Translations under genes and position numbers: made by a program
DNA from: Phycisphaerales bacterium
GTDB taxonomy: Bacteria > Planctomycetota > Phycisphaerae > UBA1845
Direction of reading: 5' to 3'
NCBI GenBank assembly: GCA_020852275.1
Contig: JADZBE010000026.1
Span: forward strand, 192,338 to 256,337
Length of the DNA stretch: 64,000 nt
Notes under the pieces: generated by a model
Databases searched by the model: none
What the model was told of the DNA's origin: nothing
What the model saw: the letters and a program-made list of their open reading frames with translations, nothing else
Shown here: in pieces, positions 1-64,000 of the stretch
Layout of the letters: each line of letters starts with the position of its first letter
Position numbering within the stretch: the stretch's first letter is position 1

Positions 1-622
1 CGCGATCGCGCTTCGGCGGAGGCACTTCATAATCCAGCCGGATCATCTTCCGCCCCGGTTGCAGCGTCTTTCCGACAAGCTCGCCGGAAGGCCCGTACAC
101 GAAGACCGGCGCGGGTTCCGTGAACTCGCCCACTTGCAGGAGCAGCGGCAGACCCGCCTGGAGCGTCTGCGTGGCGATGGCCGTCGTTGCCTGCGAAGAC
201 TTCAGGATGGCCTGCATCGGCTCCCACGCCTCCGCCGACGCCACGCCCATGCGCACGCCGTTCTGCGCCAGGACCGGCGCGACGGCCGGATCGACGCGCA
301 TCTCATCCACGTGGTTCCACAGGTTCAGCGAGTGTCGCAGCGGCGCGGACGGCAGCTCGACGCGCAGCAGATCAAACTGCACGAGCAGGATCTCGGTCGT
401 CGGCTCGGATGGATCGGGCGGTTGCGTGAACTCCGCGAAGGGGTGCTGGGGCGCGTCGCCGCCGGACGCCGGTTTCGCGGAGGAGGGCGCCGCGGACGGG
501 CGCTGCACAAAAGGCCAGCCCCAAGGCCAGTCGCGCATCTGCTCACAACCGGCCAGACTCAGCGCCGCCGCCAGAGCGAGGACCGATGCCGATCGACGGA
601 GAACGCCATTGCCGCGCTGCAT
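1..622 (-). CDS. lipoprotein of unknown function (N-terminal part; 3' end lies left of the window)
   Basis: My own reverse-strand translation from the ATG at 620-622 stays open to nt 1: MQRGNGVLRRSASVLALAAALSLAGCEQMRDWPWG... It has a signal peptide and an L-A-G-C lipobox, with strong G/C third-position bias. It is not in the ORF track because its stop is outside the window. Confidence 0.6.
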   Translation of the reverse strand, partial: MQRGNGVLRRSASVLALAAALSLAGCEQMRDWPWGWPFVQRPSAAPSSAKPASGGDAPQHPFAEFTQPPDPSEPTTEILLVQFDLLRVELPSAPLRHSLNLWNHVDEMRVDPAVAPVLAQNGVRMGVASAEAWEPMQAILKSSQATTAIATQTLQAGLPLLLQVGEFTEPAPVFVYGPSGELVGKTLQPGRKMIRLDYEVPPPKRDR

Positions 623-772
623 GACCATGCCTGATAACCGGCGGTCACGTTAGCGCCGCGCCGCGCCAGGGTCAAGCCGGCGGCTGAACCCTCGTTCGTT
701 GAATTGCCTGGCGGGCGGTTCGGCGCTTCCTTGATTCCGCGTCCGCGCGTGCCCTTCCGGGTACAAATCCGT

Positions 773-1897
773 ATGATCGCCCAGAAGACCATGAAAGCGT
801 CGGCGGGACAGAGCGGGGAGCGCATGTTCGCACTGCTGCACCAGGCGGCGCAGCGCGAGGCGTCCGACGTGCACCTCGTGCCGGGCTACCCGGTGATGCT
901 TCGCATTCACGGCGACCTCATCAAGGCCTGCGAGGACGCGCTCGACGGGCACGACGTGCGCGAGATGATCAAGGCCGTGCTGCCGGCGTCGCTGGTGGCG
1001 CAGGTCGAGACGCGCAAGAACATCGACGCGTCGATGGAGATCGAGCACGAAGGCAAGCCCTGCCGGTTTCGCGGCAACATCTTCTACGCCGGCGGCGAAG
1101 TGGGCGTCTGCCTGCGGCACGTGCCCAACGACATTCCGCCCTTCGACTGGATGGGCTTTCCCGAGCCACTGGCGGACAAGCTCGTCCACTTCCCCAACGG
1201 GCTGGTGTTCGTCACCGGCGTGACCGGATCGGGCAAGACCACCACGCTGGCGGCGATGATCGACCTGCTCAACCGCGAGGGCGGCACGCGCATCATCACC
1301 ATCGAGGAGCCGATTGAGTACATCCACCCCAAGATCAGCTCGACGGTCATCACCCAGCGCGAGATCGGGCGCGACGTGGACTCGTTCCTCGACGGGCTGA
1401 AATACGGACTGCGCCAGGACCCGGACGTGATCCTGATCGGCGAGATCCGCGACAGCGAGACGGCATCGATGGCGCTGTCCGCGGCGGAGACCGGGCACCT
1501 GATTCTCAGCACCATGCACACGCGCGACGCGAAGGGGGCGATCACCCGCTTCGTCGATCTGTTCCCGCACGACGCGCATGACGACGTGCGCGTGCAGCTT
1601 TCGCTCAGCCTCCGCGCGGTGGTCAGCCAGCACCTGCTGCCGTCGGCGGTCGAGGGCGAGAAGCGCGTCCTCGCCCTGGAGATCATGCACGTCAACAACC
1701 CCGTGCGCATCGGCATCCGCTTCGGCAAGATCGATTCGATCGAGTCGGCGATCCAGACGGGAAGGCGCGACGGGATGATGTCGCTGGACGAGCACCTCGA
1801 GCAGCTCGCGCGCGGGGGGCGCATCACGCCGACGACGGCGCTGCGTTATTGCAAGGATCCCGACGCGCTCTCCGCGCGGCTCGGTCCGGCGCGGTGA
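773..1897 (+). CDS. pilT: type IV pilus retraction ATPase, PilT family
   Basis: ORF 704-1897. Motifs: Walker A GVTGSGKTTT, DVILIGEIRD, STMHT His-box, and the C-terminal PVRIGIRFGKIDSIESAIQTG motif (PilT AIRNLIREGK type). Start placed at ATG 773; 791 or 824 are equally possible. Confidence 0.85.
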   Translation: MIAQKTMKASAGQSGERMFALLHQAAQREASDVHLVPGYPVMLRIHGDLIKACEDALDGHDVREMIKAVLPASLVAQVETRKNIDASMEIEHEGKPCRFRGNIFYAGGEVGVCLRHVPNDIPPFDWMGFPEPLADKLVHFPNGLVFVTGVTGSGKTTTLAAMIDLLNREGGTRIITIEEPIEYIHPKISSTVITQREIGRDVDSFLDGLKYGLRQDPDVILIGEIRDSETASMALSAAETGHLILSTMHTRDAKGAITRFVDLFPHDAHDDVRVQLSLSLRAVVSQHLLPSAVEGEKRVLALEIMHVNNPVRIGIRFGKIDSIESAIQTGRRDGMMSLDEHLEQLARGGRITPTTALRYCKDPDALSARLGPAR

Positions 1898-2067
1898 GGC
1901 GAGCATGGCATCAAGCCGCGATCCGAAGCTCGCGGCTCGCTGGAGCGAAGTCCGCCGGCGCTTCTTCGATGCACATCCAGAGGATCTTCAGACCCAGCCC
2001 CAAACGTGCCGAGGAGGCTGCGCGCCACGCCTTCGGTCGGGGCAGAACGGGCGTCGGAATCCCAACA

Positions 2068-2331
2068 TCAGCGCCGCTTGGAGTTCCCGTTCACGCGCTC
2101 GTCGAGTTCGCTGAACTGCACGATGTGCATGAGCGAAATCGTACGCCAATGTTCGGCAATGCGGCGACCATCCTCGTCTTTGCTGAACCGGCTGGGAAGG
2201 ACCGCTGACGCCCGGCCCACGATGACCATTCCGGGTTCTTGCACCTCGAGCAGCGTGCCGTCACTCACATGCAGCCTGAAGGGTTTGAAGGGTACGCCTT
2301 CGAGTCGATCCAGAAGATCAGCAGGTCGCAT
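2068..2331 (-). CDS. small hypothetical protein (87 aa)
   Basis: ATG-started ORF with ordinary amino-acid composition and G/C-biased third positions. It is co-directional with the upstream minus-strand genes. No motif recognised. Confidence 0.5.
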   Translation of the reverse strand: MRPADLLDRLEGVPFKPFRLHVSDGTLLEVQEPGMVIVGRASAVLPSRFSKDEDGRRIAEHWRTISLMHIVQFSELDERVNGNSKRR

Positions 2332-2455
2332 AATCCACCCCCGTCGGTTACCGAAGATTGTATACGCTCGACCGCGCGAGCCAAAAGCCCGCGTGGCGGT
2401 AGAACCCGCTTCCTTGCGGATGCGGCTCGGAAGGAACGCCTAGCCAACCTCGACG

Positions 2456-3001
2456 TCAGCCTCGTCGGCCGGCGGTATCTGCATCCCACGGCTCCCCGCG
2501 CCAGGCATGAATCACCGGCGCCAGTTGCCGCGCGAGGTCCGCCTCGTCCCCACCCAGCAGGAGGAGCAGGCGCTCGCGGAGGGGAAACGGACACTCGGGG
2601 TGCGTCATTCGCGGCAGCAGCGTCTGCCTCTGGTGGTTCTCCGGCAGATGAGCTTCAAACTGGTCGGATTCGAGGTCGTCCTCGTCCAGCTCGAAGAGGT
2701 AAACGGCGCGGAGGCGCGCCGCGTCAAGCCGCAAAGACCCGAAGGGGCCCAGCGCCAGCACCAGCTCGCGCTCGCCGGCTTCGATCCCGACCCTTCCGGG
2801 CCAACCCGCCAGCGCCAGCCATCGCGTTCCGCGCCACGCCAGCCACAGTCCCAGCCCCGCCACGGGCAACAGCGCGGCCAGCAGCGCGTAGTCCTCGATT
2901 CGATTCGACGCCCCCGAGGGCGTGAAGCGGATCGCCGGCGCCGCCAGCCGCAACAGGAGGTAACACCCACCTGCGGCAAGGGCATAAAAAGCGAACCGCA
3001 T
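2456..3001 (-). CDS. membrane protein, unknown function
   Basis: ORF 2456-3223. Start set at the internal Met (MRFAFYALAAGGCYLLLRL...) because the upstream codons are R/P-rich and would overlap the 3' end of the preceding gene. Two or three hydrophobic helices are followed by a soluble acidic domain. A GTG at 3100 is an alternative start. Confidence 0.5.
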   Translation of the reverse strand: MRFAFYALAAGGCYLLLRLAAPAIRFTPSGASNRIEDYALLAALLPVAGLGLWLAWRGTRWLALAGWPGRVGIEAGERELVLALGPFGSLRLDAARLRAVYLFELDEDDLESDQFEAHLPENHQRQTLLPRMTHPECPFPLRERLLLLLGGDEADLARQLAPVIHAWRGEPWDADTAGRRG

Positions 3002-3132
3002 CGCGGCGCGGACGCGCGAGACGGGCAGCACGATCGGCGAAATGCCCCCATTCGAAGACGGCGCACCTTGCTGCTGATCCCGCGCGATTGAGTCAGTCAC
3101 GTTTGGCAGCTTGTGCAAGGTTTCCCGCCAGG

Positions 3133-3804
3133 TCAATGCGGGAGCGCGTCGAGCGCGTTTTCGATCGCTCGGCGGATGCGGCGGTGAACGTCCTCGCCCT
3201 GGTGGAGATGACGCCACGTCCACGGCGGGCGGTCTTCATGCTGCAGCACGAACGTAATGCTGCTGAGGCGGAAGAGCTTCTCGTGCGCGGCAGCCGTAAG
3301 ATATGTATTGCGCACCTCTATCAGCGGCGCCGAGGTGACGCGCGGCGCGCGGATGCCGTGAATCTCCAGCACGCGCCGGTTCGTCAGCACGTACCACGTC
3401 GCGCTCCAGCGGACCACGGCGTACACCAGCCGAAGCGCGGCGGCGCCGATGAACATCTGCGCAGCCGTCTGTGGTGCAAGCCTCAGCGGCGAGGCGCCGG
3501 TCCAGAGGACGCCGATCGCCAGCAGCAGCAGCACGACCAGCCAGCGCGCCGAATCAAATACGGGCGACAACACGGACGGTTTCACCGCGAGGATGATGAT
3601 CTCGCCGCCATCGAGCGCCTCGAGGGGGAACCGGAGAATGGCCGGCGTTGCCGCGGCCTGGGTGGAGGCGTCCAGCGTGGACGCGGCAAAGTGCTCCATG
3701 CACGGGCGCGGAGAATTCGCCGACGTGCGGCGCCGACTTTCGCGGCGCCTAGGGGGCTGGGACTTGAACTCATCGCCTGTCGCACACATGGCAACCATCA
3801 TCAT
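3133..3804 (-). CDS. bPH_2 (YdbS/YdbT-like, DUF304) membrane protein
   Basis: Pattern GEIIILAVKPS...two TM helices...WYVLTNRRVLEIHGIRAPRVTSAPLIEVRN is typical of bacterial PH (bPH_2) domains. Three consecutive ATGs (3804, 3801, 3798) overlap the TGA stop (3801-3803) of the upstream glycosyltransferase, which indicates translational coupling. Confidence 0.7.
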   Translation of the reverse strand: MMMVAMCATGDEFKSQPPRRRESRRRTSANSPRPCMEHFAASTLDASTQAAATPAILRFPLEALDGGEIIILAVKPSVLSPVFDSARWLVVLLLLAIGVLWTGASPLRLAPQTAAQMFIGAAALRLVYAVVRWSATWYVLTNRRVLEIHGIRAPRVTSAPLIEVRNTYLTAAAHEKLFRLSSITFVLQHEDRPPWTWRHLHQGEDVHRRIRRAIENALDALPH

Positions 3805-5183
3805 ACCCTTATCCGAGCGGATGCAACAATCATGCCATTGGCCGCTCCCCCCGGTCGTGCGGCATCCAGATTGACGCCGCCGGGCGCTCCGCGCCAAAGG
3901 GAAACGTGGGGCACGCCGCGGACGCTGATTTCCATCGGTTTATCGGCAGACGCCGCATGCGTGCTCTGCTGCGGCAGCACGCCGCGATGCCGGAGCATCG
4001 AAACAAGCTGCCGGATTCTGCGGCTGTACAAGTGATCGCGCAGCGTGCGGCGCTGCCCGGCCGCGGCGATTGCCAACCGCTTTTCCGGATGCGCGACGTA
4101 GTATCGGACTTTCTCCAGCAGTTCCCGCTCGTTGCGGAAGGCCTCGCACTCCTTGCCGACTTCGAAGCACTGCGGCAGCTCCGGCGTCCAGTAGGTCAAC
4201 AGGAAGCCGCCCACGGCCGTCACCTCGAAATGCCGCAGATTCAGTCCTCCTTCAAGGCAGCCCTTCACGAGATTGAGGCAGATGGGAACTTCGCGCATGC
4301 GGCGGTAGAGTTCGTCGTAGTCGCGGATCGTGGGTTTCTGGGGCAACCCGTGGTCCTTGTCCCAGAAGTCGCCGATCAACTCGAACCGATCGCCGAGGTG
4401 CCTTGAAAGGAAGATGGCAAAGCGATCGCGCTGCCGCACGGCCAGCCACGCGTTGTACACGAACTTGGCGTTAAAGTAGTCGGCACTCTTGCGCGCGCGG
4501 ACGTCAGGCGGCTCGTTCGCCGTGACGGATTCGCCGAATCCGTACAGCTCGTGATACACATGGTGAAACGGCGTTCCGGGCGCATCCGCATTCACCGCCG
4601 CCGCCATGAAACCGGGGAAAAGTTGCCGCGGAAGGACCGGGTTCTGCGAACGGAACCAGGAGGTGGCCGGGTGCCCCATGAACGCGACCACCGGGCCGTC
4701 CACGCGCGGGCTGGGCGGCGAAGTGTCGAAGTCGCGGTCGGCGATGGCCATGGGAAGTTGGATCACCTGGGGGATGCCCAGTCGTGTCAGCTCGTCCGCA
4801 TGGGGCGCCTCCCAGACGGCTTTCACCCACGACGGCCGCTCGAGCATGGCCCAGTGCTGCGCCCAGGGGACCTTGTTCATCGTGGAGGTGACCGGGTCGA
4901 TGTACAGCGTGACGTAGGGAATCCCGCAGAATTCGGCCGTCAGCGTGACCTCGTTAGGCCGTCCCGGCACGGGGGAGAGCGTCAGCACCGACGTGTCCAC
5001 GTCGAGGAGCAGGTCCACGCGCTCCCGCCGCAGGAAAGGCTCGATGATCGCGCCATCCGCCAGCCGGCGTTCCATGCCCCGATGAATGTCCTCGTCCGGC
5101 AGCGCGGGCAGAAGAATCCCCTCGTATCCCGCCGCCCGGACGGAGGCGATCATCTGCGAAGTCGTGGCGATGCGCAGCGGCAT
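3801..5183 (-). CDS. CgeB-like glycosyltransferase (DUF3880 + Glyco_trans_1_2 type)
   Basis: The C-terminal half reads GLNLRHFEVTAVGGFLLTYWTPELPQCFEVGKECEAFRNERELLEKVRYYVAHPEKRLAIAAAGQRRTLRDHLYSRR, the CgeB/Glyco_trans_1_2 signature. Start set at ATG 5183 (MPLRIATTSQ...). The upstream part of track ORF 3801-5495 is R/P-rich and overlaps the neighbouring gene. Confidence 0.75.
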   Translation of the reverse strand: MPLRIATTSQMIASVRAAGYEGILLPALPDEDIHRGMERRLADGAIIEPFLRRERVDLLLDVDTSVLTLSPVPGRPNEVTLTAEFCGIPYVTLYIDPVTSTMNKVPWAQHWAMLERPSWVKAVWEAPHADELTRLGIPQVIQLPMAIADRDFDTSPPSPRVDGPVVAFMGHPATSWFRSQNPVLPRQLFPGFMAAAVNADAPGTPFHHVYHELYGFGESVTANEPPDVRARKSADYFNAKFVYNAWLAVRQRDRFAIFLSRHLGDRFELIGDFWDKDHGLPQKPTIRDYDELYRRMREVPICLNLVKGCLEGGLNLRHFEVTAVGGFLLTYWTPELPQCFEVGKECEAFRNERELLEKVRYYVAHPEKRLAIAAAGQRRTLRDHLYSRRIRQLVSMLRHRGVLPQQSTHAASADKPMEISVRGVPHVSLWRGAPGGVNLDAARPGGAANGMIVASARIRV

Positions 5184-5206
5184 GGAAGCGTCCCGTCGGG
5201 TCTGAA

Positions 5207-6496
5207 TCAGGGCGACGCCGCGCCGGCGACTTCGCGCCGGCCTTCGCGTGAGGCGACCAGTTGCGGCCCGGGTTTTTCCTTGTGCGCCTGCACGGCGGTC
5301 ATCAGCGTGTGCAGCCGGTGGCTGTAGAGGTGGTTGGAGAGCGTGCGACGCTGCCCCGCGCGGGCGATCTCGGCGCGGCGCTGCGGGTTCTCCAGGTAGT
5401 ACTCGATCTTCGCCAGCAGCTCCGTCTCGCTGCGGAACACGTCGCATTCTTCGCCCACGACGAAGCACTCCTCCAGCTCCGGCTGCGCGTAGCACAGCAG
5501 GAAGCCGCCGGCCGCGGTGATCTCGAAATGCCGCATGTTCAGCCCCGTTTCAGCGTTGCCGTTGACCAGGTTGATGTTGATGGCGGTCTCGCGGAAGTGC
5601 TTGAAGTAATCGTCGTCGGAAAGCTGCGGCGCACACGTCAGTCCGTAAGCGGTGTCCCAGCCGCGCCCGATCAAGTGGAACAGATCGCCGAGCTGACGCT
5701 TCAGGAAAATGGCAAAGCGGTCGCGGTTGCGGATGCACAGCGAGGCGTGGTAGAAGAGCTTGGCGGCGAAATACCGCTGGAGTCGCTCACACCGTTCCTT
5801 CGGCGGATCGTCGCCGCGAATCGCCGGTCCCAGCGCGTACAAGTCTTGATACACGTCGAAGAACGTCACATCTGCCAGGTCCGCCCGCACCGCGGACGCC
5901 AGCGCGCCGGGCAGAAGCTGCTCTCCGGTGACTTGCACGCCGGCCTTGAAGTAATTCGTGTTCTGCCCGCCGACGAAGGACACCGCGCGGCGGATGTCGT
6001 CCGTGCTCACCGGGGCGTCGACGTAGTCTCGATCCGGCGCGGCCATCGGCAGGTGAACCACGTTCGGAACGCCGAACAACTCCAGCTCCCGCGCGTGCGC
6101 CCGATCCCAAACCGCCTTCACCCACGTGCGGCTGGCCATCGAGAGCCACAGCACCTGCCAGGGCAGTCCCTGAAAACAGACGTGGACCGGGTCGATGAAA
6201 TGCGAGACGAGGAGCTTGTCCGCGCGCTCGTGCAGCAGGTGCAGGTCGTTTTCGCCGTTGGGTCCGGTGACGAAGTTCAGCCCCGCGCCGCCGTTGTCCA
6301 GCCAGAAGCCGGCGTCCACCGCGCGGCCGCCTCGCTGGACTTCCGCACCGACGCGCACGCGCCCCGCCACGTCAGCGGCGTAGGCGTTTCCGTCTTCGGG
6401 CACGGCGATGGGCAGGAGCGACGCCTCAGCCCCCAACTTCGCCGCGGCCTGGTCCCACCATCCGCCCCCGAACACCGCGATGGAAAGTGTGTGCAT
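5207..6496 (-). CDS. CgeB-like glycosyltransferase, paralogue of 3801-5183
   Basis: It has the same architecture and colinear motifs as 3801-5183: WVKAVWDRAHARELELFGVPNVVHLPMAA, RDRFAIFLKRQLGD, GLNMRHFEITAAGGFLLCYAQPELEECFVVGEECDVFRSETELLAKIEYYLENPQRRAEIARAGQRRTL. It lies 23 nt upstream of its paralogue. Confidence 0.75.
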   Translation of the reverse strand: MHTLSIAVFGGGWWDQAAAKLGAEASLLPIAVPEDGNAYAADVAGRVRVGAEVQRGGRAVDAGFWLDNGGAGLNFVTGPNGENDLHLLHERADKLLVSHFIDPVHVCFQGLPWQVLWLSMASRTWVKAVWDRAHARELELFGVPNVVHLPMAAPDRDYVDAPVSTDDIRRAVSFVGGQNTNYFKAGVQVTGEQLLPGALASAVRADLADVTFFDVYQDLYALGPAIRGDDPPKERCERLQRYFAAKLFYHASLCIRNRDRFAIFLKRQLGDLFHLIGRGWDTAYGLTCAPQLSDDDYFKHFRETAININLVNGNAETGLNMRHFEITAAGGFLLCYAQPELEECFVVGEECDVFRSETELLAKIEYYLENPQRRAEIARAGQRRTLSNHLYSHRLHTLMTAVQAHKEKPGPQLVASREGRREVAGAASP

Positions 6497-6642
6497 AACC
6501 GAGACTTATCGGTCATTCCGCTTCATCAACGTAACGTCGGCGGTTTTCGCCGGTTGGGGGGTCAACCTTGATTCCTGGCGCGCGATATAATCTTGCAATG
6601 TTATCGGGCGCGGATCGGACGGTTCATTCGCAGGCAGTAGTC

Positions 6643-7236
6643 ATGGGTGCACTGCGGAAGCAAGCGTGGGGGATGCCGACGGCGGGTCTGGTGGTGGTGG
6701 GGGGGGCCATGCATTTACTTGCCGCGGCGCCGACGGCGCATCAACCGCCTCCACAAAGTGCGCAGGCGACGGCTGAAGAGAAGCCCATCCCGGTGTACGT
6801 CTCCTGGATCGGCGCCGACAGCCGCATCGAGAAGCCGGAATACTTGCGCATCACCACGGCGGAAGAGTGGGCCAAGGTCTGGCACGAACACAAGGGAACC
6901 ACGCCGATGAACGGCGGGCATGGCGACCTCGCCGTGCCGCGGATCGACTTCTCCGCCTGTTTCGTGATCGCCGTGTTCCAGGGCAAGAGCTTCAACAGCA
7001 ACGGCGTGCAGGTCGTCTCGGCCGCCGAGGACCACGGACGGATGCGCGTGCGTTTCGACGACCTGTCGTACCAGACGATGGGCCCGGACGGCGGCGGCGT
7101 CGAGGTGTCCGCCTACGGCTTGTTTGTCCTGCAGAAAGCGAGCAAGCCCGTGGTTCTCGAAGAAGACGTGCAGGGGCTGATCGGCCAGCCGCCCAAGTGG
7201 AAGGAACGCGCGCGGTTCGAGGCGAGTCTCCCCTGA
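6643..7236 (+). CDS. secreted protein, PrcB-C-like domain (tentative)
   Basis: ORF 6568-7236. Start set at MGALRKQAWGMPTAGLVVVGGAMHLLAAA (signal-like). The core AEEWAKVWHEH...PRIDFSACFVIAVFQGKSFNSNGVQVVSAAEDHGRMRVRF...VSAYGLFVLQKASKPVVL resembles the PrcB C-terminal domain pattern from memory. Confidence 0.6.
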   Translation: MGALRKQAWGMPTAGLVVVGGAMHLLAAAPTAHQPPPQSAQATAEEKPIPVYVSWIGADSRIEKPEYLRITTAEEWAKVWHEHKGTTPMNGGHGDLAVPRIDFSACFVIAVFQGKSFNSNGVQVVSAAEDHGRMRVRFDDLSYQTMGPDGGGVEVSAYGLFVLQKASKPVVLEEDVQGLIGQPPKWKERARFEASLP

Positions 7237-7260
7237 CAGTCCGCGGCGAAGGCTGCGTTC

Positions 7261-7332
7261 GTCATTCCCGCGCCGGCGGGAATCCAGAAGTTTGCCCCAG
7301 CGCCCTGGACCCCCGCCTGCGCGGGGGTGACG
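7261..7332. repeat. REP-like hairpin family R2 (GGATTCCCGC-N4-GCGGGAATGAC), two inverted copies
   Basis: gtcattcccgcgccggcgggaatccag (7261-7287) plus the variant ggacccccgcctgcgcgggggtgac (7305-7332). Each has a 7-bp G/C stem. They lie between convergent genes. Confidence 0.8.
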
Positions 7333-7386
7333 ATGCCTGCGCCCGGTTTCAAATTCCGCCCCGTGCTGCTTGCGAGAAGGCGAACC

Positions 7387-8193
7387 TCAGCTTACCTGCG
7401 ACAAAAGATCGAGCACGTTCTCCGGCAGCGCGCGTGCGATTCTCAACGACTGCGTCGCGGCCTTGCGGAGGATCTGGGCGCGATTCAGGTTGGACGTCTC
7501 AAGCGCGTACTCGGTGTCCGCGATCCGGCTGCGCGACTCCATGAGGTTTTCCATCGCCACGCGGCTGCTGTTGATGTCCGCCTCCAGCGAGTAGCGCTGA
7601 TACGCGCCGACCGCGCCGCGCAGCTCCGCGGCCTTGGACACCACGGTGCTCACGCGCGACATCGCCTCCTCAACCTCTCCGCTGGACACGGAGTGCTCCC
7701 CGCCGGATGCGACGGATCGAAGCTCTGTCAGCGCGGTGGAAAGCTCGCTGGAAAGCTCGCCCACCTGGTCGTCAGGGAGGTTCAAACCTTCGAGCCGCTC
7801 CATCGCCGGACCCGCGGCCCGCTCTATGGAACTGACGAGACTGTCAATCTCGGTCTGGTAAGCAGCCTGCTCTTCCTCGGAGATTCCGCCGGAATTAGCG
7901 GCCGCGACGAGCTTGCCCGCAAGTTCAGAGGAGAGATCGGACACCTGCGAAAGCCCGCCTTCGGCGATGGCGGCGTAGCTGTCGATGCGAGCCGCGTTCG
8001 CCTGCTCCGCCTCCAACATGCGGATCTCGGCGGTGAGCGCCTCGGTGGCGATCAAGCCCGCGGGGTCGTCGGCGCCCGAGTTGATGCGCCGCCCGGTGGA
8101 CAGCCGCGTCATGGAAGTGCGCAGCGACCGGTCGGCATCATCAAACGCGCGCAGCGCACGCATCAGTCCGGATGTGCTCAGCAGCGTACTCAT
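7387..8193 (-). CDS. flagellin-family protein (short FliC/FlgL-like, 268 aa)
   Basis: The N-terminus RLSTGRRINSGADDPAGLIATEAL and the C-terminus SRIADTEYALETSNLNRAQILRKAATQSL match the conserved flagellin N and C helices. There is no hypervariable middle domain. Confidence 0.85.
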   Translation of the reverse strand: MSTLLSTSGLMRALRAFDDADRSLRTSMTRLSTGRRINSGADDPAGLIATEALTAEIRMLEAEQANAARIDSYAAIAEGGLSQVSDLSSELAGKLVAAANSGGISEEEQAAYQTEIDSLVSSIERAAGPAMERLEGLNLPDDQVGELSSELSTALTELRSVASGGEHSVSSGEVEEAMSRVSTVVSKAAELRGAVGAYQRYSLEADINSSRVAMENLMESRSRIADTEYALETSNLNRAQILRKAATQSLRIARALPENVLDLLSQVS

Positions 8194-8270
8194 GCTGCAT
8201 GTGTTGTCGGATACGGCGGCAGGTTCTGCCAGTTTGACTCGGACTTATGGCGGGAGAATCGTGCTTATCG

Positions 8271-8558
8271 CTACAGACCCAGAAGGTCCGCAAGGCGCGC
8301 GACCGTGCCTTCGATCCGGGTCTTTGTCTCGAAGGAGCCGGATTCAATCTGATCCCGCAGCCTCGAAATCTTGGAGAACCGCGGCGGCGCCGCGCGCTGC
8401 GAAAGGGCGGAAGCGTGGTCCGAAAACTCGACGGCGTCGGCCGATGGTTCGGTCAGCGCCGGACCCGAATCTGCGAGAGGGCGCGTTTGAGGCGCGGCCG
8501 CCGGCATGGGCAGGACGAAAGGAACACGAGCAAGCAGATGAGTCTCGATGCGATTCAT
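8271..8558 (-). CDS. flgM: anti-sigma-28 factor FlgM
   Basis: These are the last 95 codons of track ORF 8271-8996, starting at ATG 8558 (MNRIETHLL...). The C-terminus ISRLRDQIESGSFETKTRIEGTVARLADLL matches the FlgM C-terminal helix pattern. It lies directly upstream of the flagellin gene. Confidence 0.7.
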   Translation of the reverse strand: MNRIETHLLARVPFVLPMPAAAPQTRPLADSGPALTEPSADAVEFSDHASALSQRAAPPRFSKISRLRDQIESGSFETKTRIEGTVARLADLLGL

Positions 8559-8781
8559 GGCGCTTCGCCTCCGAATCCGGCCACGGTGAACAAGAGTCCA
8601 GACGGCGTCTCCTTCCCTGGAGAGGCGCACGCCTTCCGCGCTCGTCCCGGGAAAACCCGGTTCGTTTCGGATTCGTCCTTGAATCGTCTGGCTGAACGTA
8701 CGGGGCAAGCGCCCTTGCCGGGAGGAGTCTCTCTCTCTCTCACTCTCTTCAGCGCCCACCCGATGTGTCCGTCCGATCATC

Positions 8782-8809
8782 TTATCGACCGGTAATCGAG
8801 TCGGCTTGA
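8782..8809 (-). promoter_or_regulatory. candidate sigma-28 (FliA) type promoter upstream of flgM
   Basis: The reverse strand reads TCAAG-ccgactcgattaccg-GTCGATAA, compared with the enterobacterial consensus TAAA-N15-GCCGATAA. It lies about 225 nt upstream of the flgM ATG in an AT-richer patch. Confidence 0.3.
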
Positions 8810-9029
8810 GAAAAAAATCACACTGTTCAAGTAACATCATGGATGCCATAAGTTTATGGCTGTGGTTGTGGCAACCGGGGGAGTTTGGGAAGGAGTTGAG
8901 GGCTTTACGCACGGCGAAAACCGCTGGTTTTCGCTGTATCGCGCAAGGTCTGCGCGAGAGCTGCGACGGGATCAGACGGCGTGGGTCGCCTTGCAACCCG
9001 CGGTGGAACCCGAAGCTGGGCAGGAGCTC

Positions 9030-9131
9030 GTCAGCCCCGCGAAGGCGGGGATCCAGGACGCACGGGGAAAGGCTGGATTCCCGCCTGCGTGGGAATGACG
9101 GGGCTGGATTCCCGCTTGTGCGGGAATGCCG
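9030..9131. repeat. REP-like hairpin family R2, three copies
   Basis: gtcagccccgcgaaggcggggatccagg (9030-9057, inverted variant), ctggattcccgcctgcgtgggaatgacg (9073-9100) and ctggattcccgcttgtgcgggaatgccg (9104-9131). Confidence 0.8.
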
Positions 9132-9162
9132 GAACCCCGTTGTCGCCGCCCCGCGGGAGGCC

Positions 9163-10185
9163 TCACACGGTCGCCGGCGTCGCGGTCAGCTCCGCCGCGT
9201 TCTGCGTCAGCCATGTGAGCTTCTTCTCCACGACCGGCAGGAAGTTGTCCGCCTCGTGTCCTCCGAAGTTCCCCGTCCGCGCGATCGGCGCCACGACCTC
9301 GGCGATCAGCGCCTCGCGCATCAGAGGCGCCAGGCACGTGCGCTCGCCTGGCGCGAACCTCGATGTTTCCTCGTATCCGCGCAAGAACGCATGGAACCGC
9401 GGCACATCCAGATGCTCAGGCCACTCCTCCAACGTTCCACCGGCGAGCATGGAGAACTGCAGCGCCCCATTGGCCACGTCAATGATCCGCCGCGAAACGC
9501 GCACCGAATCATAATCAATGACCGCGGCGATCTGCGCGCCGCGGAACAGCATGTTGCCGGGATGCCAGTCCGCGTGGATCACCGCCGGGGGGAAGGTCGG
9601 CAGTCCGCATTCCCGGGCTTCGGCGCACGCGCGGTCGTAAGAAGCGTGCAGGCGGCGCGCGGCCGAGGCGACGCCGCTGCGGCCATTGCCCTCCGCGCCG
9701 AGATGCTCGAGCGCGCGGCGGACGGTGGCGTTGTCGTGATAGTCGCCGCGCGGGATCGCCGAGCGCGTCCGCAAGTCGGCGGTCATTTGATGGAAGGCCG
9801 AGAGCGTCGCTCCGGCGCTGGCGCACTCTTCGACGGTGCCGCGAAACCGCTGGCCCGCGATGAACTCGAACAGCTCGTACACGCGGTCCTGCAGCCGCAG
9901 GAAGGACCGCCCGCCGCTGCGCGTGGCGATCACGTCCGGCGCGGGGAACCCGCCGGCCTTGAGGTGGGTTTGAAGCTCATGCGAAAAGCGGATGCGCTCC
10001 GGATCGCAATTGACGGCGTCGCGGCGTTTCAGCAGGAACTTGCCGCGCTGCGCCACGATGCCGACCTTCGGGCTGCGGCTCGATCCCTTCGCCAGCGGCG
10101 TGATGGACTCGAGCACGCCGAGATCGAAATGACTCAGCGCGACGGCCAGTTCCGCCGCATCGAATGACGTGCGCTGCTCGTCCAC
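9163..10185 (-). CDS. phosphotransferase-family kinase (APH/ChoK/homoserine-kinase-II-like)
   Basis: Catalytic loop VIHADWHPGNMLF followed by AAVIDYDS (the Brenner H-x-D-x4-N motif and a DxD metal-binding motif). 340 aa. Confidence 0.7.
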   Translation of the reverse strand: MDEQRTSFDAAELAVALSHFDLGVLESITPLAKGSSRSPKVGIVAQRGKFLLKRRDAVNCDPERIRFSHELQTHLKAGGFPAPDVIATRSGGRSFLRLQDRVYELFEFIAGQRFRGTVEECASAGATLSAFHQMTADLRTRSAIPRGDYHDNATVRRALEHLGAEGNGRSGVASAARRLHASYDRACAEARECGLPTFPPAVIHADWHPGNMLFRGAQIAAVIDYDSVRVSRRIIDVANGALQFSMLAGGTLEEWPEHLDVPRFHAFLRGYEETSRFAPGERTCLAPLMREALIAEVVAPIARTGNFGGHEADNFLPVVEKKLTWLTQNAAELTATPATV

Positions 10186-10521
10186 TGCCCCGAAGCTCCA
10201 CCCCCGACATGCTCACTCTCGGCGCACTCCGGGAACCGGCATGTGTGCCGCGATTGGATGCGAGCGATTGAAGGCGGTCAAGGGTCGCCGCAGGCAGGGC
10301 GCTCCTTGGCCCCTGGAGCTTCGATATCCGGCATGCGCTTCGCCGATCCCCCCATGCGCCGGCTGCCAGCGGGGCAACAGCATTTGACTTCGGATCAGGG
10401 TCGCACGGCCTGCCATGATCGCCCAGTCGTGGGGAGTCAGCCGCCGATCGGCATGCGCTCGCAGCACGGGTCCGCTGCAGCCGACCCGTGCGACCCTTCC
10501 GCAAGAACGCGGAACTCGCAG

Positions 10522-12177
10522 TCAGCGACCGCGACTGTTGCAGCCCTTCGTGCGAACATCCCGGAATTGCTTCTCGTCGGCCTCATCGACGACGCCGTCG
10601 CCCGTGAGGTCGGCCTCGCAGCGCTTTTCGGCGAACGCGGCGTCAAAGAGGCGAGCGTCCTCGTCGTCCAATTCGCCGTTGAGGTTCAGGTCACCCGAGC
10701 AGTAGATCGTGATCTTGCGCAGATAACAATTCTGCCGCGTCCAGTTGCCTTGCTCGTCCTGCGCGAGCGCGATGTAGGCCGGGTACACCAGCGGTGTCGG
10801 ACTGGCCATCCCCGGCGGAGCGGCGACCATGTTGTGATAATCACCGAGGTACAAAGCGGGAAGATCATTGAGCCGGAAGGATGCGGGAGTGAGTCGCTCC
10901 TGCTGGATGGCCTGCTGCGGCGTGCCGTAACCGGTGATGCGCACGTAATACAGATCAATCCAGTGCACGTCGTCGGTCAGGTCGGCATCGTTGCGATTGT
11001 CATAAAACACCAGGTTGACTCCGCCGCACTCATCCACCGCGATCGACGGCATCATCTGATCCGGTCCGTTCACGCCGCCGGGCTGGCCGGTGAGGAGTTC
11101 GTCGGTGATGTGGACGACCTCAGCGAAAGGGAACGTGTCCCCCTGGTCTTGGCTTCGAGAGATGTATATGTCCCCGTTGAGGTTATCCTGAAACGACCCC
11201 GGCACATGTCGCGCGTAGAAAGCCACGTAGATGTAATCATTCTCTGGATCGACGGCGACGGCCGGCGCGCACTGCCGACGGTCGATGGCGTCGGGCGTGG
11301 CGCCACGGAAGTTGGCCGAGTCGTTCACCTGAATGTGCGTGGGCTGGATCGTCGCCCCTTCGGCCACCAGGACCGGCGAGAGGTCGTCCGGTTTCCAGTC
11401 CAAGTCTGGGTTGGGCGCATCGGCGTAGGCGACATGCGGCAGACCGTTGTTGTATTTCCATTGGTACTGCTGTCCCGGAACCTTCTCGTCGCGCGTCACG
11501 ACGACGATACGGCCGGTCGACAAGACAACGGGGATCGATCCCCAGCCCTCCCATTCCAAGCCGCTGTGATTGTCGAACGGTTGAATCCGGTCCGTGATCC
11601 ACGGGCACACGCCGGGCGGGTTCCCGCGCGAACTCCACATGGCGTGGCTCGGCCCGCCCTGGTAATGACCCACCGCCAAGGTGACATAGTGCTGTCCGTT
11701 CGGACCGATGCCCAGCGCGGGTTTGTCCGGAAAACCCGCAGGTGCCGAGCCGGTGTCGAAGACCGTGCAGCCCGGGCTGAAAGTCGTCGCACCCGGTGCC
11801 TTCCAAGCGACGCCGGCGCACCTGCCCTGGCAGGGCTGCAGTCCCGAGCCGAGAGCGGTGACCCAGATCGCACCGGTGGCCGGATCGGCACAAACCCAAG
11901 GATCGAAACCCAGGGTGACGAATTGGCCGTTCGTGAACGACACTCCGCCGTTAAGCGTCACGCCGTAGGCGATCTTTCCCACGGTCTGGTCAATCGCGGC
12001 GACTACGACTTCCTGCGCTGTGTTCAACCGGACGCCGGCTGAGCACTCGAACCAGACGTGATCCGGAGGGTTGACCTGCCGCGCGGGTCCGATCACTGCG
12101 TAGGATTGCCCGGACGCGGACGTGCATAGCAGGGAAAGGGCTGTAATCAGCCCGAAGGAGCGGACCGCAAGAAACAT
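10522..12177 (-). CDS. secreted BNR/sialidase-like beta-propeller protein with C-terminal dockerin-like Ca-binding repeats
   Basis: Signal peptide MFLAVRSFGLITALSLLCTSASGQ (start ATG 12177). Asp-box SRSQDQGDTF (S-x-D-x-G-x-T-F). The C-terminus has two DxNxNGxxDxxD-type loops (DLNLNGELDDED, DLTGDGVVDEAD). Confidence 0.7.
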   Translation of the reverse strand: MFLAVRSFGLITALSLLCTSASGQSYAVIGPARQVNPPDHVWFECSAGVRLNTAQEVVVAAIDQTVGKIAYGVTLNGGVSFTNGQFVTLGFDPWVCADPATGAIWVTALGSGLQPCQGRCAGVAWKAPGATTFSPGCTVFDTGSAPAGFPDKPALGIGPNGQHYVTLAVGHYQGGPSHAMWSSRGNPPGVCPWITDRIQPFDNHSGLEWEGWGSIPVVLSTGRIVVVTRDEKVPGQQYQWKYNNGLPHVAYADAPNPDLDWKPDDLSPVLVAEGATIQPTHIQVNDSANFRGATPDAIDRRQCAPAVAVDPENDYIYVAFYARHVPGSFQDNLNGDIYISRSQDQGDTFPFAEVVHITDELLTGQPGGVNGPDQMMPSIAVDECGGVNLVFYDNRNDADLTDDVHWIDLYYVRITGYGTPQQAIQQERLTPASFRLNDLPALYLGDYHNMVAAPPGMASPTPLVYPAYIALAQDEQGNWTRQNCYLRKITIYCSGDLNLNGELDDEDARLFDAAFAEKRCEADLTGDGVVDEADEKQFRDVRTKGCNSRGR

Positions 12178-12224
12178 GGACGTTCTCCTCTTGAAAAGGA
12201 TTAGACCCATCTCTCCGGCGCGGG

Positions 12225-12254
12225 TTGGCAAACATGCCTACCCTCTGCTAGAAT
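12225..12254 (+). promoter_or_regulatory. candidate sigma-70 type promoter for 12290-13372
   Basis: TTGGCA-N18-TAGAAT, ending about 35 nt before the ATG. Pattern match only. Confidence 0.3.
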
Positions 12255-12289
12255 AGCCACACCGCTGATCCGACGCAAGGACGAAGTTC

Positions 12290-13372
12290 ATGTTCTCGAA
12301 ACGCACGACCGTGGGGACTGCGCTGTCCGCGCTGCTTCTCTCGCTCTCCGCCGCCTCCGCCCAGTGGCAGGGCGGATCTCTGCACCCCGATGGTGCCAAC
12401 AAGTCTGACGGCTTGGCGGCAGCGGGACGCCAGCAAGGCGGTGGAATCGAGGTTTTCGGTGAGTTCATCTACTACTGGCATCCCGTCGTCTGGAACGCCA
12501 GGCGGAACGCCTACATCGATCTTCTCCCCGAAGGGTGGGACTCGGGGCTCGCTCGCAGCGTATCTGCGGCCTATCGTGCTGGTTATTTCCAAGTTCTTAA
12601 TGAGCGCCATGCCGCCCTGTGGGTGGCGAATGATGGTTCCTTCCGCGATCTCAGCCCTGGTCCTGACTACAGCGCCTCGGATGCGTTCGCCCTCTCGGGC
12701 GATCAGCAGGCTGGGACTGCCCACTACTTTCCCACAGCCAGTCCGCACGCTGCCTTGTGGCAGGGGAATCAGGAGAGCTTTGTCGATATGCACCCATCCG
12801 GAACGTGTTGGTCCGAGGGATACGCGACCGACGGCACGTACCAAGGGGGACGCTTGGATGTAGACGAGCAGGGCGGCGGGATCCACGCGGCGTTGTGGCG
12901 CGGAAGCGCGGACAGCTTCGTGGATATGAATCCCGATGGCTGTCTCGAATCGGTGATCCAGGGAATGGGTTTGACGAACGATGGCGTGCACGTGCAGGTC
13001 GGCTGGGCGCGGTTCTCCGCGGGCGAGTATGCCGCGCTGTGGCGCGGGTCGCCGGAAAGCTACGTCAACCTCACGCCGCCCGGCGCGCGCGGCGGTCGCC
13101 TCTACGCCACTACCGGCACGATGCACTGCGGCTACGCCAACTACACCGGCAACGCCGAGGCCGGCGTGTGGTTCGGCGATGACCCGGCCAGCTACATCAA
13201 CCTCGAGCACGTGCTGGGTCCGGGCTGGTCGCGCTCGAACGCCAAGGGGATCAGCGTTCACCAGGGGCGCGTGTACGTCACCGGCGCCGCCCGCTCCCCC
13301 GAAGGGCGCGCCGAGGCCGTCCTCTGGACCGCACGCCTGCGCCAGCTCGCATCTCCGGCGCCGCAGCCGTGA
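12290..13372 (+). CDS. secreted repeat protein, HAF-repeat-like (about 7 x ~45 aa)
   Basis: Signal peptide ALSALLLSLSAASAQ. A recurring unit H-A-A-L-W-x-G-x3-S-F-V-D-M-x-P is present (HPVVWNARRNAYIDLLP, HAALWVANDGSFRDLSP, HAALWQGNQESFVDMHP, HAALWRGSADSFVDMNP, YAALWRGSPESYVNLTP, EAGVWFGDDPASYINLEH, EAVLW). The Trp residues are spaced 43-52 aa apart. Confidence 0.7.
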   Translation: MFSKRTTVGTALSALLLSLSAASAQWQGGSLHPDGANKSDGLAAAGRQQGGGIEVFGEFIYYWHPVVWNARRNAYIDLLPEGWDSGLARSVSAAYRAGYFQVLNERHAALWVANDGSFRDLSPGPDYSASDAFALSGDQQAGTAHYFPTASPHAALWQGNQESFVDMHPSGTCWSEGYATDGTYQGGRLDVDEQGGGIHAALWRGSADSFVDMNPDGCLESVIQGMGLTNDGVHVQVGWARFSAGEYAALWRGSPESYVNLTPPGARGGRLYATTGTMHCGYANYTGNAEAGVWFGDDPASYINLEHVLGPGWSRSNAKGISVHQGRVYVTGAARSPEGRAEAVLWTARLRQLASPAPQP

Positions 13373-13610
13373 AGGCGGGAGAGCTTGGCTTTTGCAGCGC
13401 GTCTCAGCGCATGACCGGAATCCGTGCAGCAGCATTTCCGAAGCGGGCGACACCTGATTTTGTGCAAATTCGCGCGGACGGGTGTCCGCGGCTCGCTCGT
13501 GACGAACACCTTATCTTGCCCTGCAGTTCAACGCTTCCTAACATGTCCGGCGCAAGAGGCGCGGTCGGCGTGGGCTTTCCGGCCGGCAACGATGTTGTTT
13601 CGGAGAGTTC

Positions 13611-14885
13611 ATGGTGAGTACGACGCTGGCCTTGCCCGTCCCGGCGATTCTCGGCGGTCCGCGGGCGGTGACGCTCGATGCCCGCGAGGCGAACCGCTGG
13701 CCGATCATTACGGACGAAGACGTCGCGGCGGTGGCGGAGGTGCTCCGCAGCGGCGAGCTTTCGCTTCATCCGGTGACGCGGGCGCTGGAGGACGACTATC
13801 GCGCGCTGCTGGGCGTGCGTCATGCGGTGGCGTGCTGCAACGGCACGTCGGCCATCTTCGCGGCGCTGCACGCCTTCGGGCTTGAACCGGGCGATCAGGT
13901 GCTGTGCCCCTCGGCTACCTACTGGGCGTCGGTGATGCCGGTGCTGTGGTGCGGCGGCGTGCCGGTGTTCTGCGAGACGGAGACGACGCAGTGCGGGCTG
14001 GACCCCGCCGACGTGGAGCGAAAGATCACGCCGCGAACGAAAGCCATGGTCATCGTGCACCTGTGGGGCATGCCCTCGCGGATGGACGAGTTGATGACAC
14101 TGGCACGGCGGCACAACCTCAAAGTCTTCGAAGATGCCTCGCATGCGCATGGCGCGACGTGGCGCGGCCAGCCGCTGGGCACGTTCGGCGACGCGGCCGT
14201 GCTGAGCCTGCAAACCAACAAGCTCGCGCCCGCCGGCGAGGGCGGAATGCTGGTGACGAATGACGACGCCATCGCGGAGCACGTCACCTGCCTGGGGCAC
14301 TTCGAGCGCGTGATCGATCTGAAGACGCCCGCGCGGCGCTTCGCCGGGACGGGGTTCGGCATGAAGCACCGCATGTCGCCGCTGTCCGCCGCGGTGGCGC
14401 GAACGCAGTTGAAGCATCTTGCCGAGCGCAACGCCCGGCGCAACGAGAATCTTGCGTACTTGTCGCAGCGCCTGGAGCCGATGGGCTTCAACACGTTCCT
14501 CCCCCCCCCCGAGGCGCAGCGCGTGTACTTCATGTTCATGATCGAGAACCACGAGGAGCGCACGCGCATCCCCACGCGGCTGCTCGTCGAGGCGCTCAAG
14601 GCCGAGGGGTGCGACGCCGCCTACCCGCGCTATCCCCTGCTGCACCAGCAGCCGGTGTTCACCGAGGACCGCTTCATCGACCTCGCGCGTCTGCGGCACC
14701 TGCTGCGGGAAACGCTGCCGACGTATCGCGCGGACGATCTGCCGAACACGATCGCCGCCAACCAGCGGCTGATCCAACTGCCGCCGTTCCCGCGGGCGGA
14801 CCGGGCGCTGCTCGATCAGTACGTCGAGGCGTTCGAGAAGGTCCTCGCCGCGGCGAACCAGATCGCGGCCTCGCGCGCGGCCTAG
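13611..14885 (+). CDS. DegT/DnrJ/EryC1/StrS-family PLP-dependent sugar aminotransferase
   Basis: RWPIITDEDVAAVAEVLRSGELS..., CCNGTSAIFAALHAFGLEPGDQVLCPSATYWAS, FEDASHAHGA, and SLQTNKLAPAGEGGMLVTND (PLP lysine context). Confidence 0.8.
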   Translation: MVSTTLALPVPAILGGPRAVTLDAREANRWPIITDEDVAAVAEVLRSGELSLHPVTRALEDDYRALLGVRHAVACCNGTSAIFAALHAFGLEPGDQVLCPSATYWASVMPVLWCGGVPVFCETETTQCGLDPADVERKITPRTKAMVIVHLWGMPSRMDELMTLARRHNLKVFEDASHAHGATWRGQPLGTFGDAAVLSLQTNKLAPAGEGGMLVTNDDAIAEHVTCLGHFERVIDLKTPARRFAGTGFGMKHRMSPLSAAVARTQLKHLAERNARRNENLAYLSQRLEPMGFNTFLPPPEAQRVYFMFMIENHEERTRIPTRLLVEALKAEGCDAAYPRYPLLHQQPVFTEDRFIDLARLRHLLRETLPTYRADDLPNTIAANQRLIQLPPFPRADRALLDQYVEAFEKVLAAANQIAASRAA

Positions 14886-15503
14886 CCGTCGGTGATGAGA
14901 GGCGACGCTCGTCACCCCCGCGAAAGCTGAGTTCCACTCTGAACCCTAACCACTGAACCCTGAACCCTGAACCCCGAGGGGCGCGGCCGCGGCGACGAGA
15001 CTTTACCATATGTTCATCGCCAATACTTCCCGCAAGCAGCGCGGCTTACGGCGCATAGCCCGGCGACGACAGGGACTTGGACGAAAGCGAATATCGGAAC
15101 TTGAAGGGGTAATTACCGGGCATCGAATTCGATTTGACAATATGGGTCGTATGGACGGGCAGGCTCGCTTCGACCCATAATCTCCGGCCTGCCGCTATCC
15201 ATACCCATTGTCAGCGCAAACGTGGAAACCCGAGTCCGCATACTGCGCATGGGCCGCTGTGGGGAGGTTTCCAAACTGCTCCCCGCCTCTTGTCCCTCGA
15301 TGCGTTTCTACTAGAATCACAGGTCTGGGCAGTGCAAGGGAATCGACGGCTCCATGCAGGCAGCGCTGAATGCGCGCGGCCGCAGGCTCCTGTTGTATCT
15401 TCGAACGCCGCTCGGACGGAGTTTCTTCGATTGGGGATTTAGGGTGAGTGGTTGTTTCGTGGTCGGCCATCGGGGCCGGAGAATAAGAGGGGAGAGAGAG
15501 CGC

Positions 15504-16295
15504 ATGAGAAACAAGTTTGTGATGGCCGCACTCGTGAGCGCCGCCTTGCTCGGCAGCGCGAACCGGGTGCAGGCCGGGATCGGCTTCTTCATCGACGCCA
15601 GCACGCTGGAGTTCACGTATATCAAGGGCGCCGGCGGTCCGGGCAGCTACGGGCAGATTACGGTGCACGACATCGTCAGCTCGAACCTGGCCGTGCAGCA
15701 CCTGAACCTCGGCGGCGACGGTCAGATCGGCGGCGGCGATGATACGCTGCTGGACCTGGCGGAGATCGGCGATTCCGGGCAGTTCAGCGTGTCGTTCGTG
15801 GGCGACGTGTTCAAGAACGGCGCGAACGATTACTCGATCGTCGGCTCGCTTTCGATCGGCGACGTGAACTCGCCGCCGGACGTGATCGTCGGCAACTTCG
15901 GCAGTGATTCGCTGGCCATCGGGGGCGGATTCTTCTCCTTCGGCGGCGACCTGTCGAATCCCAACGGCATTCTTCAGCCGTCCGGCAACTCGTGGGTGTT
16001 CACGGGGTTGGCGGGTGACACGTCGGACATCATCAACGGTCAGTTCGGCGGTCTGGACGGCGGCGACGGCACGATCACGCTGGCGGAGGGTCGCGGCGGT
16101 TATCGCACGGGCAACGTGCTGGACTTCCAGTTCGTCGGAAAGTTCGCGGATCTCGACGCCTTCTTCGACGCGGCCCGTCAGGGCAGCAGCGGAGCGGACA
16201 TGAAGATCACCGTCGTGCCCGTGCCGGCGGCGTGGCTGCTGGGCTCGCTGGGACTTGCGGCGGCCGGCGTCATCCGTCGTCGCATGGCGGCGTAA
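15504..16295 (+). CDS. secreted G/D-rich protein with PEP-CTERM-like (VPxPA + TM + RRR) sorting tail
   Basis: Start at ATG 15504 (MRNKFVMAALVSAALLGSANRVQA, a signal peptide). The C-terminus is ITVVPVPAAWLLGSLGLAAAGVIRRRMAA. Confidence 0.7.
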   Translation: MRNKFVMAALVSAALLGSANRVQAGIGFFIDASTLEFTYIKGAGGPGSYGQITVHDIVSSNLAVQHLNLGGDGQIGGGDDTLLDLAEIGDSGQFSVSFVGDVFKNGANDYSIVGSLSIGDVNSPPDVIVGNFGSDSLAIGGGFFSFGGDLSNPNGILQPSGNSWVFTGLAGDTSDIINGQFGGLDGGDGTITLAEGRGGYRTGNVLDFQFVGKFADLDAFFDAARQGSSGADMKITVVPVPAAWLLGSLGLAAAGVIRRRMAA

Positions 16296-16343
16296 CACTC
16301 TGATCGACTACGGCGGTCAGTCCACAACACGAAGCAACTCGGA

Positions 16344-16380
16344 CCCGAGGTTGGCATCACGCCGGCCTCGGGTTTTTCTT
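16344..16380 (+). terminator. rho-independent terminator candidate
   Basis: CCCGAGG-15 nt-CCTCGGG followed by TTTTTCTT, about 50 nt after the stop of 15504-16295. Confidence 0.6.
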
Positions 16381-16768
16381 GTGCCCACCCACCCGTCACA
16401 CGGCTTTTCGAAGGTGCTGCACGCCGATCGCAGAACGCGGTTTGCGCGACACCGCGGGATCGTTTGCACGCACCCGTTCCCGACGGTCGCGTTCGGCTCT
16501 GCGAGACTGGGCGACTCAGCGCGAAGGTGATTGAAGGCCGTGGCGAATCGCTGCCCGGGGCGAAAGTCCGTTGAAACGACTTTCCAGCGTGTGGACCCTT
16601 GCATTACCGCGGCGAATCACCGGCTGGAATGCCGGTGCCCCAACCGGAAAGCCGGCGCCTCAATCGGGAATGACTTTCGCCACGGCCTGTCAGGGACGCC
16701 AGAACGTGCGAGCCCGCTTCCGTTCAAGGGGCGTCCGTCAGGCCGCGGTCATGCTTCATGCCCTGATT

Positions 16769-17257
16769 TCAAGGCGCGACAAACCTGAAGAGCGGGCGTT
16801 TGAGTTTTTCGGTGTCGGAGGGAGCGGTGAAGGAGTAGCGGTAATGCTCGCCATCCGCCGGCGTCGGGAGATAGTCGAAGCTGTAAGCAGCGTTCTTCTT
16901 CACCTTGGCGGCCAGGTAGAACTCGGGGGTGCCGGCGCCGAGGTCGTGGCCGGTAATAAAGGCGCTGCCCCCCTCACGGTGAAAGGGCACGTTCTGCCCC
17001 TTGTCGTCGCGGAGAATGAAGTGCGTGTCCACCCATTCCTGCCAGAGGAGCACGCCGCTCTTGGGATCGAGGCGCGGCCCGTCGATGCGCACGGTGCGGT
17101 TGTAGATGACCACGTGAAAGTCGAGCGTCTCGCCCTCCGGATTGCCGAACGCAAGGGCGAATTGATAGCCCGGGTCTTCCGAGGCTTTCATGGTCAGCCA
17201 GTGAATAACGCCGAACACACCCAGACCAAGGATGAAGAGCACAACCAGAGTGCGCAT
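16769..17257 (-). CDS. membrane-anchored hypothetical protein
   Basis: ORF 16769-17374. Start set at MRTLVVLFILGLGVFGVIHWL (N-terminal TM anchor). Normal composition and no recognised motif. Confidence 0.55.
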   Translation of the reverse strand: MRTLVVLFILGLGVFGVIHWLTMKASEDPGYQFALAFGNPEGETLDFHVVIYNRTVRIDGPRLDPKSGVLLWQEWVDTHFILRDDKGQNVPFHREGGSAFITGHDLGAGTPEFYLAAKVKKNAAYSFDYLPTPADGEHYRYSFTAPSDTEKLKRPLFRFVAP

Positions 17258-17712
17258 CGAGAGGCTCCTTCGTGTCGGGACCCCGGGACTGAAGCACGCG
17301 CGGGTATTGTGGACACGCCCCACGGGGGATGCAAGACGTTTCTCCGGGAGGATCAGAACCCACGCCGAGGGCATCTCGAACAGCGACTGGCGATTGCGGC
17401 AGCGGATCAGGGCGGCATGGAGCCGACGGTTTGGGCCTCAGCGCCGTCGCGGCGTGACGGCGGCGTGCGAAGCCGTCCGCATCGATGCCGGGCCATTGCT
17501 CGTGGGCGAGCGGGTGTGGTAAAATGCGCAGCGTCGTTCGGGACGACTCGGCCGCCTGCTCAGCGACTTTCCGCGTGGGACGGGAAACAACGAGGCGAAG
17601 CGCGCGGTTCCCGTCCGGCTGCATGGGCGGCGGAGGCGCTTTCCCAAGGATTCACTCGCCCGATGCCCGCGGCGGCGCCTGGCCGGCGGAACGGGCTTTG
17701 GCGCGGGGAGTG

Positions 17713-18342
17713 ATGACGATGCGGACGTCATTGCCCGAGCTGGATTTAATCAACCTCGCCACGCGCGGGGACGGTGACGCTTTGTCCGCCCTCCTGGAGC
17801 TGCACGGACCCACCGCGCGACGCGGGCTGGAGATTCCCCGGCGATTCCAGTCTCTCGTCAGCGTGGACGACGTGATGCAGCAGACGTACACCGACGCCTT
17901 CCTGCGCATTCGTGAGTTCGTGCCGCGCGAGGACGGATCGTTCGCGGGCTGGCTGGGTCGCATGGCCAGGCGCAACCTCGTCGATGTGATCCGCATGTTG
18001 ACGGCGGAGAAGCGCGGGGGCGACCGGCAGCGGCTGCACGTGGAGACGTTCGGCAGCTCCCTGCACCGGCTCTCGGTGGTGCTGGGCGTGACGGAGGCGA
18101 CGGCGAGCCACGGCGCGCGAATGGAGGAGGCGTGCGCGGCGCTGGGAGAGGCGATCACGGCGCTGCCGCCGTTGTACCGCCGCGTGATCGAGAGATTCGA
18201 TCTGCAGGATCGTCCGGTCGAGGAACTCGCGGACGAGCTGAAGCGGACGACCGGCGCGGTGTACATGATCCGCAGCCGCGCGCACCGCCTGATCCGCGAG
18301 CGCATGGGGCGGTTGGAAGATTACGTCAGCGACGGAGCCTGA
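17713..18342 (+). CDS. ECF-type RNA polymerase sigma factor
   Basis: Start at ATG 17713 (MTMRTS...). Region 2-like DDVMQQTYTDAFLRIREF...FAGWLGRMARRNLVDVIR. Region 4 LPPLYRRVIERFDLQDRPVEELADELKRTTGAVYMIRSRAHRLIRERM. Confidence 0.8.
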   Translation: MTMRTSLPELDLINLATRGDGDALSALLELHGPTARRGLEIPRRFQSLVSVDDVMQQTYTDAFLRIREFVPREDGSFAGWLGRMARRNLVDVIRMLTAEKRGGDRQRLHVETFGSSLHRLSVVLGVTEATASHGARMEEACAALGEAITALPPLYRRVIERFDLQDRPVEELADELKRTTGAVYMIRSRAHRLIRERMGRLEDYVSDGA

Positions 18343-18346
18343 CGCC

Positions 18347-21229
18347 GTGTCCAGCGAGAACCCACAACCGGCGACCCAGTCGGACGAGCGCCGACTCATT
18401 GAGGCCGCCCGCAGCGACGCCGAGGCTGCGGCCGCGGGTGGAGACTCGGCGGTCATGCTCCCCTCCGGCGGCATCCCTGGTTATGAGATCCTGCATGAGA
18501 TCCACCGGGGCGGTCAGGGCGTGGTCTATCGCGCGCACCAGAAGAGCGCCGGGCGCACCGTGGCGATCAAGGTGATGCGCGAAGGTCCGTTCGCCGGGCC
18601 TTTGGATCGGGCGCGCTTCGACCGCGAAGTGCGCATCCTCGGCGCGCTGCGGCACCCGAACATCGTCGCCATCCACGACAGCGGGCAGTCCAGCGGTCAT
18701 TTCTACTACGTGATGGACTACATCGCCGGGCAATCGCTCGACGCCCACGTGGCGGAGCGCAAGCCGGACCTGGCGGCGGCGCTGAAGCTCTTCCTGAAGA
18801 TCTGCGACGCGGTGAACGCGGCCCACCTGCGCGGCATCGTGCACCGCGACCTCAAGCCGGGCAACGTCCGCGTGGACGCCGCAGGCGAGCCGTTCATTCT
18901 CGACTTCGGTCTGGCGCGCGGCGCGGGAGCGTGGGCGCAGTCCGTGCCTCAGCCGGTGACCGTGACGGGACAGTTCATCGGCTCGCTGCAGTGGGCCAGC
19001 CCCGAGCAGACGGAAGGCATCCCCGATCGCGTGGACATGCGCACGGACGTGTATTCGCTGGGCATGATTCTCTTCCACATGCTGACGGGCAAGTTCCCGT
19101 ACGACGTGGCGAGCGAGATGTGGGTCGTCGTGGACCAGATCCGCCGCGCGGAGCCGGTGCGCCCGCGCACGTTGCGGCGCGAGATCGACGACGATCTGGA
19201 GACGATCCTGCTCAAATGCCTGCGGAAGGACCGCGAGCGGCGCTACCAGACGTCGGGCGAGCTGGCGAAGGACCTGCGGCATTACCTCGCCGGCGAGGCG
19301 ATCGAAGCCAAGCGCGACAGCTCGTGGTACGTGCTGCGGAAAACGCTCCAGCGGCACCGCGCGGCGGTGACCAGCGCGGCGCTCGTCGCGGTCGGTTTGG
19401 TAGTGTTCTCGATCGTGACGTTCGCGATGTATCGCACGGCGGAGGCGGAGCGCGCGCGGGCGCAGACCGAAGCAATGAAATCGCGCCAGACCGTTGACCT
19501 TCTGACCGGGGTGTTCGCGTTCATCGAACCGGAGAAAGCCAAGGCACGCGACACGAGCCTGCTGCGAGAAGCCCTTGATCACGCGGCGTCCCGCATCGAG
19601 GTCCAGCTTGGAGGCCATCCGGAACTGGCGGCGGAGCTTCACCTGTACGTGGGTGAACTGTACATGCGGCTGGGCTACTACGATGCCGCCGCCGAGCGCG
19701 GGCGCCGCGCGGAGGCGCTGGTCGAGCCGGAACGAGGGCGCGCTACGTCCGAATCGGTGCGGATCGTCAGATTTCTGATCCTGTGCGAATGGAAAGGAAA
19801 GTCGCCCTCCGAAGCCCTCGGACCGAGGCTGGAGGAAGTCCTGGCGCTGCGCCGCAGCTTCGCTCCCGACGGCAGCCTGGAGGTGACGGAGAGCCTCTAT
19901 GACCTCGGTCGGTTCAACTACGAGCGCGCCAACTACCCGCAAGCGCTGGGGCTGTTTCAGCAGGCGCTGGACCTGCTCGACGGGCTTCCAGCCCCCGCGA
20001 TCGAAAAGAAAGCCGAGGTTCTTCTTGATGCCGCCCGTACCGCCATCATGCAAAACGACCACGCCCGCGCCGAGTCGTTTTTCAGGCAGCTCGATGCGCT
20101 GCTGGATGATCGGGACACCAAACCCAGCCTGATCCTCGCTGAAGTCCTCAGTACGCGGGCGCTGCAGATCTGGCGCGGAGGGAAGGAGAGCCTCGATCAC
20201 GTCGCGCCGATGTTGACGCGGGCGCTTCGGATGCAGGAGCAACTGCTTCCCGAGCCGGACCATCCGACCATCGCCAGAACCAAGGACATACTGGGGCTGT
20301 ACCTTTTCGAGAAGGAATACGCCGTGCGAGGCAAGGAGGGGCTGCGGTACCTTGAAGAGGCCTACCGAATCCGCACCGCCAGGCTGCAGCACGACAGCGA
20401 TGAGCTTGCGGACAGCTTGCACCATTACGCTTCGGCGTTGATCGACGAAGAGCGCGTCGATGAGGCGGAACCGCTGCTGAGCCGGGCCATCGAGATCCGC
20501 GCGAAGTTGTTCGGCGCTGAATCACCGCAGGTTGCGGACCTGATGCGCTTGAAAGCGGAGGCGAGGGTCAAGGACCGGAAGCTCGACGAAGGTTTGAAGA
20601 TTCTGGGTGAGGCTCTTGCCCACCTGCGCTCCGGCGCCCAGCCGGATCGTGAAGTGGAACTCCGCTGCCTCCACGACATCGGCGCGCTTCAAATCAAGGC
20701 CAAGGAGTGGGATCTCGCCGCCGACTCGCTTCAAGAGGGCCTGAACCTCCGCCGCGCAATGTCCGGCGGGGGGCCCAGCGATGACTTGGCGGAATTCCTC
20801 CGCATGCTCGCCCAGGCGCGACGCGAACAGAAGCGTTTCGATGAGGCCATCGAATTGCTCAACGAGTGCATCAGCGTCTCCCGGCAGGTGTACGGCGCCG
20901 GCCATGAGGACGTTCCCGTCATACTGAATACGATGGCGAGAACCCTGATCCAAGCGCGCCGCGCCGCCGAGGCGGAGAAGTACGTTCGTGAGGCGGTGGC
21001 GCTGTGCGACGCGGGCACGCCGTGTCAACCGGGCAAGGCTTGGGAATTCCAGCTTACTTTGGGGGAATGCATCTTCCGGCAGAACCGGCTCGACGAGGCC
21101 GAGCCGATCTTGACGCGGGCGTTGGACGGTCTGAAGGCTCATCAGGCGTCCGAAGGAGCAATCTCGTATGCTCAGAAGATTATCGGGGACTTGAAATCCG
21201 CTCGCGAGTCGGCCCAAGGCGGGTCGTGA
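18347..21229 (+). CDS. Ser/Thr protein kinase with one TM segment and a long TPR-like C-terminal domain
   Basis: GTG start 4 nt after the sigma-factor stop. Kinase motifs: GGQGVVYRA, VAIKVM, HRDLKPGNV, DFGLAR, SPEQ. TM segment AAVTSAALVAVGLVVFSIVTFAMY. About 560 aa of TPR-like helical repeats follow. Confidence 0.85.
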   Translation: MSSENPQPATQSDERRLIEAARSDAEAAAAGGDSAVMLPSGGIPGYEILHEIHRGGQGVVYRAHQKSAGRTVAIKVMREGPFAGPLDRARFDREVRILGALRHPNIVAIHDSGQSSGHFYYVMDYIAGQSLDAHVAERKPDLAAALKLFLKICDAVNAAHLRGIVHRDLKPGNVRVDAAGEPFILDFGLARGAGAWAQSVPQPVTVTGQFIGSLQWASPEQTEGIPDRVDMRTDVYSLGMILFHMLTGKFPYDVASEMWVVVDQIRRAEPVRPRTLRREIDDDLETILLKCLRKDRERRYQTSGELAKDLRHYLAGEAIEAKRDSSWYVLRKTLQRHRAAVTSAALVAVGLVVFSIVTFAMYRTAEAERARAQTEAMKSRQTVDLLTGVFAFIEPEKAKARDTSLLREALDHAASRIEVQLGGHPELAAELHLYVGELYMRLGYYDAAAERGRRAEALVEPERGRATSESVRIVRFLILCEWKGKSPSEALGPRLEEVLALRRSFAPDGSLEVTESLYDLGRFNYERANYPQALGLFQQALDLLDGLPAPAIEKKAEVLLDAARTAIMQNDHARAESFFRQLDALLDDRDTKPSLILAEVLSTRALQIWRGGKESLDHVAPMLTRALRMQEQLLPEPDHPTIARTKDILGLYLFEKEYAVRGKEGLRYLEEAYRIRTARLQHDSDELADSLHHYASALIDEERVDEAEPLLSRAIEIRAKLFGAESPQVADLMRLKAEARVKDRKLDEGLKILGEALAHLRSGAQPDREVELRCLHDIGALQIKAKEWDLAADSLQEGLNLRRAMSGGGPSDDLAEFLRMLAQARREQKRFDEAIELLNECISVSRQVYGAGHEDVPVILNTMARTLIQARRAAEAEKYVREAVALCDAGTPCQPGKAWEFQLTLGECIFRQNRLDEAEPILTRALDGLKAHQASEGAISYAQKIIGDLKSARESAQGGS

Positions 21230-21290
21230 TCGCACTCTGCGGCCCGTTGGGGGAACTCGCCTGCCGCGGGACAGACCGCCGCGCCCGGCC

Positions 21291-21872
21291 TTACTCCCTC
21301 CCCATCAGCGCCGTGCCGCTGGACGCCTGCGTGATCGCGTCGAGCAGCGACCGCTCCATCTCGCGGTCGCGGCCCACGGTCTGCCAGACGGTGTTCTGCT
21401 CCTCGGTGGTGGCCGCGTCGCGGTCGATGGGGGTATCCGTGGGGAGGTCTGAGCCTTCCGACGCGGCGGCGCGCATGCGGTGGGCTTCCGTGGTCGGTTC
21501 CTGGATTTCCACTTTGCAGTACACCGAGACCTGATCGGGCGAGGTTTCGATGCGGACGGTGGCGACGCGCCTCGTGGTGCCCGAGGCGCCGAACAGGTCG
21601 GCCCGGGCGCTTTCTTCCAGCCGCTCCGGGCGCGCGGGAAACGTGGTCAGCACACCGGCCTCCGGATCGGCGCGATCGACGGAGAAGCCCATGCCGCTCA
21701 GCGCCTCGCGCGCCGCCTGAAACACGCTGACGCGGTCCGCGCGCGGCAGGTGGCGGACGCCGAAGTGCAGCCCCGAGGATCCCCCCGTCTCGCAGCCGAC
21801 AAGAACGCACAGTCCCATGAGCAGCGCCGGTCGTCGCAGGAACCACGAACAACGAGTAGTCTTACGCATCAT
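21291..21872 (-). CDS. lipoprotein, unknown function
   Basis: Start at MMRKTTRCSWFLRRPALLMGLCVLVGCETG (lipobox L-V-G-C). ORF 21291-21959. Confidence 0.6.
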   Translation of the reverse strand: MMRKTTRCSWFLRRPALLMGLCVLVGCETGGSSGLHFGVRHLPRADRVSVFQAAREALSGMGFSVDRADPEAGVLTTFPARPERLEESARADLFGASGTTRRVATVRIETSPDQVSVYCKVEIQEPTTEAHRMRAAASEGSDLPTDTPIDRDAATTEEQNTVWQTVGRDREMERSLLDAITQASSGTALMGRE

Positions 21873-22254
21873 GCGCGCATTATCCGACGCCACTTCGATC
21901 CCGCAAGAACAAGCGGGCGCGGCATGCCCCAGCTCGACCGGCCCGACGGCTTTTGCCACAGGGCCTGCAACCGAACTCGTTCAACGGGATCGGCGGCGCG
22001 CGATCCGCTGGGCGGCGAATGTCATCGCGCCGGGCAGCGGGCTGATACTCGCGGGACGGTCGCGCCTCGGCGTCAGCCTGGCGCTGGTCTTCACGCTCGC
22101 CGGAGTAACGGTTTGCTGGGGCGGGTGGATCGTGCCGCTGTCCATCCCGCCGATTCTGCGCTGGCTAGGCCTTGCAACGGCCCTGCTCGCCTGGGCCGGG
22201 GCGCAGGTTTCGCTGCGCCGGCTTCATGCCGCCATGTCGCGGGATCAAGCGTGA
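21871..22254 (+). CDS. small membrane protein (start uncertain)
   Basis: The C-terminal two-thirds (RRAIRWAANVIAPGSGLILAGRSRLGVSLALVFTLAGVTVCWGGWIVPLSIPPILRWLGLATALLAWAG) is hydrophobic and strongly G/C3-biased. The first ~35 codons have weak coding bias, and the ATG overlaps the divergent gene's start. Confidence 0.35.
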   Translation: MRALSDATSIPQEQAGAACPSSTGPTAFATGPATELVQRDRRRAIRWAANVIAPGSGLILAGRSRLGVSLALVFTLAGVTVCWGGWIVPLSIPPILRWLGLATALLAWAGAQVSLRRLHAAMSRDQA

Positions 22255-22480
22255 TACGAGAGGTCTCCCAAGGTCCCGCGCCGCGCATCTCCTGCGCTAC
22301 GTCGCGTCCGGAGGCCCGCCGCGCACGTTCGCAGCCACGACTCGCATAACCTGCGCTGTCCAAGAACGCCGCCGCGCCGCAGCGGGTCGTTCCACAATCG
22401 TAGATTCCTCCCGGGGAAAGCCGTGAGAAAGCAACCGTTCACCGCCGGTCCCCACGGGCGGCGAACTCCGGGGGCGGAAG

Positions 22481-23809
22481 ATGCGATTTCGACAACTGAC
22501 TGCGATGGGTGCGGCTCGCTCTGCGCCGATGACGCTGCAGGATTGGCGCACGGACTCACTCGGCGTGCTGATCCTGATGGCGCTTGTGCTGCTGGGCGTG
22601 ATCGGGTGCGGAGGGTCGGGGGCGCCGGGCGGTCCCTCCACGCTTGAACCCTTCTCCCAACTGGACCTCACGACTTCCGATCAGGAAGAAACGGGGGACA
22701 ACGAGAACTTCGCGCAGGCCGAGACGCTGCCCCTTCGCCTCGACGAGGACTACACGGTCAGCGGCACGATCGACTCCGCCGCGGACGTGGACATCTACGA
22801 TCTCGGCGCGGTGCGCAGCGGGGACCGCGTTCTGGCGGAAGTCTTCGCCGATGATTCGCTGGATGGCGCGATCGCCTTGTTCAACGGCGCGGGCGAGAGC
22901 CTGCTCGTCAACGACAGCCAGAACGTGTACCGCGGCAGGCTCGGACCGTATGTGGACCTCGTGCTCAAGCACGACGGCGAACACGCCTATCTCGTCGTGG
23001 CCTCCACCTCGGGCAGCGACACGACCGGCGCCTACACGCTGGCGGTGCGAATGACCGAGGGCGAGTCGATCCCCTCGCCGGCGCCGCAGGAGGTGCTCCT
23101 CAATTTCGCCGGCGCGACCGGCATCGGTTTCGGCGGACGGCCCGATGTGAACATCCCCGCCTTCGACGCCGCGGACATCTCCAGCGAGTTCGAGGGCAAG
23201 ACGGGCGACATGGTGGCGCGCATCGTCGAGTTCGTCCGCGAGGATTACGCCGGGCTTGAGGTCGAGGTCCTCTCCACGTCCGAGGGCGCCACCGACGACG
23301 GCGAGGTGACGCGCATCCACTTCGGCACCTACGACCCCGGGTTGCTCGGCGTGGCCGAAGGCGTGGACGAATACAACTCGAGCACGCGGCAGGACGCCAT
23401 CGTCTTCACCGACACGTTCGCCGCCTTCAACACCCTCAGTCCGACGGTGGAAGAGATGGCGCTGGCCGTCGCCAACGTCGCCAGCCACGAGATCGGCCAT
23501 CTGCTGGGTCTCGTGCACACGTCGGATTCGACCGACATCATGGACATCACCGCGAGCCTGTCGCAGTTGATGACCGACCAGGCGTTCGAGACAGCGCCGC
23601 TGCATTCGACGGTGTTTCCCGTCGGGATGCAGGACTCGGCGGCCTACCTGGTGGACTCCGTGGGCGGCGACGCGGAGTCGTTCAAGCGGGTCAAGCAGTT
23701 GGCGGTTCGACGGCGCGCCTTGAACACCCATCCGCGCGAGGTGGACCTCCCGCGCGACGGGCTGCAATTCGGATCGTGCGGGTCGATTCATGCCTCCAAA
23801 GCGCGCTGA
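22481..23809 (+). CDS. lipoprotein with PPC (pre-peptidase C-terminal-like) domain and matrixin-like (M10) metzincin domain
   Basis: Lipobox LLGVIGCGG. PPC-like GTIDSAADVDIYDLGAVRSGDRVLAEV...AYLVVASTSGSDTTGAYTLAV. Zinc site HEIGHLLGLVHTSDSTDIMD (HExxHxxGxxH). Confidence 0.75.
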   Translation: MRFRQLTAMGAARSAPMTLQDWRTDSLGVLILMALVLLGVIGCGGSGAPGGPSTLEPFSQLDLTTSDQEETGDNENFAQAETLPLRLDEDYTVSGTIDSAADVDIYDLGAVRSGDRVLAEVFADDSLDGAIALFNGAGESLLVNDSQNVYRGRLGPYVDLVLKHDGEHAYLVVASTSGSDTTGAYTLAVRMTEGESIPSPAPQEVLLNFAGATGIGFGGRPDVNIPAFDAADISSEFEGKTGDMVARIVEFVREDYAGLEVEVLSTSEGATDDGEVTRIHFGTYDPGLLGVAEGVDEYNSSTRQDAIVFTDTFAAFNTLSPTVEEMALAVANVASHEIGHLLGLVHTSDSTDIMDITASLSQLMTDQAFETAPLHSTVFPVGMQDSAAYLVDSVGGDAESFKRVKQLAVRRRALNTHPREVDLPRDGLQFGSCGSIHASKAR

Positions 23810-23850
23810 CGAAGCCGCATCCGCGCGCGAGCGGGGCTGCAAAGCGGGAT

Positions 23851-23996
23851 GGCAGCGAGGCAGCAAGCCAACTAGGCAACGAGGCAGCGAGGCAGCGAGG
23901 CAGCGAGGCAGCAAGGCAACTAGGCAACGAGGCAACGAGGCAGCGAGGCAGCAAGGCAGCAGGGCCACGAGGCATCAAGGCATCAGGGCAGGGCGG
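23851..23996 (+). repeat. 8-bp microsatellite (GGCAGCGA/GGCAACGA)n, about 18 units
   Basis: ggcagcga ggcagcaa gccaacta ggcaacga ggcagcga ggcagcga ggcagcga ggcagcaa ggcaacta ggcaacga ggcaacga ggcagcga ggcagcaa ggcagcag ggccacga ggcatcaa ggcatcag ggcagggc. A period of 8 is incompatible with coding. Confidence 0.9.
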
Positions 23997-24014
23997 CAGT
24001 CAGTCCCCGAAGAA

Positions 24015-24137
24015 GTCATGCGTAGAGACCTGCACCCGGTGGCACGGTCTGGCGTACTCGCCAGGCCGTGGCGAGCGCGACGAACGCGGATCCTCTCGCA
24101 GCGCCACGGGTCCGCTGCTGCGAATCCGGGCCACCCG
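24015..24137 (+). repeat. REP-like element family R1 (GGTGGCACGGTCTGGCGTACTCGCCAGGCCGTGG ... CCACGGGTCCGC-N4-GCGGACCCGTG)
   Basis: This is the forward copy, directly after the 8-bp array. Related copies lie at 25655-25778, 26405-26500, 42695-42810 and 52585-52685. Confidence 0.85.
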
Positions 24138-24352
24138 AAGCGAACCCCTCCCGGCCGCTTGTGGCTGCGGTTGCGTGCTGCCCCACAGCCTTGATGTGGC
24201 AGGGATGCGCTTCCGCGCATTGACCGGTCTCTTTGCCTCTCCCTACCATTGCCGATATCAGCGGGACCGGCTGCGCGGCCGGAAAACGGCGCGCGGGGTT
24301 ATTCCTGCGCAGGACGGGCACGAACGGCATTCGGCAGGGAGGACACGACTCG

Positions 24353-25585
24353 ATGACACGGCTTCTGGCGCGGGCGGCGGAGTGCGAACGAACGGGCGCC
24401 ACGAAGGCCATCGGCGCCGCATCGTCGAGTACGACACGCCGACGCAGGATCGTTCTCACCGCGTGCGGCCTTGTCACGCTGCTTCCCCTCGTTGCATGTG
24501 TCCCTCCCACGGAGAGCGCCCCCGTCGGCGACGTGGAGGACGGCAATCGAGGCGAGATCCCGGCGGACACGACGGGAAAGACGCAGGGCGAACCCAACGG
24601 CAGCTTCGATGCCTCGATCCTCGCCGTAATCGACGACGCCGGCGAAGCCGCGCTGGAGGGAACCATCACCAGCGGCGCGGATGTTGACGTTTTCAACCTG
24701 GGCGCGATCGATCCGGGAGATCAGATTCTCATCAGCGCCGACACGCCCGGCTCCTCGCTGGACATTGCCATCAGCCTGTTCGACGACGAGGGGCGCCTCA
24801 TCTTCTACAACGACGACAAGAGCGGCTCGGACTTCGACGCGGAGATCGATCACATCGCGCGACACGCCGGGACGGACTGTTATCTGCTGGTCGAGGCGTC
24901 GTCCTTCCACAGCGCCGGCGCCGGCAGCGGAACCTATCAGGTGGACGTGAGCCTGTGGCGCGGCGGCGACGTTCCCGAGCCGGTGGCTCAGACACTGTTT
25001 CTGGATTTTAACGGCGGCGCGGTGGACTCGCCCACGCTGGGGCGCGTGACGATCTCGCCCTTCGACGCGGCTGAAATCAACGCCGACTACGAAGGGGAGA
25101 CGGAATCGCTCAAGGAACTGATCCGCGTCGAGATCGAGGCGAACTTCGCGGCGTTCGATGTGCAGGTGGTGACCTCGGACGCCTTCACGCCCGGCCCAGC
25201 GGACAAGCAGTCCACCCTGTTTTTCGGCGGGTATCAGGCGGACATCTTCGGCGAGGCCGAGGACGTGGACCTCTACAACCTCAACTGCTGCGACGACGCG
25301 ATCATCTATACGCAGTCGTTCGACCCGGACGTGGTGTTCTTCAGGCCGCCCACGACGGCGCAGATGGGGCGCGCCATCGGCAACGTGGCGTCGCACGAGG
25401 CGGGGCACCTTCTGGGACTCAATCACACCAACGACGACACGGACCTGATGGACGAGCAGTCCGCGGCGCAGGCGCTGACCCGCGATCAGGAGTTCATCGA
25501 AGCGCCGCTCTCGACGCAGATCGCGCCGATCGGCACGCAGGACTCGGCGCTGCTCCTGCTGGAGACCCTGGGTCCGGCCACCTGA
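24353..25585 (+). CDS. PPC + matrixin-like metzincin lipoprotein, paralogue of 22481-23809
   Basis: Start at ATG 24353 (MTRLLARAAE...). Lipobox-like LLPLVACVPP. PPC-like GTITSGADVDVFNLGAIDPGDQILISA...CYLLVEASSFHSAGAGSGTYQVDV. Zinc site HEAGHLLGLNHTNDDTDLMD. Colinear with its paralogue. Confidence 0.75.
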   Translation: MTRLLARAAECERTGATKAIGAASSSTTRRRRIVLTACGLVTLLPLVACVPPTESAPVGDVEDGNRGEIPADTTGKTQGEPNGSFDASILAVIDDAGEAALEGTITSGADVDVFNLGAIDPGDQILISADTPGSSLDIAISLFDDEGRLIFYNDDKSGSDFDAEIDHIARHAGTDCYLLVEASSFHSAGAGSGTYQVDVSLWRGGDVPEPVAQTLFLDFNGGAVDSPTLGRVTISPFDAAEINADYEGETESLKELIRVEIEANFAAFDVQVVTSDAFTPGPADKQSTLFFGGYQADIFGEAEDVDLYNLNCCDDAIIYTQSFDPDVVFFRPPTTAQMGRAIGNVASHEAGHLLGLNHTNDDTDLMDEQSAAQALTRDQEFIEAPLSTQIAPIGTQDSALLLLETLGPAT

Positions 25586-25654
25586 GGATCGCCGTGGGCG
25601 GCAGGCGCGCCCGGTGGCACTCGCGCCCGATTGAATTCGCGCCGGATGGCGTTC

Positions 25655-25778
25655 GCACCGGGTGGCACGGGTCCGCAGCAGCGGACCCGTGGCGCGCTTG
25701 AGGTCATGCACTTCTCTCCATCTCCACGGCTTGGCGAGTACGCCAGACCGTGCCACCCCGTGCAGGTCTCTACGCATG
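25655..25778 (-). repeat. REP-like element family R1, inverted copy
   Basis: Contains a perfect 11-bp-stem hairpin, cacgggtccgc-agca-gcggacccgtg (about 25666-25691), and ccacggcttggcgagtacgccagaccgtgccacc. Its reverse complement aligns with 24015-24137. Confidence 0.85.
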
Positions 25779-25792
25779 AATCCTTCGGCGGC

Positions 25793-25832
25793 TACCTGCC
25801 TTGTTGCCTCGTTGCCTTGCTGCCTCGTTGCC
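25793..25832 (-). repeat. 8-bp microsatellite, inverted orientation (TCGTTGCC)n, about 5 units
   Basis: ctacctgcc ttgttgcc tcgttgcc ttgctgcc tcgttgcc. This is the reverse complement of the GGCAACGA unit. It lies next to the inverted R1 copy, mirroring the 23851-24137 layout. Confidence 0.8.
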
Positions 25833-26037
25833 GCGCTTCGCCCCGCCCGCAAAAACGGCGTGCTACTGTCAGCAAACTCACGTTCTTGTCGGAACTGCAA
25901 CAAGGTCCGCGTGACGGCGTACACAGTCTGGCGATCCGTGCGAATAGTAGAGTATGAAGGGCGAATACCTGACGCGCCGCGGCCGGTCGGCTGCGCGCCT
26001 CTGCATGGTGGTTCGTCCTCAGGGGACAGGAAGCAAC

Positions 26038-26331
26038 ATGGCCCGGCTGCCGCACTATCTCCATTGCCCGCACTGCGAGCACCCAACCTTGGTGCCGGCG
26101 CACTCGTTCGGCGATCTGCACCGCTGCCGCCAGTGCGCGGGGTATTACCGCCCCAGTCAGGTGGTGCCGTCGGTCGCCACCGACCTGGCGAGTCCAGAAA
26201 CGCGGACCCCAGCGCCGCAACGCCTTGCACCCCCGAGTCGCCCGAAGAAGAAGCCGCGCGGCGCGTCCGTCATCGCCGCCTTGAAATCGCTGACGCCCTC
26301 CGCCGCCAAGCCGCTGGATCGCGCAAGTTGA
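26038..26331 (+). CDS. small zinc-ribbon protein (CxxC...CxxC) with basic/Pro-rich tail
   Basis: MARLPHYLHCPHCEHPTLVPAHSFGDLHRCRQCAGYYRPSQ... G/C third-position bias is high. ATG at 26038 inside track ORF 25954-26331. Confidence 0.5.
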   Translation: MARLPHYLHCPHCEHPTLVPAHSFGDLHRCRQCAGYYRPSQVVPSVATDLASPETRTPAPQRLAPPSRPKKKPRGASVIAALKSLTPSAAKPLDRAS

Positions 26332-26332
26332 G

Positions 26333-26396
26333 GGCAGAGAGGCAACGAGGCAGCTAGGCATCAAGGCAACCAGGTATCGAGGCAACCAGGCAGCCC
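26333..26396 (+). repeat. 8-bp microsatellite, about 8 units
   Basis: ggcagaga ggcaacga ggcagcta ggcatcaa ggcaacca ggtatcga ggcaacca ggcagccc. Confidence 0.8.
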
Positions 26397-26404
26397 GTGG
26401 GCCG

Positions 26405-26500
26405 GGGCGCGCCGGGTGGCGCGGTCTGGCGTACTCGCCAGGCCGTGGCGAGCGCGATGAACGCCAATCCCCTCGCAGCGCGATGCGTCCGCAGCAGCGG
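26405..26500 (+). repeat. REP-like element family R1, forward copy
   Basis: gggtggcgcggtctggcgtactcgccaggccgtggcgagcgcgatgaacgcc...cgcagcgcgatgcgtccgcagcagcgg. The layout is the same as 24015-24137. Confidence 0.8.
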
Positions 26501-26648
26501 CCCCCTACTCCCTTGCGTGCGACATTTCCGTGCCGCGCTGCCGTGCCGGCCGACACCGAGAACGACGGGGCGCTTCGCATCGTGCTGATGCCAAATCCGA
26601 TCGCGACGGCCCTGGTCCGACGCGCGCCGATCCTCCGCGCCGGTTCGT

Positions 26649-26676
26649 TTGGCGACTCCCCGGTATCCGCTATAAT
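26649..26676 (+). promoter_or_regulatory. candidate sigma-70 type promoter for rimO
   Basis: TTGGCG-N16-TATAAT (perfect -10 at 26671-26676). A GGAGAA Shine-Dalgarno-like element lies 6 nt before the rimO ATG. Confidence 0.4.
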
Positions 26677-26705
26677 GCCGTCCCCGCGTCGGGGCGGAGA
26701 ACCGG

Positions 26706-28067
26706 ATGGCCAGACCGACTCATGTAGCTTTCGTTTCGCTGGGGTGCGCGAAGAATCTCGTGGACTCTGAGAAGATGCTCGGTCAGCTTGCCGAGGCCGG
26801 CTGCACGATCACGAACGACGAGGACCGCGCGGACGTGATCGTGGTGAACACGTGCGGGTTTCTGGACGCCTCCCGGGCGGAAGCGATCGGCGAGATTTCG
26901 GACGCGGTGGCGAAGAAGCGCAGCGGACGGGTAAAGCGGGTGGTGGTGGCCGGCTGCCTGGTGCAGCGCGACCAGGAGCGGCTGCACGCGGAGGTGTCGG
27001 GCATCGACGCATTGGTCGGCGTCAACAACCGCGACGACATCGTTCTGGCAGTCCTGGGCGGCGGGAAGCCGCGCCGCAAGGGCAAGCCCGATCTGTACTT
27101 GAGCGATTACCACGCGTTCACGCAGTTGGACACGGGGCGGCTGCGCCTAACGCCGCGGCACTACGCCTACCTGCGGATCAGCGAGGGCTGCGACCAGAAG
27201 TGCACGTTTTGCACGATCCCATCGATCCGCGGTCCCATGCACTCGAAACCGCCGCAGGTTGTGCTGGCCGAGGCGCGCGAGCTGGCGGCAGACGGCGCGG
27301 TGGAAATCAGCCTTATCGGTCAGGACACGACCAGCTACGGCGCGGACATCGGCGACGACGGCGGGCTGGCGGGATTGCTTCGGCATCTGAACGGCGCGGC
27401 GGGGGTGCAATGGCTGCGGCTGATGTACGTGTACCCGTCGGTGTTCACGGATGCGATGATCGACGCCATCGCGGAGTGTGACCGCGTCGTGAAGTACATT
27501 GACATCCCGCTGCAGCACATCCACGACCGCGTGCTCAAGTCGATGCACCGGCGCATCACGCGGGCGGAGACGGAAGCGTTGCTGCGGAAGCTGCGGGAGC
27601 GCATCCCCGGCGTGACGATCCGCACGACCCTGATTGCCGGCTTCCCCGGCGAGACGGAGGAGGAGTTCGGGGCGCTGGTGGACTTTATCCGCGCCTTCCG
27701 GTTCGACGCGTTGGGCGTGTTTCCTTACTCCTTGGAGCCGGAGACGCCGGCAGGGCGGATGAAGGAGCAGATTCCGGACGCGGTGAAGCAGTCGCGAGTC
27801 GAGCGGTTGATGCGCGCGCAGCAGGAGGTGGCCTTCGCCCGCGCGGACGAGTGGCTGGGGCGGCGGTTCGATGTGCTGATCGACGGGCGCGACGCGCAGG
27901 GGAGGGTCATCGCGCGGCACGCGGGGCAGGCGCCCGGCGTGGACAGCGTCACGCTCGTGGACGGCTGCGACGCGCCGGCGGGGCGATTCATCGAGGTGCG
28001 CTGCGGCGGACGCGAAGGGTATGATCTGACGGCCGTGCCCACGAGCGTGGCGCTGCCCGTGCTGTAA
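26706..28067 (+). CDS. rimO: ribosomal protein S12 methylthiotransferase RimO
   Basis: VAFVSLGCAKNLVDSEKMLGQL, VVNTCGFL, radical-SAM site EGCDQKCTFCTIP, and a C-terminal TRAM-like domain. Confidence 0.9.
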   Translation: MARPTHVAFVSLGCAKNLVDSEKMLGQLAEAGCTITNDEDRADVIVVNTCGFLDASRAEAIGEISDAVAKKRSGRVKRVVVAGCLVQRDQERLHAEVSGIDALVGVNNRDDIVLAVLGGGKPRRKGKPDLYLSDYHAFTQLDTGRLRLTPRHYAYLRISEGCDQKCTFCTIPSIRGPMHSKPPQVVLAEARELAADGAVEISLIGQDTTSYGADIGDDGGLAGLLRHLNGAAGVQWLRLMYVYPSVFTDAMIDAIAECDRVVKYIDIPLQHIHDRVLKSMHRRITRAETEALLRKLRERIPGVTIRTTLIAGFPGETEEEFGALVDFIRAFRFDALGVFPYSLEPETPAGRMKEQIPDAVKQSRVERLMRAQQEVAFARADEWLGRRFDVLIDGRDAQGRVIARHAGQAPGVDSVTLVDGCDAPAGRFIEVRCGGREGYDLTAVPTSVALPVL

Positions 28068-28143
28068 GACCCGGCGAGTGCCGGAGTGGATGGACCGGAT
28101 TGCCGCGGCGGACCTCCGGGCGGCGACCGTGGCCTGTGTTGAA

Positions 28144-28752
28144 GCGATGGCGATCAATATTCCGAACCAGCTTACGTTAGCGCGGATCGTGCTCTCGATC
28201 GCGTTTTTCGCCGTGCTGTCGCAATACTCGCAGACGGCGCCGCAGCCCGCATGGCTTTTCGTGTCGTTTGCCATCTTCGTCGTGGCCGCCCTGACGGACT
28301 TCTTCGACGGCTACCTGGCGCGCAAGCACGGGTGGGTCACGCCGCTGGGTCGCGTGCTGGATCCCTTCGCGGACAAGATGCTCATCTGCGGGGCGTTTGT
28401 GCTGCTGGCGGGGCCGGGGTTCGTCGATCGCAACCACGTCAACGTCACGGGGATCGCGCCGTGGATGGTGGTGGTCATCCTCGGGCGCGAACTGCTGGTC
28501 ACGGGGCTTCGCGGGTTCAACGAGTCGCAGGGCACGGCCTTCGCCGCGTCGATGCACGGCAAGATCAAGATGTGGGTGCAGAGCTTCGCCGCTCCGACGC
28601 TGATGATGATCGTGGCGCTGGAGGGCGGAGCAATCAGCGGCGGATGGGTGACCTGGCTGAAGCGGACGATCGTTTATCTCACGGTTGCTGTGACAGCGCT
28701 GTCAGCGATTCAGTACCTTCAGAGATCGAAACACCTGCTGCAGGGCGCCTAG
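28144..28752 (+). CDS. pgsA: CDP-diacylglycerol--glycerol-3-phosphate 3-phosphatidyltransferase
   Basis: NIPNQLTLARIVL. CDP-alcohol phosphotransferase motif DGYLARKHGWVTPLGRVLDPFADK (DG-x2-AR-x8-G-x3-D-x3-D). Start set at MAINIPNQ (28144); upstream in-frame GTG 28078 and ATG 28090 are possible. Confidence 0.85.
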   Translation, partial: AMAINIPNQLTLARIVLSIAFFAVLSQYSQTAPQPAWLFVSFAIFVVAALTDFFDGYLARKHGWVTPLGRVLDPFADKMLICGAFVLLAGPGFVDRNHVNVTGIAPWMVVVILGRELLVTGLRGFNESQGTAFAASMHGKIKMWVQSFAAPTLMMIVALEGGAISGGWVTWLKRTIVYLTVAVTALSAIQYLQRSKHLLQGA

Positions 28753-28794
28753 CAACCCTTGCTTGGCAATCCTTGGTGAAAGTCAATCTCGTCT

Positions 28795-28823
28795 GGGGCA
28801 CTGGCTTTCCAGCCAGTGATCTG
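28795..28823. repeat. hairpin repeat family R3 (stem-TTTCC-stem)
   Basis: ggggcactggctttccagccagtgatctg. Same family as the units at 55849-56013 and the variants at 36925-36965 and 15270-15295. Confidence 0.7.
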
Positions 28824-28845
28824 CCAGTGTTTGGGCAGGCGTCTG

Positions 28846-29022
28846 AGGGCAGGTGTGCCACTGCTGTGTCAGCAGTGGCGTCACCCTTGTGCAGGCAGAA
28901 ATCGAGGGCAGGTGTGCCACTGCTGTGTCAGCAGTGGCGTCACCCCTGTGCAGGCATGAATCGAGGGCAAGTGTGCCACTGCTGTGCCAGCAGTGGCGTC
29001 CCCCCTGTGCAGGCAGGGGTCC
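28846..29022 (+). repeat. 59-bp tandem repeat x3 with internal palindrome (family R4)
   Basis: The unit is gagggcaggtgtgccactgctgtgtcagcagtggcgtcacccttgtgcaggcagaaatc. Copies start at 28846, 28905 and 28964. The palindrome is gccactgctg-tgtc-agcagtggc. A single related copy lies near 61478-61500. Confidence 0.9.
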
Positions 29023-29040
29023 AGAATGCAGGGGAATACG

Positions 29041-29069
29041 TTGGATTCCCGCCTGCGCGGGACTGACGG
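29041..29069 (+). repeat. REP-like hairpin family R2
   Basis: ttggattcccgcctgcgcgggactgacgg. Confidence 0.8.
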
Positions 29070-29161
29070 AAGTCGCTTGTTGCGGCGAATTTCGGAGCGA
29101 CGAGTGGCGCGGGCGTTGACACTTCGGATCGTGGCGCGGGCTCTGACTCAAGGATGACGGC

Positions 29162-29974
29162 TTGAACGCACTGGACGCGTTGCGGGCAATCGTGCTGGGA
29201 ATCGTGGAGGGGCTGACGGAGTTCCTTCCCGTCTCCAGCACCGGGCACATGATCCTCGCCCAGCCGCTGCTGGGCATCAATCCGGACGAGCCCCGGTGGC
29301 GCATCCTGCTGATCGTCAGTCAGCTCGGCGCGATCCTCGCCGTGGTGTTCCATTTCCGGCGAGATCTCTGGGCGCGCCTGGCGCACAGGCCCGCGAGGGG
29401 CGGCGTCGCCCAGCACCTCGTCGTGAAACTCGCCCTCGGCGTCGCACCGGCCATGCTGGTCGGTTACCTCGCGCACGATGTGATTGAGGAGCGGCTGGAG
29501 AGGCCTCTGCCCGTGGCGGCGGCGCTGATCGTGGGCGCGGGCGCGATGCTGCTGATCGACCGAAGGTTCCGCAACGAAACGCCGATGACGCTGGACGACG
29601 TGACGCTCAGGCAGGCGGCGGCGATCGGCGCGATCCAATGCGTCAGCATGTGGCCCGGCGTCTCCCGCGCGGCCGCGACGATCATGGGCGGCATGGTGGT
29701 CGGGCTATCTCCGGAGGTTTCGGCCCGGTTCTCGTTCTACCTCGCCATCCCGACAATGTTCGCCGCGGGCGGATACCAGCTCTTGAAGTATCGGGCGGAC
29801 CTCACGGCGGAGACGGTCGGGCTTGTCGCCGTCGGCAGCGCGACGGCGTTCGTCGTCGCCCTCGGCGTCATCAACGTCTTCCTCCGCTTTGTTCAGCACC
29901 GGCGGTTTACCGCCTTTGCCGTGTACCGATTCGTGCTCGGGCTGGCAGTTCTCGGGATGCTGCTGTCCTCGTGA
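29162..29974 (+). CDS. uppP: undecaprenyl-diphosphate phosphatase (BacA/UppP)
   Basis: MNALDALRAIVLGIVEGLTEFLPVSSTGHMIL matches the UppP N-terminal signature. TTG start at 29162, with AAGGA 8 nt upstream. Confidence 0.9.
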   Translation: MNALDALRAIVLGIVEGLTEFLPVSSTGHMILAQPLLGINPDEPRWRILLIVSQLGAILAVVFHFRRDLWARLAHRPARGGVAQHLVVKLALGVAPAMLVGYLAHDVIEERLERPLPVAAALIVGAGAMLLIDRRFRNETPMTLDDVTLRQAAAIGAIQCVSMWPGVSRAAATIMGGMVVGLSPEVSARFSFYLAIPTMFAAGGYQLLKYRADLTAETVGLVAVGSATAFVVALGVINVFLRFVQHRRFTAFAVYRFVLGLAVLGMLLSS

Positions 29975-30093
29975 ACCGGTGTGGGCGCGGCGCCTCCCGA
30001 GCCTGAAAGCCTCCACGCACAATGCCACGCCCTGCCGCGTCCCTAGGTGGTCAACTCGCACGCCCCGCGGTCGACGAGAAACCGGACAGGGTC

Positions 30094-30122
30094 TTGATTT
30101 CGCTTGACATAACCTTCATAAT
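30094..30122 (+). promoter_or_regulatory. candidate sigma-70 type promoter, about 530 nt upstream of the first prepilin-like gene
   Basis: TTGATT-N17-CATAAT in a locally AT-rich patch. An overlapping TTGACA is also present at 30104-30109. Confidence 0.4.
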
Positions 30123-30653
30123 GACATATTGGTGCGTCTCGTCGGGCCGTCAGTTTGGCAGACTCGATGTTCGCAGCGGAATGACTCACGCGCGTGCGGG
30201 AGCAGTCACCGCTGGATCCGGGTCACCCGTCCGGGTGAGTCACAGCAGGGTGGTTTGCGAGCGACTCGTGCGGGCGTGGAGCTTGGCTTGGCGCGATGAT
30301 AAAGTTTAAGTAGTTTTTTTGCGGCTCAGGTTTACTCGCTCCCCCGATCACATCTGAGCTGACGGACGAGTGAGGTGCGACCCGAGTACGCGGTGCGGCT
30401 CGTTCGCGGGTTCCGCGGCGCGCCGCTTCCGCCGAGTCGGGGGCTGCGGTGTCTGGTTCTGTGGAAAGATCGCATCTGTTCGGGCAGATTTAAATCCAAG
30501 ATCACATCCGTTCGGGCTTCGCAGGTCCGGGCGAGCATGGCACGTGTGGGTTCGTCTTGGGGAGCGGGGCCGGTGGGCGGTTCCGCTGGCTTGGTGGGCA
30601 GGCTACAGGGCGAGTTCGGGTCAAGCCGACAAGGGTCATCAAAGGGGCTGAGC

Positions 30654-31541
30654 ATGGTTCAGAATCGTCGTGGACGGTCGGGGTTCACCCTGATCGAGCT
30701 TCTGGTCGTTATTGCCATCATCGCGTTGCTGATCAGCATTCTGCTCCCGTCGCTGCAGGCGGCGCGGAATCAGGCCAAGACGGTCAAGTGCCAGACTCAG
30801 CTTCGGGCGATGGGACAGGCGCTGGCGACGTACGTCAGTGAGAGCGGCTATTACCCCGGCGGCCACTGGCAGGGACAGCGCCTTTGGATCTACATCTGGC
30901 ACACGCGCCTGCGCGAGTTGATGCAGAACCAGATCGAGGGTTTCAACTGCCCCGCGTCCCCGGAGGAGTTCGAGTGGGTTCCGAAGTATCAGGCGAACTA
31001 CACGCCTCCGCCCCCGGACAAGGGTTGGCCCAGGTACGGTTACTTCAAGGATGAGGTCCCACACCTCGGCGGCAACGGCGTTTTCTTCTCCTATGGCTAC
31101 AATGAGGCTGGCAATTTTGAGCAATTTACCACGCCTCAGCGCGGGTTGGGCATGCACCCTGACCTTGAAAAAGATGTTCCCCTGACGAATGATGCATGGC
31201 TCCTCATCGAGCTTCAGGAAGTGCGCGTCGTGAATCCCGGCGAGATGATCGCGATCGGGGACTCCTTGGCGGACGGCAGCGACGATCACAGCCTGTATGG
31301 TCGACCGCACGTGACCGCGCAGGGGCGCTGGCCGGGAGCAAGGCATCGCAAAGGCGGGAGCATGATTTTCGCCGACGGCCATGCCGAGTGGGATCGTCGT
31401 GCGAACTGGGTCACCTCGAAGGTGTTGCTGGACAACGGCACCGATGAGGGAACGGGTAATTCGCTGTTCGCGCAGCGGAAGTGGAACAACGACAACAGGC
31501 CGCACATGCGGGCGGATCTGAGCGATTCCACTCCGAACTAG
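30654..31541 (+). CDS. prepilin-type N-terminal cleavage/methylation domain protein, DUF1559 / H-X9-DG family
   Basis: Start at ATG 30654 after [42 protein letters not shown]9-DG motif HRKGGSMIFADG. Confidence 0.85.
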   Translation: MVQNRRGRSGFTLIELLVVIAIIALLISILLPSLQAARNQAKTVKCQTQLRAMGQALATYVSESGYYPGGHWQGQRLWIYIWHTRLRELMQNQIEGFNCPASPEEFEWVPKYQANYTPPPPDKGWPRYGYFKDEVPHLGGNGVFFSYGYNEAGNFEQFTTPQRGLGMHPDLEKDVPLTNDAWLLIELQEVRVVNPGEMIAIGDSLADGSDDHSLYGRPHVTAQGRWPGARHRKGGSMIFADGHAEWDRRANWVTSKVLLDNGTDEGTGNSLFAQRKWNNDNRPHMRADLSDSTPN

Positions 31542-31645
31542 CGGGCGTCCGCCAGGGACCATGCTGAAGCAAGGGGCCGGGGCCGGCGGACAGGAACCGT
31601 CGGCTCCGTCTTGTTCTCAACGGATGGGACGGCTACAAAGCCCGC

Positions 31646-32107
31646 TTGAACCGTCCGCTGGACGGGGACGATCCGAGGCGACATCGAGGTCTGAGCAAGG
31701 TGAACAGCAATTCGATCAAGGTCATAGTACTGGTGGCGGCCGTGGCCGGCGCGGGTTTCTTCTTCTACCGCAGCCTCTCCGGACCGCCGGAATCCGGCGT
31801 GGACATGGGGCAGCCGACGTACTGGGTCTGCCGTAACGAGGCCTGCGGCAAGGATTTCGAGATATCGCTTTCAGAATTCGCAAAGTCGAAGGATGAGAGC
31901 GGACGAGTGAAATGTCCGGCTTGCGGGCAGATGAAGACGCAGCGGGCGAACAAATGCCCGAGCTGCTCGCGGAACCTGGAACTCGTAGGGCACGGGGACT
32001 TACCGGAGGTGTGCCCTCACTGCAAGGCGAACATCGGCGAAGCCTCGCTTCATGGCAAACAGCCGCCAACGACCAAGTCGAAGAGCAAGACCAAGGTGGA
32101 CGGGTAA
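31646..32107 (+). CDS. membrane-anchored multi-zinc-ribbon protein
   Basis: TM segment IKVIVLVAAVAGAGFFFY, then four CxxC pairs (CRNEAC, CPACG, CPSCS, CPHCK) and a K-rich tail. The start is uncertain: TTG 31646 or GTG near 31700. Confidence 0.6.
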   Translation: MNRPLDGDDPRRHRGLSKVNSNSIKVIVLVAAVAGAGFFFYRSLSGPPESGVDMGQPTYWVCRNEACGKDFEISLSEFAKSKDESGRVKCPACGQMKTQRANKCPSCSRNLELVGHGDLPEVCPHCKANIGEASLHGKQPPTTKSKSKTKVDG

Positions 32108-32462
32108 GCACGCGTCGACGCGCGGACGGCGGCACTCGCGAGGAACAGGGTCGAGCGTCGCGCGCAGCCCGGCAGAGGGATGACACCATTGGCTGAAGCG
32201 CCACCTTGGTCAGGAGGTGACGCGGCGAGGCACGTCATTGCAAACGGGGGGCGGCACGGACCCGCGGGAGGCGATTCCTCCGGGAAGCCCGCGTGTGAAA
32301 GCATGCGACTCATAGCCTTGCAACCGTCTGATGGATGAACATGTCCAGGATCGACTTACGCGAACATCGTCTTGCCGCACGGAACGGAGGCGTCTGCGCG
32401 GTTTCAATTCTTACCTGGGCGTCAAGAACTCCGACGCCGGCCAAATCCCTGGGAGCGAAAAC

Positions 32463-33365
32463 ATGAAACGCACGTCCGCACATCGGCGAGGATTCACGCT
32501 GATCGAACTCCTCGTAGTGATCGCCATCATCGCCCTGCTGATCAGCATCCTGCTGCCCTCGCTGCAGGCGGCGCGTGATCAAGCCAAGAAGGTCAAGTGC
32601 CAGACCCAGTTGCGTTCGATGGGGCAGGGGCTGGCGCTGTACCTGCACGAAGGCGGGTTCTATCCGGGTGGACATCACCAGCCGCCGCAACGCTACTGGA
32701 TTTATGTCTGGTATTCGCGCATCCGCGAAGGCATGAGCGAGCAGACCGAGGCGTTCAATTGTCCGTCGAACCCGCAGGAATTCGACTGGACCCCCAAGAT
32801 CGACCAGGGGTACACCGCCCCTCCGAGCTGGGATCGCGAATGGCCTCTGTATGGGTACAAGGAGCACGAGGTCGTTGGACTCAACAACGACACGTTTTTC
32901 GCCTACGGGTACAACGAATCCGGCAACCGTCAGATGTTCCCGGATGCGAACAACGAGTATAAGCGCTGCCGCGGGCTGGGCATGCACCCGGATCCTTGGC
33001 CGCTTTATTCCGCCGCCGACATGCGGTTTGCCGAAGTGCCGGAAATCTGGGTGGTCAGCCCCGCCGAAATGATCGTCATCGGGGACACCCGAACCGACGG
33101 CGTGGACGATCAGGCCTTAATGGGCAAGCCCCACCAGACGTCGCAGCAGCATTGGCCCGGCACGCAGCACCGCAAGGGCGCGAACATGTTGATGGCGGAT
33201 ACCCACGTCGAATGGCAGAAACGCCCCGATTGGGTGACGGCGAAGGTATTGATCGACAACGGGACGGAAGACGGCACGGGCAACTCCTTGTACGCACAGC
33301 GGCGCTGGAACAACGACAACCGGCCGCACATGAAGGCGGATTTGAGCGATTCGACCGAGGAGTAG
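32463..33365 (+). CDS. prepilin-type N-terminal cleavage/methylation domain protein, DUF1559-like paralogue (H-X9-DT variant)
   Basis: Start at ATG 32463. [45 protein letters not shown]. The C-terminus [33 protein letters not shown] is nearly identical to that of 30654-31541. Confidence 0.85.
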
Positions 33366-33651
33366 GTTCCAGGAATTGCGCAATCGGCGCGGCGCGCGCG
33401 ACGTTGAACGGTCCGCACGCGCAGTGACGGGGTCAATCTGAGGGCAGCCCGTAATCCCACGGGCTGTCCTCACGCGCTTTCAGACAATGTTGATTCCCTC
33501 GGCGGTTGACCGTAAGTCGCCCGAATCCTAAAGTGCAAACCCCATCGGCGCAGGATTCAGGTTCCGCCCGGGCCTGCCGGCCTCGCGCGGCAGCGGTTTG
33601 AGCAGCGAAAACGCAATCACCTCGCCCAGGGCGAGCGGAGGAGACGGCATC

Positions 33652-34164
33652 GTGAGCAGGACATGCACACTGAAGGGCAAGCCGCTGGAGCTTGCGGGGT
33701 CGCAGATCAAGGTGGGCGACAAGGCGCCCGAGGCGACGCTCAAGAAGTCGCTGGTGGATTCGGTTCGGATCAGCGAGACGAACGGCAAAGTGCGCATTCT
33801 CAGCGTCGTGCCATCGCTGGACACGCCGGTGTGCGCGCTGCAGACCAAGCGGTTCAACGAAGAGGCGGCTAAGCTGTCGGGGGCCGCTTTCTACACGATC
33901 AGCGTGGACCTGCCGCCGGCGCAGGCGCGGTTCTGCGGGGCGGAAGGCATCGACAAGGAGCGGCTCGTGGTCTTGTCGGACCACTTCGACTGCGCCTTCG
34001 GCAAGGCCTGGGGCACGCTGATTCCGTCGCTGCGGATCAACAGCCGGGCCGTGTTCGTCCTGGACAAGGATGGAACGGTGCGCTACGCCGAGTACGTTCC
34101 CGAAGTGGCGGAGCACCCGAACTACGATGCCGTGCTGGCGTGCGCGAAGAAACTGACGGGGTGA
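33652..34164 (+). CDS. tpx: thiol peroxidase (atypical 2-Cys peroxiredoxin Tpx)
   Basis: LSVVPSLDTPVCALQTKRFNEEA (peroxidatic Cys) and ARFCGAEGI (resolving Cys). Start set at GTG 33652, preceded by GGAGGAG, giving the usual ~170 aa. The track ORF starts at TTG 33598. Confidence 0.85.
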   Translation: MSRTCTLKGKPLELAGSQIKVGDKAPEATLKKSLVDSVRISETNGKVRILSVVPSLDTPVCALQTKRFNEEAAKLSGAAFYTISVDLPPAQARFCGAEGIDKERLVVLSDHFDCAFGKAWGTLIPSLRINSRAVFVLDKDGTVRYAEYVPEVAEHPNYDAVLACAKKLTG

Positions 34165-34169
34165 TTGGC

Positions 34170-34197
34170 GAATGCTGAATGCCGAATGCCGAATGCG
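34170..34197. repeat. 7-bp tandem repeat (GAATGCC)x4
   Basis: gaatgct gaatgcc gaatgcc gaatgcg, immediately after the tpx stop. Confidence 0.8.
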
Positions 34198-34345
34198 GAA
34201 AACCGGATCAGGAAGCCGGATTCCGAATAGAGAAGGCCCGCGTGCGAATACCGCCGAGGGCGCCGGCATGGGAGATCGGCGGTCGCGGGGCCGCGCGGCC
34301 TTTGGAATTCGCGGTTTCCATTGCCAAGGGGGCAAGCGCCTTCTC

Positions 34346-34402
34346 GCGTGGCGACACCGGCGTTTCTCGTCGGATTGCGTGGCGACACCGGCGTTTCTCG
34401 TC
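34346..34402 (+). repeat. 26-bp direct repeat x2 (period 31)
   Basis: gcgtggcgacaccggcgtttctcgtc occurs at 34346-34371 and again at 34377-34402, 50 nt upstream of the ATG at 34453. Confidence 0.85.
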
Positions 34403-34452
34403 AGACTTGTTGACTCGATTTCAGCGGATGCCTGTTTCCAGGGAGTGTAGCC

Positions 34453-35202
34453 ATGTCCTCAATGCCTCCGGTTCCGCCGGCGTTTCAGCCGCCGGCTTAT
34501 CAGGCGATGGGTTCTCAACCGCTCAGCGGCGCGGCGGTGGCGGCGCTGGTCAGCGCCTTGGTCTTTCCTTGCGTCGGCTTGCACGTCGTGGTGAGCCTCA
34601 TCTGCTCGGCCGTGGGCATTGCGGCGACCTCGGGCGGGAAGGCTCGCGGGCGCGGGCTGGCGATTGTCGCCATACCCATTGCCTTGGTGCTCGGCGCGCT
34701 GGAGGCCGGCGGGTTCTACTGGTTCGGCAAGATGACCGTGGCGGTGCTCGACCAGTCGATGGCGGCCGGGAGGCTGCTGGAAAGCCCGTCAGAGGACCTG
34801 GATGCCAGGGCGGATGCGTTCTACGACGCGCGCATGACGGATGACTTCAAGGCCACGGTGTCGAAGGATCAGTTCAAGTCCTGGGCCAAGCAGGTGGTTG
34901 AGAAGCACGGGCGTGCCACCATGGTGGATCCCAGCGGATTGCAGAACTCCGCCCCGGCGATGGGTTCGAGCCAGCCGCGTTTCACGATGAACCTCCGCGC
35001 CAAGTTCGTCAACGGCGAGGAGACGATCGCGACGGACCTTTTCGTCGCGGGGAAGAGCGTGCTGAAGGTCACTTTCTTGATTGATGATGTTGCGGTCGGC
35101 GACCTTTCGGCGCGCTCGCTGGGAACCCCCAAGGACGACAAGACCGAAGCGGGCAAGCCCGACGCAGAGAAGAGCGACGGCGGGGCTGCCGGGATTCCGT
35201 AG
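34453..35202 (+). CDS. membrane protein, unknown function (Pro-rich N-terminus, two TM helices, soluble C-domain)
   Basis: MSSMPPVPPAFQPPAYQ..., hydrophobic helices AAVAALVSALVFPCVGLHVVVSLICSAVGIA and LAIVAIPIALVLGALEAGGFYWF, with good coding bias. Confidence 0.6.
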   Translation: MSSMPPVPPAFQPPAYQAMGSQPLSGAAVAALVSALVFPCVGLHVVVSLICSAVGIAATSGGKARGRGLAIVAIPIALVLGALEAGGFYWFGKMTVAVLDQSMAAGRLLESPSEDLDARADAFYDARMTDDFKATVSKDQFKSWAKQVVEKHGRATMVDPSGLQNSAPAMGSSQPRFTMNLRAKFVNGEETIATDLFVAGKSVLKVTFLIDDVAVGDLSARSLGTPKDDKTEAGKPDAEKSDGGAAGIP

Positions 35203-35555
35203 CGGCGCGTCTGCGGGACGTGCCTGACGGGTGGAGGACCAAGCTCCAGCGGCCATCTCCCCGTCGATCATCCGTTTAGTTCCTGACAGGCTCCCACCGC
35301 CCTCGGCGTCTCCTTGCGCGAGCGGGAGTCGCCCTCGGATGCGGGGTGCGGCGATGGTGCGCGCGGAGCGGCCGGCTCCCACGGGGTAGAAGGGTGCGTC
35401 GAATGTGCGGTGCGCCGGATGACGCCGACGTTGAGGCGATTCAGGGGGAGCAAGCTCAGGCAGCTCGAGAATCTCGTCGCTTGCGCTTGGACGAGCCCTT
35501 CCCAGCTCCACGGACCAGCGCGCGGTTGGGGAGCGATTCCGCCTGGGAAGCTCAC

Positions 35556-35660
35556 GGGTCGCTCCCTGACGGTCGCGGCTCAGTCACGCGGCTCAGTCAC
35601 GCGGCTCAAGGATCGCTCCCTTACTGTCGCGGCTCGGTAACACGGCGGCTCGGTGCGGCG
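35556..35660. repeat. dispersed repeat family R5 (CGCTCCCTGACGGTCGCGGCTC), two tandem copies
   Basis: gggtcgctccctgacggtcgcggctcagtcacgcggctcagtcacgcggctcaag followed by gatcgctcccttactgtcgcggctcggtaacacggcggctcgg. A third copy lies at 60063-60089. Confidence 0.75.
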
Positions 35661-35902
35661 GGCACCGTCGAATTACCCCAAAGGACACCGGTTGAAGCGA
35701 CTTCCTGACCGCTTGAGGCGACTCCTTGACAGCTCGATACTCGTCAGACTAAATCACGGGTCCGCGCTCCAGACTCCGGTGTGCGTTGCCGCCGGCGAGA
35801 TTTCGGCGTCGCCAACGCGATCTCGGTGCCGCCGGCGCGAGCTCGGCGCGGAGCCCTGCAACTGTTGACTACCAGTGGGTTCGGTGATGAGGCTGTGACG
35901 GC

Positions 35903-36853
35903 ATGATTTCGGTCAAGAACCTGACGAAGCGGTACGGCGCGCTTCTGGCCGTGGACGACATCTCGTTCGACGTGGGCGAGGGTCAGATCGTCGGCTTCCT
36001 CGGTCCCAACGGCGCGGGCAAGAGCACGACGATCCGCATTCTGACGTGCTATCACCCGGCCACGAGCGGACAGGCGTCGATCGCCGGTTACGATGTGTTT
36101 ACGCAGTCGGTGGACGTCCGGCGTCAGATCGGCTACCTGCCGGAATCCGCGCCGTTGTACCCCGAGATGCGCGTGCGCGAATACCTGCAATTCCGCGGCA
36201 AGCTGCACGGCATGGACCGCGCGCAGCGCGACAAGGCCATCCAGCGGGTGACGGACCGCTGCTGGCTGGGGGAGTTCGTGGACCGCCCGATCGGGCAGCT
36301 TTCCAAGGGCATGCGCCAGCGCGTGGGTCTTGCGGACGCGATGCTGCACAACCCGAAGGTGCTGATTCTGGACGAACCGACGATCGGTCTGGACCCGACG
36401 CAGATTCAAGAGCAGCGCAAGCTGATCCGTGAACTGGGGCAATCGCACACGATTCTGTTCAGCTCGCACACGCTGGGCGAGGTCGAGAAGGTCTGCTCGC
36501 ACGTGCTCGTCATCGCGTCGGGGCGCATCCTGGCGCGCGGCGCGCCGGAGAAGCTGCGCGACAGCGTCAGCGCGGGGTCGCGGCTGATCGCGGAGATGCG
36601 CGGACCGGCGGAGGACATTCGTCGCGGCGTCAGCAGCCTGGGCGGGGTGAGGAAAGTGGGCGTCGAGTCTCAAGACGGCTGGACGCGGCTGAGCATCGAG
36701 GCCAACGAAGGCTCGGACGTGCGCGAGCCGCTGTTTCAGCTTTCGTCGTCGAAGGGGTGGCCTCTGCGGGAGCTGCGCCGCGAGGTGGCCAGCCTGGAAG
36801 ATTTCTTCGTCAAGATCACGGCGGAGCAGCGTGCCGCGGCCGGGAAGGGCTAG
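35903..36853 (+). CDS. ABC transporter ATP-binding protein (ABC-2/GldA-like)
   Basis: Walker A GPNGAGKST, signature LSKGMRQRV, Walker B VLILDEPT. Confidence 0.9.
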   Translation: MISVKNLTKRYGALLAVDDISFDVGEGQIVGFLGPNGAGKSTTIRILTCYHPATSGQASIAGYDVFTQSVDVRRQIGYLPESAPLYPEMRVREYLQFRGKLHGMDRAQRDKAIQRVTDRCWLGEFVDRPIGQLSKGMRQRVGLADAMLHNPKVLILDEPTIGLDPTQIQEQRKLIRELGQSHTILFSSHTLGEVEKVCSHVLVIASGRILARGAPEKLRDSVSAGSRLIAEMRGPAEDIRRGVSSLGGVRKVGVESQDGWTRLSIEANEGSDVREPLFQLSSSKGWPLRELRREVASLEDFFVKITAEQRAAAGKG

Positions 36854-36982
36854 GCGGCACAGCGAATTCGGGCGGCGGGGCAGGCTCGATCGGCAGGTCG
36901 CGCCGGGAAGTGTGGCTAGGCGTTATCAATTCTGGCTGGCAGCTAGCAGCTTCCAGCCAGCAGCCTCTTTCGGATCCGTTTC

Positions 36983-37705
36983 ATGCGTAAGTCGATGGTC
37001 ATCATGCAGCGCGAGCTGGGGGCGTACTTTTTCTCCCCGATCGCTTACGTCGTGCTGGCGCTGTTTCTGGGTTTGAGCGGGTATCTCTTCTCGAGTTTCG
37101 TCTTCACGGCGGGCGGGGAGGCGTCGCTGCGCAACCTGCTCGACGGCTGGGCGATGCCGATCATGCTGCTGTTCTTCCTCAGCCTGTTGGGGATGCGGCT
37201 GCTCAGCGAGGAGTTCCGCATGGGCACGGTGGAAACGCTGCTGACCGCGCCGGTGACGGAGGCGGAGGTGGTGTTCGGCAAGTTCCTCGGCGCCGGGGCG
37301 TTCTATCTCATCATGCTCGCCACGACGCTGGTGTTCGGGCTGTTCATCTCCCTGTACGGACGGCTGGATCCGCTGCTGCTGCTGTGTCATTACCTTGCCC
37401 TCATCATGCTCGGCGCGTTGTACATCTCGGTGGGGCTGTTCTTCTCCGCGTGGACGAAGAACCAGCTCGTGGCCGGGCTGCTGTCGATGGTGTTCCTGCT
37501 GTTGTTCAGCGTGCTGGCGCAGCTCGTGGCCGACTCGCTGGAGGGCTGGCTTAAGGCCGTGTTTCAGCATTTGTCGATCGTGACGCACTACTCGGAGATG
37601 ATCCGGGGCCGGCTGGGGTTCAACCATGTGGTGTACTTCCTGACGACGACGGCGTTCTTTCTGTTCGCGACGGTGAAGGTGTTGGAGTCTCGACGATGGC
37701 GGTGA
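36983..37705 (+). CDS. ABC-2 type transporter permease (GldF-like)
   Basis: Six hydrophobic segments. The N-terminus MQRELGAYFFSPIAYVVLALFLGLSGYLF is typical of the ABC-2 permease subfamily found with GldA/GldG. Confidence 0.8.
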   Translation: MRKSMVIMQRELGAYFFSPIAYVVLALFLGLSGYLFSSFVFTAGGEASLRNLLDGWAMPIMLLFFLSLLGMRLLSEEFRMGTVETLLTAPVTEAEVVFGKFLGAGAFYLIMLATTLVFGLFISLYGRLDPLLLLCHYLALIMLGALYISVGLFFSAWTKNQLVAGLLSMVFLLLFSVLAQLVADSLEGWLKAVFQHLSIVTHYSEMIRGRLGFNHVVYFLTTTAFFLFATVKVLESRRWR

Positions 37706-39861
37706 AAGAAGGAGCTTCGGCGTCGAAGGCGGGGGTGGATCCGCAGGGTCGGCGCGTGCTGATCGGCGCCAATGTGGCGCTGACGGTGGTGCTGGCCGGC
37801 GCGATCCTGGCTTTCCTCCAGTGGATGGGCACGATGGGCGGCTTCGTGGACATGACCACGACGTCGATCAACAGCCTCAGCGAGCCGACGCAGCAGCTCC
37901 TGTCCGACCTGGACACGAACGTGCGGCTCACGTCGCTCTATTTCGAGACGGACGTGGAGAACGAGGACCAGAAGAAGTACCGCACGGCCGTGAGCGACCT
38001 GGTGGCGCTGTACGAGGCGACGAACCGCTCGAAGGTCACGCGCGACGCGATCAACCCGCTGCAGGATCATGAGAAGCGCCGGGCGATGCTGGCGCGGCTC
38101 AAGGAAAAGTCGCGGTTCAAGGAGCAGGTGGTCAAGCAGACGGCGGCGTTCGATGCATTCCGCGACGAGGTTCAGCCGAAGATCGCGGAATGGTTGACCG
38201 GCGAAATGGCGCTGATCGAAACACTTTCCGGCGGACTGGGCGGCGGGGGGGACCGGCTGGTGGCGCAGATCCGGCAGCTGCTCTCAGGCCTGCAGCAGGA
38301 GATGGAGGACGTTCAGCGCACGGTCACCGAGATGGTGACCGCCGAGTCCCCCGCGTACTCGCAGGCCAAGAGCGAGCTGCGCCAGTTCTACGACCGGCTG
38401 CACAAGAACCTGGAGACGGTGGCGCAGAAAGGCCCGGAATACGCGCTGAAGTCGCGGAACACGCTGGGTCAGGCGGAGGTCGATTATCTCAGCGGCGCGA
38501 AGGACCGGTATCGCGCGATCACGGAGGAGATCGCCTCCCGGCGGGACGAGCTGGACAAGGCGGACCGCGTCGAGCTGGAAGACGTGCTGCAGGCGATGGG
38601 TCCAACGTCCAACCCCATCCTCGTCGAGACGGATGACGACGCGAAAATCGTGGACTTCAACGATGTCTGGCCCGCGGCGCGCGAGGGCGGCATGGGTCGC
38701 AGCCCCGGCTTCAACGAGCGCGGCTTCAAGGGGGAAGAGAAACTGACCTCCGCCATTCTGCGCGCGACGCACAAGGAGCAGACGGCCGTCGTCTTCGTGC
38801 ATTTTGGGGGTCCGCCGCTGTTCTTCGGCGGGATGCAGGGTCTGCCGCCGGCGCCGTACGCGCAGATGAAGCAGGTGCTGGAAGACGCCAACTTCATGGT
38901 CAGCGACTGGGACTTGAAAGCGGCGAAGGAGCTGCCGGCGCTGGATCCGAAGCCCACGCGCATCATCTTCATCGTGCTCAAGCCGACGCCGCCGCAGCAG
39001 GGGCAGTTCGGGCAGCCTCCGCAGGAGCCGGCGTTCAGCGAGGTGGAAGAGGAGGTCCTGCTGGGCGCGCTCAAAGAGAACCCCCGCGCGATGTTCATCG
39101 CCGGCTGGCACCCGGAGCAGATGGGCCCGATGGGTCCGATGCCCGGCGGCGGATACGAATTCAACGACTACCTGGAAAAAGAGTGGGGGCTGAAGATCGA
39201 TACCGGCATCTTCGTGATGAAATTCCGCAGCGTGGCGCCGGGGCAGTACCAGGCCGATCGCGGCACGGGCGTGATGCAGGACGTGGAGCTGGCGGACCAC
39301 GTGATCGTGTCGCGGCTGCACTCGGACCCGATGCTGCTGCCGTCGTGCTGCCCGCTGACGAGGGCGCCGGCGGTGGCGGGGGTCACGCTGCGTCCGCTGG
39401 TGACCGCGCCGGGGGACGACGGGCTGTGGGGCGTGAAGGATCTGAACAAGTATCGAGAGCAGTTGCCGCCGGCGCAGGACTACTTCACCAAGGTGGAAGG
39501 GGATTTGGACGGGCCGTTCGACTTGGCAGTGGCGGGCGAAAAGGGCGCGGCGAAGATCGTGGTGGTGGCGTCGAGCGACTTCGCCACGGACGAGGCGGCG
39601 CTGTCGCCGAGGATGATGATGACGTCGCAGGGCATCGCGTTCGGGATCATGAACCCGGGCAACTCGGCGCTGTTCATCAACGCCCTGCACTGGCTCAACG
39701 ACAACGAGTCGTACATGAATCTCGGCAAGCCCATCCAGATGCAGACGATTCAAGTCCCCGGACCGGGCACGGTGAAGACGGTGCACGCGCTGGCGATGGT
39801 AGGCTGGCCGCTCGCGGCGGTGGCGGCGGGGCTTGTCGTGATGTTCATTCGCCGAAGGTAG
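37696..39861 (+). CDS. GldG-family ABC-transporter auxiliary protein
   Basis: It overlaps the permease stop by 10 nt. It has N- and C-terminal TM anchors. KIVVVASSDFATDEAALSP...GNSALFINALHWLNDNES matches the GldG C-terminal pattern. Confidence 0.7.
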   Translation: MAVKEGASASKAGVDPQGRRVLIGANVALTVVLAGAILAFLQWMGTMGGFVDMTTTSINSLSEPTQQLLSDLDTNVRLTSLYFETDVENEDQKKYRTAVSDLVALYEATNRSKVTRDAINPLQDHEKRRAMLARLKEKSRFKEQVVKQTAAFDAFRDEVQPKIAEWLTGEMALIETLSGGLGGGGDRLVAQIRQLLSGLQQEMEDVQRTVTEMVTAESPAYSQAKSELRQFYDRLHKNLETVAQKGPEYALKSRNTLGQAEVDYLSGAKDRYRAITEEIASRRDELDKADRVELEDVLQAMGPTSNPILVETDDDAKIVDFNDVWPAAREGGMGRSPGFNERGFKGEEKLTSAILRATHKEQTAVVFVHFGGPPLFFGGMQGLPPAPYAQMKQVLEDANFMVSDWDLKAAKELPALDPKPTRIIFIVLKPTPPQQGQFGQPPQEPAFSEVEEEVLLGALKENPRAMFIAGWHPEQMGPMGPMPGGGYEFNDYLEKEWGLKIDTGIFVMKFRSVAPGQYQADRGTGVMQDVELADHVIVSRLHSDPMLLPSCCPLTRAPAVAGVTLRPLVTAPGDDGLWGVKDLNKYREQLPPAQDYFTKVEGDLDGPFDLAVAGEKGAAKIVVVASSDFATDEAALSPRMMMTSQGIAFGIMNPGNSALFINALHWLNDNESYMNLGKPIQMQTIQVPGPGTVKTVHALAMVGWPLAAVAAGLVVMFIRRR

Positions 39862-39960
39862 CTTGCGCGCCCGGCGCGCCCGATCCCGGAGTGCGGTGTG
39901 TTCGGGCGGCGCGGTTGTTTCGTGTTTTAGCGGCGGGAATGATCCCGCCTACGCATTGCC

Positions 39961-42639
39961 ATGAACCTGAAAACCACGTTTTTTCTTCTTGTCGTGCTGG
40001 CGGGTTGTGCCGTCTCGTACCTGATCTTCAAGCCCGATCCCGCGAAGATCCGCGAAGCGCGGTTGCAGAAACCTGAAGCCAAGTCAGCCGAGGACGCCGT
40101 CGAGCAGACGCTCCTCAAGGACGTCAAGCTTGGCGACATCGTCAAGGTGACGTGCAAGCTGGCTGCGCAGGCGGAGCCGTGGGTCTTCGAGAAGACGAAG
40201 GTCGACGACAAGGACGTCTGGGACATCACGTCCCCCCTGAAGGCGCGGGCGGCAAGCTGGCAGGTGGATTCGATCCACCGGCGCATGAGCGAGCTGCGCT
40301 ACGACATCTCGTACAAGGTCGGCGAGGGCGGTGTGACGCCGGCGGAGGCGGGGCTGGATGCGCCCACTGCCGTGGTCGCGATCACGGACAAGGACGGCAA
40401 ATCCGCGGCGGTGGAGATCGGCAAGAGCAACGGGCGCAATGAGACCTATGCGCGCATCGCGGGCGGCGACCGCATCATCGTCGCCACGACGAGCTTCGCC
40501 ACGTTCTTCAAGGACTCCATCCTCGAATACCGCGACAGCAAGCTGTTCGACTTCAAGGCGGAGGAAGCCGTGCGGCTTGAAGTGACCAGCCGCGTGGGCG
40601 AGCTGGAGAAGGCGCCGGTGACGTACGTGCTGGTCAAGGACGGCGAGGACTGGGTGTTCGAGTCACCGTTCTCGTGCAAGGCCACCGAGGAGGTCAAGAC
40701 GGCCATTACCACGCTCGCCGGAGTCCGCGTTTCCAAGTGGAAAGACAACGACCCCGCCAAGCTTCCGGTGTACGCGCTGGACAAGCCGGCCGTCTCGCTG
40801 GCGGTCACCGTTCGGAAGGAGAAGCCTGCCGAGAAGAAGGGCGCGGAGGGTGATGCGGCCGGGGATGCGGCGGAGGCGGCTGAGAATCCTGGCGAGGCCG
40901 TCGGAGAGCGAGCGGAGGACGCTGCGGGGGACAAGCCCGCCGAGCCGCCGGTGGTGGAGACCGCGGTCTATGCCCTGCACCTCTCCAGCGTCTCGCCGCT
41001 GGGTGAGGACACCAACCTTTACGTGCGCGTCGGGGATGAGGCCGCGGTGGGCACGGTTCCGAAGACCACGACGGACAAGCTGACGCCGGTGGAGTCCAAG
41101 TGGCGCGACATGCGCGTCAGCACGGCCAGCGCCGGGAAGGCGAACCGCGTTCAGGTGACCGTGGGCGGGCGCACGGCGGACCTGCTGGGCAAGAACGGGA
41201 AGTGGAGTTTTGCGGATTCGTCGGCGCCGGCGGATGAAGACGCGGTCAAGGACGTTCTCAAGGCCGTCGCGAGTCTGAACGCCAAGGCCTTCGTCGCGCT
41301 GAAAGCGGGCGAAGAAGGCTCGATGGGGCTGGCCGCGCCGGAGGCGGTGGTGACGCTCACGATTCCCGGTCAGGACCAGCCGGAGCGCATCACGATCGGC
41401 GGCCCGTCCGACGGGGATTTGAAGCGCATGTTCTACGTCCGCCGCAACGACTCGTCTTCGGTCGCCAAGGTCCGGGCGGAGGACCTCAAGAGCCTGCTGC
41501 GCCCGATCACCGATTTCCGCAGCCGCGAGGTTTTTTCGCTGGCCGGCGGGCAGATTCAACAGCTTGAGCTGAGCTACGCGAACCCGGTGGCGGACGGGCG
41601 AATGGACACGGCGTTCGAGCGCACCTCCGAGGGCGTGTGGAAGATGACGCGCCCGGTTGCCGCCGGCGTGGCCAAGGAGCGGCTGGAGAAGCTGGCGGAT
41701 TCCTTCAAGAGCCTGAAGGGAAAGCGGTACGTTGGCGAGGGTGAAGACCTGGCCAGGTACGGGCTGGCTTCGCCGGCGGCGACGGTGAAGCTCACGTATG
41801 TGCCCTCCGCGGGATCCGCCGCGGCATCGCCCGCTGCTGGATCCTCCGCTGCAGAATCGTCTGCCGGGCCTGCTGCGCAGTCCGAAGACGTCGCGGTCGA
41901 TCCGAAGGCGCCGAAGACGAAGGACAAGGCCGACAAGAAAGACAAGCCGAAGGAGGAGAAGGACAAGAAGCCCGGAAAGGGCGGCCCTTATCAGGAACCA
42001 CCGGCGGACGCCGGGAAGCCTGCTGAAACGTCCGCCGAGGCAGGCGAAGGTGCGGAGTCCGCTTCAGCAATGGTCGCGCCTGCGACCCCGCAGACGGTGC
42101 AATTTCTCGCCGGTGAGGCGGCTGAGAAGTTCTACCTGAAGCGGTCCGATGCCGCGGCCGTGTACGAAATCGAGAAGGACTTCTACGACAAGCTCCGAGA
42201 CGAATACCGCGCCGAGAAGGTCTTGGATTTCACCGACAGTCAGGCGACCGCGTTCAGCATCCGATCCGGCGCCACGACCCGCGCTTTCGAGAAACGGGAG
42301 GGCAAGTGGGTGCTGGCCGCAGAGCCGGACCTTCCGCTCGATGCCAAGGCCGTGGGGGCGCTGCTGGTAAACGTGGCCGACCTGAAGACCACGCGGTATG
42401 TGCAGTACGGCGTGTCCGACTTGAGCGCGTTTGGACTGACCCAGCCGGCCACACAGGTGAGCGTCACGCTGGACGACGGGACGAAGCTTGAGCTTCTCAT
42501 CGCCGACAAGACGTGCGAGAGGGACGCCTCGAAGCGCGTGTACGCCTCTCGCGGCGGGCAGGGCGAGGTCTTCCTGCTGGGGTCGGACATGGTTCAGCGC
42601 CTCGAGGTGAAGATTGAAACGCTTGAGGCGAAGGAGTGA
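39961..42639 (+). CDS. DUF4340-like protein, unusually long (892 aa) with a low-complexity A/S/K/E/P insert
   Basis: N-terminal anchor MNLKTTFFLLVVLAGCAVSYLIF. Its position after GldG is the usual DUF4340 context. The low-complexity stretch lies at roughly nt 41800-42080 (SAGSAAASPAAGSSAAESS...KDKADKKDKPKEEKDKKPGKG). Confidence 0.6.
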   Translation: MNLKTTFFLLVVLAGCAVSYLIFKPDPAKIREARLQKPEAKSAEDAVEQTLLKDVKLGDIVKVTCKLAAQAEPWVFEKTKVDDKDVWDITSPLKARAASWQVDSIHRRMSELRYDISYKVGEGGVTPAEAGLDAPTAVVAITDKDGKSAAVEIGKSNGRNETYARIAGGDRIIVATTSFATFFKDSILEYRDSKLFDFKAEEAVRLEVTSRVGELEKAPVTYVLVKDGEDWVFESPFSCKATEEVKTAITTLAGVRVSKWKDNDPAKLPVYALDKPAVSLAVTVRKEKPAEKKGAEGDAAGDAAEAAENPGEAVGERAEDAAGDKPAEPPVVETAVYALHLSSVSPLGEDTNLYVRVGDEAAVGTVPKTTTDKLTPVESKWRDMRVSTASAGKANRVQVTVGGRTADLLGKNGKWSFADSSAPADEDAVKDVLKAVASLNAKAFVALKAGEEGSMGLAAPEAVVTLTIPGQDQPERITIGGPSDGDLKRMFYVRRNDSSSVAKVRAEDLKSLLRPITDFRSREVFSLAGGQIQQLELSYANPVADGRMDTAFERTSEGVWKMTRPVAAGVAKERLEKLADSFKSLKGKRYVGEGEDLARYGLASPAATVKLTYVPSAGSAAASPAAGSSAAESSAGPAAQSEDVAVDPKAPKTKDKADKKDKPKEEKDKKPGKGGPYQEPPADAGKPAETSAEAGEGAESASAMVAPATPQTVQFLAGEAAEKFYLKRSDAAAVYEIEKDFYDKLRDEYRAEKVLDFTDSQATAFSIRSGATTRAFEKREGKWVLAAEPDLPLDAKAVGALLVNVADLKTTRYVQYGVSDLSAFGLTQPATQVSVTLDDGTKLELLIADKTCERDASKRVYASRGGQGEVFLLGSDMVQRLEVKIETLEAKE

Positions 42640-42694
42640 TCGAGCGGATTCACCAAGGCTGTGAGGTGTAACCGTCATCCGCGGCGGGCTGCGG

Positions 42695-42810
42695 AGTTTG
42701 GCGCGCTCGTCAAGCCGAGGGGTGTGAGTCACCGACCCACGCTTGTGAACCCCACGGGTCCGCTGCTGCGGACCCGTGCCACCCGACGCTGCTGCGGACC
42801 CGTCACGCCC
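42695..42810 (+). repeat. REP-like element family R1 (degenerate) with perfect hairpin
   Basis: ggcgcgctcgtcaagccgagg (degenerate left block). Hairpin cacgggtccgc-tgct-gcggacccgtg at 42753-42778. A partial re-duplication gctgctgcggacccgtcac follows. Confidence 0.75.
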
Positions 42811-42874
42811 GCCGCCGTTGTCCTTCTCACCATGCGATTGCCCCGGAATCCGCCACGATTTCATCACTTTTTTC

Positions 42875-42903
42875 TTGACGTGCGCGCGCACGCTGGATAC
42901 ATT
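42875..42903 (+). promoter_or_regulatory. candidate sigma-70 type promoter for the LysM gene
   Basis: TTGACG-N17-TACATT, preceded by a T-run, about 125 nt upstream of the ATG at 43028. Confidence 0.35.
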
Positions 42904-43027
42904 CCAGCACCGGGGGACTTGGCGCCTCTGATTCCAGCCTTTTCGCAGCAGATCAGAGCACCCCGCCCATCGTCGGTTCGTTCTCGCGTCATGTCGTGAC
43001 GGCGCGGTCTCAAGGAAAGGGAAACCC

Positions 43028-44146
43028 ATGAGCAAGGAAGTCAAGCTGGGAGTTGCACTCGCCGGTCTGGTTGTGGTTACGCTGGGTCTTTACGTCAAGT
43101 ACGGGGGCAAGTCCGATCCGGGGCAGGTGCAGATCCAACCCTCTGCGCAGGGCAAGCCCGACGCCAAGCCTGGCCTCAGGCCGAGCGAAACCGGCACGCC
43201 TTCGCCTTCCTCCAAGGGAACGAAACTCGTGGATCGCGGTTCCGGTGCAAACAAGCCTGCCGCTCCTGAATCCGCGCCGACTTCGCACGGTTCGCCGCCG
43301 GCCGCAAAACCCGCCGACGCCACGACCGAAAAGGACGCGCCCAGCTCCACCAAAGAGGAAACGCTGCTGGCGGGCAAGGACGACCTGGACAATCAGCCTG
43401 CCGACGGTCCGCCGGGTGAAGCCGCGCCGGGCGGCGTTCCGACGCTCAAGGATCTGCGGCTCGCGTCCGGCGAAGAGAGCGGCGCAGGGACCGCCCCCTC
43501 AACGACGCCGCCCGCGGGCGATCCCGCAGCCGCACCGCCGGCGGCGGCAACGGGCGATGCTTCCAAGACGGATGCATCCGGCACAAATCCCGGGTCCTCC
43601 GCGCAGCCCGGCGCGACCGGATCGCCGGCCGCGGCGATGGAGTATTACCAGGTTCAGCCGGGAGACACCTACGCGCGCATCGCCAGGATGTACTACGGCA
43701 GCGAGCGACACGCGGAGTTCCTGCGCACGTCAAATGCGGACATTTTCAACGGGGGTCCGCTGCGCGACGGCGTGCGGATCCGCATTCCCGCCCTACCCTC
43801 CCCAGGCGCTCCGGCGCTCGCCTCGGCCCTCGGCAATCAGCCCGCCGATGGCGCAAGGCCGGGCGAGTCTGGAAAGCCAGGCACCGCGCCGCCGAAGCCC
43901 GGCGCCGCCGGGGCTAAGGGTGCTTCCGGCAAGCCCGCGCCGAAAGCCGCCGGTGCGGGGACTCCCGCTGGAGGCGCGGGACGGACGCATCTCGTCAGGG
44001 CGGGCGAGACGTTTTACACCATCGCCAAGCGGGAACTGGGAAGCGCGGGACGTTGGAAGGAGCTGCTGGCGCTGAACCACGATCTGGTGGACGGGGAGCC
44101 GAAGAACCTCCGCGCCGGGCATGTGCTCAAGATGCCCAACAGCTGA
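43028..44146 (+). CDS. membrane-anchored protein with a Pro/Ala-rich linker and two LysM domains
   Basis: TM segment VALAGLVVVTLGLYV. LysM 1 is YYQVQPGDTYARIARMYYGSERHAEFLRTSN...RIRIP. LysM 2 is THLVRAGETFYTIAKRELGSAGRWKELLALN...GHVLKMP. Confidence 0.8.
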   Translation: MSKEVKLGVALAGLVVVTLGLYVKYGGKSDPGQVQIQPSAQGKPDAKPGLRPSETGTPSPSSKGTKLVDRGSGANKPAAPESAPTSHGSPPAAKPADATTEKDAPSSTKEETLLAGKDDLDNQPADGPPGEAAPGGVPTLKDLRLASGEESGAGTAPSTTPPAGDPAAAPPAAATGDASKTDASGTNPGSSAQPGATGSPAAAMEYYQVQPGDTYARIARMYYGSERHAEFLRTSNADIFNGGPLRDGVRIRIPALPSPGAPALASALGNQPADGARPGESGKPGTAPPKPGAAGAKGASGKPAPKAAGAGTPAGGAGRTHLVRAGETFYTIAKRELGSAGRWKELLALNHDLVDGEPKNLRAGHVLKMPNS

Positions 44147-44257
44147 CAGCCTGTGGTGGAGTTCGAAACGGAACAGGGGGTCTGTCACCCCCGCACGCGC
44201 GCGGGTCCAGTCTCCCCAGGAAAACCGCTGCATTCGCGCCTCCTTGCAGGCCGTCTG

Positions 44258-44285
44258 TTGGATTCCTGTCTTCGCGGGAATGACG
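44258..44285 (+). repeat. REP-like hairpin family R2 (long form shares about 90 bp with the 50085-50173 copy)
   Basis: ttggattcctgtcttcgcgggaatgacg. The upstream context gggtccagtctccccaggaaaaccgctgcattcgcgcctccttgcagg parallels ggggtccagtccgcccgggaggactgcggcattcgtgcctcgtcgcaagc at about 50085. Confidence 0.75.
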
Positions 44286-44352
44286 AGCGTCGCGCTTTGC
44301 CGGCGACCGCCAGTGGTGCGCCGCGCGGTCAGCGGACGCGCGGCCGTGACGC

Positions 44353-45450
44353 ATGACTCCCATCGAACGCAACGCTTGGGTAAAACGACTGGCTGCGGAC
44401 GTGGGCCTCGACCGATGCGGAGTATCGCGGGCGGCGCCGGTGGCGCGCGGCGACTACGTGCGCCAGTGGCTTGAGGCCGGGCGCGCCGGTTCGATGCACT
44501 ACCTGCATCGATTTTTGCGGCAGCGGCTCGATCCATGCACCTTTCTCGAAGGCGCGGCCAGCGTGGTGATGGTAGCCCTCAACCACCATCAACCTCCCCT
44601 TAAGCCCCCCCCCTCCCGTGCGGAGGACTGCTCCGTTGCCCGATCACCGGACCCCCATGCACCGCTTTCTGGGCAGTCGCCTCCGCGAAGTGAACGGGAG
44701 CAAGGCGTCCCCGGGCGCATCGCCATGTACGCCTGGGGCGAGGACTATCACGACGTGATGAAGCGCAAGCTGGCGTTGATTGCCGAGTCTTTGCGAGAAG
44801 AAGGGCTGGCCGACGGCAGACCGGCCGCGGTGAAAATCTGCGTGGACACGGCGCCGCTGCTGGAACGGGAGTTTGCCGCGGCCGCGGGGCTGGGGTGGAT
44901 CGGCAAGAACACGCTGGTGCTCGCGCCCGGGCTGGGCAGCATGTTCTTCCTCGGCGCGGTGGTGACTTCGTTGGAGATTGCCGCGGACCCGCTGATCCCG
45001 GACCACTGCGGGACGTGCAGGCGCTGCCTCGACGCGTGCCCGACGCAGGCGTTCCCCGCGCCGTATCAGATGGACGCTTCGCGGTGCATCTCATACCTGA
45101 CCATCGAGCATCGCGGCGCGATTCCAGACGAGTTGCGCTCGGGCATCGGCGAGTGGCTGTTCGGCTGCGACATTTGTCAGGAAGTCTGCCCGTTCAACCG
45201 GGACGCCCCGCCGACGCGCGAGCCGGCGTTTGCCCCGCGAAGCCATGCCCCGACCTTGGATGCGCAGCGCGTGCTGGAGTGGACGCCGCCGCAGTATCAG
45301 GAGGCGCTGCGCGGCACGGCCGTGCGGCGGGCGAAGCTGGACATGCTCCAGCGCAATGCGAGCATCGTCCTGGCGAATCAGGCCTCCGCGGCCCAACAGG
45401 CGGATTCGGCCGCAGCGGCCGCTTCACCGGGGTGCGCAAGCGACCGATAA
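44353..45450 (+). CDS. queG: epoxyqueuosine reductase
   Basis: IAMYAWGEDYHDVMKRKL, DTAPLLEREFAAAAGLGWIGKNTLVL, two 4Fe-4S motifs CGTCRRCLDACP and CDICQEVCP, and ISYLTIEHRG. Confidence 0.85.
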   Translation: MTPIERNAWVKRLAADVGLDRCGVSRAAPVARGDYVRQWLEAGRAGSMHYLHRFLRQRLDPCTFLEGAASVVMVALNHHQPPLKPPPSRAEDCSVARSPDPHAPLSGQSPPRSEREQGVPGRIAMYAWGEDYHDVMKRKLALIAESLREEGLADGRPAAVKICVDTAPLLEREFAAAAGLGWIGKNTLVLAPGLGSMFFLGAVVTSLEIAADPLIPDHCGTCRRCLDACPTQAFPAPYQMDASRCISYLTIEHRGAIPDELRSGIGEWLFGCDICQEVCPFNRDAPPTREPAFAPRSHAPTLDAQRVLEWTPPQYQEALRGTAVRRAKLDMLQRNASIVLANQASAAQQADSAAAAASPGCASDR

Positions 45451-45457
45451 GCCCAAA

Positions 45458-46705
45458 GTGAAGTCCGCCCGCCGAATCTGCATCCTCATGGGCACGCGCC
45501 CGGAGGTCATCAAGTGCTGGCCTGTGGTCCGCGCCCTCTCTGCCCGCCGCGAGTTTGAGCTTACCACGATCCTCACCGGTCAACACCGCGAGCTGGCGCG
45601 ACAGGCCGCGGCTCGTCTCGGGATCGACGTGACGATGGACCTCGACGTGATGACGGCGGACCAGTCGCTGGACAGTCTGACCGGGCGGCTTTGCGAGCGA
45701 CTCGGCACGGCGCTGCGCGCGGCGAGACCGGATCGGGTGCTCGTACAGGGCGACACGACGAGCGCGTTCGCGGGCGCGCTGGCGGCATTTCACGCGGGCA
45801 TTCCGGTGGCGCATGTGGAGGCCGGTCTTCGGACCGACGATGTGCGACAGCCCTTTCCGGAGGAAATGTACCGCCGGTTGATCTCGCGGTTGTGTGACGT
45901 TCATTTCGCGCCCACGGTTCGCGCGCGCGAGGCGCTGCTGCGGGAGGGCGTCCCGGCGGCGAGCGTGCACGTCACGGGCAACACCGGCATCGACGCGCTG
46001 CGGATCACGTCCGATGAGCTGGATCGCCATCCGATTCGTGACGAGCTTCGCGACGCGCTGGCGGGAGCGAAGGGTTCGATCGTGGCCGTGACCGTGCATC
46101 GCCGCGAGAATCGCGCGTGCATCGAAGACATCGCTTCAGCCCTGCGAGCGCTGGGCGCAAGGCACCCCAACGCGCGGTTCGTCATCCCGGTTCATCCCGC
46201 GCCGCAAGTGCGAGCCGCGTTGGAGCCGGCGCTCAGCTCGTGTGCGCAATGCAAGCTTCTGCCAGCGCTGGATTACGGCGAGTTCGTGACGCTGCTGTGC
46301 CGGTGCCGATTCGTCCTGACGGATTCCGGCGGCGTGCAGGAGGAAGCTCCATTTCTCGGCAAGCCGGTGCTGGTCATGCGGCGGACGACGGAGAGGCCTG
46401 AAGCCGTCGAGGCCGGCGTGGCGCGCCTTGTGGGTGAGCAGGCCGGGGAGATTCTTGCCGCCGCCCACGAGCTGCTCAGCGACGATGCGGCCTATGCCCG
46501 GATGGCCCGGCGCGTCAGCCCCTATGGCGATGGCCGGGCTGCGGAGCGAATCCTGGAGATCCTGAGTTCATCAGCAGGCTCCATGCCGGCCGCGCCCCTG
46601 GGTCTCCCGGACCCGATGACCCTGCCTGGGGTTGGAATCCAAACCCAACGGGCTTCACTCTCCCGCCATCACGCCGCCGATGCGACCGTCGCGATTTCGG
46701 CGTGA
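45458..46705 (+). CDS. wecB: UDP-N-acetylglucosamine 2-epimerase (non-hydrolysing)
   Basis: ICILMGTRPEVIK, TGQHRE, VLVQGDTTSAFAGALAAFHAGIPVAHVEAGLRT, PFPEEMYRRLISRL, LTDSGGVQEEAPFLGKPVLVMRRTTERPE. Start set at in-frame GTG 45458, 8 nt after the queG stop. The track ORF start at 45230 overlaps queG. Confidence 0.85.
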   Translation: MKSARRICILMGTRPEVIKCWPVVRALSARREFELTTILTGQHRELARQAAARLGIDVTMDLDVMTADQSLDSLTGRLCERLGTALRAARPDRVLVQGDTTSAFAGALAAFHAGIPVAHVEAGLRTDDVRQPFPEEMYRRLISRLCDVHFAPTVRAREALLREGVPAASVHVTGNTGIDALRITSDELDRHPIRDELRDALAGAKGSIVAVTVHRRENRACIEDIASALRALGARHPNARFVIPVHPAPQVRAALEPALSSCAQCKLLPALDYGEFVTLLCRCRFVLTDSGGVQEEAPFLGKPVLVMRRTTERPEAVEAGVARLVGEQAGEILAAAHELLSDDAAYARMARRVSPYGDGRAAERILEILSSSAGSMPAAPLGLPDPMTLPGVGIQTQRASLSRHHAADATVAISA

Positions 46706-46813
46706 ATAATGATCGGGGGCGGTCCCGGCATAGGCGCCGGACGAAGGCGATCTTCCACCTGCCTAAACGCTTCCCGCCCGCCGCGCATCTGTACGCTTGA
46801 AATCGGCCACGAC

Positions 46814-47392
46814 ATGGCGGAACCCGGCATAACCCAACAGGTCGATGCACCGCCGGACGTGGAGCCGGGGGATGCCGCAGGCGACCGACCCGAGTCGATC
46901 AACGCGGAGTCGCGCTTGCGGCTCGTGCGGCTGGCGTACCGGTTCCTTTGGGATCGAGGCGAGGCCGAGGACGCGGTGCAGGATGCGCTGCTGGCGGCGC
47001 ACGAGCGAGCCGCGGATGTGCGCGATCGCGGCAAGTGGTGGTCGTGGGTGTGCCGCATCGTGGTGCAGCGATGCCATCTGGCATCGAGGCGAATCGCGCA
47101 ATCGCGGAAGCTGCGGAGCGCCGACGCGGCGCTGAACCTATGCGAGGCAGATGAGTCGGCGGCCTCGCGGAAAGAACTGGCCGGCGTGGTTCGCGAGATG
47201 ATTGCAGAGCTGCCGCAGCGTCAACGGGAAGTTCTTGTGCTGCGCCATTTTCAGGGCATGTCGTTTGATGAGATCGGCGAAGTGCTGGACATGGCGCCCG
47301 CGACGGCGCGCGTGCAGGCCATGAATGCCAGGGAGGCATTGCTGAGGCTGGTGTTGGAACGGCATCCCGATTTTGTGCATACGAGCAGGTGA
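46814..47392 (+). CDS. ECF-type RNA polymerase sigma factor
   Basis: Start at ATG 46814. LVRLAYRFLWDRGEAEDAVQDALLAAHE (region 2). LPQRQREVLVLRHFQGMSFDEIGEVLDMAPATARVQAMNAREAL (region 4). Confidence 0.8.
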   Translation: MAEPGITQQVDAPPDVEPGDAAGDRPESINAESRLRLVRLAYRFLWDRGEAEDAVQDALLAAHERAADVRDRGKWWSWVCRIVVQRCHLASRRIAQSRKLRSADAALNLCEADESAASRKELAGVVREMIAELPQRQREVLVLRHFQGMSFDEIGEVLDMAPATARVQAMNAREALLRLVLERHPDFVHTSR

Positions 47393-47455
47393 ATGCATGC
47401 GCGTCAGGTTGGGCATGGCCGTCTGCAAGCCGTCACGACCCTCGGGGGATCGCCC

Positions 47456-47986
47456 ATGAGATGTGATGAAGTTCGACAAGCTTGGCATCAACTGCACGAG
47501 GATGGACTTCCCAACGCCTGCGCGGCGGAGCATCTGCGAGGTTGCGATGCCTGTCGCCAATACCATGCACAAATGGACGCGCTCGCAGGGCTGCTGAACC
47601 TGTTGCGGGGCGCCAGTGAGCGGTTGCCTGAGGCATCCTCCCGCCGCGCCCGGGGTTCAATCAAACTGACGCCGTTTTTCGTGCACGCGATCGGGTGGGC
47701 TGCGTTTCTCGCGCTGGTCGCGGGTCCATCGATGGAATGGTCAAGACCGGCGCCCGACATCGGGAGCGCGTTTAACAGCGGGCAGCCGTTGACTGACGGC
47801 AGTGAAACTCGGGGAGCGGGCGTGCTTCCACCGGCGCTGCGGGCTGCGCCGGAAATCGAAACCCTGGGTCAGACGGAAAAGCAGTACCTTGTCGTCGCCA
47901 GCGAACTTCCCGCCCACCCGCGGATTCGGCTGTATTGGCTTTACTCGACCGGCATGAATCAGGAACGCGCCACCGGGCCGGGCTGA
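47456..47986 (+). CDS. anti-sigma factor (zf-HC2-like N-terminus, one TM)
   Basis: MRCDEVRQAWHQLHEDGLPNACAAEHLRGCDACRQYH (H-x3-C-x2-C). TM segment FFVHAIGWAAFLALVAG. GGGGGA lies 7 nt upstream of ATG 47456. ATG 47393, directly after the sigma-factor stop, is an alternative start. Confidence 0.65.
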   Translation: MRCDEVRQAWHQLHEDGLPNACAAEHLRGCDACRQYHAQMDALAGLLNLLRGASERLPEASSRRARGSIKLTPFFVHAIGWAAFLALVAGPSMEWSRPAPDIGSAFNSGQPLTDGSETRGAGVLPPALRAAPEIETLGQTEKQYLVVASELPAHPRIRLYWLYSTGMNQERATGPG

Positions 47987-48046
47987 TGTGTTGCGCACCG
48001 GGCCCGCATCGGCGTGATCCCATGTGTTGCAATCCAGGAAAAATTC

Positions 48047-49126
48047 ATGTCTAAGCACATTAAAAGGAGCATGAACATGAGCCTATGGAATTACAAGAGT
48101 TTCGGAATTGTTGCCTGCTGCCTGTGCACGGCGTGGATTGCCTCCGGGCAGGTGACGACCCAGGACGCGCAGCGAAGGCAGGGCAGTGATTTCCCGCCCC
48201 TTCGCTATGCCGATCCGTTTCAGGTCAAGAGCGAACTGGAGGCACAAGGACTGGACATCGAAGTCCAAGTTGCGCCGGACGGCGGTTTGTCCATTTTTGC
48301 GGGCACGTCCGAGGATCTGCTTCGCGTCAAGCGGCTTATCAAGGACATGGACATTCCGGAAGCCGCGCCGGACTACCACACCAGTGCGCTGGTGAGGCTG
48401 CCGCTTCAACACTACCCCGCCCATGAACTTCCATCCATTCTCGGCCCAACGATCGATCCCAATGAAATTCGCTTTGCCGTGGATGAGAGGAATAACGCGC
48501 TGATCATTTCCGGCTCGCTGGGCAAAGTGAAAGAGGTCGAGCAGATGGTCAAGGAACTGGACACGCCGCGGCAGTCTCTGCGCGTGGAGTTCTTCTTCGT
48601 GCGGGGCACCATCGGTGGAGACGGCAAAGCGGCATCGAGCCTGCCCGCGGCGCTCAAGCCCGTGGCGGCCGCGCTGTCCGAAGCCGGCTTTCAGAACCTG
48701 CAACTGATTGCGCCGATCCAGATACTGACGGACGAAGGTGAATCGCTCAATGGCCAGGCGTTCTCACAGGAGGCGTCGCTGGACGTGCCTCTCACCGCGG
48801 AAGGCGGCGCATCGTACCGCTACTCTTTCCAGGTGGCCGGCTCGGCGCAGCTCGCTACCCAGGCCGATACGGTCAAACTGGCGATCACCGCGCAGGTGCG
48901 AGGCATGAAGTTCGGCGGCGCCCCCGGCGCTGCGACCGGCTCGTCGAAACCCGTGCAGACGGATGCACCGCTGGAGTACAGAGTGCAGACGCGGATGTCC
49001 ACGTCGTTGGGAGAATACGTTGTCCTCTCGGCCGCGCCGGGCACGACTCCGGACGGCAATGCGCTCGCGGTGGTGATCCGAGTGCAACGGCAGGGGGCCG
49101 GCGCGCAGCAGCACAGCGGCAAGTAG
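48047..49126 (+). CDS. secreted protein with two Secretin_N-like domains and a short divergent secretin-like C-terminal region
   Basis: Signal peptide FGIVACCLCTAWIASGQ. N-domain patterns PLRYADPFQVKSELEAQGLDIEVQVAPDGGLSIFAGTSEDLLRVKRLIKDMDIP and VRLPLQHYPAHELPSILGP...FAVDERNNALIISGSLGKVKEVEQMVKELDTPRQSLRVEFFFV. The gene start is AT-rich. Confidence 0.6.
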   Translation: MSKHIKRSMNMSLWNYKSFGIVACCLCTAWIASGQVTTQDAQRRQGSDFPPLRYADPFQVKSELEAQGLDIEVQVAPDGGLSIFAGTSEDLLRVKRLIKDMDIPEAAPDYHTSALVRLPLQHYPAHELPSILGPTIDPNEIRFAVDERNNALIISGSLGKVKEVEQMVKELDTPRQSLRVEFFFVRGTIGGDGKAASSLPAALKPVAAALSEAGFQNLQLIAPIQILTDEGESLNGQAFSQEASLDVPLTAEGGASYRYSFQVAGSAQLATQADTVKLAITAQVRGMKFGGAPGAATGSSKPVQTDAPLEYRVQTRMSTSLGEYVVLSAAPGTTPDGNALAVVIRVQRQGAGAQQHSGK

Positions 49127-49322
49127 CACGTCGCCGGCGCGCGTGCATGGCGTGCCGATGCTCACGCCGAGGCGCGGAGGACGCTGAGAAGAAGCGCGTT
49201 TGGGCCGGGAGGTTCATCCCTGCGCGCCTGCGATTCCTCTGCGGTCCCCGCGTCTCTGCGTGGGCCTTTCCTTTTGCCCTCCCGATTTTGATCTTCCGCC
49301 GGCAGAAGCGTATCCTTCCTGC

Positions 49323-49880
49323 ATGGACCTCGACCGTATAGCCAAGGCCGTCCGCGAGATTCTCTTCGCGGTGGGTGAGAACCCGGAGCGCGAGGGTCTG
49401 CGCGACACCCCCCAGCGCGTGGCGCGCATGTACGAGGAGGTTTTCAGCGGCCTGTCGGGCGACCCGGCGGAGCACCTGACGACCTCGTTCACCGAGCGGT
49501 ATGATGAACTCGTTGTGCTGCGCGACATTCCGTTCAATTCGATCTGCGAGCATCACCTCATGCCCTTCGAGGGCAAGGCGCACGTCGCATACCTGCCCGC
49601 CGGGAAAGTGGCGGGAATCTCCAAGCTGGCGCGCGTGGTGGAAGCGTTCGCCCGCCGGCCGCAGGTGCAGGAGCGGCTGACTACGCAAATCGCCAACTTG
49701 CTCATGGAGAAGCTCGAAGCGAAGGGCGTGGCCGTGGTGATCCACGCGGTACACACGTGCATGACGTGCCGCGGCGTCCGCAAGCCCGGAACGGTGATGA
49801 TTACGTCGGCGGTGCTGGGTCTGTGCCGCAGCGACCCGCGCACGCGCGGGGAGGTCATGACCCTGTTGCACACGAGCTGA
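49323..49880 (+). CDS. folE: GTP cyclohydrolase I
   Basis: [74 protein letters not shown]. Confidence 0.9.
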
Positions 49881-50145
49881 CGCCTCCGCCCGCGAGTTGA
49901 CGCCTCCGCCATGTCACTTGCGCGATTGCGAGTCATCTCGGACGGTCGCTGGACCGCTGGATTCCGGTCTGCGCGTCGGGCGGCATTCTCGTGCGGCAGG
50001 GTGGCATGCTCTCGCGGGACTCCGCGTGAGCATGGGGTTCATGCGCGAGGCGCAACGCGGCGTCTCCCTCCGTCACGGCGCGCGAACGGGGGGTCCAGTC
50101 CGCCCGGGAGGACTGCGGCATTCGTGCCTCGTCGCAAGCAGCCGG

Positions 50146-50173
50146 CTGGATTCCCGCCTTCGCGGGAATGCCG
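50146..50173 (+). repeat. REP-like hairpin family R2
   Basis: ctggattcccgccttcgcgggaatgccg. Confidence 0.8.
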
Positions 50174-50235
50174 AGCATCGCCCATTACCATGGTTCGTGA
50201 CATGCCCACGCATCGCAGGCGCCCATTCCAGGCCG

Positions 50236-50577
50236 TCACGGATTCCCGGTACGCTGCGGATCGGGGAACGACCGATAGAGCGCCGAGCGGAAGTCGGTCA
50301 CGCGGGCGTACACGTTGGCGTGCAGTCCTTCGATGTCGCCTCCGCGCCGCGCGATTACTTCAAATGCATGTTCGAGCTGCACAAGGTCTTTGCAGGCGAT
50401 GCTGATGTTGAACTCGCCCAGTTCCGGCGGGCCGAAGCCGAGCTTGCGCCGCGTCAGGCTGTAGTCCTCAATCAAGCCTCGCTTCTTGAGTTCGCCCAGG
50501 TAGGCCTGAACAGCCTCGGCGAATTCAAGGTCCTTGTGGGAATCTTTGAGATTGCACCATATTTCGTAATAATTCAT
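50236..50577 (-). CDS. small conserved hypothetical protein (DUF6614-like, from memory)
   Basis: MNYYEIWCNLKDSHKDLEFAEAVQAYLGELKKRGLIEDYSLTRRKLGFGPPELGEFNISI... resembles a family I recall as M..Y.IW.dLk......F......yl..L...g.i..y.itRRKLGlgP. Clean ATG-started ORF. Confidence 0.6.
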   Translation of the reverse strand: MNYYEIWCNLKDSHKDLEFAEAVQAYLGELKKRGLIEDYSLTRRKLGFGPPELGEFNISIACKDLVQLEHAFEVIARRGGDIEGLHANVYARVTDFRSALYRSFPDPQRTGNP

Positions 50578-50793
50578 AATCGCATCCGTCCCCCTGCGGG
50601 TGAGGGGAAAAGGGACGGCGTGAAAAGTATTCCCACGCCCGTCGAATTATCGCGCAGGCTTCCGGCTGCGGTGCGGCTGAGCCCGTGCGTGCCCCGTCCT
50701 CTCGATGCGACCATTTCGATGAGACCCCGTCCATGAAGCCGTTTCGATGAGGCCATATCGGTGATTCTCTGTGCCGCGCGGCGAAGCATGGTG

Positions 50794-52461
50794 TCAGCGC
50801 CACTTTCTTCCGTGCCTTCGTTCGCCGCAAAGACAAACACGCATACCCATCGCATTTGCCATGCTGGCCTTGGCGAACATCGCGCGGTCCGCGGCGTCGG
50901 CATCGGTGGCATAGACGACTTGAATGTGATTGGCTTTATGCCTGGCCATCATCTGATCGCGGGTGATGCCGTAGAGCACGGCGTGCATGATGGGCCACTG
51001 CGGCGTGGTGGCGTTCCAGCGGCGCTGCGTTTCGGACTCCGGGAGCTCCACCACCTTGGCCCGCCCCAGGTCCATGTTGAGACCGTCTTTCTCAATGTAA
51101 ATGCGCGACCAGACGATTTCGCCCGGTTTGCTGACGCCCTTGAGCGTGGAGCCGCCGAGCCTGAAATACATGGGCGGCTGGCGCTCGCCGACGGCGCCGC
51201 GCCATCCGCTGATGAAATGCGCCGGCGGCGCCGCACCGCTGATCTCGAAGACCCACACGTATTCATCGGTCGTGCCGCTTCGGTCCACGTCGCCCCAGCG
51301 CAGGTCGTGCAACGTGTTTTCCACGGGCTGCCCCATGGCGCGATGGACCCAATAAGTCATCAGCCCATCCAGGCCGGCGCACTCGTCGACCTCGTTGAAA
51401 TGTGGCAGAGGCCGATTCTCATAAAGCACGCGTCCATTGCCTGGCATCTGGACGGGAGGCCGGTCCGAGTTGTTCAACATCCCCTCGACGAGGTCCGAGG
51501 CGGGCAGGCAGTCCTTCAAACCCTGCTGGTACTGGATGCCGATGGCATTGCATCCGAATTCATGAGCGATGCGAACGGCGGCGATGTACATTTTGCACTG
51601 GAGAAGCACTTGGGCCTGCGTCAGTTCCGTTTCTCCATGGGAACCCAACCTGAACATCATGCCCGCGCGCAGGAGCCATTCGTAGACGTCTCGCGCTTCG
51701 CCGTCCGCAACCTGAAGCGTGGCCGCATGGAGGGCCGACTGGCTGAGTCGCTCCTTGAACACACCGGTGGCATGGAGGAGATCGTCGGGAATCATGGCGT
51801 TGAACATGCCCATGCAGCCCTCGTCGAATACGCCGAGAATGGCCTTCTCGCGTTGAAGCTGCGCAGCGAGGGCTTCTCCGAGTTTGCGCTCTTTCGACGG
51901 GACTTTCACATTCTTAAGCGGGGTCACGTGCTTGAGCGGGTGTTTCAGCTCGCCGTCCTTGAGCCACTTCCTCAGCTTCGCAACAAAGTCCGGGTCGGCG
52001 AAGTCCTCGGTCCAGAGCGTGGAGTATTTCACGCCCGCCTTGGTCAGCGAGCCGTTGAGATTGAGCATGCCGACCAGTCCCGGCCATTGTCCGGACCAGT
52101 TGGCGACGGTGAGGATGGGTCCGCGGTGGCTGGACAGCCCGGCGAGGACGTGGTGGCTGTATTGCCAGACCGCCTCGGCGACGATGAGCCGGGCTGTCGG
52201 ATCGAGCGGAGCGAAGACTCTCATGCCCTCCTTCTGCGAGGAGATGAAGCCGTGTCCGACATCCGGCTTGAAAGGATGGGCACGAACGACCTGAAAGCCG
52301 CAGGCTTCGACGGCTTTGCCGAGCGCGGCCTCCATCTGCTCCTGAGCGGACCAGCAGACGCGATTGGCTGACTCGCGCAGGTCGCCGCTGGCGACGAGAT
52401 GGACTTGGCGGGCTTTGAGCTTGGCTTGCTTCGTTGCCTCCGGCATCTGGTAGGTGGACAT
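50794..52461 (-). CDS. L-fucose isomerase-family sugar isomerase (tentative)
   Basis: 555 aa. [15 protein letters not shown], a central helical region, and the C-terminal ...[30 protein letters not shown] follow the FucI-family layout as I remember it. No search was run. Confidence 0.6.
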
Positions 52462-52584
52462 TGAAACCCTCCTGAATCTGGTTGTCGCCGTAGCCTACGC
52501 GCGATTGGCAGGGGGTCCAGCAGCGCGGAGGCGGGCGGCGTGAGGGCGCAGTGCTGCTGCTGTCGCCGGCTGGCCAAACGCGCC

Positions 52585-52685
52585 GGTGGCACGGACCCGC
52601 AGGAGGGGAGCGTTAGGGCGCGCGAATGAGGGTTGGTGGATCACCCACCACGGCCTGGCGAGTACGCCAAGCCGTGCCACCCAAC
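52585..52685 (-). repeat. REP-like element family R1, inverted copy
   Basis: ccggtggcacggacccgcagg...ccacggcctggcgagtacgccaagccgtgccaccc. Confidence 0.75.
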
Positions 52686-52939
52686 GCCGGGAACTTGGCT
52701 GGGAGGTTGTCAGTCGTCAGGAATGATCAGCGATGAAAATAGAGCCTCCATACCGATGTTGTTGTTGTCCAGACGACCTCCGCAAGGGGGCTTTTATGTG
52801 CGTTCGCGGAGGCGGCGGTACCCAAGGTACGTCTACCTGTCGGCAGGCATTGCTTCGGGCCATGAGGAGCTTTCTGGCGCAGGCTCGGCTGACCGGCAGG
52901 GGGGCGCCGGCCGGGCGAACTCGCGGTGGGCAACCGGCT

Positions 52940-53884
52940 CTACTCGAAGTCCCCCGTCTCGCTGAGGATGTCGTCCAGCTCCGCGTCGGAGAGCACCTGC
53001 CCACGCTCGCCGTCGAACAGCTCGCGCTCGTCTTCGATCAGCCCGTCCTCGTCGCGGGGCGACTGGCGCAGGATCGTGCGGGCGAGTTCGAGCTTCTCCA
53101 TCACCGCCGACATGTCCGGCAGGCGGCGGTCCATGGAGGTATGACAGCAGCTCTCGATGAACCGGGCGACGCAGACGGGCATGCCGGAAAGCTCCATTTG
53201 CGGCAGAGCCTGCACGCGCTTGCCGAGAAGCCGCTGGCTGTGCGGGCTGACCGTCTGGTTCATTTCCGTGGGCACGGGCTTGCCCGTCAGGATGCGGTGC
53301 AGCGTCGCGCCGAGACCGAACACGTCGGTCCGCTGATCGAGGGTGGACTGCGTGGCCTGCTCGGGCGCCATGTAGTCGATCGTGCCCTGCACGCGCGGCT
53401 TGGCTTCGCCGAGGCGCGAGCTTTGACCGAAGTCGATGAGCTTCACCTCGCGATCCGGCGTCACCAGGATGTTGCCGGGTTTGAGGTCGGCATGAACCCA
53501 GCCCGCGCGGTGCATGGCCGTCAGCCCCTCCGCGGTGCGCGCGAAGACCGTCAGCAGCTCATCCAGCGGCAAGGTGAAGTTCCGGTCGGAGAGGGGCGCG
53601 CCCGGCACGTACTCCATGAACAGCAGCGCGCCGTTCACGCGCGTCAGCCGGCGCAGCGGACGGAACTCAAACGTCTTGCGGATGACCGGATGGTCAATGG
53701 CCGAGCCGACCGTGTGTTCATCCCGCATCAGCTCGATGATCTTCATGTCCTCCGGCTGGCGGACCTTGACGACCTTGATGGCGTAATCGCCGCCGGTGCG
53801 CATGCAGCGGGCGCGGTACACCGTCGTGGCGGCGCCCGTGCCGATCTTCTCGATCACCCGATAATTAGGCAGCTCCAACGTCAT
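52940..53884 (-). CDS. Ser/Thr protein kinase, stand-alone catalytic domain with acidic tail
   Basis: GTGAATTVYRA, YAIKVV, HADLKPGNILV, DFGQSS, TIDYMAPEQ. 314 aa, with no TM or sensor domain. Confidence 0.85.
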   Translation of the reverse strand: MTLELPNYRVIEKIGTGAATTVYRARCMRTGGDYAIKVVKVRQPEDMKIIELMRDEHTVGSAIDHPVIRKTFEFRPLRRLTRVNGALLFMEYVPGAPLSDRNFTLPLDELLTVFARTAEGLTAMHRAGWVHADLKPGNILVTPDREVKLIDFGQSSRLGEAKPRVQGTIDYMAPEQATQSTLDQRTDVFGLGATLHRILTGKPVPTEMNQTVSPHSQRLLGKRVQALPQMELSGMPVCVARFIESCCHTSMDRRLPDMSAVMEKLELARTILRQSPRDEDGLIEDERELFDGERGQVLSDAELDDILSETGDFE

Positions 53885-54692
53885 TGTGAATGCAACATCC
53901 TTGAGAGCAACAACTTATGATGGAATCGAACGAATGAAAACTCGCCGCTCTCACCCTAGAAGACCCCGCGTCGGCGCATCCGGCGGATTGGTTTTTGCTA
54001 ATCCGCGGAAAGCGGCACGCAGGCTCAAAAGCATAACATCGGCCGCCGTCGCGGATGCGAGGGAGTGTGACGATAACCGCGGCGGCAGCAGCCACCCAGC
54101 ACGCGAGCGGCCCGAGGGAGCGAACAAGGGTCATCTATAGGCCGCACCACATGTCCCGTCCATGCGCCTTGCGTCGTTGGCGGAAAAACGCGGCGCGTCA
54201 CTCAAGCTGCCGGCCGCGTGCCGGCAGCGCTGCATAGGCGAACTCCGGCTTGTGGGGCAGCGTTGAATACACGGGGACTGGACGTTGAACGACGTGGACG
54301 GCAACCCGATTCCGCCAAGGACGCGCAGTCGCGCCATCCTCGAGTTCTGCCTCCGGCTTTTCGCGGGGGCGTGCGCGGTCCTTGCGCCGTCCGCGCTTCT
54401 GTTCTTCGTCCTTGTCGGCTTTCTTGAACTTCCGCAGTGGTTGTGGGACCCCTTTCCGCGGTGTGGTACCGGCGCCTGCGCATGGTCCGCCGCCGACTGG
54501 CTGGTCTGGTAGCCCGTGGCTGCGCCCGCGGCTTTTGCAAAATACAGTGTTCTCACCCCGCGAAGACTACGTAAGATGGCATCCTGGTGCCTGGAGGGCC
54601 AGATCGCGGTCTGGCTCATCGGCTTCGCGTTGAACGAGGATTCCATGCTCACGTTGCTTTGCCTGTACGACCACTGGATCCGGTATCGCTGA

Positions 54693-55814
54693 ATGTCCGT
54701 CTCTTTCTCCACATTCGACCGTCTGAAATCCAAGGGCGTCGCCGCCTTTCAGCAGGGGGATTTCGTCACCGCGCGGGGGTACCTCGTGGACGCGGCCGAG
54801 TGCATGATCGAACTGGCCGAGCAGGCGAAGACCGAGGACGCGCGCCGTCAGCATGAGGAGATCGCCGCGGAGCTGGTCCAGCTTGCCAAGGATTGCGACA
54901 CCCGCCGCGGCAGCCCGCAGGCCGCCCCGCGCATCCGTCAAGGCGAAAAGGACGACGAGGCCGGCGCCGACGCCTCCGACTGGATCGTGCGCGAAAAGCC
55001 GGACGTGGGCTTCGACGACATCGCCGGGCTGGAGGACGTCAAGACCGAAATTCGGCTCAAGATGATCTACCCGTTCGCGCATCCGGCGCTGGCCAAGCAG
55101 TACGGCATCAGCGTCGGCGGCGGCGTGCTGCTCTACGGTCCGCCCGGAACGGGCAAGACGATGATCGCCCGCGCCATCGCCCACGAGATCGACGCCACGT
55201 TCTACCTCATCAGCCCGGCGCAGATCATGAGCAAGTGGGTCGGCGAGGCCGAGCAGAATATCCGCAAGCTGTTCGATTCCGCCAAGGCGGACCGCACGTC
55301 GGTGATCTTCATGGACGAGGTCGAGGCGCTGGTGCCGCGGCGCAAGAGCGACTCCTCGACGGTCATGCAGCGCGTAGTCCCGCAGATTCTGCAGGAACTG
55401 GAGGGCTTCGACCGCAACGGTCAACGCGCCCTATTATTTGTCGGGGCGACGAACAAGCCGTGGCTCATCGACGAGGCCATGCTCCGCCCGGGGCGTCTGG
55501 ACGCGAAAGTGTACGTCGGGCTGCCGGATGCTCCGGCGCGGTTCAAGATGTTGGAGATCTATCTGGGCAAGAAGCCGCTGGCGGGCGACGTGGACTTCGG
55601 CGAATTGTGCGACCGCTTGGAGGGTTACAGTGGTGCTGACATCCGAAATATCGTGCAGCAGGCAGCACAAATCCCTTTCATGGAAGCCATCGGCGGTGGG
55701 GAAGCCAGACCGATCACCCGCGCGGACATGCTGAGAGTGCTGGAGGACACGAAACCGTCGGTGCAGCCCTCAGACCTGACGCGGTTTGAGAAGTTCGCGC
55801 AGACGGGATCGTAG
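54693..55814 (+). CDS. AAA ATPase with N-terminal MIT-like helical module (Vps4/spastin-like architecture)
   Basis: N-terminus FDRLKSKGVAAFQQGDFVTARGYLVDAAECMIELAEQAKTEDARRQHEEIAAELVQLAKDC. Walker A GPPGTGKT, Walker B VIFMDEVE, SRH GATNKPWLIDEAMLRPGRLD. Single AAA cassette. Confidence 0.8.
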   Translation: MSVSFSTFDRLKSKGVAAFQQGDFVTARGYLVDAAECMIELAEQAKTEDARRQHEEIAAELVQLAKDCDTRRGSPQAAPRIRQGEKDDEAGADASDWIVREKPDVGFDDIAGLEDVKTEIRLKMIYPFAHPALAKQYGISVGGGVLLYGPPGTGKTMIARAIAHEIDATFYLISPAQIMSKWVGEAEQNIRKLFDSAKADRTSVIFMDEVEALVPRRKSDSSTVMQRVVPQILQELEGFDRNGQRALLFVGATNKPWLIDEAMLRPGRLDAKVYVGLPDAPARFKMLEIYLGKKPLAGDVDFGELCDRLEGYSGADIRNIVQQAAQIPFMEAIGGGEARPITRADMLRVLEDTKPSVQPSDLTRFEKFAQTGS

Positions 55815-55848
55815 TCGCCCGTCGGGAAGTCGATGCCGGGTTAAGATT

Positions 55849-56013
55849 GGGGCACCGGCTTTCCAGCCGGTGAGTTCTGGGACAGGTTTCCAACCGGGGG
55901 CCTGCAGCGCAGGTTTCCAACCTGTGGTCTGAAGCACAGGGTTTCAAACTGGTACGGTGTGGCACCGGTTTCCAACCGGTGGCCTGTAGCACAGGTTTCC
56001 AACCTGTGCATGA
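55849..56013 (+). repeat. tandem array of six ~27-nt hairpin units (family R3)
   Basis: Hairpin cores in order: caccggc-tttcca-gccggtg, an imperfect acaggtttccaaccggg, acaggtt-tcc-aacctgt, a degenerate cagggtttcaaactgg, caccggtttccaaccggtg, and acaggtt-tcc-aacctgt. The units are contiguous with no spacers. Confidence 0.85.
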
Positions 56014-57879
56014 ATGGAGAACATGCGAGCGCGCTCCGGCAAGCCTGTGGCCTTCTCGACCCATCTCGGTCCGGCGGGCGGACCGATAAAGGATCCCATT
56101 GCGCTGCTGTCCGGTGCCGGCGAGACGCTCGCGCTTCGCGTCGCCGCCTCGGCACTTTTCACCACGTTTCGCCGCACCTTCCAACTGCCGCCGGACGTCA
56201 TGGCCTTGGTGACGCGAGTCGGCGACGATCACGAGACCGTGCGTCCCGGTGGTCAAGTGGATGGCCGCGACGCGGTCGAAGTCCTTTTCGTGCGCGCCGC
56301 TCCACTGCCGCTGACGCTTCGCGCCGGGCGCTTCGTCAGCGCCGATGCATACCCCGCCGAGGTCGAGATCAGCTTGAGCGCTCGGGCGATCCCGGATCGC
56401 GGCGACCTGCTGTCGCTGAAGCGGCGGCTGGGAGAGGCGGCGCAGTCCATCTCGTGTGCGCAGCTCGCGGAGGCGTTTCTGCCCGGGGTGCGCGCCGCCA
56501 TCGAACCGGTGTTCACCAAGGCTAGCATGACCCAGGTCATGACGACGGACGTCTGCATCGAGATGGAGAAAGCGATCGGCGCCGCCTTGGAATCCGTGGC
56601 GTTCTCCTGTGGTCTGTCGATCGACGCCGGCATCCGCGTGCGCGCCGCCTCGGAAACCTACGAGCGCGTTCGCCGCGCCGCCGAAGACGCCGAGCAGAGT
56701 CGCCGCCAGGTGGAAGCGGCCGCGCCGTTGCGCGCCGCGCAGCAGGACGCCCGCAGGCAGCAGGTTCAACATTTTAGCGAACTCCTGGCAGAGATGAGGG
56801 CCGCGACGGGCGCGGAGAACGCGCCGCCGCTGCGCGACTTTCTCCGCACGTTTGCCGAGCACGAGCGCGCCCAGCTCTACGAATCCCTCTTCGCCGAAAA
56901 AGCGCGGACCGCCGCGACCCGTGCCATCCTCGTGGCCGCGGGCCCTGAGCTGCTCGTCTTTGATCCGCCGGCCGCGCCGCTCCCCTCGCAGCGGTTTTCC
57001 CTTGCAGGCGGGGCCGGCGCTCCGCGGTCCGTGCACATCCCGCCGTCAGGTGGCAACGAGCTGCGGGCGTGGATCGGCGCGTCGAGCGGCGTGTACGAAG
57101 TCCGGTTGACGGACGGCGTGATTGAGGCGAGCTACGGGTTGAAGTCCAGTCCGTCGGTGCGCGGCGGCTTCAACAGCGTCGCCGTCTCCGACACGGCGAT
57201 CTACGCCTCTCACTCGGAGTTGGGCATCCGCCGGTGGAGACGCGACGAGCCGGACGCCGCCGATGCCGTCATGCTTGCCGCGGTGACGCAAGGAGCGCAG
57301 GCCATCCGGGCGATTCAGCTTGTGGTCGGATCTCTGTACTGCGCCGTTGATGACCGCGTGATCCGCTGGTCGAGCGAGGCCGCATCCGTTTCGCGTGACT
57401 CGGTTTCGCCAGTGCGTGAGTATCTCGGCGCCGGCGCGCAGATCACGGCGCTGCTTGCGGAGCGCGACGAAGTGCTTGCGGGCACGGCCGACGGGCGCGT
57501 GCTCCACTGGCGCGTTGATTCGCCGCACGAACCGCGGTTGCTGCACACGGGTCGTGGGCGTCCCGTTGAGTCGCTCGCGGTCATCGAGCATGAAGGGGTG
57601 CGACGCCTGTTCATCGCGGACACATCCGTTTGCGTTCACGCGCGGCTGCTCGACGACGCGACGCGCTGGAGCTACGAGGCCGGGGGGCAGACGCTGCGCC
57701 GGGCGGCCGTTGCGGCGGACCTCATCGTGGCCGTGACCGACCTCCGCGACCGGCTCGTTCTCTTCGACCCCGGCGTGCCCGACCGTCCGCAGGCGGTGCA
57801 TCACATCGCCCAACTCACGGGCCACAGCGTTCAGGACGTCGCACTCGTCGCGCAGCAGGGGCGGCCAAGCATGAGGTAG
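56014..57879 (+). CDS. hypothetical protein: SPFH/Band-7-like N-domain (tentative) + coiled coil + beta-propeller-like repeats
   Basis: 621-aa ORF with good coding bias. ...VEISLSARAIPDRGDLLSLKRRLGEAAQSISCAQLAEAFLPGVRAAIEPVF...MEKAIGAALESVAFSCGLSIDAGIRVRAAS, then ETYERVRRAAEDAEQSRRQVEAAAPLRAAQQDARRQQVQ. C-terminal repeats carry VIRWSSE, RVLHWRVD and RLVLFDPG. ATG 56014 or 56023. Confidence 0.65.
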   Translation: MENMRARSGKPVAFSTHLGPAGGPIKDPIALLSGAGETLALRVAASALFTTFRRTFQLPPDVMALVTRVGDDHETVRPGGQVDGRDAVEVLFVRAAPLPLTLRAGRFVSADAYPAEVEISLSARAIPDRGDLLSLKRRLGEAAQSISCAQLAEAFLPGVRAAIEPVFTKASMTQVMTTDVCIEMEKAIGAALESVAFSCGLSIDAGIRVRAASETYERVRRAAEDAEQSRRQVEAAAPLRAAQQDARRQQVQHFSELLAEMRAATGAENAPPLRDFLRTFAEHERAQLYESLFAEKARTAATRAILVAAGPELLVFDPPAAPLPSQRFSLAGGAGAPRSVHIPPSGGNELRAWIGASSGVYEVRLTDGVIEASYGLKSSPSVRGGFNSVAVSDTAIYASHSELGIRRWRRDEPDAADAVMLAAVTQGAQAIRAIQLVVGSLYCAVDDRVIRWSSEAASVSRDSVSPVREYLGAGAQITALLAERDEVLAGTADGRVLHWRVDSPHEPRLLHTGRGRPVESLAVIEHEGVRRLFIADTSVCVHARLLDDATRWSYEAGGQTLRRAAVAADLIVAVTDLRDRLVLFDPGVPDRPQAVHHIAQLTGHSVQDVALVAQQGRPSMR

Positions 57880-58147
57880 CATGGCTTCACGCTTTCGGCG
57901 TGACAGGGTTTCAAGCGCGCGGCGTGGCATGGCTTCACGCGCATCCTGTAGCCATGCGAGGCGCCACCGAGGCAATCACCTGCTCACGCCGAGTACGGCG
58001 AGAGCACGCCACCCCGGATGGAGTGCATCCTGCTGAAACGCCGCATTCTCGGCGGCGTTTCCCGCCGACGCCGTCGCTGCTACAATGCCCGGCTCGACGC
58101 AAGGGACTTGCGCCGGAGTCGAAAAGGGAATCACGCGCGAACCATCT

Positions 58148-59950
<1,803 letters not shown>

Positions 59951-60062
59951 GGCTTCGGGTAGTGTAGCGCATCGGGATTATCGCATCGTTTGTCTTTCAG
60001 AGCCGCGCCCGTCAGAGCCGCGCCCGTAAGGAAGCGAATTCTGACGCAGGGAAGCGGCAACA

Positions 60063-60089
60063 CCCCCTCACGGTCGCGGCTCGGATAAG
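60063..60089. repeat. dispersed repeat family R5, single copy
   Basis: ccccctcacggtcgcggctcggataag. Confidence 0.7.
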
Positions 60090-60360
60090 ATGCAATTTCA
60101 ACCTGGCATCAACTGCGCGACTCCTGACGCCAACCGTCCACGCGAACACGCTCCCGCAGCGCGCCACCGTGCCAGCGCGTTCAGTGAAGCACCCGGCGCC
60201 AGACGACAATCGCCAGGCGCCAAGCGACAGGGTCGATCGCCGATCACGCCGTGTCAAGATGAGGATCGCCCGCACGCGATGGGTAGCCGGCCTGTCATGG
60301 GCAGCCCGTCGCCCCGCGCCGGCTCCGCTCCCCCGCGTGAGCCTGACAGCCTTGGCGTAC

Positions 60361-60467
60361 CTCTTCTGCGCTCTCTGCGTGTCTCGGCGGATAACTCTTC
60401 CTCCTGCGGCCCCGCCGAACTTTTTTGGGGAGTGTGATCCGCAGAGACGCGCAGAGGGCGCAGAGAC
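60361..60467. repeat. inverted pair of CTCTGCG-type heptamer runs (about 30-bp arms, about 44-bp spacer)
   Basis: The left arm is ctcttctgcgctctctgcgtgtctcggcggat. The right arm is atccgcagagacgcgcagagggcgcagagac. The reverse complement of the right arm aligns with the left arm with a few mismatches. Confidence 0.75.
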
Positions 60468-60658
60468 ATCAAAAGGAGCGTCGCAGGCGATCGGTGGGTG
60501 CGGCGCGCCGGCGGGTCAATGGCCCGGGGTCATCCGGACGGGGACGAGACAGAAGGCGGGTGGTTGGTTCCGTCCCGGCTGATTGCGATGACGTGGTCGA
60601 TTTGCCGGCGGCAGGTGTCGCCCGGTTCGCAGAGGGAGTTCTCGCCCGCTCCTCTCTT

Positions 60659-61419
60659 CGCCCCAGCGGGGCGCAGGCATGTAGCCACGGGTGGAGCGCA
60701 GCCCGCGTCTTCGCGGGCGAAGCGGAACCCGTGGAACGCGGGGCGTTGTCAGGAGCCCGCCCAGAGGGGCGGAGGAGGCGCCGGAAAGTCCAAGAGATCA
60801 ATCGAACACATACTTCTCGTCGAACTCGATCTCATGCAGGCGCAGCATCCGCAATAACTCCGCCTTGAAGTCCTCTTTCTTGTGGTGCTCGGCCTGCCCA
60901 GCGATGTACTTCTTGACGGCTTCTTCCTGCGACTTGCTGACAGAAAAGGCGGAGTATCCCTCCTGCCACGCGAATGCCGCGAGCGTCGGGAATGTATCAT
61001 GCAGCCACTTCGAGGACCGCGCCTTGACCGTGCGCATCAGGTCCGACACGGTCGCATCGGGCCGCCACCGCACGTACATGTGAACGTGGTCCTCGACGCC
61101 GCCGATGCCGTACAGCACGCCCTTCTCAGCCCGCACGATGCCGCCCATGTACGGATACAGACGTTCGGCGACGTCAGGCGTGATCCAGGCTTCGCGGTGC
61201 TTGGTGGAGTAGACGATGTGCAGGAGAATCTGCGAGTACGTGCCGGGCATCCGGGTCCTTTCCTTCTACGCGAAAACTCCTCCGCCCCTCCGGGGCGGCA
61301 AGAGGATAAGGGAACCCTGCTTCCACGGGTTCCGCTCCGTCCGCCGCGGCCGGGCTTTGCCCGGCGGCGCGTCGGACTCCGCTCCACCCGTGGCTACAAC
61401 CCGACGCCCCATCGGGGCG
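60659..61419 (-). mobile_element. IS200/RAYT-like unit: Y1 transposase gene bracketed by ~120-140-bp imperfect inverted repeats
   Basis: Left arm 60659-60778 and right arm 61277-61419. Shared blocks in inverted orientation: cgccccRNYggggcg, gtagccacgggtggagcg, agcggaacccgtggaa, ccSSaggggcggaggagg. Confidence 0.7.
60798..61250 (-). CDS. IS200/IS605-family Y1 (HUH) transposase, REP-associated tyrosine transposase (RAYT)-like
   Basis: MPGTYSQILLHIVYSTKHREAWI..., HUH motif DHVHMYV, SKWLHD..., FAWQEGYSAFSVSKSQEEAVKKYIAGQAEHHKKEDF. 150 aa. High G/C3, like host genes. Confidence 0.8.
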   Translation of the reverse strand: MPGTYSQILLHIVYSTKHREAWITPDVAERLYPYMGGIVRAEKGVLYGIGGVEDHVHMYVRWRPDATVSDLMRTVKARSSKWLHDTFPTLAAFAWQEGYSAFSVSKSQEEAVKKYIAGQAEHHKKEDFKAELLRMLRLHEIEFDEKYVFD

Positions 61420-61701
61420 TTCAGAGCGGGGACGGGAGCGATATCGTACATGCGACGGCCCAGCCGTGAACGAAGGGAGGTGTGCCACTGCTCTGCGAGC
61501 GGTGCCGGACGCGAGGAGCGCCCCGGCCGCTCGAAGCTTTCGAAGACGCGGACACGGAGGAATCGCTTCGACCGGGAATCGTTCGAGGTTCGCTGAAAGA
61601 TCGTCGTTCGGCGTTCTCCATTGCTCCCAGAGCAGCGGCACACGTTCACGTCACTGCGATTCCAGCAGGGCCACCCGCCCCGATCCTCCGAGTCTCGCTA
61701 T

Positions 61702-62004
61702 TCACTCAAACGTTAGGTCCTCCGCGATTCTGTGCAGTTTCGCCCGGTGCAGCTGCTCCTGCTGGGTCTTAGCGGCCTGGGCAGCACGACGTTTATTAAC
61801 CCGTTGCGCGATCTCGTCGTTTACGGTGTCGACGACAAGTTTCAAAGTCGCTCGGTGGGTATCGAGAACCTCTTCAATCGTCGTACCGTCGAGAATAATG
61901 CGATCTCCCCGCACTCGCGCGATCCCGGGTCGGTGACTCGTCGTCCATTGGGGCGGACGATCCCACGTTTGAATGAAAAACTCGCCCCACTCATCACTCG
62001 CCAC
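61702..62004 (-). CDS. hypothetical protein (100 aa), low G/C third-position bias
   Basis: GTG-started ORF with ordinary composition (MASDEWGEFFIQTWDRPPQW...RIILDGTTIEEVLDTH...). Codon third positions are visibly less G/C-rich than in neighbouring core genes. Confidence 0.45.
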   Translation of the reverse strand: MASDEWGEFFIQTWDRPPQWTTSHRPGIARVRGDRIILDGTTIEEVLDTHRATLKLVVDTVNDEIAQRVNKRRAAQAAKTQQEQLHRAKLHRIAEDLTFE

Positions 62005-62481
62005 CCCGCCGCTGCCGCGCGATCGCGCAACCGCGCCGACGCCACGATCATCGCGGCGTCACCGTGCAGCGCCGGGTCCCCAAGCCGCGACTGATCCCCG
62101 GGCCGCGCGTATTCCTTTTATCGTGCGCAAGGCTTCGATTCGTTCACAGTTTCTTGCAGCGATGGCGCGGGCAGAGTGATCCGCAGATTGCGCAGATGCC
62201 GCAGATTGAATTGCGAGGGCGGCGCCGAGTTCAGATTACGCGGATGGAGAGGAATTGAGTTTGCGCGGATGGCGCGGATCTGATGGTTGATCCATGTGGA
62301 CGGGGCCGCGCGGGTTGCATGCGGCGCGCGGCGGAGAGGCGGGAGGCGCAAGGCGAAGGGACGGGCGTCATGCGCGTGTCCCAACTCAATCCGCGAGAGG
62401 TTTCACGAAGCAGCCCTCGTTCTCAATGGAAATGGCGGCACGTCCTGAGGTGTTTCGACCCGGCGGATGATCCCGGTTCCC

Positions 62482-62823
62482 TCATGAACGAAGTTCCGCC
62501 CTGGAGGCCCGCTTCCGAAGGATACCGTGGGCAACCAGCAGCCCCAAGCCACTGTAGAAGACTCCGTTGGCGGGAAAGTAGTAGGAGGGCTCCACACAAT
62601 GAAACCCGCCGCCGCTGATCGTTCCGCCAATCACCAGCCCCGGAAGCAACCAGACCAAGGCGATGACATTCGGAATCCAACTGCAACTCAAACCCAGCAC
62701 GTCAGTCAATACCCACGGCGCGATGCCGAAGAGGCTTCCAAGAACGCAACCCGCCCCGCGCTGCAGCCATCGAGATCGATTTCCGGTTGGAGGCGACGCC
62801 TGTTTCTCGTCTTGTCGTGACAT
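62482..62823 (-). CDS. small membrane protein (113 aa)
   Basis: ATG at 62821-62823 inside track ORF 62482-63348. MSRQDEKQASPP... followed by three hydrophobic segments (GCVLGSLFGIAPWVL, IALVWLLPGLVIGGTI, VFYSGLGLLVAHGIL). The upstream part of the track ORF is antisense noise over proS. Confidence 0.45.
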   Translation of the reverse strand: MSRQDEKQASPPTGNRSRWLQRGAGCVLGSLFGIAPWVLTDVLGLSCSWIPNVIALVWLLPGLVIGGTISGGGFHCVEPSYYFPANGVFYSGLGLLVAHGILRKRASRAELRS

Positions 62824-62849
62824 GATGATGTGCGATCTTCCACTACGCA

Positions 62850-64000
62850 TCAGCGCCCCTGAAGCAGCCGCAGCAGTTCGACACCTGCGCCAGCGACTCC
62901 CAGACGTTGCGTCTGCCCATCCTTGCGGGTCGTCACCTCGACGACGCCCTCCGCCAGGCCCTTCTTGCCGACGGTGATGCGCACGGGGATCCCGATGAGG
63001 TCCGCGTCTTTGAACTTCACGCCCGGGCGCTGGTCGCGGTCGTCCCAGAGCACGTCCACGCCGCGCGACTCCAGCTCGTCGTGGAGCTTCTCCGAAGTGC
63101 TCATCACGTCCGCCTCGCGCGTGTCCAGCGAGCAGATGATAACGCGAAACGGCGCGATGCTCGCGGGCCAGATGATCCCGTTGGCGTCGTGCGAAGCCTC
63201 GATCGCCGCCGCGAGGATGCGATTCACGCCGATGCCGTAGCAGCCCATGATCATCGGGTGCGACGCGCCTTTCTCGTCGAGGAACGTCGCGCCCAGCGCA
63301 TCGCTGTACTTCGTCCCCAGCTTGAACACGTGACCCACCTCGATGCACTTGCGGAACGTCAGCGGCGCGCCGTTCTTCGCCCGGTCGCCGGGCACGGCCT
63401 CGCGGATATCAGCGGATTCCTTGATCTCGAAGTCGCGTCCGGGATTGACGCCGGTGAGGTGATGATCCGTGCGGTTCGCGCCGGTGATGGCATCGTGCAT
63501 CACGGTGACGGCCTGGTCGGCGATGATGCGCACGTTGCTCAGCCCGACGGGACCGGCGTAGCCGACGTCCGCCTCGGTGAGGTTCTTGATGAGCGCCGGG
63601 TCAGCGGGCTCGAGGTTGAGCACGCCGGCCACGCGCTTGAGCTTCGGCTCGTTGACGTTGTGGTCGCCGCGCACCAGCGCGATGAGCGGCTGGCCGTCCG
63701 CGACGTAGATGATCGTCTTGATCATTCTCGCGGGCGTGCAGCGCAGAAACGCGGAGACCTGCTCGATGGTCGTGTGCCCGGGCGTCGGCACGACGGTCAG
63801 CGGAGCGTTGCGACCATCCTTCCCATCCTCAACCGGCGCGACCTCCGCGCGTTCGAGGTTGGCGGCATATGAGCCGTCCTCAGACTTGACGAGAAAATCC
63901 TCGCCCGCGTCCGTCTCCACCATGAACTCATGCGACGCGTCGCCGCCGATGGGTCCGGAGTCGGCTTCGACGGCGATGTACGGCAGCCCGCAGCGCGCGA
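62850..64000 (-). CDS. proS: prolyl-tRNA synthetase (C-terminal part; 5' end beyond the right edge)
   Basis: IEVGHVFKLGTKYSDALGATFLDEKG, MGCYGIGVNRILAAAIE, and the anticodon-binding domain ...FKDADLIGIPVRITVGKK. My translation upstream of track Met 63923 continues in frame to nt 64000 (ARCGLPYIAVEADSGPIGGDASHEFM). Confidence 0.9.
   Translation of the reverse strand, partial: ARCGLPYIAVEADSGPIGGDASHEFMVETDAGEDFLVKSEDGSYAANLERAEVAPVEDGKDGRNAPLTVVPTPGHTTIEQVSAFLRCTPARMIKTIIYVADGQPLIALVRGDHNVNEPKLKRVAGVLNLEPADPALIKNLTEADVGYAGPVGLSNVRIIADQAVTVMHDAITGANRTDHHLTGVNPGRDFEIKESADIREAVPGDRAKNGAPLTFRKCIEVGHVFKLGTKYSDALGATFLDEKGASHPMIMGCYGIGVNRILAAAIEASHDANGIIWPASIAPFRVIICSLDTREADVMSTSEKLHDELESRGVDVLWDDRDQRPGVKFKDADLIGIPVRITVGKKGLAEGVVEVTTRKDGQTQRLGVAGAGVELLRLLQGR

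Follow-up and report, generated by a model that had tools for sequence, protein, structure and literature searches.

Octamer arrays and REP dimers share three adjacent gene spacers at a metzincin locus of a Phycisphaerales bacterium

Three successive gene spacers around a tandem pair of metzincin genes each contain a tandem array of an 8-nt unit, (GGCAACGA)n, together with an element designated R1. This apparent composite consists of two separate, known repeat classes lying side by side, and is not a unit. As an overall explanation, we consider it probable that two independent non-coding repeat classes occupy the same three neighbouring spacers in a Phycisphaeraceae genome saturated with repeats. 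As originally posed, the finding is thus an ordinary one, namely REP dimers next to a long-unit microsatellite. The DNA analysed, referred to below as the window, is a stretch of 64,000 nucleotides (contig JADZBE010000026.1 of assembly GCA_020852275.1, positions 192,338 to 256,337 of the forward strand); positions given without a contig are those of the window.

Layout of the metzincin locus

The arrangement reported in the preliminary description was borne out. Copies of array plus R1 are located at 23851-24137 (copy a, + strand), 25655-25832 (copy b, - strand) and 26333-26500 (copy c, + strand), and their parts are listed in Table 1. Copies a and b are oppositely oriented around the second metzincin gene, and the inverted termini noted previously are therefore real. 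These inverted arms are 82% complementary over 117 nt (23958-24074 with 25721-25837) and 85% complementary over 55 nt (24101-24155 with 25641-25695). The metzincin ORF at 24353-25585 and its promoter-like site are the only contents of the segment between them. The promoter-like site lies downstream of array a and its R1, and is conserved in congeners that have no repeats at this locus. The zinc-ribbon ORF is likewise bracketed, by the inverted arrays b and c. Array a was called by TRF with a period of 8, 16.5 copies and 83% matches at 23851-23982, and decays out to approximately 23996.

R1 had been described as containing a perfect 11-bp hairpin. This holds for copy b only: in copy a the 3′ arm of REP-B is mutated (GCGAATCCGGG), so that the hairpin is not perfect, and in copy c it is decayed. 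Two array-free copies of R1 had also been placed elsewhere in the window. The first, at 42695-42810, comprises only REP-B and a partial duplicate of the REP-B 3′ half, and the second, at 52585-52685, is a dimer in a decayed state. When positions 23000-27000 were scanned against Rfam with E values up to 1, two sub-threshold chance matches were obtained and nothing else.

Table 1. Features of the metzincin locus and one further gene of the window
Feature	Position	Strand	Remarks
Metzincin paralogue 1	22481-23809	+	442 aa; HExxH; Peptidase_M10 match
Octamer array a (GGCARCRA), ~16-18 units	23851-23996	+	Starts 42 nt past metzincin-1 stop
REP-A hairpin, R1 copy a	24038-24074	+	GGTGG tag and CACGGTCTGGCG-TACT-CGCCAGGCCGTG
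REP-B hairpin, R1 copy a	24104-24135	+	Mutated 3′ arm
Promoter-like site of metzincin 2	24220-24249	+	TTGACC-18-TACCAT; consensus match
Metzincin paralogue 2	24353-25585	+	410 aa from ATG; resident gene, not cargo
REP-B hairpin, R1 copy b	25661-25692	-	Perfect 11-bp stem CACGGGTCCGC-AGCA-GCGGACCCGTG; AGCA loop on + strand
REP-A hairpin, R1 copy b	25721-25757	-	
Octamer array b, 4.5-6 units	25797-25832	-	TCGTTGCC-type on + strand
Small zinc-ribbon ORF	26038-26331	+	CxxC...CxxC; N-terminal half conserved in genus
Octamer array c, ~7-8 units	26333-26392	+	6.8 units in tandem-repeat call; starts 2 nt past zinc-ribbon stop
REP-A hairpin, R1 copy c	26415-26451	+	
REP-B of R1 copy c, decayed	26480-26505	+	Loop AGCA instead of TGCT
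Promoter-like site	26649-26676	+	TTGGCG-16-TATAAT; before radical-SAM methylthiotransferase gene (26706-28067)
IS200-type gene	60798-61250		PF01797 match; without REP-A/REP-B flanks

Octamer arrays and cassettes with inverted arms

The octamer array is not a chance feature. Arrays of (GGCAACGA)n were found at 19-20 loci in the genome, against none for seven of eight shuffled octamers. They are the octamer members of the genome's approximately 300 (299) tandem arrays of 7-8-nt units, and in some of them the octamer grades into the heptamer GGCAACA. With genes called by a home-made ORF and GC3 filter, not by a trained gene finder, 14 of 19 octamer arrays start no more than 60 nt after a same-strand stop codon (null 7.8%, p = 2e-12) and 11 of 19 start within 15 nt of one; on the same gene calls, among all 7/8-nt arrays located between co-directional genes, 115 have the purine-rich strand as the sense strand and 40 have the opposite orientation (p = 1e-9), and the median distance of the 115 to the stop is 12 nt. 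Arrays a and c follow this stop-adjacent, sense-strand rule. Array b breaks it because it is a mirror copy. The octamer arrays also cluster locally (6 pairs within 3 kb, compared with 0.16 expected), and inverted pairs of arrays with the same unit face each other in 23 of 31 instances, the purine-rich array first and mostly across short loops. At other loci, arrays precede other hairpin families, for example CGTC-tagged elements and GGGCGGGC hairpins.

Long-unit simple sequence repeats have units of 5-11 nt (Mrazek et al. 2007, as summarised in PMC4679880), and stop-adjacent placement on the sense strand has been published for the G-rich heptamers of Xanthomonas and Nostoc (Rehm et al. 2015, PMC4692102). 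The present arrays resemble both in being tandem, intergenic and mostly located between co-directional genes, in the frequency of convergent inverted pairs, and in that sister species keep the positions and change the lengths. They share with the Xanthomonas and Nostoc heptamers a coding-strand location 0-50 nt from the stop codon, which some arrays overlap. They differ in that the unit is 8 nt rather than 7 and the lineage is Planctomycetota, and the placement rule thereby extends to a planctomycete and to an 8-nt unit. In contrast to the GGGAATC heptamer, GGCAACGA has runs of GG only, so the proposed three-tetrad quadruplex is unavailable to it; a G-quadruplex role was dropped for this reason. 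Binding sites for CsrA or Hfq were set aside as well, since the octamer does not fit the motifs as commonly given (no GGA, no ARN phasing). Contingency-locus microsatellites, which mediate phase variation in host-adapted pathogens, are likewise short tandem repeats with changing unit number. Unlike these, array a lies neither within an ORF nor between promoter elements and a start codon. It stands behind the metzincin-1 stop, and approximately 224 nt separate it from the predicted -35 box of metzincin 2 further downstream; a change in unit number therefore shifts neither reading frame nor promoter spacing.

Cassettes encoding PF05635/TIGR02436 proteins (23S rRNA intervening-sequence protein, Avd-like), with inverted heptamer arms, are known from 23S rRNA intervening sequences (IVSs). 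At C23:10921-11575, a four-helix-bundle gene of this kind (PF05635, 23S-IVS-protein family) lies in a cassette whose two inverted arms both consist of the octamer. This cassette is missing at the orthologous site in the sister species (G001) and in congeners G002 and G003, and is an insertion peculiar to this genome. As in the other six cassettes of the genome, a stop is followed in turn by the purine-rich arm, the gene, the complementary arm and the next start. All seven PF05635 (IVP) genes carry inverted 7/8-nt arms, belonging to seven different unit families, and 220 of the 299 arrays are within one mismatch of the seven cassette units, compared with a mean of 53 and a maximum of 153 under a shuffled-unit null. 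The pair of IVP proteins closest to each other (61% identical) also has the pair of units closest to each other, GGCAAYA and GGCAACGA. Period-8 arms were present in 5 of 36 armed relatives. Most 7-8-nt arrays in one genome thus belong to the arm families of resident cassettes, which offers a candidate protein partner for the long-unexplained heptamer repeats. It is conceivable, if rather unlikely, that each array family is the non-autonomous partner of one IVP/Avd-like cassette, as REPs are of RAYTs, and that the cassette's protein recognises the cognate unit. Arrays standing alone or in pairs, a, b and c included, would then be dispersed relics or landing pads of the cassette, and arms around resident genes would loop these out at the RNA level. 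The window itself contains no PF05635 gene: arrays a and b enclose the metzincin gene, and b and c the zinc-ribbon ORF. Its arms thus differ from those of the cassettes in enclosing resident genes, over 0.5-1.8 kb, and not a four-helix-bundle gene.

Inverted arms excise the 23S rRNA IVS by looping-out, and the arms of the four-helix-bundle cassettes are thought to act likewise. If the arms around metzincin 2 (and those of b and c around the zinc-ribbon ORF) paired similarly in read-through transcripts, the resulting long duplex would undergo RNase III-type cleavage or be stabilised, and the bracket would be functional. We regard this as improbable. It is consistent with the complementarity of the arms, 82-85% over ~170 nt, with their membership of the same unit family as a cassette, and with the predominance of facing pairs among inverted arrays. 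Congeners contain real 23S IVSs with heptamer arms, and there is a second bracket on contig C2, where a double array (GGCAACGA)n(TACCCGAG)n and its mirror image surround two paa-like genes. However, the array arms at the metzincin locus of the sister species are unequal (~2 versus 12 units), and therefore only the R1 parts can pair there (99 nt, 81%). The promoter-like site of metzincin 2 lies within the bracket, so that the gene's own transcript would be without the 5′ arm, and the same genes are taken to be expressed without any arms in congeners.

R1 as a REP dimer and its independence of the arrays

R1 consists of two different REP hairpins, REP-A and REP-B, which carry GTGG tags and are joined head to head. 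Approximately 167 perfect-stem hairpins occur genome-wide and sort into two families. They combine a GGTGG tag with CACGG...CCGTG stems, and compensatory stem variants are present (CACGGTCAACGG...CCGTTGGCCGTG). A fuzzy search detected 191 REP copies in the genome, of which 147 (77%) have their midpoint outside called genes; REP copies are also present in four congeners. The genome contains ~20-50 dimers, and in the 20 strict A+B dimers the tags point outward and the most frequent spacing is 28 nt. A RAYT gene came to light only when inverted REP-B pairs were sought, and lies between two such copies at C31:111294-112092 (NF047646, 86.4 bits; cut-off for the call, 80 bits). REP-B is the cognate repeat of this RAYT, which presumably spreads these REP hairpins. 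No RAYT of its own was found for REP-A in the assembly, and neither REP-A nor REP-B lies beside any of the genome's four PF01797 matches.

Heterodimeric REPs with spacers alike in length and unlike in sequence have been described (Di Nocera, De Gregorio and Rocco 2013, PMC3733652). The likeness to the REP/REPIN-BIME elements and RAYT systems of that report extends to short GT(A/G)G-type tagged palindromes in hundreds of copies, mostly intergenic and near the 3′ terminus of the preceding ORF; to head-to-head dimers formed from two different hairpins, with a spacer constant in length and variable in sequence; and to inverted copies of one hairpin flanking the RAYT gene. The present elements differ in their GTGG tag, their planctomycete host and the lack of a RAYT for REP-A in the assembly, and the dimers at the metzincin locus differ in adjoining an octamer array.

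REP-A or REP-B was found within 400 nt of 5 of the 19 octamer arrays, and three of these five are at the metzincin locus. The same pattern of independence was seen in the sister species. Array and R1 thus show no link beyond the metzincin locus in either genome, which is one of the two outcomes that the preliminary description had named as refuting its reading. Of the 19 octamer arrays, 10 are followed within 150 nt by a dispersed repeat of any kind, compared with 37% of control spacers, which is no clear excess. At the metzincin locus itself, the three composites are identical in internal order and similar in spacing, with 19-39 nt from array to REP-A. Copies a and b have a 40-nt junction in common and are alike in leader, junction and tail outside both repeats, and copies a and c have the spacer inside R1 in common. 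The occurrence of 3 of 19 arrays and 3 of ~20-50 dimers in the same order within 2.6 kb is far from random, so that the composite was to some extent copied locally as a unit. The earlier term recombinogenic is fair at this locus, because the three local copies have exchanged sequence.

It could be argued that arrays and REP dimers reached the three spacers independently, by pure coincidence, long permissive spacers gathering every repeat family. The 37% of long stop-proximal spacers that already contain a dispersed repeat are in keeping with this, as are the other hairpin families (CGTC-tagged, GGGCGGGC) that follow arrays at other loci. Nevertheless, coincidence is quite improbable, since 19 arrays and ~20-50 dimers in 5 Mb make three co-occurrences in 2.6 kb very unlikely, and it does not account for the common order and spacing of the three copies or for the leader, junction and tail that a and b share outside both repeats.

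Relatives and history of the locus

All three composites are present at orthologous sites in the sister species. Both genomes are metagenome-assembled, so that exact unit counts may depend on assembly, and the numbers in the sister species and in this genome are respectively ~2 and 16-18 units at site a, 12 and 5-6 at site b, and 7-9 and 8 at site c. Unit number differs at all nine array loci that the two genomes share, which supports the previous suggestion of a slippage-prone tract. Metzincin 1, metzincin 2 and the zinc-ribbon ORF are also present in three further congeners (G002-G004), with no array and no REP there, and the repeats of the locus are confined to the two sister species.

The repeats had been offered as an explanation for the tandem duplication of the protease gene, with the corollary that loci without repeats might hold a single metzincin gene. 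The three congeners carry both genes without the repeats, the second of the outcomes named beforehand as refuting. The two paralogues are 37% identical and form a tandem pair in approximately 29 of 30 genera sampled across the family; the duplication is therefore ancient. The repeats have nothing to do with it, as it is far older than they are.

The related proposal that a...b is a non-autonomous mobile cassette with the metzincin gene as cargo, whose insertion or recombination made the tandem paralogue, can draw on the real inverted termini, on the local clustering of arrays and on the truly inserted four-helix-bundle unit that octamer arrays bracket on C23 (absent in three relatives), but is extremely unlikely, since metzincin 2 occupies this position in the repeat-free loci of G002-G004 and stands in tandem with metzincin 1 family-wide, paralogues of 37% identity contrast with repeats in only two sister species, and arrays and R1 are independent genome-wide. 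Among the features of MITEs and composite transposons, inverted repeats are present. The sequence bordering a...b on its outer sides shows no direct repeat that could represent a target-site duplication, and the whole unit occurs only once in the genome.

Under the probable explanation, two independent repeat classes in shared spacers, the spacers that follow each metzincin gene and the zinc-ribbon ORF would have received array and REP dimer before this genome and its sister species diverged. The differences in unit number between the species suggest replication slippage as the process that lengthens and shortens the arrays, and the mosaic similarity of the copies suggests that they later swapped patches by gene conversion. 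All three composites lie past a stop codon and ahead of the next promoter-like site; they are therefore most likely transcribed as 3′-untranslated RNA of the upstream gene, the promoters being placed by consensus matches only. By analogy with REPs in other bacteria, the REP stem-loops would serve as 3′-end structures. With three empty-site congeners and two sister species filled to different lengths, the locus provides a natural series for dating the spread of the repeats.

Layout of the composite repeats

The window occupies positions 192338-256337 of contig C26 in a metagenome-assembled genome (G000) of 5.05 Mb and 65% G+C. Reading of positions 23600-26700 confirmed the layout given in the preliminary description, in which copies of an (GGCAACGA)n array joined to the element R1 bracket metzincin 2 in inverted orientation and recur after a small zinc-ribbon ORF. 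The features are listed in the table.

Features of the metzincin locus, with two further repeats of the window (window positions)
Feature	Position	Remark
Metzincin 1	22481-23809	
Octamer array a	23851-23996	TRF period 8, 16.5 copies
R1 copy a		between array a and promoter-like site
Promoter-like site	24220-24249	
Metzincin 2	24353-25585	
R1 copy b, inverted		between metzincin 2 and array b
Octamer array b, inverted	25797-25832	
Small zinc-ribbon ORF	26038-26331	
Octamer array c	26333-26392	
R1 copy c		downstream of array c
Second promoter-like site	26649-26676	
Radical-SAM methylthiotransferase gene		3′ of second promoter-like site
59-nt tandem repeat and CGTC-tagged element copies	28845-29016, 9029-9149, 28997-29086, 44203-44301, 50091-50189	

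The perfect 11-bp hairpin that had been ascribed to R1 in general is present in copy b only, copies a and c being decayed versions. Two array-free R1 sites had also been reported; that at 52585-52685 is a decayed dimer, and that at 42695-42810 is a lone REP-B hairpin.

R1 and its relation to the array

R1 is a pair of hairpins, REP-A (GGTGG-CACGGTCTGGCG-TACT-CGCCAGGCCGTG) and REP-B (CACGGGTCCGC-TGCT-GCGGACCCGTG-CCACC), in opposite polarity with their GTGG tags outermost; on folding, the outer tags pair and close off the two hairpins. A whole-genome search of G000 found 167 perfect-stem CACGG...CCGTG hairpins of the REP-A and REP-B families, including compensatory stem variants, and a mismatch-tolerant search found 191 REP copies, with three in four lying outside called genes. 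Strict A+B dimers numbered 20, with a modal spacing of 28 nt. Across these dimers the hairpins are 83-92% alike and the spacer between them 36%, versus 29-32% for random flanks. One inverted REP-B pair was found (C31:111294-112092), and the ORF it encloses passes the NCBIfam model for REP-associated tyrosine transposases (RAYTs) with 86.4 bits (cut-off 80). The hairpin families, their dimers and the REP-B-flanked RAYT gene together therefore identify R1 as an ordinary REP dimer. The RAYT presumably spreads the REPs.

The 28-nt spacing is kept genome-wide despite the random-like spacer sequence, the window dimers at 24038-24135 and 25661-25757 being examples; such REP-dimer spacers have been noted, without explanation, in the literature (PMC3733652). 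The window also carries an IS200/IS605-type Y1 transposase gene (60798-61250, minus strand; PF01797 91 bits, NF033573 75.5 bits), and on either side of it a 54-nt inverted repeat (60652-60705 / 61373-61426) whose GTAG-tagged hairpin belongs to a further family.

The suggestion that array and R1 travel as a unit does not hold genome-wide. REP-A or REP-B lies within 400 nt of 5 of the 19 octamer arrays in G000, and three of these five are the window locus; the pattern of association is the same in the sister species (G001). Octamer arrays are often followed by a dispersed hairpin element of another family, and no clear excess of dispersed hairpin elements after arrays was seen (10/19 versus 37% of control spacers). 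Spacers in this genome are generally crowded with repeats.

Among the local copies, composites a and b have leader, 40-nt junction and tail in common, and a and c the R1-internal spacer; junctions and spacers of the orthologous G001 composites differ from these. Such mosaic likeness suggests gene conversion, in patches, between the copies. Octamer arrays are also clustered, with 6 pairs no more than 3 kb apart versus 0.16 expected, a number matched in none of 20,000 simulations. Short-range copying is therefore real, whatever its mechanism. The locus can thus be called recombinogenic, as had been suggested, in the sense of local recombination between composite copies.

Octamer arrays and four-helix-bundle cassettes

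G000 has 19 loci of the octamer array, against none for seven of eight shuffled octamers. Read in the GGCAACGA sense, 14 of them start within 60 nt past a same-strand stop codon (random intergenic positions 7.8%, p = 2e-12) and 11 within 15 nt (2.1%, p = 3e-14), some overlapping the stop. About 300 G000 arrays have 7- or 8-nt units, and the octamer forms one family of these; TRF returned 265 rows for period 7 alone versus 19 for period 6. In co-directional spacers the sense strand of these arrays is purine-rich in 115 versus 40 of opposite polarity (p = 1e-9). The median distance from the stop is 12 nt for the former and 170 nt for the latter, which sit nearer the next start.

G-rich heptamers of Xanthomonas and Nostoc lie in the spacers of aligned ORFs, on the coding strand and no more than 50 nt from the stop; convergent pairs are frequent, and sister species keep their positions and change their lengths (PMC4692102). 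The stop-adjacent sense-strand rule of the G000 arrays is exactly the rule of these heptamers. The octamer array falls in the class of long-unit SSRs (Mrazek et al. 2007, as summarised in PMC4679880); REP dimer and array are thus both of already known kinds. An in-frame insert derived from the octamer array (…KRGNGATRQISIEATRHQGSEAARQPGN…) also occurs directly before the QVHDEL motif of DNA polymerase I (G000:C34:115046-117811, minus strand), and is 8 aa (three units) shorter in G001.

Octamer arrays form inverted pairs at two further G000 sites. At C2:35195-36895 two paa-like genes lie between the double array (GGCAACGA)n(TACCCGAG)n and its mirror image, (CTCGGGTA)n(TCGTTGCC)n. At C23:10921-11575 inverted GGCAACGA arrays surround a gene for a 127-aa four-helix-bundle protein, as an insertion that separates a stop codon from the following start. 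This protein matches PF05635, the 23S-IVS-protein family (113 bits), and TIGR02436 (107 bits), and DGR Avd weakly; its closest solved structure is 2GSC, XCC0516 of Xanthomonas campestris. G001 and the congeners G002 and G003 lack the unit of about 690 nt at their orthologous sites; at that position G001 carries just TAG-AAGAAGGC-G-GCCTTGCGGCTTG, which is a mini-hairpin of about one unit per direction.

All seven PF05635 genes of G000 are framed by inverted 7/8-nt arrays, each of a different unit family (GCGAATA/GCCAACA; TACCCGAG; GGCAAYA; GGCAACGA; GGGTTCA; GAATGCA; GAAACGNC). The proteins are 21-61% identical, and the units that are most alike (GGCAAYA and GGCAACGA) are those of the closest pair. 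Of 299 G000 arrays, 220 have a unit that differs from one of these arm units by at most one mismatch (mean 53 and maximum 153 in 200 trials with shuffled units). Congeners have the same armed design, and genuine 23S rRNA intervening sequences of G001 (L059, C25) and the congener G004 (L062, C2) interrupt conserved 23S with a four-helix-bundle ORF between inverted (GAAACTA)n arms. Inverted same-unit periodic arms were found in 36 of 72 usable relatives from many phyla (31 of period 7, 5 of period 8; direct-orientation control 5). Our literature search found no paper linking four-helix-bundle genes to dispersed heptamer repeats. The microsatellite of the window is thus the repeat that forms the arms in one such cassette family. 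Unlike these cassettes, the window arrays enclose resident genes, and the window is without a four-helix-bundle gene.

History and proposed workings of the locus

The repeats had been proposed to explain the metzincin duplication. The two metzincins are 37% identical and stand in tandem in nearly every sampled genus of the family, at whose metzincin loci no octamer arrays or GTGG-tagged hairpins were found. G001, in whose correctly framed genes 23-35% of four-fold sites differ from those of G000, has all three composites at orthologous sites, with about 2 units versus 16-18 at site a, 12 versus 5-6 at b and 7-9 versus 8 at c. A single metzincin had been predicted where the repeats are missing; G002, G003 and G004 have both paralogues and the zinc-ribbon ORF, and their spacers are short, free of repeats and keep the same promoter-like box, TTGACC-17/18-TACGAT. 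Outside G000 and G001, octamer arrays are represented only by a single match in G012 and, in G004, by a mixed 7/8-nt array. Unit number differs at all nine array loci common to G000 and G001, and one G001 array is without a G000 counterpart. Taken together, these comparisons show that the duplication is ancient and was not caused by the repeats, that the repeats arrived in the G000/G001 ancestor, and that array lengths have changed since. The tract behaves as the slippage-prone sequence it had been taken for, and slippage would be the process that changes its length. Of the preliminary interpretation, this slippage-prone character and the recombination between local copies are the only parts that hold.

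In G002-G004 a different gene follows the metzincin pair and zinc-ribbon ORF, and the methylthiotransferase gene is on another contig, so that a rearrangement breakpoint (after 26331) coincides with composite c. Upstream, the stretch 18362-21297 is without counterpart at the syntenic sister-genome site (L005 jumps from 2843 to 2902); the 960-aa Ser/Thr protein kinase encoded at 18347-21229, which has TPR repeats at its C-terminus, is therefore a gene presence/absence difference.

We propose that the composites are transcribed as 3′-untranslated RNA of the upstream gene, within which the REP stem-loops would act as 3′-end structures, and that copying over a short range, together with gene conversion, may have produced the local triplication. 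In the chief alternative, read-through RNA would form a duplex of the inverted arms and so loop out metzincin 2. The a/b arms are complementary at 82% across 117 nt and 85% across 55 nt, but they are unequal in G001, and a promoter-like site for metzincin 2 lies inside the bracket; both points make looping out less likely.

Other repeats of the window include a 59-nt tandem repeat of 2.9 copies, each with a hairpin, several copies of a CGTC-tagged element (GTCACCCCCGC...GGGGTCCAG + CTGGATTCCCGCCTGCGCGGGAATGACGG), and a 27-nt tandem repeat at 55852-56008 comprising 4.7 copies of small palindromes (ACAGGTTTCCAACCGGTGGCCTGTAGC).

Follow-up and report, generated by a model that had tools for sequence, protein, structure and literature searches.

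A conserved gene pair for an MIT-AAA ATPase and a putative SPFH-propeller protein in Phycisphaerae and its possible relation to ESCRT-III/Vps4 systems

The MIT-AAA ATPase

The window, which means here the whole analyzed stretch of 64,000 nucleotides from a Phycisphaerales bacterium, contains two neighboring genes on the plus strand. The first (54693–55814, +) encodes an MIT-AAA ATPase of 373 aa, whose architecture is Vps4/CdvC-like based on the ORF, Pfam, and NCBIfam. The second (56014–57879, +), hereafter the partner, encodes a soluble protein of 621 aa, which combines a putative SPFH domain, a coiled coil, and a seven-bladed propeller based on the ORF and its model. Both ORFs lie where the preliminary description placed them. 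The NCBI annotation starts the partner at the fourth codon, resulting in 618 aa.

The N-terminal region of the ATPase had been noticed as a helical module reminiscent of MIT domains. In the AlphaFold model, residues 1–72 are composed of three helices (5–20, 24–44, and 48–71) with a pLDDT of 92.2, and the MIT-type three-helix bundle corresponds to residues 5–71 (54705–54905, +). The best PDB fold matches of the model are almost all MIT domains, in agreement with that observation. The top Foldseek matches are NRBF2, VPS4A/B, yeast Vps4, S. solfataricus CdvC, MITD1, katanin p60, and calpain-7, with TM of 0.74–0.86, rmsd of 1.0–2.4 Å, and probability of 1.0. Sequence methods did not find an MIT domain in the ATPase; profiles gave weak matches to TPR motifs. 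The module is connected to the AAA cassette by a variable, low-complexity linker (54906–54983, +). In an alignment of 41 sequences, this region contains insertions of up to ~50 residues, and it is followed by the conserved motif DASDWIV.

One classical AAA cassette follows the helical module, as had been proposed. It is the single Pfam AAA domain (1.6e-39), with its core at residues 145–276 (55125–55520, +), and AAA_lid_3 is also matched. The cassette contains the Walker A motif GPPGTGKT and the pore loop 1 SKWVGE. The pore loop is aligned opposite SKWLGE of the validated VPS4B, so the K-W-x-G-E feature is present. The second region of homology is of the Cdc48 type: LRPGRLD is seen where VPS4B has IRRRFE, and the Vps4-type RRRFE is absent from the ATPase in this alignment.

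The best NCBIfam model for the ATPase is CdvC (NF041006), which is matched end to end at residues 15–369 with 235.5 bits, although the equivalog cut-off of 650 is not reached. With the MIT module removed, the AAA cassette reaches 227.9 bits for CdvC and 228.2 bits for CDC48. By these scores, its kinship to Vps4/CdvC is not closer than that to Cdc48. Its closest PDB sequences are those of p97/Cdc48 D2.

The C-terminal helix (residues 339–370; 55707–55802, +) is of the Vps4_C type, with 29.7 bits against the Pfam cut-off of 21.3, and its counterpart in the alignment with VPS4B is the C-terminal helix there. The C-terminus of p97 D2 aligns at the same place, and thus this helix is not exclusive to Vps4. 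The beta-domain in the small AAA subdomain of eukaryotic Vps4, which binds Vta1, is absent from the ATPase, leaving a gap of ~35 residues relative to VPS4B. Archaeal CdvC is not known to have a beta-domain either, and it fits with this that the ATPase matches all 370 positions or nearly so of the CdvC model with no large gaps. The ATPase follows the layout of Vps4/CdvC, in which an MIT domain and a flexible linker precede a single classic AAA cassette with a KWxGE pore loop, and a helix forms the C-terminal end.

The partner protein and the spacer

The AlphaFold model of the partner shows a pLDDT of 91.9 and a pTM of 0.78, and the family comprises 829 clusters at 50% identity. An N-terminal tail of ~25 residues is disordered and is followed by a short helix. 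The next domain is alpha/beta (residues 38–212; 56125–56649, +) and ends in the GLSIDAGIRVRAAS hairpin, a motif already named in the preliminary description, where the domain was considered SPFH-like. This assignment holds at the family level; the window copy itself gives no Band_7/SPFH match in Pfam and profile searches. Pfam Band_7 is found in the N-terminal regions of 11 of the 36 homologues, with a best E of 1.4e-7, and any other family in at most two. The topology of the model is compatible with SPFH. The domain can be described, for the family, as a putative SPFH (Band 7) domain of divergent sequence. It is established that SPFH proteins form large oligomers.

The coiled coil expected after this domain corresponds to a 52-residue helix in the model (residues 214–265), and shorter helices follow at 273–299 (56653–56910, +, based on DSSP). 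The pLDDT is 80–93 across residues 214–299, and the conserved motif ERGxLxxxLW ends this helical stretch in the alignment. The rest is a WD40-type beta-propeller (residues 302–613; 56917–57852, +). The propeller fold had been recognized correctly, but the number of blades is not about six: the model contains 28 strands, corresponding to a closed propeller with seven four-stranded blades. The best 50 PDB fold matches of the partner are WD40-type propellers, Tako8, Fbw7, and COP1 among them (Foldseek E 3e-12 to 4e-9), and the designed propeller Scone is matched by sequence (3e-7).

The partner contains no TM-like segment, the highest 19-residue Kyte-Doolittle mean being 1.31; a value of 1.6 is reached in four of the 36 family members. 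The N-terminal membrane anchor of the SPFH type, either TM helix or hairpin, is absent by the same measure. No conserved MIM-like motif is seen at either end of the protein in the family alignment.

The spacer between the two genes is 199 nt in the window. About six small hairpin units in a row (55852–56008, +) fill it and stop just 5' of the partner start codon. The core motif CMSGTTTCCAACCKG occurs in four copies in the spacer and nowhere else in the window (0.02 expected), and the RNA fold has a z of -3.4. A relative with 95% identity (L009) has two copies at the same spot. Predictions gave no site resembling a terminator between the two genes.

Conservation of the pair and of the upstream genes

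The survey of orthologous loci covered Phycisphaerae along with further Planctomycetota. In 55 of the 59 loci (93%), the next gene 3' of the ATPase, in the same orientation, is the partner, and the median distance between the two is 94 nt. The pairing is not accidental. Adjacency in related genomes had been set beforehand as the test of the pair, and the survey did not refute it. The two genes are kept together even in contigs whose flanks are unrelated to those of the window. In one such contig, the ATPase is 75% identical and the partner 39%. Within a module that is conserved across Phycisphaerae, these two genes show the tightest linkage. The ATPase orthologues at 65 loci are 59–95% identical; across dozens of species, their length is constant, the gene order is stable, and the neighbors are housekeeping genes. 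These features are typical of a core function that is inherited vertically and not of a mobile defense island.

Among the 46 loci with enough upstream sequence, 31 have the same row of genes 5' of the pair and in its orientation. The row encodes a 4-TM protein, then a Ser/Thr kinase that contains zinc ribbons, and finally the small helical proteins B, C, and D. Locus L001 also has B, C, and D upstream. In more distant lineages (L081, L083, and L084), C/D-like genes and kinases are still located beside the ATPase. Where both flanks are visible (43 loci), the pair is without a nearby B-C-D cluster in 12, and the window is one of them. Within the window, there is no homologue of B, C, D, or F. 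These facts suggest that the pair may work alone or with other substrates. In the lineage of the window, the pair stands apart from the other genes of the module.

The preliminary description also listed a Ser/Thr kinase transcribed divergently at 52940–53884 (−). The ORF is real (Pkinase 6e-38), but it is not conserved with the pair, and no matching kinase is found in the other cluster-less loci. The kinase conserved in the upstream cluster of relatives is a different one, with zinc ribbons.

At least two of the three small helical proteins, D and the C-terminal half of B, appear to resemble Snf7/ESCRT-III in profile comparisons. With hhalign against a validated Snf7 reference, which is a small alignment, the probability is 83.7% for D (132 columns in register, E 8e-6), 72% for the C-terminal half of B, and a weak 12.9% for C. 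B and C match each other with 94%; between C and D, profile comparison gives no direct similarity. Reversed controls of these comparisons gave ≤0.4%. Judged by E-value, Snf7 ranks first among the Pfam families for D; seven of 33 D members match it, below the reporting thresholds, with a best E of 6.6e-4. Profile searches with C and D against PDB sequences gave no match. The median net charge of the N-terminal and C-terminal halves is +11 and -13 for D, and +9 and -10 for C. The motif LR[AD]ELxxLK is present within the last 40 residues in 39 of 40 D members. By comparison with the MIM1 consensus, this LRAELxxLK tail is MIM1-like. MIM1-like C-terminal motifs are the kind of handle bound by MIT domains.

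Relation to known systems and interpretation

The closest known systems are archaeal CdvC and eukaryotic Vps4. They share with the ATPase the order of MIT, linker, AAA, and C-terminal helix, and the length is near that of the 370-position CdvC model. CdvC and Vps4 act on ESCRT-III (CdvB, Snf7/CHMP), and their KWxGE pore loop is shared with the window ATPase. Putative Snf7-like small proteins likewise lie beside the ATPase in relatives, with basic N-terminal and acidic C-terminal halves and one MIM1-like tail. The differences are that the window ATPase is bacterial, scores 235 against 650 bits, has a cassette equidistant from Cdc48 D2, contains LRPGRLD instead of RRRFE, and is without a beta-domain. 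The Snf7-like proteins of relatives are too diverged for Pfam thresholds, and they are not adjacent in the window. Cdv systems have no counterpart of the SPFH-propeller partner, the zinc-ribbon kinase, or the 4-TM protein.

Band-7/SPFH proteins are known partners of PspA/ESCRT-III systems in archaea and bacteria, and it is proposed that they localize or organize ESCRT-III-type proteins at the membrane (Makarova 2024; 2025 review). Some archaeal ESCRT loci, such as those called 'Meth_adaptin', contain an SPFH protein (Makarova 2024). As in B. subtilis YdjI with PspA and in archaeal SPFH proteins, the partner combines a putative Band-7 domain and a coiled coil, and in most relatives it is encoded in the neighborhood of ESCRT-III-like genes. 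It differs from them by the propeller fusion and by having no membrane anchor or zinc ribbon. Its tightest linkage, moreover, is with the ATPase and not with those ESCRT-III-like genes.

It had been stated that no bacterial system with this pairing was known. Bacterial VPS4-like MIT-AAA ATPases are on record, however, Planctomycetes included (Ravi et al. 2024, mSystems, Text S2.2); Opitutus ACB74714.1 is one of them. They are proposed to act near the membrane, and in their operons snf7 is displaced by a TPR + 6TM gene (Ravi et al. 2024). By this description, they are similar to the window ATPase, being bacterial proteins with MIT and a Vps4-type AAA. The statement is right in part: the recorded neighbor there is the TPR + 6TM gene, whereas here the fixed neighbor is the SPFH-coiled-coil-propeller protein and Snf7-like genes lie upstream in most relatives.

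An MIT-AAA remodeling machine tied to a scaffold-forming neighbor is a reasonable description of the pair. The likeliest reading, to which we give slightly better than even chances, is an ESCRT-III/Vps4-like module with an SPFH-propeller scaffold, because D and the C-terminal half of B appear Snf7-like, the tail of D is MIM1-like, and the upstream row is conserved. For it also count the MIT fold, CdvC as the best model, Vps4_C above its cut-off, the pore loop and C-terminal helix aligned with VPS4B, the modeled partner with its propeller and the Band_7 matches in its family, the SPFH proteins seen in ESCRT-III and PspA loci elsewhere, the linkage at 55 of 59 loci with no predicted terminator between the genes, and the upstream position of B-C-D. 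Against it count the cluster-less state of 12 of 43 loci, the window included, the cassette that is as close to Cdc48 D2 as to CdvC and has a Cdc48-type second region of homology, and the partner without membrane anchor. The Snf7 likeness, which comes from small-reference profiles and sub-threshold Pfam matches with negative PDB searches for C and D, is also counted against it, as are the weak Snf7 match of C and its dissimilarity to D.

The model of the preliminary description was a self-contained pair, in which the ATPase binds SPFH-propeller assemblies via MIT and disassembles or remodels them. The tightest linkage, at 55 of 59 loci, its persistence at the 12 of 43 cluster-less loci including the window, and the building of large oligomers by SPFH proteins (general knowledge; Makarova 2024) argue for it, and the disordered tail of ~25 residues with its short helix in the modeled partner might serve as a handle. 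However, no conserved MIM-like motif is seen at the partner ends, the near-invariant MIM1-like C-terminal helix sits on D instead, and sequence change has been far quicker in the partner (39% identity) than in the ATPase (75%), which gives no argument for a tight enzyme-substrate interface. We regard this model as unlikely. Still less probable is an analogue of FtsH-HflK/C, where an SPFH cage or platform would confine or regulate a general AAA unfoldase serving protein quality control and the propeller would pick clients, with no link to ESCRT-III. There too, a classic-clade AAA ATPase and an SPFH scaffold are functionally coupled (general knowledge), the cassette scores equally for Cdc48 and CdvC with p97/Cdc48 D2 as its nearest PDB sequences, and propellers are common in substrate recognition, Fbw7 and COP1 being among the top fold matches. 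Neither the ATPase nor the partner has the protease domain or TM anchor of that system; they have MIT and a propeller. At its N-terminus, the ATPase has MIT in place of the N domain of Cdc48, and the conserved upstream genes appear Snf7-like and do not encode proteases or chaperones.

An anti-phage or conflict system of the NTPase + propeller + kinase type, with the ATPase and propeller sensing invasion and triggering an effector, is quite improbable. In PADLOC, the ATPase matches models of IetA (1.4e-35) and the neighboring kinase matches kinase defense models, but these matches represent generic AAA and kinase similarity. Kinases and WD40 proteins lie beside distant versions of the ATPase (L081 and L083), and the N-terminal part of B may, judged by eye, be nuclease-like. 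On the other hand, no effector domain was found, and the ATPase is constant in length across dozens of species in a stable order among housekeeping neighbors. Membership in IetAS/IteA was rejected: the IteA equivalog gives 110 bits against the cut-off of 510, and there is no protease neighbor in the window. As for a chance juxtaposition of two unrelated genes, nothing beyond the 199-nt spacer speaks for it, and it is refuted by the neighborhood survey, with same-strand adjacency at 55 of 59 loci including contigs with unrelated flanks; its probability is negligible.

In the ESCRT-III/Vps4-like reading, B, C, and D are better candidates for the ATPase substrate than the SPFH-propeller protein, because D and the C-terminal half of B appear Snf7-like by sequence profile and the MIM1-like tail of D is conserved. 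B, C, and D would polymerize on the membrane. A hexamer of the ATPase would be recruited via its MIT domains to the C-terminal tails of the small proteins, chiefly LRAELxxLK of D, and would then draw subunits through its pore, so that the polymer would be remodeled or dismantled. In keeping with SPFH proteins in general, the partner might oligomerize via the SPFH domain and the helical stretch, and it could be a membrane-proximal platform or adaptor. Its propeller might position or regulate the ATPase, the polymer, or both, and the kinase of the cluster could supply control.

To our knowledge, Phycisphaerae have no FtsZ, yet they divide by binary fission. It can be speculated, with considerable doubt, that the module (B, C, D, the ATPase, the SPFH-propeller protein, the kinase, and the 4-TM protein) is a Cdv-like, ESCRT-III-based machine for constriction and scission of the membrane in these FtsZ-less bacteria. 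If true, it would represent the first bacterial system of the ESCRT-III/Vps4 type for division or scission. The position of the conserved pair behind ESCRT-III-like genes in most relatives points to ESCRT-like membrane remodeling in FtsZ-less bacteria.

Conservation of the ATPase and its partner

The genes for the MIT-AAA ATPase (54693-55814, + strand, 373 aa) and its partner, a protein with SPFH, helical and propeller parts (56014-57879, + strand, 621 aa), are best understood as the most closely linked pair within a probable ESCRT-III/Vps4-like module in Phycisphaerae. Both ORFs were confirmed at the positions reported in the preliminary description. Relatives of the ATPase are encoded at 77 loci in a survey with one genome per species, nearly all from Phycisphaerae or other Planctomycetota MAGs. 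The ATPase is orthologous in 65 loci, 59 of which extend at least 2.5 kb beyond it downstream. The partner is the immediate downstream gene on the same strand in 55 of these 59 loci (median gap, 94 nt). The pair also appears in metagenomic contigs that are otherwise unlike the window in their flanks; there, the ATPase is 75% and the partner 39% identical. The adjacency is thus near-obligate, and the pairing proposed from the window alone is borne out, including in contigs with unrelated flanks. A relative with 44% identity in a Candidatus Paceibacterota MAG (L077:5203-6903) is a longer ORF (566 aa). It has no partner, and its downstream gene encodes a xylose-isomerase-like TIM-barrel.

The two ORFs are separated by a spacer of 199 nt, in which no terminator-like site was found. 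A ~27-nt unit is repeated about six times in the spacer (55852-56008), each copy with a small palindrome, CACAGG-TTTCCAA-CCTGTG, and the final copy lies directly against the start codon of the partner. The RNA fold of the spacer has a z of -3.4, and the G+C content of the window is ~65%. Two copies of the hairpin unit are present at the same place in a 95%-identical relative (L009, 2298-2348). A dispersed REP family was considered and rejected, since within this window the core motif is confined to the spacer. The hairpin array may control the translation of the partner gene or the stability of the mRNA. Downstream of the pair, a 17-nt direct repeat, GTRGCATGGCTTCACGC, is present at 57876-57892 and 57924-57940; the first copy begins within the stop codon of the partner, and the second lies 48 nt further on, in the spacer preceding lepA. 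An IS200-like Y1 transposase ORF (60798-61250, - strand, 150 aa; Pfam Y1_Tnp, 6e-26) is located 3 kb downstream of the pair.

Domain architecture of the two proteins

Pfam detects a single AAA cassette (1.6e-39) in the ATPase, together with AAA_lid_3 and the Vps4_C helix (29.7 bits, with the cut-off at 21.3). The top NCBIfam model is archaeal CdvC, which aligns residues 15-369 with positions 18-365 of 370, at 235 bits against an equivalog cut-off of 650. Neither Pfam nor NCBIfam shows an MIT match in the isolated N-terminal 95-109 residues, and the N-terminal profile finds only weak TPR-motif matches among PDB sequences. The nature of this module was therefore decided by structure. The model of residues 1-72, made with 17 orthologues, consists of three helices (pLDDT 92.2). 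Its top PDB fold matches are nearly all MIT domains: NRBF2, VPS4A/B, yeast Vps4, the Sulfolobus Vps4-like ATPase, MITD1, katanin p60 and calpain-7 (TM 0.74-0.86, rmsd 1.0-2.4 A). The E-values are modest (0.2-0.9 in a library of 350,000 chains) because the domain is helical and only 70 residues long, so that the evidential weight lies in the predominance of MIT domains at the top of this library. The MIT domain suggested earlier from residue spacing is thus recovered from the predicted structure.

The ATPase was compared with human VPS4B, whose sequence was validated against PDB 7l9x. The identity is 33% over the cassette, the pore loops are SKWVGE in the ATPase and SKWLGE in VPS4B, and the C-terminal helix aligns. 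In contrast, the beta-domain of VPS4B is absent, and the ATPase has the Cdc48-type sequence LRPGRLD where Vps4 has IRRRFE. When the MIT region is removed, the CdvC and CDC48 models score the cassette equally, at 227.9 and 228.2 bits. The ATPase is therefore of Vps4/CdvC architecture, but classing it as an orthologue of Vps4 is not warranted.

The partner in the window matches no family of Pfam, NCBIfam or PADLOC. Against PDB sequences, it gives only weak matches to designed propellers, and the profile of its N-terminal region gives none. An exhaustive HMMER search shows that its family comprises 829 clusters when grouped at 50% identity; a word-index search finds 6-7 of these proteins even with a profile, and badly under-reports the family. 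The model of the partner, built from 87 homologues (pLDDT 91.9, pTM 0.78), comprises an alpha/beta domain (residues 38-212), a 52-residue helix (214-265), short helices (273-299) and a propeller of 28 strands, or seven blades (302-613). The fold search returns WD40-type propellers, with E-values down to 3e-12. Because the propeller masks the N-terminal domain in this search, this part of 36 family members was scanned against Pfam. Band_7 (SPFH) is matched in 11 of the 36 (best E 1.4e-7), and any other family in at most two. No TM-like segment is seen in the partner. The SPFH assignment is supported at the level of the family by the Band_7 matches, and the coiled-coil assignment is upheld by the long helix; the propeller fold stands as well, with seven blades in the model instead of about six.

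A shorter subfamily of the partner (~500-560 aa) is devoid of the first 50-70 residues. It includes L007:2730-4238 (P0006) and many representatives from the family search. In the one context examined, L007, Na/Ca-exchanger genes are located upstream and no ATPase is present.

The upstream gene row and its Snf7-like proteins

Clustering of all neighbourhood ORFs revealed a conserved row of genes upstream of the ATPase, on the same strand, in most relatives. It encodes F (~135 aa, about four TM segments), the kinase A (~355 aa, a Ser/Thr kinase with C-terminal zinc ribbons), and B (~487 aa), C (~202 aa, e.g. L065:3407-4024) and D (~202 aa, e.g. L065:4267-4872), the last three without a Pfam family. 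The row is found among loci L014-L085 (e.g. L065:238-4875 and L071:1230-5973) and also in L001:15-3533, from a metagenomic lineage. Of the 46 loci that extend 5 kb or more upstream, 31 contain B, C and D. Where both flanks are visible (43 loci), the full row accompanies the ATPase in 27, only the pair is seen in 12, D alone in two, and neither in two. The window resembles the pair-only loci, as the profiles of B, C, D and F match nowhere within it.

The cluster kinase does match the window at 18.3-21.2 kb, and this region was rejected as the cluster: the match is an unrelated kinase-TPR protein, a 960-aa Ser/Thr kinase (18347-21229, + strand) with a long C-terminal part of helical repeats. It is preceded by an ORF resembling an ECF-type sigma factor by eye (17485-18342, + strand). 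Further on are two paralogous ORFs of ~445 aa each (22481-23809 and 24233-25585, both + strand). By eye, they have a hydrophobic N-terminal stretch and a zinc-protease-like motif, HExGHLLGL, near the C-terminus. The DNA between and around them translates into short repeated peptides, which suggests repeated DNA.

The Ser/Thr kinase transcribed divergently from the pair (52940-53884, - strand) was considered as a conserved member and rejected: the other cluster-less loci contain no matching kinase within 6 kb, and the divergent kinase is without the zinc ribbons that the cluster kinase carries.

In L001, a PspC-domain gene (L001:2649-2858) is inserted between C and D. PspC is a classical partner of PspA, itself an ESCRT-III-superfamily protein. 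The interval between D and the ATPase in L001 contains a HicB-like gene and a multi-TM gene resembling TMEM260. The TMEM260-like protein was rejected as a general partner, being found in L001 and L078 only. The distant ATPases of L081, L083 and L084 (~43% identical) still adjoin kinases and C/D-like genes. These loci (L081:135-7270, L083:875-7129 and L084:1-5179), one of which is from a Sedimentisphaerales MAG, have no SPFH-propeller partner. One of their kinases is fused to a WD40 propeller, and one has a zinc ribbon and DUF4234.

D begins with MGLFKSK and has, by eye, the look of an ESCRT-III protein, its N-terminal half being basic and its C-terminal half acidic. The median net charges of the two halves are +11/-13 in D and +9/-10 in C. 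Snf7 is the top Pfam family for D by E-value, matched below threshold in 7 of 33 members (best E 6.6e-4). The profiles were aligned by hhalign with a Snf7 reference of eight ESCRT-III sequences, confirmed as Snf7-family at E 2e-16 to 1e-58. D reaches a probability of 83.7% (E 8e-6), its positions 13-154 being in register with 12-153 over 132 columns; for the C-terminal half of B (321-437), the probability is 72% (E 3e-5), and for C, it is 12.9% (E 2e-3) over 56 columns. Column-reversed controls give at most 0.4%, and the SPFH region of the partner, an unrelated control, gives 1% (0.051). B and C align with each other at 94% (1e-7; B 310-413 to C 13-107). Similarity between C and D was not detected by hhalign, and the likeness of C to ESCRT-III is thus claimed solely via B. 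The C and D family profiles have no match among PDB sequences. From these profile comparisons, D and the C-terminal half of B are probably ESCRT-III-superfamily proteins, and C is possibly another through its link to B.

The motif LR[AD]ELxxLK ends 39 of 40 D proteins; its spacing agrees with that of MIM1, the motif bound by MIT domains of Vps4. The tail of B is proline-rich and carries a conserved [KR]ARPE motif. Several B proteins (e.g. L071:3121-4575) show recurring sub-threshold matches to HTH/winged-helix Pfam families (E 0.02-0.2) at residues ~210-255, just N-terminal of the Snf7-like half. A winged helix beside an ESCRT-III-like domain, as putatively in B, would recall archaeal CdvB and ESCRT-II. 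The N-terminal part of B looks by eye like a restriction-endonuclease-type fold.

Possible mechanism and significance

The pair is frequently positioned after the Snf7-like genes, the kinase and the membrane protein. In the likeliest reading, B, C and D would form polymers at the membrane, and the ATPase would be recruited via contacts between MIT and tails and extract the subunits through its pore. The SPFH-propeller protein would be a platform or adaptor, by analogy with SPFH proteins known to be associated with PspA and archaeal ESCRT loci; the kinase would regulate the module. An SPFH component was noted in one archaeal system by Makarova et al., and a 2025 review lists Band-7 proteins among PspA partners, with their role unknown.

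The main rival is the possible reading of the preliminary description, in which the ATPase remodels the SPFH partner itself; its main ground is that the pair is retained at loci without B, C and D nearby. The observation behind that reading is confirmed, and its interpretation is partly supported. An ATPase joined to an SPFH protein could also be considered as a system like FtsH-HflK/C, which is less likely because the pair has neither a protease domain nor an anchor. Also less likely is a defence system, as no effector domain was found and the distribution pattern is as for a core function passed on by vertical inheritance.

According to the 2025 review, bacteria appear to be without a Vps4-like ATPase. 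Ravi et al. (2024), the one comparative study to record such bacterial genes, list in their supplement VPS4-like MIT-AAA ATPases as transferred into several bacterial phyla, including Planctomycetes; at these loci, snf7 is described as lost, displaced by a gene for TPRs plus a 6TM domain. A bacterial MIT-AAA ATPase itself is therefore not new, and the earlier remark that no described bacterial system with this pairing is known is only partly right. Unlike the operons of Ravi et al., the loci here have a fixed SPFH-propeller partner and co-located Snf7-like genes; these features and their conservation across Phycisphaerae are undescribed in the literature found by search.

If true, a class-wide module of MIT-AAA ATPase, Snf7-like proteins and SPFH scaffold would alter the published picture, and it would bear on the origin or spread of the ESCRT machinery. 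It is unknown how binary fission is driven in Phycisphaerae, and all Planctomycetes are without FtsZ (Rivas-Marin et al. 2020). The module offers concrete candidate genes for this question, and cultured Phycisphaera species make direct tests feasible.
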